NCBI GenBank assembly: GCA_964514975.1
Contig: CAZESS010000032.1
Span: forward strand, 1-13,247
Direction: 5' to 3'
Length of the DNA: 13,247 nucleotides
DNA from: an uncultured Thermoplasmatales archaeon
GTDB taxonomy: Archaea; Thermoplasmatota; E2; UBA202; DSCA01
The notes beneath the pieces are model-generated. The model did no database searches. It saw only the letters and a program-made list of their open reading frames with translations, and was not told the DNA's origin. The translations under genes and the position numbers were made by a program. Shown piece after piece: positions 1 to 13,247 of the stretch (position 1 is its first letter; every line of letters starts with the position of its first letter).

Positions 1-70
1 GGACCGGGGTGTAAGCAGCAAGCTTCGGCGAGCTGTTAAGCCCGCGGTTACTAACCGCTCGGCAGCTCTC
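1..70 (+). rRNA. rrl: 23S rRNA, 3' terminal fragment (runs off the window start; exact 3' end uncertain)
   Basis: GGGGTGTAAG-cagc..gc-TTCG-gc..gctg-TTAAGCCC..GGTTACTAAC matches the conserved last helices of LSU rRNA (GTGTAAG...TACTAA). A 5S gene follows immediately. Confidence 0.9.
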
Positions 71-110
71 GTTAAACAGATTGCGTATGCATTCACTCTC
101 AAAGGAAGGG

Positions 111-338
111 TTTGACGGCCATAGTGCTGGGGCAACACCCGGTCCCATCCCGAACCCGGAAGTTAAGCCTGGCACGTGATTCTGAGTACTATGGTGCGCG
201 AGCCCATGGGAAACGTACCCTCGAGAGAGGGCTTGGAACCACGGTTTAGGTGGAGAGCGCTGGTCGTTGTCCCTTCGGGGACCTTCCGGCGTAAACTTCA
301 CTGCTTGAAGACCGCGGATCCTCGGCTCGCTGTCAAAT
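111..338 (+). rRNA. rrf: 5S rRNA with a ~107-nt internal insertion (about 215-321)
   Basis: Canonical 5S motifs are present: GGCCATAG, ACACCCGGTCCCATCCCGAACCCGGAAGTTAAGCC, loop E AGTAC and helix IV ATGG-TGCGCGAG-CCCATGGGAAAC. The helix I 5' strand TTTGACGGC (111-119) finds its partner GCTGTCAAA only at 329-337. Segments 111-214 plus 322-338 total about 121 nt, the normal 5S length. Confidence 0.93.
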
Positions 339-340
339 CC

Positions 341-400
341 TTCCTTTCCTTTTCCATATTTTTCGCATTTTTTCTGGATAGCGGTAGCTCCGGTTTTTTT
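341..400 (+). terminator. Oligo-T/pyrimidine-rich archaeal terminator region of the rRNA transcript
   Basis: Several T-runs (TTTCCTTTTCC, TTTTT, TTTTTT, TTTTTTT) lie directly after the 5S 3' end. Confidence 0.55.
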
Positions 401-403
401 CTG

Positions 404-420
404 CCGAAAGCGTTTTTATC
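404..420 (+). promoter_or_regulatory. BRE/TATA promoter of xth
   Basis: CCGAAAG followed by TTTTTATC, ending about 20 nt before ATG 441. Confidence 0.5.
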
Positions 421-437
421 GCCGTCCTGATTCGTGT

Positions 438-1214
438 GTGATGACCCTGAGCGTTGCGACGTGGAACGTGAACTCAATCCGGGCCAGGATGGACCTACTG
501 CTGGAATGGCTGCGAGGATACGAGCCCGACATGGTCTGCCTGCAGGAGACCAAGGTTCGGGACGAGGAGTTCCCCGTTGATGTGTTCGATGAGCTTGGAT
601 ACAACGTTGTTTTCAAGGGGCAGAAGACCTACAACGGCGTCTGCATCTTGTCAACCATGGTGTTGGAAGACGTCAAAAGAGATTTCGAGGATATCGAGGG
701 TGACGACAGGCGACTGTTGCAGGCGCGCGTCGGCGAGGTGACGGTCATCGACGGCTATTTTCCCCATGGCAGGTCGCCGGGGTCGCCGACGTTTTACGAC
801 AAGCTTGACTTCATCGAGTCGCTGCGGGAATACCTGAACGACGCCTTTGCTCCAGGCGATGCGGTCGTGCTGCTCGGTGACTTCAACGTCGCCCTTGAGG
901 CAATCGACGTCTATGATGCAGTGCTGCTGGAGGGAAGCATCGGGTTCCATCCCCAGGAGCGAGACATGCTGGAGCTCCTCCGCGAATGGGGTTTTACCGA
1001 TGCATATCGCCGGGTTCACCCCGACGTGGAGGCGTTTTCCTGGTGGGGCTACCGGGGCGGCGCATTCCGCAGCAACAGGGGCATGCGCGTCGACCACATA
1101 TGGGTGTCCGAGGCGCTCAAAAAGCGCATCGAGGACTGTGTCATCCATCGTGAGCTCCGGGCGGCGGAGCGGCCGTCTGACCATGCGCCGGTGGTAGCCA
1201 TTCTGGATGTCTGA
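438..1214 (+). CDS. xth: Exodeoxyribonuclease III / AP endonuclease (ExoIII family); start at GTG 438 or ATG 441
   Basis: Motifs TWNVNSIR, LQETK, YNGV, YFPHG, GDFNVA, FSWW.YR, R.DH and PSDHAPV. Confidence 0.95.
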   Translation: MMTLSVATWNVNSIRARMDLLLEWLRGYEPDMVCLQETKVRDEEFPVDVFDELGYNVVFKGQKTYNGVCILSTMVLEDVKRDFEDIEGDDRRLLQARVGEVTVIDGYFPHGRSPGSPTFYDKLDFIESLREYLNDAFAPGDAVVLLGDFNVALEAIDVYDAVLLEGSIGFHPQERDMLELLREWGFTDAYRRVHPDVEAFSWWGYRGGAFRSNRGMRVDHIWVSEALKKRIEDCVIHRELRAAERPSDHAPVVAILDV

Positions 1215-1233
1215 TGTCCTGCTCCGCCGAATG

Positions 1234-1241
1234 TTTATATA
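1234..1241 (+). promoter_or_regulatory. TATA box of the sensor-kinase pair
   Basis: TTTATATA ends 23 nt upstream of ATG 1265. No Shine-Dalgarno is present. Confidence 0.6.
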
Positions 1242-1264
1242 TCTGGCCGGGTTGAACACCTGTC

Positions 1265-4228
1265 ATGCCATTTGATATCACGCCCGACGAGGGGCTTTCC
1301 CGTGAGGAGCTGCTCCGGCGGCTGCATGCGTCACATGGCGATGCGCGCCAATTCCGGGATATCGTGGAACATGCACATGACGCGATTTACATCATCCATC
1401 CCCGGCAGGGGTTCCAGTATGTCAATCCGGCCTTCGAGCGGCTCACCGGCTACACCACCGCAGATGTCCGGGCAGAGGATTTCAGCTTCTGGGATATCAT
1501 CCATCCCGACGACGTTGACATGATACGGCAGCGCGGCAGGTCCCGGAAACATGGGGAGAAGGTGCCCGGCCGCTACGAGTTCCGTATCCTGGCCAGCGAT
1601 GGCGATGTTCGGACGGTCGAGGCAACCACGATGTCTTTCGATACGGGGAGTGATGGCCGGGTCGCCGGTATTTTACGGGACATCTCCGACCGGGTGGAGA
1701 TGGAACATGCGCTGCAGGAAAGCAAAAACCTGTTCAAGGAGCTGACGGAATCCGCGACCGCGGCGGTCTTCATCTATCAGGATGACGTGTTCAAATATGT
1801 CAACCCGGCCATGCAAAGTGTCACAGGCTACCCGGAGGACAGGTTGCTGGGCATGCCTTTTTTGGATGTCGTTTATCCCGAGGACAGGGACATGGTCTGG
1901 GAGCATGCCCGGAAGCGGCTGCAGGGCACGTCCGACCAGCCGGGCCGGTATGAGGTGCGGATAGTCACCCGTGACGGTGCCACGCGGTGGGTAGACCTGG
2001 CGGTCACCATTATCACATATGAGGGGCGTCCGGCGGGGCTGGGTAACGCCATCGACATCACGGACCGCAAGCAAACGGAGCGGGCGCTCCGTGAGAGCGA
2101 GGAAACGTTCAGGCATCTTGCCGAGCGCAGCCTGGACGGCATTTTTTCCTTTGACAGGCGCGGTCAGCTGACCTATGCGTCACCGGCCGTGCGCCACATC
2201 GCCGGCTACGAGCCAGAGGAGGTCGAGGGCACCTTTTTTGGACGCTACATCCTGATGCGCGATCTGCCGAAAACGCTCAGGACGTTCGCCCGGCTGCGTA
2301 TGGGAAAGCCCGTCGAGGCGGTCCAGTTCAGGATTAAGCGCAAGGACGGCGAGATACGGACGGTCGAGGTCAACGCCGTCCCGGTAATGGAGGAGGGCAG
2401 GGTCACCGGTGCCCAGGGCAACATACGCGACATCACAGAAACCACGGAGACACGGCAGCGGCTCCGTGAGAGCGAGGAACGATATGCGACGCTTTTCGAG
2501 CAGTCGAACGATGCAATCATGATCCTCGATCTGACCGGCAAGATTGTTGATGTCAACGAGCGATATGAGACCATTTTCAGCCGGATGGAGGAGGACATCG
2601 TCGGCAGACGGTTCAGCGACCTTGGTATAGACTACAGTCTGAGCACGAAGGATATTTTCCAAAAGATTGAGACGCTCATCATGAGGCGGGAGCTCGATGA
2701 CTTCGAAATAACGGTGCATGACCGGGTGACTGATGAAACGTTCACTGTCAATGTGAAAGCAAACCTGATCAAGCTTCCCGAGGGCAGGTTCATCCAGGTC
2801 GTCATCCGTGACGTCACCGACCGGAAACGGGCGGAGCGGGAGCTCAGGTATCAGCGCAAATATTTTGAGGCATTGTTCAATGATTCCCCAGAGGCCATCG
2901 CCTCGCTCGACGTGCATCATTATGTCATCACCGTGAACCGGGCGTTCGAGGAGCTCTTCGGCTACACCGCCGGGGAGCTGCAGGGGAAAAACCTTGACGA
3001 CGTCATTGTTCCTGAGCATCTGCGGGAAGAGGGGCGGAATATGTCTGAACGGGTTGAGCGGGGTGAGATTGTCAGGCGGGAGTCGGTCCGTCGCTCCAAA
3101 ACAGGCGAGATGATGCCGGTCTCGATTCTTGGGGCTCCGGTCGTCATCGACGACAGACAGGATGGCATCTTCGGCATCTATAGGGACATCTCGGCCAGGG
3201 TGACCGCGGAGCGGGCGTTGCGGGAGAGCGAGGAACAATATCGTGAGATGGTGGAAAACATCAACGACGTGCTCTACACGACCGACATGGAGGGCACGAT
3301 TACCTATATTTCGCCGGTGATAGAGCAGCTAAGCGGTTTCGTTTCGGAGGAGGTCATCGGGAACGTGTTCACGGATTTTATCCACGAAGATGATGTTCCC
3401 CGTGTCCAGGACCGTTTCAAGCAGATTATATCGGGTGACCGTGACGGCCGTCCATCCCCGGATGAATATCGCATTATTTTAAAATCCGGCGATGTCAAAT
3501 GGATACGTACCTCGAGCCGGCCGATATATGAGGGTGGAGACATGGTGGGGTTGCGCGGCGTGATGACCGACGTCACCGACCGGAAGCAGGCCGAGCAAAA
3601 AATAGCTGAGCTCAACGACACGCTCCGTCTCATCAACAAGATCATGCGCCATGACATTCTCAACGACCTCCAGATCGCCCGGAGCTCGCTCGAGCTGTAT
3701 GACGAGGAGGCCGAGCCTCCTCTCTATGAAAAGGCCATACGCCGGATGCATCATGCAGTGGAGCTCATCAACCGGATGCGGGGGCTTGAGTCACTCGTTG
3801 CCTCGGGGGAAGAGCTCCGCCCGGTCGACCTGCGCGAGGTCGCCAAGGACATCGCCGCTGACTGCACCGTAAAGTGCAGGGTTGCTGGCGACGCCGTGGT
3901 CATGGCCGACGACGCCGTGCATTCGGTGCTCCAGAACCTGGTGCACAACGCCGTGGTGCATGGCAGGGCCGACGAGGTAGATATTTCGTTGCGCTGTGAT
4001 GACGCCACATGCGAGATACGGGTGGCCGACGACGGCGTGGGTATCCCGGATAGCCTTAAGGACAGGGTGTTTGAGGAGGGCTACAGTCATGGTGACACCG
4101 GGGGCACAGGCCTGGGCTTGTACATCGTGAAGCAGACAGTTGAGCGCTATGGTGGCTCCGTCGCCGTCGAGGATAACGAGTCCCGTGGCACCGCTTTTGT
4201 GCTCCGTCTTCGGCGGGTGGAACGATGA
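1265..4228 (+). CDS. Cytoplasmic multi-PAS (six PAS/PAC) sensor histidine kinase
   Basis: Six repeats end in D(I/V)(T/S)xR-type motifs with ALRESEE-type linkers. H-box IMRHDILNDLQ, N-box QNLVHNAVVHG, G1 DDGVGI, F-box VFEEG and G2 GTGLGL are all present. No hydrophobic TM stretch is seen. Confidence 0.93.
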   Translation: MPFDITPDEGLSREELLRRLHASHGDARQFRDIVEHAHDAIYIIHPRQGFQYVNPAFERLTGYTTADVRAEDFSFWDIIHPDDVDMIRQRGRSRKHGEKVPGRYEFRILASDGDVRTVEATTMSFDTGSDGRVAGILRDISDRVEMEHALQESKNLFKELTESATAAVFIYQDDVFKYVNPAMQSVTGYPEDRLLGMPFLDVVYPEDRDMVWEHARKRLQGTSDQPGRYEVRIVTRDGATRWVDLAVTIITYEGRPAGLGNAIDITDRKQTERALRESEETFRHLAERSLDGIFSFDRRGQLTYASPAVRHIAGYEPEEVEGTFFGRYILMRDLPKTLRTFARLRMGKPVEAVQFRIKRKDGEIRTVEVNAVPVMEEGRVTGAQGNIRDITETTETRQRLRESEERYATLFEQSNDAIMILDLTGKIVDVNERYETIFSRMEEDIVGRRFSDLGIDYSLSTKDIFQKIETLIMRRELDDFEITVHDRVTDETFTVNVKANLIKLPEGRFIQVVIRDVTDRKRAERELRYQRKYFEALFNDSPEAIASLDVHHYVITVNRAFEELFGYTAGELQGKNLDDVIVPEHLREEGRNMSERVERGEIVRRESVRRSKTGEMMPVSILGAPVVIDDRQDGIFGIYRDISARVTAERALRESEEQYREMVENINDVLYTTDMEGTITYISPVIEQLSGFVSEEVIGNVFTDFIHEDDVPRVQDRFKQIISGDRDGRPSPDEYRIILKSGDVKWIRTSSRPIYEGGDMVGLRGVMTDVTDRKQAEQKIAELNDTLRLINKIMRHDILNDLQIARSSLELYDEEAEPPLYEKAIRRMHHAVELINRMRGLESLVASGEELRPVDLREVAKDIAADCTVKCRVAGDAVVMADDAVHSVLQNLVHNAVVHGRADEVDISLRCDDATCEIRVADDGVGIPDSLKDRVFEEGYSHGDTGGTGLGLYIVKQTVERYGGSVAVEDNESRGTAFVLRLRRVER

Positions 4229-5451
4229 ACATGCGGGACAGCGCCGTCGGCATTGCGATGTGGCAGCGGCTGGTCGAGCCATCGTTGTCGGTAGGGGACG
4301 AGGAACGGCGCCGCCGGCTGCGGCTGCTTGCCTCGCTGCTGCTTTCGCTTGTTGTGCTGCTGGTCGTGGTGCTGGTTGTTGCAGTGGCTGCCGACCTGGA
4401 TGAGCCGCTGTTGTCCGTGGAGACGATGTATCTCGGCGTGGGCGCTCTCGTTGCGCTGACTGCTGCTTATCTTCTGACGAGGCGGGGGCTGTACACCGCC
4501 GGTGCGATGGTTACCCTGGGGACGCTTTCGCTGGCGGTGTTCGGGACGGCCATTGTGGTCATGTCAGGCTGGACGGCGCGGTATGATCCTGGTGATGTCA
4601 ACCTGCTCGTGTTCCTGATTTTTCCATTGCTTTTTTCGGGTATGCTGCTGTCGCTCCGGGGAACGCTCATGTTTGCAGTTGCCAACGCCGTCGGCATGCT
4701 GGCGCTCCCGCTGGGCTTTTCCCATGTTTCCGTCGTCGACGTCGCCGGCGGACCGCTGCTGCTGTATGTCGTGGTGTCGCTGCTCATGGTGTGGACGCGG
4801 CATCATCGCGACCGGCTTGAGGAGATACGGCGGTCACGGCTCGCGGAGAGCGAGGAACGGTATCGCTCCATCGTCGAGCATGCACATGCCGGCGTCCTGG
4901 TCGTCGGCAGCGAATACCGGATATCTTTTGTGAACGACCGGCTCTGTGAAATACTCGGCTACCCCCGTGAGGAGCTCCTCGGAGCGGATTTCAGGCAGTT
5001 TCTGGACGAGGAAAGCAGGGACATGGTCGTCGAGCGCTACCGGTGGCGGCAGCGGGGCAAGGGTGTGCCGTCACGGTACGAGTTCGCCGTGGTCCGCAAA
5101 AACGGGGAGAAACGATGGGCTGAGATCAGCTCCACCGTCATCCGGGACTCTGAGGGGCAGACAAAAACGATGGCGCAGGTGCTGGACATCACCGAGCGAA
5201 AGCAGGCCGAGCGCGGGCGGGAGCAGGCCATGGCTGAAATGCATCGTGCCCTAGAGCTCGAAAAGCGGTTCAAAGCCGATGCCGCGCATTTTTTCCTCAA
5301 CCCGATCGCCATCGCCAAGGGCTACATGGAGATAGCCATGGAAGAGATGTCTGAGGGCTGCCGGGAAAAAATCATGTCCTCGCGCAACGCCGTCACGCGT
5401 GTCGAAAGCGTCATCAAAAACATCGTCGAACGAGGCGAGATACGGGAATGA
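4225..5451 (+). CDS. Membrane sensor: about 6 TM helices, one PAS domain and a HisKA-like dimerization/phosphoacceptor domain, without a HATPase domain
   Basis: The N-terminal ~190 aa are hydrophobic. The PAS domain runs from YRSIVEHAHAG through FVNDRLCEILGY to DITERK. The H-box-like DAAHFFLNPIAIAKGY is followed by one more helix and the stop. The start overlaps the upstream kinase stop (ATGA). Confidence 0.85.
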   Translation: MNMRDSAVGIAMWQRLVEPSLSVGDEERRRRLRLLASLLLSLVVLLVVVLVVAVAADLDEPLLSVETMYLGVGALVALTAAYLLTRRGLYTAGAMVTLGTLSLAVFGTAIVVMSGWTARYDPGDVNLLVFLIFPLLFSGMLLSLRGTLMFAVANAVGMLALPLGFSHVSVVDVAGGPLLLYVVVSLLMVWTRHHRDRLEEIRRSRLAESEERYRSIVEHAHAGVLVVGSEYRISFVNDRLCEILGYPREELLGADFRQFLDEESRDMVVERYRWRQRGKGVPSRYEFAVVRKNGEKRWAEISSTVIRDSEGQTKTMAQVLDITERKQAERGREQAMAEMHRALELEKRFKADAAHFFLNPIAIAKGYMEIAMEEMSEGCREKIMSSRNAVTRVESVIKNIVERGEIRE

Positions 5452-5501
5452 TACTGCTGGATGGCGATACATACATATAACCACGTGATGTTTAACGGGC
5501 G

Positions 5502-5822
5502 ATGAGTGGACCGCGTGAGGAGACAGTCCGCGACGTCAGGTTGCCTGACCAGGACGAGGGTGAACTGTTTGCCGTAGCGGAGCAGCGGATGGGCGCCGGA
5601 CGGATAACGATTATCTGCGAGGATGCCATCGCCCGCATGGGTCGCATACGCGGCAAGATGAAACGCCGCGCCTGGATTCGCAGCGGCGACCTGCTCATCG
5701 TCCGGCCATGGGAGTTCCAGAACGAAAAAGCGGACATTCTGTACCGGTATTCGCCGACCGAAACCTCGCATCTGGCTCGCCAGCACAGGATACCGGAAAA
5801 CATAGATGTGTTTGAATCATGA
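5502..5822 (+). CDS. eif1a: Translation initiation factor aIF-1A
   Basis: VRLP..GE...MG..R..I.CED...R.GRIRGKMKRRAWIRSGDL.IV.PWEFQ..KADI.YRY is the aIF-1A signature. It is the first gene of the conserved aIF1A-RIO1-KH cluster. Confidence 0.95.
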   Translation: MSGPREETVRDVRLPDQDEGELFAVAEQRMGAGRITIICEDAIARMGRIRGKMKRRAWIRSGDLLIVRPWEFQNEKADILYRYSPTETSHLARQHRIPENIDVFES

Positions 5823-6538
5823 AATGGAGCACCGAGTCTGAGGATCTTTTATCCGGGAAAACGGAGGGAGAGGTATTCGAAAAAGCGACCTATGAGGCGC
5901 TGTACAAGCTCATGTCCCAGGGGGCCATCGAGGTCTTCGATTTTCCCATTTCGACGGGTAAGGAGGGCAACGTGTTCCGCGCCCGAAACCGGGATGGATA
6001 TGTGGCGGTCAAGATATATCGCCTCAGCACGTCCACGTTCCGCAACATTTCCAAGTATCTTGAGTACGACCGGCTTTCATCGGTGAAAAAAAACAGGCGG
6101 AGCGCCATCTTCGCCTGGGCCAACAAGGAGTTCCGCAACCTCGAGAGGCTCTGCGAGGCCGGCGTCCGCGTGCCAGAGCCGGTGGCGCACCAGGGAAACG
6201 TCATCGTGATGGAATACATCGGCAGCGCGGAGCGGCCGGCGCCGATGCTCAAGGACGCCGAGCTGGAAGCACCGGAGGAAACGTTCGATGCAATCGTGGC
6301 AGACATGTCGCGGATGTATCACACCGGCGGGCTTGTGCACGCCGACCTGTCGGAGTACAACGTGCTCTTTCATGAGGGGCCGGTCATCATCGACGTGGGG
6401 CAGATGGTGAAACGCGAGCATCCCATGGCCCGGTCGTTCCTGGAACACGACGTCGACATCCTGTCTCATTTTTTCAGCCGTTTTTTCTCGCTTGACCGAG
6501 ACGAAATGTTACAAGCTATTGTGGAGGAATCTGTATGA
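5819..6538 (+). CDS. rio1: RIO1 family serine/threonine kinase
   Basis: Motifs ISTGKEGNVF, VAVKIYR, WANKEFRNL, MEYIG, LVHADLSEYN and IIDVGQ. ATGA overlap with aIF-1A. Confidence 0.95.
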   Translation: MKWSTESEDLLSGKTEGEVFEKATYEALYKLMSQGAIEVFDFPISTGKEGNVFRARNRDGYVAVKIYRLSTSTFRNISKYLEYDRLSSVKKNRRSAIFAWANKEFRNLERLCEAGVRVPEPVAHQGNVIVMEYIGSAERPAPMLKDAELEAPEETFDAIVADMSRMYHTGGLVHADLSEYNVLFHEGPVIIDVGQMVKREHPMARSFLEHDVDILSHFFSRFFSLDRDEMLQAIVEESV

Positions 6539-7065
6539 AATATGTGAAAATACCGCGTGACCGGATTGCCGTGTTGGTCGGCAATGACGGGGAAACAAAG
6601 GAGGCAATAGAGACACATGACGTGATGCTGGACGTTGACTCTGAGACAGGGGAGGTGGCCATCCGGAGCGACGATGCCGTCGTGGAGCTCGACGCGCAAA
6701 GCGTCGTCCGGGCCATCGGCCGAGGGTTTTCGCCCGAGCATGCACTCCATCTTTTCGAGGATGACTACTATTTCGAGCTGCTGGACATGCGCGACTACGT
6801 GGGCAAGAAAAGCAAGGACGTGCACCGCATTGCCGGGCGTGTCATCGGCAAAAACGGTCGCTCCCGCCGTGTCATCGAGGACCTTGCGGGAGTGTATCTC
6901 TCTGTGTATGGTACCACGGTGGGGCTCATCGGACAGCCCCGCGGCCTCGACGTCGCCCTTGAGGCAGTGCGCATGCTGCTCAACGGTGCGGATCATTCAA
7001 CCGTGTTTCATTTTCTGGAGAAGGAAAAAAAGCGGATGAAGCTCGAGGAGTTCGGGTTGCGCTAG
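6535..7065 (+). CDS. KH-domain pre-rRNA processing protein (Dim2/Pno1/Krr1-like)
   Basis: IPRDRIAVLVG..GETK, AIGRGFSPE.A, GRVIGKNG..R..IE and ML.NGA.H..V. It has the conserved position after rio1, with an ATGA overlap. Confidence 0.9.
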   Translation: MKYVKIPRDRIAVLVGNDGETKEAIETHDVMLDVDSETGEVAIRSDDAVVELDAQSVVRAIGRGFSPEHALHLFEDDYYFELLDMRDYVGKKSKDVHRIAGRVIGKNGRSRRVIEDLAGVYLSVYGTTVGLIGQPRGLDVALEAVRMLLNGADHSTVFHFLEKEKKRMKLEEFGLR

Positions 7066-7069
7066 CCGG

Positions 7070-8392
7070 CTAGCTGAACTTGAGCTGTTTCATCAGGCGG
7101 CGCTGCGCCTTCCTGCTTGACAGCCCCTTCATCAGTTTTTTGGACTTGCGGTAGTAGCGGAGCAGTTCTTTGACCTCGCGGGCTTCGACGCCGGCGCCGC
7201 GCGCGATGCGGTTGACCCGGGATGACTTGATGAGTCGGGGGTTTTCCATCTCCTGCTCGGTCATGGAGTCCATCAGCACCCGGAAGACTTCGAGTTTTTC
7301 CTCGGTCTCGTGCATGTCGGCGCCGCGCATTCGCTGTCCGAGCCCGCCGGGGAGCATGTCAGCCAGCTTTTGGAGGGAGCCCATCCCGGAGACCATTTCC
7401 ATCTGCTCGTACATGTCCTTGAGCGTGAACTTGCCCGACATGATCTGCTGCGCGCTCTTCTCCAGCTTGTCCTTGCCCTTTTCCCGGGCGACCTCCTCGG
7501 CTTTTTCGAGCAGGCTTTCGATGTCGCCCATGCCGAGCAGGCGGGAGAGAAAGCGCGTGGAGTCGAACTTTTCGAGGTCCTCGAGATGTTCGCCGGTTCC
7601 CACGTAGAGAATGGGGGCCTCGGTTTCTGACACCGCCGAGAGAGCGCCGCCGCCCTTTGCGGTGCCGTCCATCTTGGTGAGGATGACGCCGGTGACGCCG
7701 ATGGCGTCGTTGAAAGCCTTGGCCTGGGGGCCGGCCTGCTGCCCGGTGGAGCCATCCATGATGAGGATTTTTTCGTCCGGGTCTGCCACTTTAAAGATGC
7801 GTTTCATTTCGTCGATGAGGTCCTGCTCGAGGCTGTGCCGCCCGGAGGTGTCGACGATGACAACGTCATGTTTTTTGAACGTCTCCATCCCCTTTTTGAC
7901 GACCTCGACCGCGTCGTCGCCACCGCCGTAGACGGGGACGTTGATGCGGTCGCCGATCTGTTTGAGCTGGTCATATGCCGCTGGTCGGTGCACGTCGCCG
8001 GCGATGAGCGCCGGGCGGAGCCCCTTCCGCTGGAAATAGTTGGCGAGCTTGCCGCAGGTCGTGGTCTTGCCCTGGCCGTACAGGCCGACCATCATGATGG
8101 TCTGCTTTTTGAGCGGCAGCTCCCGCCCGCGGCCGAGCAGCCCGGAGAGCTCGTCGTGGACGATGCGGATGACGTGCTCGCGGTTGCTCATCCCGGGCAG
8201 GGGTTTTTCCTCCAGGGCTCGTTGCTCGATGCGCTTCGATAGCTGCAATACGAGCTCGACGTTGACGTCGGCCTGGAGGAGCGCCCGCTGTATGTCTTTG
8301 ACGACTTCTTTTATGAGCGAGGTGTCGATGTGCCGGGCGTTGGCGATTTTTTTGATGGTGCCCCGCAGGGAGTCTCCCAATCCGTCGAGCAT
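7070..8392 (-). CDS. srp54: Signal recognition particle 54 kDa protein
   Basis: ALLQADVN, G1 GLYGQGKTTT, DVHRPAA, DTSGRH, TKMDGTAKGGGALS, GTGE, LGMGD, and a Met-rich M domain with SR..RIARGAG. Confidence 0.97.
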   Translation of the reverse strand: MLDGLGDSLRGTIKKIANARHIDTSLIKEVVKDIQRALLQADVNVELVLQLSKRIEQRALEEKPLPGMSNREHVIRIVHDELSGLLGRGRELPLKKQTIMMVGLYGQGKTTTCGKLANYFQRKGLRPALIAGDVHRPAAYDQLKQIGDRINVPVYGGGDDAVEVVKKGMETFKKHDVVIVDTSGRHSLEQDLIDEMKRIFKVADPDEKILIMDGSTGQQAGPQAKAFNDAIGVTGVILTKMDGTAKGGGALSAVSETEAPILYVGTGEHLEDLEKFDSTRFLSRLLGMGDIESLLEKAEEVAREKGKDKLEKSAQQIMSGKFTLKDMYEQMEMVSGMGSLQKLADMLPGGLGQRMRGADMHETEEKLEVFRVLMDSMTEQEMENPRLIKSSRVNRIARGAGVEAREVKELLRYYRKSKKLMKGLSSRKAQRRLMKQLKFS

Positions 8393-8413
8393 TGCCGGAA
8401 CAACATCCCGGGG

Positions 8414-8421
8414 TTATATAA
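8414..8421 (-). promoter_or_regulatory. TATA box of srp54
   Basis: TTATATAA lies about 21 nt upstream of ATG 8392 on the minus strand. Confidence 0.55.
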
Positions 8422-8477
8422 TCGTTGTCCTCTCCCGGCTCCTGTTTTAAAAAGAATGCCCACGTGGGTTAATGCTT

Positions 8478-8870
8478 TCACACTGCGGGCATCTGCTTGT
8501 TGTGGATGGAAGAGTCGATGATTTTCCGCATGGCGGTGAAGCCGATGGTGCGGGGGTATACCCGTTTTGCACCTGCCTCCCGCATCTCCCGGGCGAGCAG
8601 CGAGGCGAAGGCGGTGAAACCGTAGATCGTCGCCTGGGGGTCGATTTCGAGTATCTGCCGGGTGGCCTCGACGCCGTCGACGATGGGCATGTTGACGTCC
8701 ATGATGACCAGGTCGGGTCGCTTGCCCTGCTCCGTCAGGTTTTTGTACATCCGGACGCCGGCCATGCCGTCTCCGGCACGGTAGAGCGTGATGTTCAGGG
8801 GGCCGAGCACGCTCTCCATGAGGTCCTGGATGTATGGATCATCTTCCACCAGGAGTATGGTTTCGTTCAT
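8478..8870 (-). CDS. Stand-alone response regulator receiver protein, atypical (beta5 Lys-Pro replaced by Arg-Thr)
   Basis: ILLVEDD, phosphoacceptor LVIMDVNMP, DGVEATRQI and FTA are present. The start is placed at ATG 8870 because GGAGG lies just upstream. Confidence 0.88.
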   Translation of the reverse strand: MNETILLVEDDPYIQDLMESVLGPLNITLYRAGDGMAGVRMYKNLTEQGKRPDLVIMDVNMPIVDGVEATRQILEIDPQATIYGFTAFASLLAREMREAGAKRVYPRTIGFTAMRKIIDSSIHNKQMPAV

Positions 8871-8931
8871 GGTCCTCCATTTTGCTTTCTTTTTGCTATC
8901 TAAACGATAACAATATAGATGCCGCTGCATA

Positions 8932-8987
8932 TATATAAACCTTTGCTTTTCCCGCCGCTCGAAAGGGAGGGGACAGAAAACTTAATA
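8932..8987. promoter_or_regulatory. Divergent promoter region (receiver gene / Lrp-family gene)
   Basis: Minus-strand TTTATATA at 8939-8932 has an A-rich BRE-like sequence upstream. Plus-strand AAAACTTAATA ends at 8987, about 21 nt before ATG 9009. Confidence 0.5.
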
Positions 8988-9008
8988 GGCGCCACCGATT
9001 ATCTTTTC

Positions 9009-9248
9009 ATGGCCATCGGATTCGTCCTCATCAACGTGGCCCCGGCGTCGGAACACGACATCTACGACAGGCTCATCGAGATAGACGACATCACTGAACT
9101 CTATCCGCTCTTCGGAGAATACGACTTCATCGCCCGCGTCGAAGCAGCAACGCCCACCGAAATCGGCGGCATCGTCGTCAACAAAATACGGTCCCTCGAG
9201 GGCGTCGCCGACACCAAGACCCTCACCACGGCGAGCATCGACAGATAA
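9009..9248 (+). CDS. Lrp/AsnC family ligand-binding (RAM) domain protein, no HTH
   Basis: MAIGFVLINV...E..I...L...E.YPLFGEYDFIARVE...IRSLEGVADTKTL, 79 aa. Confidence 0.88.
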   Translation: MAIGFVLINVAPASEHDIYDRLIEIDDITELYPLFGEYDFIARVEAATPTEIGGIVVNKIRSLEGVADTKTLTTASIDR

Positions 9249-9261
9249 CACCGGTCAAATC

Positions 9262-9270
9262 TTTTATAAA
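9262..9270 (+). promoter_or_regulatory. TATA box of alaS
   Basis: TTTTATAAA ends 21 nt upstream of ATG 9292. Confidence 0.6.
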
Positions 9271-9291
9271 AGCTCGCAATATATAGCCAGG

Positions 9292-11838
9292 ATGCAATCC
9301 GATTTACAGGCATTCCTGCAGCTCGACTTCTTCCAGCAGCACGGATTCACCCGCAACCAATGCACCGAATGCGGCGCCCACTTCTGGACGACCAATCCCG
9401 AGCAGCAGCGCTGCGGCGACGCCCCCTGCGTCCCATACACGTTCATCGACAACCCGCTCGGCGACCATCCCTACACTGCATCGGAAATGCGCGAGGCCTT
9501 CCTCTCCTTCTTCGAGAACAACGACCATACGCGCCTCGACCGATATCCGGTCGTCGCCCGATGGCGCAACGACGTCTACCTCACCATCGCCTCCATCGCC
9601 GACTTCCAGCCCCACGTCACCTCGGGGCAGGTGCCACCGCCGGCCAACCCGCTCGTCATATCGCAGCCGAGCATCCGGCTCAACGACCTCGAGGAGGTCG
9701 GGCGGAGCGGACGCCACCTCACCATGTTCGAAATGATGGGGCACCATGCGTTCAACAACCACGACCAGATATACTGGAGCGAACAAACCATCCAGCTCTG
9801 CAACGACTTCCTCAAAAGCATCGGCATCCCCACCGACCAGGTCACCTACAAGGAGGGCGAATGGTACGGCGGCGGCAACGCCGGCGCCTGCCTCGAGGTC
9901 CTGGCTGCAGGCATGGAGATATCGACGCTGGTGTTCATGAGCCTCCAGCGCAGCCAGGATGGCACATACGAGGTCAACAACGAGCGATACACGAAGATGC
10001 CACTCCAGGTGGTCGACACCGGCTACGGACTCGAACGCCTCGTCTGGCTCACCCGGGGCTCCCAGACGGTCTACGACGCCATCTTCCCCGACGTCATCAA
10101 AGCCATCAGCGACGCAGCGGCAGCACCGCAGCCGCGTGACATCTACGCGCTGGCGGACCACACCCGCTGCCTCGCCTTCATGCTCGGCGACGGCATCGTG
10201 CCCAGCAACGCCGAAGAGGGATACCTCGCACGGCTGATAGCCCGCAGAGCGCTGCGATTCATCGACCGCCTCGAAATCGACATGACGCTCCCGAACATCG
10301 TCGACATGCATCTCGACCGGCTGGCAGATGACTTCCCCGATCTGCTCGAGGCACGCGAGACAATGCACGCGATGCTCGACAAGGAAACCACCAAATATGA
10401 TGAGACGCTGAACAGGGGTCGGCGGCTGGTCGCCCGCTACGTCAGGGAACATGGACAGGTACCGGAAAACAAGCTCATCCAGTTCTACGACACACATGGC
10501 GTGCCGCCCGACGTCGTCAAAGAGGTCGCCGGCGACGCCGTAGACATCCCCGACGACTTCGTGTCACGCGTCGCAGAGCTCCACAGCAACGCCCGGCAGA
10601 CAGCCGAGGAAACGCAGGAAAGCAAGTACAGCACCAGGCAGCTCTACTACGAGCAGCCATACCAGCGCAGCTTTGAAGCCACCGTCATCTGGACGGGCAC
10701 CGTGGAGGGCGATCCAGCGGTCATCCTCGATACAACGCTGTTCTACCCCGAGGGCGGTGGCCAGGCAACGGACACGGGCATACTCAGACAGGGCGACAAA
10801 GAGCGACGGGTGCTCCGCGCCGAAAAACAGGGCGACGCAATCGTTCACGTCCTCGACGATCCCCTCCCGGAGGGCAGCGTGGAAGGCACCCTCGAATGGC
10901 AGCGCCGCTACGACATCATGCGCCATCATACCGCCACACATCTCATCAACGCCGCAGCCCGGCACGTGCTCGGCGTCCACGTCTGGCAGAAGGGCTCCGC
11001 GCTCGACGACACCGAGGCACGGCTCGACGTCTCACACTACCAACGTATCACCCCCGGCGAGCTGCGGGACATCGAGGCAACGGCCAACGGATGGGTGCGC
11101 GACGCCCGGCCCGTAACAAAGCAGCAGCTCCCCCTGGGACTTGCAGAGCAGCGGTACGGCATGCGGCTCTACCAGGGCGGCCCCCCGGCAGGCAGCACCC
11201 TCCGCATCCTCGAAATCGAGGACATCGAGGTCGAAGCCTGCGGTGGCACCCATGTCGACGACACCGCCGAAATCGGCTGCATCAAAATCACGGGCACCGA
11301 GCGTGTGCAGGACGGCGTCGAACGCCTCAAGTTCAGGGCCGCAGAGCAGGCCATCGACTACATCAACCACCGCGACATGCTGCTACAGAAAACCGCCGAA
11401 ACGCTCGACGTCTCACCCGAGGTGCTCCCCCAGACCGTCCAGCGCTTCTTCACCGAATGGAAGGAACTGCGCAAGCAGGTCGAGGAGCTCCAGAAGCAAT
11501 CGATCAGCGCAAACGTCGAGGACTTCCACGGCATCCGCATCGTCACCCAGAACAACCTGGGCACCGCTGCGACCAGAGACATCACCGAGCAGGGGAACAC
11601 GGTCGTCATATCAAAGCGCATCGACGACGACACCGCGGCCATCCACATCGCCCGCTCACCCGGCATAGACCTGGACTGCGGTGCCATCGCCCGTGACATC
11701 GGCGGCATGCTCGGCGGCGGAGGCGGCGGCAAACCCGAGGTAGCACAGGCGGGCGGCCCCGATACGGAGGCGCTCGACGACGCATTTCAGCAGGCGATGT
11801 CCCTGGTCAAACAGCAGCTCAAAGAAAAACATTTATGA
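9292..11838 (+). CDS. alaS: Alanine--tRNA ligase, archaeal type
   Basis: Archaeal N-terminal CxxC...CGDAPC extension, RYPVVARWR, TIASIADFQP, FEMMGHHAFN, DTGYGLER and ADHTRC. The editing domain has HHTATH and CGGTH, and C-Ala has GGGGGKP..AQAGG. Confidence 0.97.
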   Translation: MQSDLQAFLQLDFFQQHGFTRNQCTECGAHFWTTNPEQQRCGDAPCVPYTFIDNPLGDHPYTASEMREAFLSFFENNDHTRLDRYPVVARWRNDVYLTIASIADFQPHVTSGQVPPPANPLVISQPSIRLNDLEEVGRSGRHLTMFEMMGHHAFNNHDQIYWSEQTIQLCNDFLKSIGIPTDQVTYKEGEWYGGGNAGACLEVLAAGMEISTLVFMSLQRSQDGTYEVNNERYTKMPLQVVDTGYGLERLVWLTRGSQTVYDAIFPDVIKAISDAAAAPQPRDIYALADHTRCLAFMLGDGIVPSNAEEGYLARLIARRALRFIDRLEIDMTLPNIVDMHLDRLADDFPDLLEARETMHAMLDKETTKYDETLNRGRRLVARYVREHGQVPENKLIQFYDTHGVPPDVVKEVAGDAVDIPDDFVSRVAELHSNARQTAEETQESKYSTRQLYYEQPYQRSFEATVIWTGTVEGDPAVILDTTLFYPEGGGQATDTGILRQGDKERRVLRAEKQGDAIVHVLDDPLPEGSVEGTLEWQRRYDIMRHHTATHLINAAARHVLGVHVWQKGSALDDTEARLDVSHYQRITPGELRDIEATANGWVRDARPVTKQQLPLGLAEQRYGMRLYQGGPPAGSTLRILEIEDIEVEACGGTHVDDTAEIGCIKITGTERVQDGVERLKFRAAEQAIDYINHRDMLLQKTAETLDVSPEVLPQTVQRFFTEWKELRKQVEELQKQSISANVEDFHGIRIVTQNNLGTAATRDITEQGNTVVISKRIDDDTAAIHIARSPGIDLDCGAIARDIGGMLGGGGGGKPEVAQAGGPDTEALDDAFQQAMSLVKQQLKEKHL

Positions 11839-11839
11839 A
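11822..11839 (+). promoter_or_regulatory. Probable tRNA promoter overlapping the alaS stop codon
   Basis: A-rich BRE-like AAGAAAAAC followed by TTTATGAA, ending about 27 nt before the tRNA 5' end. Confidence 0.45.
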
Positions 11840-11866
11840 CCACCTGTGTTTACCAGAGCACATACC

Positions 11867-11939
11867 GGGCCGGTAGATCAGTTGGAAGATCGTCTCCTTG
11901 GCATGGAGGAGGCCGTGGGTTCAAATCCCACCCGGTCCA
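11867..11939 (+). tRNA. tRNA-Ala (anticodon GGC), intronless, CCA not encoded
   Basis: Acceptor stem GGGCCGG/CCGGTCC with the G3:U70 Ala identity pair and discriminator A. Anticodon arm TCTCC-TTGGCAT-GGAGG; T arm GTGGG-TTCAAAT-CCCAC. Confidence 0.97.
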
Positions 11940-11949
11940 TTGCCCTACC

Positions 11950-11979
11950 GAACCCGCGTCTTCGCACTGAACCCGCGTC
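11950..11979. repeat. 11-bp direct repeat GAACCCGCGTC x2 (11950-11960, 11969-11979)
   Basis: Exact repeat with an 8-nt spacer, lying between the tRNA 3' end and the integrase-remnant stop codon. Confidence 0.75.
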
Positions 11980-12250
11980 ATTGAAAGGCGGGGTCTGTGT
12001 CGTGTGAGCGGGTGTTTTTGTTGGTGCGTAGGGCTTTGAGGGCTTTGATGTATTCCTCGGTGGGGAGTTCGTTGTTGACGTAGCGGGTGGAGAGGTCTTG
12101 AGCGAGTGCTTCGGGTGCCAGCTCTCGATATGGGATGAGGATGGTGTCAATGTGCTGTTTATCTTTTTCGTTGGGGCCGGTGTAGTTGGTGAGCGTGGTC
12201 TTGATGTTTTTGTGGCCGAGCTGGATCTGGCCGAGCTTGGGGTTCTGCAT
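11978..12250 (-). pseudogene. C-terminal remnant of a tyrosine recombinase/integrase with a SHOCT-like tail
   Basis: QIQLGHKNIKTTLTNY matches the tyrosine recombinase box II (LGH...TT..Y). The frame is closed upstream by TGA at 12307-12305, so the core-binding domain and catalytic box I are missing. It lies next to a tRNA 3' end. Confidence 0.7.
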
Positions 12251-12251
12251 G

Positions 12252-12710
12252 CTAGTCACCCTCACCAAATGGTGGACGTGTGAGAATGCCGATACATCTC
12301 TGTATCATGTTTTCTTGATTTTTAGTGAATTCATATTTGTCCAGTACGTCATTGACATAATCCTGAAGTGATGTACCCATTTCGCAACTACGGGCGTACC
12401 AATCACAGACCATTTCACCTATCACATCGAGAGGTATCTCCGCGATGTCGTCCCAATACTTGAAATGATGTTTTGAATTCTTGCGGTGGGAATCAAGTGC
12501 TTCTTGGAATTGTTCACTGTCGGCTGACCGAAGATGCATGAACTCGATGGCGGCACTGACCTTCCGATTGTCATGGTTGAAACAATTGAGCATGACGCGT
12601 TTGGCCATCATCGGATGTTCCTTGAACAATTCATTGGCAATCTTAATGCCGGCATGTGCAACATTGAGTTTGTGTTGAATAATGATGTTGAAGTATTCTT
12701 TATCCTTCAT
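12252..12710 (-). CDS. DUF5662-like protein (HD-superfamily-related putative phosphohydrolase)
   Basis: The pattern QHK..V...HD..K...EF...AL.SH...SKHH..YW...EMVCDW.ARS resembles DUF5662 (recalled, not searched). The start is placed at ATG 12710, after an AGGTGG SD. Confidence 0.65.
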   Translation of the reverse strand: MKDKEYFNIIIQHKLNVAHAGIKIANELFKEHPMMAKRVMLNCFNHDNRKVSAAIEFMHLRSADSEQFQEALDSHRKNSKHHFKYWDDIAEIPLDVIGEMVCDWYARSCEMGTSLQDYVNDVLDKYEFTKNQENMIQRCIGILTRPPFGEGD

Positions 12711-12746
12711 GCTCCACCTGTTCAAACAATTCTGGGCGCTCAAATG

Positions 12747-13034
12747 CTAGCATGACTGTTTCACCTGCACGTTTCTGGATGACGTGCATATAGTCGTATC
12801 TGGCATGTGCACCATCAGAAATGTGATGTACCAGTTCAGTTCATGGATAGCACGGTCGATTATCCCACCAGCAACCGTCGCAACCTGCCCACCGATGATA
12901 AGTAGACCATAAGACAGGAAGGATATGTCCTCCGCTATCCAGTCTGCAATACGTTCCTCTACATCCAACTGATATTTTTTCAATCCATGGATATTACCAT
13001 TTTTGATTTCCCAAGTCCTAACATCCTGCGGCAT
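12747..13034 (-). pseudogene. 5' fragment of a NucS/EndoMS-like PD-(D/E)xK endonuclease-domain gene; similarity stops after about 60 aa
   Basis: W.I......L...LD.EE.I.DWI.EDI..L...LLIIG.QV.T..GG.ID is typical of the N-terminus of NucS-domain proteins. The expected LL.lD..G..v.iELK continuation is absent. TTTATA (13077-13072) and an AAGGAG SD are intact upstream. Confidence 0.6.
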
Positions 13035-13247
13035 CTAATGCTCCTTTCAGAAAAAATAAATGGTAAAGCAGTATAAATTGCTTATCCGTTGAACTTTCTA
13101 TCGGTGGCCGTTGAAATGGTCTCCATTGAATTCTTGCCATTCATAGCGGGACGTACGCCAGAAAGTCGCAGCGAGTACCCGCTCAGCTGGCTGGACGCGA
13201 GCAGTGGCCGATGTATTGGAGCCGAAGCTATGTAGCGGGGAGACCCG

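What the first reader, a model, noticed from the sequence alone, without database searches (positions are those of the whole stretch)
215..321. 5S rRNA carrying a ~107-nt highly structured expansion segment in an apparently non-halophilic archaeal lineage
Seen: the 5S fold is normal up to GGGAAAC (about nt 104 of the molecule, position 214), but the closing helix I strand appears only at 329-337, giving about 228 nt instead of about 120. The extra sequence folds cleanly. There is a short hairpin CCCTC-GAGA-GAGGG (218-231, GNRA loop). There is also a long irregular hairpin with stems 235-247/309-321, 249-255/296-302 and 257-263/286-292, capped by GTCCC-TTCG-GGGAC (269-282, cUUCGg loop). Two stable tetraloops and several G-U pairs point to selection at the RNA level. 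Known: Halococcus morrhuae has a 108-nt insertion at about the same site that is retained in the mature ribosome, and such expansions are otherwise rare in prokaryotes. Inference: this is an independent or undescribed ribosomal expansion segment forming a multi-way junction in a probable Thermoplasmatota. Automated annotation could truncate it or miscall it as an ORF. Exact boundaries are uncertain, because 180-186 could pair with either 232-238 or 321-328.
Basis: partly seen in the sequence, partly recalled or inferred. Interest (0 to 1): 0.88.

Follow-up and report, generated by a model that had tools for sequence, protein, structure and literature searches.

The report
Expanded 5S rRNA in Thermoplasmatota archaea
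This is a real 227-base 5S ribosomal RNA gene with a conserved, structured 104-107-base extra arm. The arm has the same site, size and shape as the one known from Halococcus, but here it occurs in uncultured Thermoplasmatota archaea, where it has not been described.

Summary
Window 111-337 is one 227-nt 5S rRNA gene, 36 nt downstream of the 23S 3' end. It carries an insert of about 104-107 nt (215/218-321) in the 3' strand of helix V.

- **Not an assembly artefact.** It recurs in 60 distinct full-length sequences. All 58 genomes of family f4 that have a 5S match carry it, as do 5 genomes of the window's own family and 8 genomes in 7 other families of the phylum.
- **Selected at the RNA level.** The insert helices covary strongly.
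- **Sole 5S gene.** It is the only 5S in G000 and in three single-contig genomes.
- **Retained in RNA libraries.** Contigs from four salt-lake metatranscriptomes run unbroken through the insert, with no spliced form.
- **Undescribed host lineage.** Record titles name Thermoplasmatota MAGs. The published survey of prokaryotic 5S expansions used RefSeq only and lists only Halobacteriales among archaea.

The claim that the insert is "independent" of the Halococcus one is doubtful. Compared with a Halococcus dombrowskii 5S, the insert starts at the same offset (GGGAAA + 4 nt), has the same length, and has a nearly superimposable short-hairpin-plus-long-arm architecture. Sequence homology could not be shown.

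Verdict: a new variant of a known kind, of moderately high interest.

The parts
1..74 (+). 3' end of the 23S rRNA gene; the contig starts inside the rRNA operon
   Evidence: RF02540 positions 2914-2987 of 2987, 44.3 bits, E = 1.1e-11, cut at the 5' end
111..337 (+). Expanded 5S rRNA gene, 227 nt
   Evidence: RF00001 at 76.7 bits on 111-226. Helix I closes at 329-337. Full-length relatives of 217-228 nt exist in 60 distinct sequences.
111..119 (+). Helix I, 5' strand
   Evidence: Pairs 9 of 9 with 329-337. 100% of cells are paired across the 60 sequences.
329..337 (+). Helix I, 3' strand
   Evidence: Same as above
111..214 (+). Canonical 5S core from helix I through helices II-IV to the loop E 3' strand GGGAAAC
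   Evidence: Rfam alignment. Core helices are 96-100% paired in A1.
218..231 (+). Short arm of the insert: 5-bp hairpin CCCUC-GAGA-GAGGG
   Evidence: A1 columns 109-113/120-124 are 97.3% paired, and 2 pairs change on both sides. The loop sequence is variable.
235..321 (+). Long unbranched arm of the insert: basal stem 235-245/311-321, middle stem 249-255/296-302, stem 257-263/286-292, and the apical hairpin
   Evidence: Paired cells: basal 83.5% (9 of 10 pairs change on both sides), middle 100%, next stem 94.6%, apical 98.3%.
246..248 (+). 5' side of the asymmetric internal loop. UA of the invariant UAGG lies at 247-250.
   Evidence: Invariant columns listed
303..310 (+). 3' side of the asymmetric internal loop, GCUUGAAG. 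CUG.UUGAA is invariant across the 60 sequences.
   Evidence: The Halococcus counterpart is the 8-nt loop GUUACAAC.
255..257 (+). Invariant GAG, with A256 as a bulge
291..296 (+). Near-invariant GUAARC opposite the GAG: G-U wobble 257/292, then AAA unpaired
269..282 (+). Apical hairpin with the invariant cUUCGg loop (274-277)
322..328 (+). Post-insert strand that closes the proximal part of helix V. The register is uncertain.
   Evidence: Columns 67-69/222-224 are 96% paired. The alternative pairing 73-77/217-221 is 70% paired.
338..400 (+). T-rich trailer after the 5S
   Evidence: Read directly; not tested further

Best explanation
Window 111-337 encodes the organism's only 5S rRNA. It is transcribed behind the 23S rRNA and keeps a constitutive expansion segment of about 104-107 nt.

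The segment interrupts the 3' strand of helix V, four nucleotides after the loop E sequence GGGAAA. Helix V is thereby split into a distal and a proximal part, with two extra arms emerging between them: a short hairpin and a long unbranched arm capped by UUCG. This is a predicted four-way junction that leaves the canonical core intact.

By analogy with the Halococcus morrhuae ribosome, the arms should point away from the central protuberance into solvent. The two invariant internal loops of the long arm (UAGG / CUG.UUGAA and GAG / GUAA.C) suggest a specific partner, either a protein or an RNA contact, rather than a mere spacer.

Shown here: the gene, the structure and its covariation, the distribution, the sole-copy status, and presence of the unspliced form in RNA libraries. 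Inferred: incorporation into ribosomes, the outward orientation, and any partner.
For: - **Core and closure.** RF00001 scores 76.7 bits. Helix I forms 9 of 9 pairs and is 100% paired in 60 of 60 sequences. The 23S 3' end lies 36 nt upstream.
- **Covariation.** 40 of 74 pairs change on both sides, and 0 of 500 shuffles reach this. Slid controls give at most 46% paired, against 95.4% observed. The insert helices are 83-100% paired.
- **Distribution within the class (197 genomes).** Of 103 genomes with a 5S match, the insert is present in G000, G001, G003, G005 and G009 (family f1). It is also present in 58 of 58 matching genomes of family f4: 54 carry full-length genes of 222-228 nt and 4 are cut by a contig end or masked but still hold insert sequence.
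- **Distribution outside the class.** G273, G216, G278, G213, G258, G247, G212 and G257 carry it, in 7 families.
- **Sole 5S.** One match in G000, which is 98.9% complete. One match each in the single-contig genomes G109, G110 and G142, at the expanded gene.
- **RNA.** In 4 of 4 laid salt-lake metatranscriptome runs, one contig per run runs unbroken through the insert: X16 covers 110-336, X19 134-343, X18 142-336 and X15 145-326. Each has more than 31 letters on both sides of 214/215. No joints were reported.
- **Architecture.** The published halobacterial segment lies between loop E and the three-way junction. It is described as an asymmetric V with a short hairpin arm and a long unbranched arm (passage seen). 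Cryo-EM shows a four-way junction that preserves the core (abstract and passages).
Against: - The RNA evidence comes from assembled contigs, not raw reads. They carry T183C, C214A and an extra T after 266, so they come from a genus-mate, not from G000 itself.
- The tool warns that DNA can be present in RNA libraries and that contigs drop rare variants.
- At the 3' junction (321/322) the contigs continue only 5-22 nt. This is below the 31-letter standard for bridging, and the gene itself ends 16 nt past the junction, at 337.
- Incorporation into ribosomes is not shown.
- The junction register is ambiguous. The distal pairing 70-72/104-106 is 81% paired overall and is poor in G000 itself. The alternative 73-77/217-221 is 70% paired.
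- No partner for the invariant loops was identified.
Confidence: 0.85

Rival explanations
1. The Thermoplasmatota segment and the Halococcus segment share one origin. They are homologous, either through ancient descent with many losses or through lateral transfer of 5S 3' halves.
For: - **Same offset.** GGGAAA + 4 nt in both G000 and H. dombrowskii.
- **Same length.** 104-107 nt against 108 nt.
- **Same shape.** Tree-edit distance between the two structures is 29. Shuffles give 78.2 +/- 15.5 with a minimum of 39 (0 of 1000 as close); the reverse test gives a minimum of 31 (0 of 1000).
- **Matching loop.** Both have an 8-nt 3' internal loop at the same place, GUUACAAC against GYUUGAAR.
- **Placement by the model.** The broader model R2 puts its best match in L149 exactly on the insert (504-607, model positions 1-102) at +10.4 bits.
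- **Pairwise alignment.** Hdom against the f1 inserts gives z = 3.1 and 4.1, with 2 and 0 of 500 shuffles as good.
- **Divergence within the phylum.** Inserts linked only by covariance models score as low as 16.7-28.5 bits. They differ in the conserved loops, with UUAAGGGA in f21 and f25.
Against: - Model R1 finds nothing in L149 or L150 at E <= 10.
- R2's 10.4 bits has E = 3.2 and lies below noise hits of 13-14 bits.
- The pairwise signal comes mostly from the short hairpin. The long arm alone gives z = 1.1-1.6.
- The exact-pattern scan of 185,579 species found no halobacterial record.
- Only one Halococcus sequence was available.
Confidence: 0.45
2. The two segments arose independently. The same solvent-exposed site on helix V tolerates inserts, and a hairpin plus a long arm is simply the easiest fold.
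For: No significant sequence or covariance-model similarity. The hosts lie in different phyla. The invariant motifs of the family f1/f4-type insert are absent from Halococcus.
Against: Identical offset, near-identical length, and matching order and size of the internal loops. None of 2 x 1000 shuffles comes as close.
Confidence: 0.4
3. The insert is an intervening sequence or intron that is removed, leaving a normal or fragmented 5S.
For: Archaeal rRNA genes can hold introns (general knowledge). Only contigs could be laid, not raw reads.
Against: - No joint was seen in 4 of 4 RNA runs, and the contigs run unbroken through the insert.
- Size and loops are conserved in 60 sequences, with covariation along the whole arm.
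- The Halococcus counterpart is retained in the ribosome.
Confidence: 0.05
4. The gene is a decaying 5S pseudogene or an assembly chimera.
For: Partial copies do exist: G005 has a second copy of the 3' half. One relative, G008, looks chimeric at this very spot.
Against: It is the sole 5S in G000 and in three single-contig genomes. There are 60 distinct independent assemblies, and all core helices are intact.
Confidence: 0.02

Closest known systems
Halococcus-type 5S rRNA expansion segment. It is a 108-nt insert between core positions 104.1 and 105 in Halococcus, Halalkalicoccus, Halomarina and Halodesulfurarchaeum (Stepanov & Fox 2021, PMC7812874; Tirumalai et al. 2020, PMC7530397).
   Same: - The site: the 3' strand of helix V, 4 nt after GGGAAA.
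- The length.
- The short hairpin plus long unbranched arm, giving a four-way junction.
- An 8-nt 3' internal loop at the same place.
- Sole 5S type in the genome.
- Truncated by Rfam in the same way.
   Different: - The host phylum is Thermoplasmatota, not Halobacteria.
- There is no significant sequence or covariance-model similarity in the long arm.
- The family f1/f4 type has its own invariant loops and an invariant UUCG cap.
- It is spread far more widely: 63 species-level genomes in one class plus 8 elsewhere, against 15 strains in the paper.
Bacterial 5S expansion segments in Thermoanaerobacterales, Halanaerobiales, Clostridiales and Alteromonadales (Stepanov & Fox 2021)
   Same: Structured inserts that leave the core fold intact. 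Patchy distribution, with closely related taxa that carry or lack the insert.
   Different: Other insertion sites and shapes, mostly shorter. They often coexist with normal 5S genes in the same genome (abstract).
Eukaryote-like rRNA expansion segments of Asgard archaea (Penev et al. 2020, PMC7594248; search listing only)
   Same: A large lineage-specific rRNA expansion in uncultured archaea, found from MAGs.
   Different: Those lie in the 23S rRNA, not the 5S.

Membership tests
5S rRNA (Rfam RF00001) | Covariance-model score above the gathering threshold | tested here: met
   76.7 bits against a threshold of 38
5S rRNA (Rfam RF00001) | Helix I closes the 5' and 3' ends | tested here: met
   111-119 with 329-337, 9 of 9 pairs. 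100% of cells are paired in the 60 sequences. Rfam's own alignment misplaces this strand.
5S rRNA (Rfam RF00001) | Position behind the 23S rRNA in the operon | tested here: met
   RF02540 3' end at 1-74. The same layout appears in G008 and G009.
5S rRNA (Rfam RF00001) | Part of the large ribosomal subunit | not testable with these tools
   Only its presence in contigs from RNA libraries could be shown.
Halococcus-type 5S expansion segment | Insertion in the 3' strand of helix V, between loop E and the three-way junction | tested here: met
   GGGAAA + 4 nt in both G000 and H. dombrowskii. Site as described.
Halococcus-type 5S expansion segment | Length of about 108 nt | tested here: met
Total 227 nt against 231 nt.
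Halococcus-type 5S expansion segment | Asymmetric V: short hairpin arm plus long unbranched arm | tested here: met
   Tree-edit distance 29, with 0 of 1000 shuffles as close in either direction
Halococcus-type 5S expansion segment | Sequence homology to the halobacterial insert | tested here: inconclusive
   R1 finds no hit. R2 gives 10.4 bits, E = 3.2, at the right place. Pairwise z = 3-4 comes mostly from the short hairpin. Only one halobacterial sequence was in hand.
Halococcus-type 5S expansion segment | Retained in the mature RNA | tested here: inconclusive
   Unbroken contigs in 4 of 4 RNA runs and no joint. These are contigs, not reads, and they come from a genus-mate.
Archaeal rRNA intron / intervening sequence | Removed from the transcript, leaving a joined or fragmented form | tested here: not met
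   No joints
Archaeal rRNA intron / intervening sequence | Bulge-helix-bulge motif at the boundaries | not tested
   No formal scan was run. The covariation-supported fold has a four-way junction there instead.

The most novel reading that the evidence does not exclude
The Thermoplasmatota and Halococcus expansions are one homologous 5S module that moves. It is gained and lost between species of one genus and has crossed phyla by recombination of 5S 3' halves. This may have happened in saline habitats, where the window's lineage and haloarchaea meet. Its invariant internal loops dock a dedicated partner on the central protuberance.
Probability: 0.3. Interest if true: 0.8.

Novelty: new variant of a known kind. 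Interest (0 to 1): 0.62.

Why it matters
- **Wider range.** In archaea, large 5S expansions were known only from four haloarchaeal genera (15 strains). Here the same kind of segment is the rule in a whole family of uncultured sediment archaea and occurs in at least eight further families of the phylum.
- **A structural data set.** There are 60 or more diverse sequences with rich covariation. They define the segment's secondary structure better than the subnanometre Halococcus map could.
- **Annotation.** Standard 5S annotation cuts these genes at about 120 nt with a false 3' end. This affects MAG rRNA calls.
- **Evolution.** Closely related genomes that carry or lack the insert, together with the Halococcus likeness, make gain, loss and possible lateral movement of an rRNA module directly testable.

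Tried and rejected
- **Covariance models against Halococcus.** R1 gave no hit and R2 gave 10.4 bits with E = 3.2. Homology is therefore not shown. I did not build a third model.
- **Long-arm-only pairwise alignment.** Not significant, z = 1.1-1.6.
- **Pattern matches in bacterial records.** The matches in a Berkelbacteria record and a Daviesbacteria record score 9.6-14.3 bits with R1 and R2 and are treated as chance.
- **G243.** Its pattern hit is a normal 120-nt 5S with a chance downstream match.
- **G008.** I first read its "normal" 5S as an intra-genus polymorphism. Its sequence matches G009 at about 96% up to GGGA and is unrelated afterwards. Helix I forms only 7 of 9 pairs, and the contig ends 88 nt later. 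It is probably an assembly chimera, so I dropped it as evidence.
- **G273.** Its whole 5S looks like the family f4 type, although the genome sits in another class. Mis-binning or transfer was not resolved.
- **K-turn reading of the 3 x 8 loop.** Rejected by eye: there is no GA/AG tandem in register.
- **UAA/GAN-type motif.** The GAG / UAA loop resembles this motif as I recall it. It remains untested.
- **Parts of the window without cover in the RNA runs.** Positions 85-98 and 350-420 have no cover in any of the four runs, and three contigs stop at 336-343. No DNA run was laid, so this is at most a weak hint of processed ends.
- **Habitat labels of runs that were not laid.** X1-X14 are labelled microbial mat, tidal flat, hypersaline lake, sediment and oil facility. 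They were not used as evidence.
- **Proteome acidity.** Crude ORFs of 300 aa or more give median pI 5.38 and (D+E)/(K+R) = 1.39. The ORF set includes spurious frames, so this says nothing firm about halophily.
- **Junction register.** Two alternatives were counted and neither is clearly right for G000.
- **Supplements of Stepanov & Fox.** The sequence files and tables were not open. They may list sequences that would sharpen the homology test.

Full report
**What is in the window.**
The contig starts inside an rRNA operon.
- Positions 1-74 match the last 74 positions of the archaeal 23S model (44.3 bits, E = 1.1e-11).
- The Rfam 5S model matches 111-226 at 76.7 bits, but its last 15 positions are forced onto unsuitable sequence.
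- The real closing strand of helix I is 329-337, which pairs 9 of 9 with 111-119. The gene is therefore 111-337, 227 nt.
- The canonical core runs to GGGAAAC at 208-214.
- Folding energy alone is only modestly unusual, with z = -3.11 for the insert and -2.88 for the whole RNA.
- G000 holds no other 5S; it has 1 match and is 98.9% complete.
- Downstream genes are ordinary: an ExoIII-like nuclease, PAS histidine kinases, RIO kinase, a KH protein, SRP54, and AlaRS followed by tRNA-Ala.

**It is real and conserved.**
A DNA search of all 197 genomes held for the window's class found a 5S in 103. I extracted the genes and looked for the helix I closure.
- Expanded genes of 217-228 nt with 9 of 9 helix I pairs occur in G000, G001, G003, G005 and G009 (family f1).
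- They also occur in 54 genomes of family f4, giving 55 distinct sequences.
- The other 4 matching f4 genomes (G059, G072, G073, G147) are cut by a contig end or masked, but still hold insert sequence. So 58 of 58 f4 genomes with a match carry the insert.
- Normal genes of 119-122 nt occur in f2, which is the same order as f1, and in f5, f6, f7, f8, f9 and f10.
- G109, G110 and G142 are single-contig genomes. Each has exactly one Rfam 5S match, at the expanded gene.

**Structure.**
The 60 distinct expanded sequences were aligned (A1). RNAalifold recovered the core and most insert helices. My full structure has 74 pairs.
- 95.4% of cells are paired, against 88.3% in shuffles.
- 40 pairs change on both sides, and 0 of 500 shuffles reach this.
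- Slid controls give 31-46% paired.
- Paired cells in the insert helices: short hairpin 97.3%, basal stem 83.5% (9 of 10 pairs change on both sides), middle stem 100%, next stem 94.6%, apical stem 98.3%.
- Invariant unpaired motifs are UAGG...GAG, GUAA.C, CUG.UUGAA and the UUCG loop.
- The loop of the short hairpin varies, so GNRA is not a conserved feature.
- The exact register at the junction is unsettled. Pairing of the pre-insert strand with helix V (columns 70-72/104-106) is 81% overall but weak in G000.

**Host.**
An exact-pattern scan for the invariant insert motifs over one genome per species (185,579 species) gave 59 stretches.
- All but four are titled as Thermoplasmatales, Thermoplasmata, Thermoplasmatota, Euryarchaeota, Methanobacteriota or uncultured-archaeon MAGs. 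None is halobacterial.
- The matches in a Berkelbacteria and a Daviesbacteria record are chance (9.6-14.3 bits with the models).
- A 2,183-bp contig in a "bacterium" MAG scores 99.7 bits and is a true copy, probably mis-binned.
- One of the record names, SM1-50, belongs as I recall to Marine Benthic Group D / DHVEG-1. That is recollection, not a test. NCBI files it under unclassified Thermoplasmatales.

**Beyond the class.**
- In a 401-genome sample of the phylum, blastn showed insert-length matches in G273 (f43) and G216 (f21).
- A length-based pattern (core motifs, GGGAA, 90-120 nt, CGCTRTC) added G213 and G258 (f25), G247 (f38), G212 (f24), G257 (f39) and G278 (f45). G243 was a false hit.
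- The insert-only covariance model R1 was built from A2. It scores these at 88.9, 52, 28.5, 22.3, 22.0, 21.9 and 16.7 bits, each directly behind the 5S core.
- R2 was rebuilt with those sequences. It finds G213, which it was not trained on, at 36 bits.
- On a 151-genome sample, R2 matched 19 genomes: f1 (3 of 5 counting G000), f4 (9 of 9) and the seven outsiders. It matched none in f2 (0/8), f12 (0/15), f15 (0/9), f17 (0/9) or f33 (0/15). These were searched with strict filters and many are incomplete MAGs, so this means "not found", not "absent".
- Families f21 and f25 carry a divergent subtype with other loop motifs (GGUAUAC / GUAUGCC, UUAAGGGA).
- Presence varies at short range. In genus g93, G213 is expanded (222 nt) while G243 and G327 are normal (120 nt), and all three end in GATCGCTGTCCCC. 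In f21, G216 is expanded while G206 has two normal copies with the same core signatures.

**Expression.**
Runs holding the stretch were listed. I laid four salt-lake metatranscriptome runs, kept as contigs, from three studies.
- Each run has one contig that passes unbroken through the insert: X16 covers 110-336, X19 134-343, X18 142-336 and X15 145-326.
- All four bridge 214/215 with more than 31 letters on both sides.
- At 321/322 they extend only 5-22 nt, and the gene itself ends at 337.
- No joint was reported.
- The contigs carry T183C, C214A and an extra T after 266, the variants of genus-mates G001 and G003. They therefore show a close relative, not G000 itself.
- Contigs cannot prove transcription or exclude rare spliced forms.

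**Comparison with the known case.**
- Stepanov & Fox 2021 (abstract, first part of Results and passages read) searched RefSeq genomes, 5SrRNAdb and Rfam. They list expanded archaeal 5S only in Halococcus, Halalkalicoccus, Halomarina and Halodesulfurarchaeum.
- In those genera a 108-nt insert lies between 104.1 and 105. It is shaped as an asymmetric V with a short hairpin arm and a long unbranched arm.
- Tirumalai et al. 2020 (abstract and passages) saw a four-way junction that preserves the core, with a flexible arm.
- The words Thermoplasma, metagenome, uncultured and Candidatus do not occur in the main text of Stepanov & Fox.
- Four literature searches found nothing on 5S expansions in Thermoplasmatota (listings only).
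- A Halococcus dombrowskii 5S turned up on two plasmid records. It is 231 nt (L149:396-626), and Rfam truncates it the same way.
- In both RNAs the insert begins 4 nt after GGGAAA with a short hairpin: CCUC-GCAA-GAGG in Halococcus against CCCUC-GAGA-GAGGG here. A long arm follows.
- The covariation-supported family f1/f4 structure and the Halococcus MFE structure differ by a tree-edit distance of 29. Shuffles give 78 +/- 16 with a minimum of 39 (0 of 1000 as close), and 0 of 1000 in the reverse test.
- Sequence-level tests do not establish homology. R1 gives no hit. R2 gives 10.4 bits, E = 3.2, although exactly on the insert. Pairwise z-scores of 3-4 against the f1 inserts shrink to 1.1-1.6 once the short hairpin is removed.

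**Verdict.**
It is new for Thermoplasmatota and far more widespread than the halobacterial case. It is of the same architectural kind as the Halococcus segment, so "independent" is not the safest reading. Whether the likeness reflects common origin or convergence stays open. For this genus, "non-halophilic" is also not established.

Noticed in passing
G005:C128:8434-8560 (L086, L207): A second, partial copy of the 3' half of the expanded 5S (from GAGCCCATGGGA onward), together with the same downstream flank. It lies about 2.4 kb downstream of the full gene and scores 74.1 bits with R2, the same as the full copy.
   Followed up: partly
G008:C103:1-191 (L009): The 23S end, spacer and 5S core match genus-mate G009 at about 96% up to GGGA. 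After that the sequence is unrelated, helix I forms only 7 of 9 pairs, and the contig ends 88 nt later. This is probably an assembly chimera at the conserved 5S core.
   Followed up: yes
L128:1266-1367: A 2,183-bp contig in a MAG titled "bacterium" carries a full 225-nt family f4-type expanded archaeal 5S, scoring 99.7 bits with R1. The contig looks mis-binned.
   Followed up: partly
L166 (G216), L182 (G213), L184 (G258): A divergent subtype of the insert in families f21 and f25. The architecture and UUCG cap are the same, but the conserved motifs differ: GGUAUAC / GUAUGCC stem and UUAAGGGA loop.
   Followed up: partly
G273:C2:30103-30326 (L151, L157): The only expanded 5S among the 37 genomes of its class. 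Its whole 5S, core included, resembles the family f4 type rather than its class-mates. Either transfer or a mis-binned 39-kb contig could explain this.
   Followed up: no
L149 and L150 (NZ_CP095007.1, NZ_CP095009.1): Halococcus dombrowskii H4 carries identical 23S-5S units with the expanded 5S on two replicons filed as plasmids. Neither rRNA is in the feature table distributed for these records.
   Followed up: partly
window 5819-7065: A RIO kinase gene is followed, with a 4-base overlap, by a KH-domain gene similar to KRR1/Pno1. This is a small-subunit biogenesis pair.
   Followed up: no
window 9292-11939: The alanyl-tRNA synthetase gene is followed 28 nt later by tRNA-Ala(GGC).
   Followed up: no
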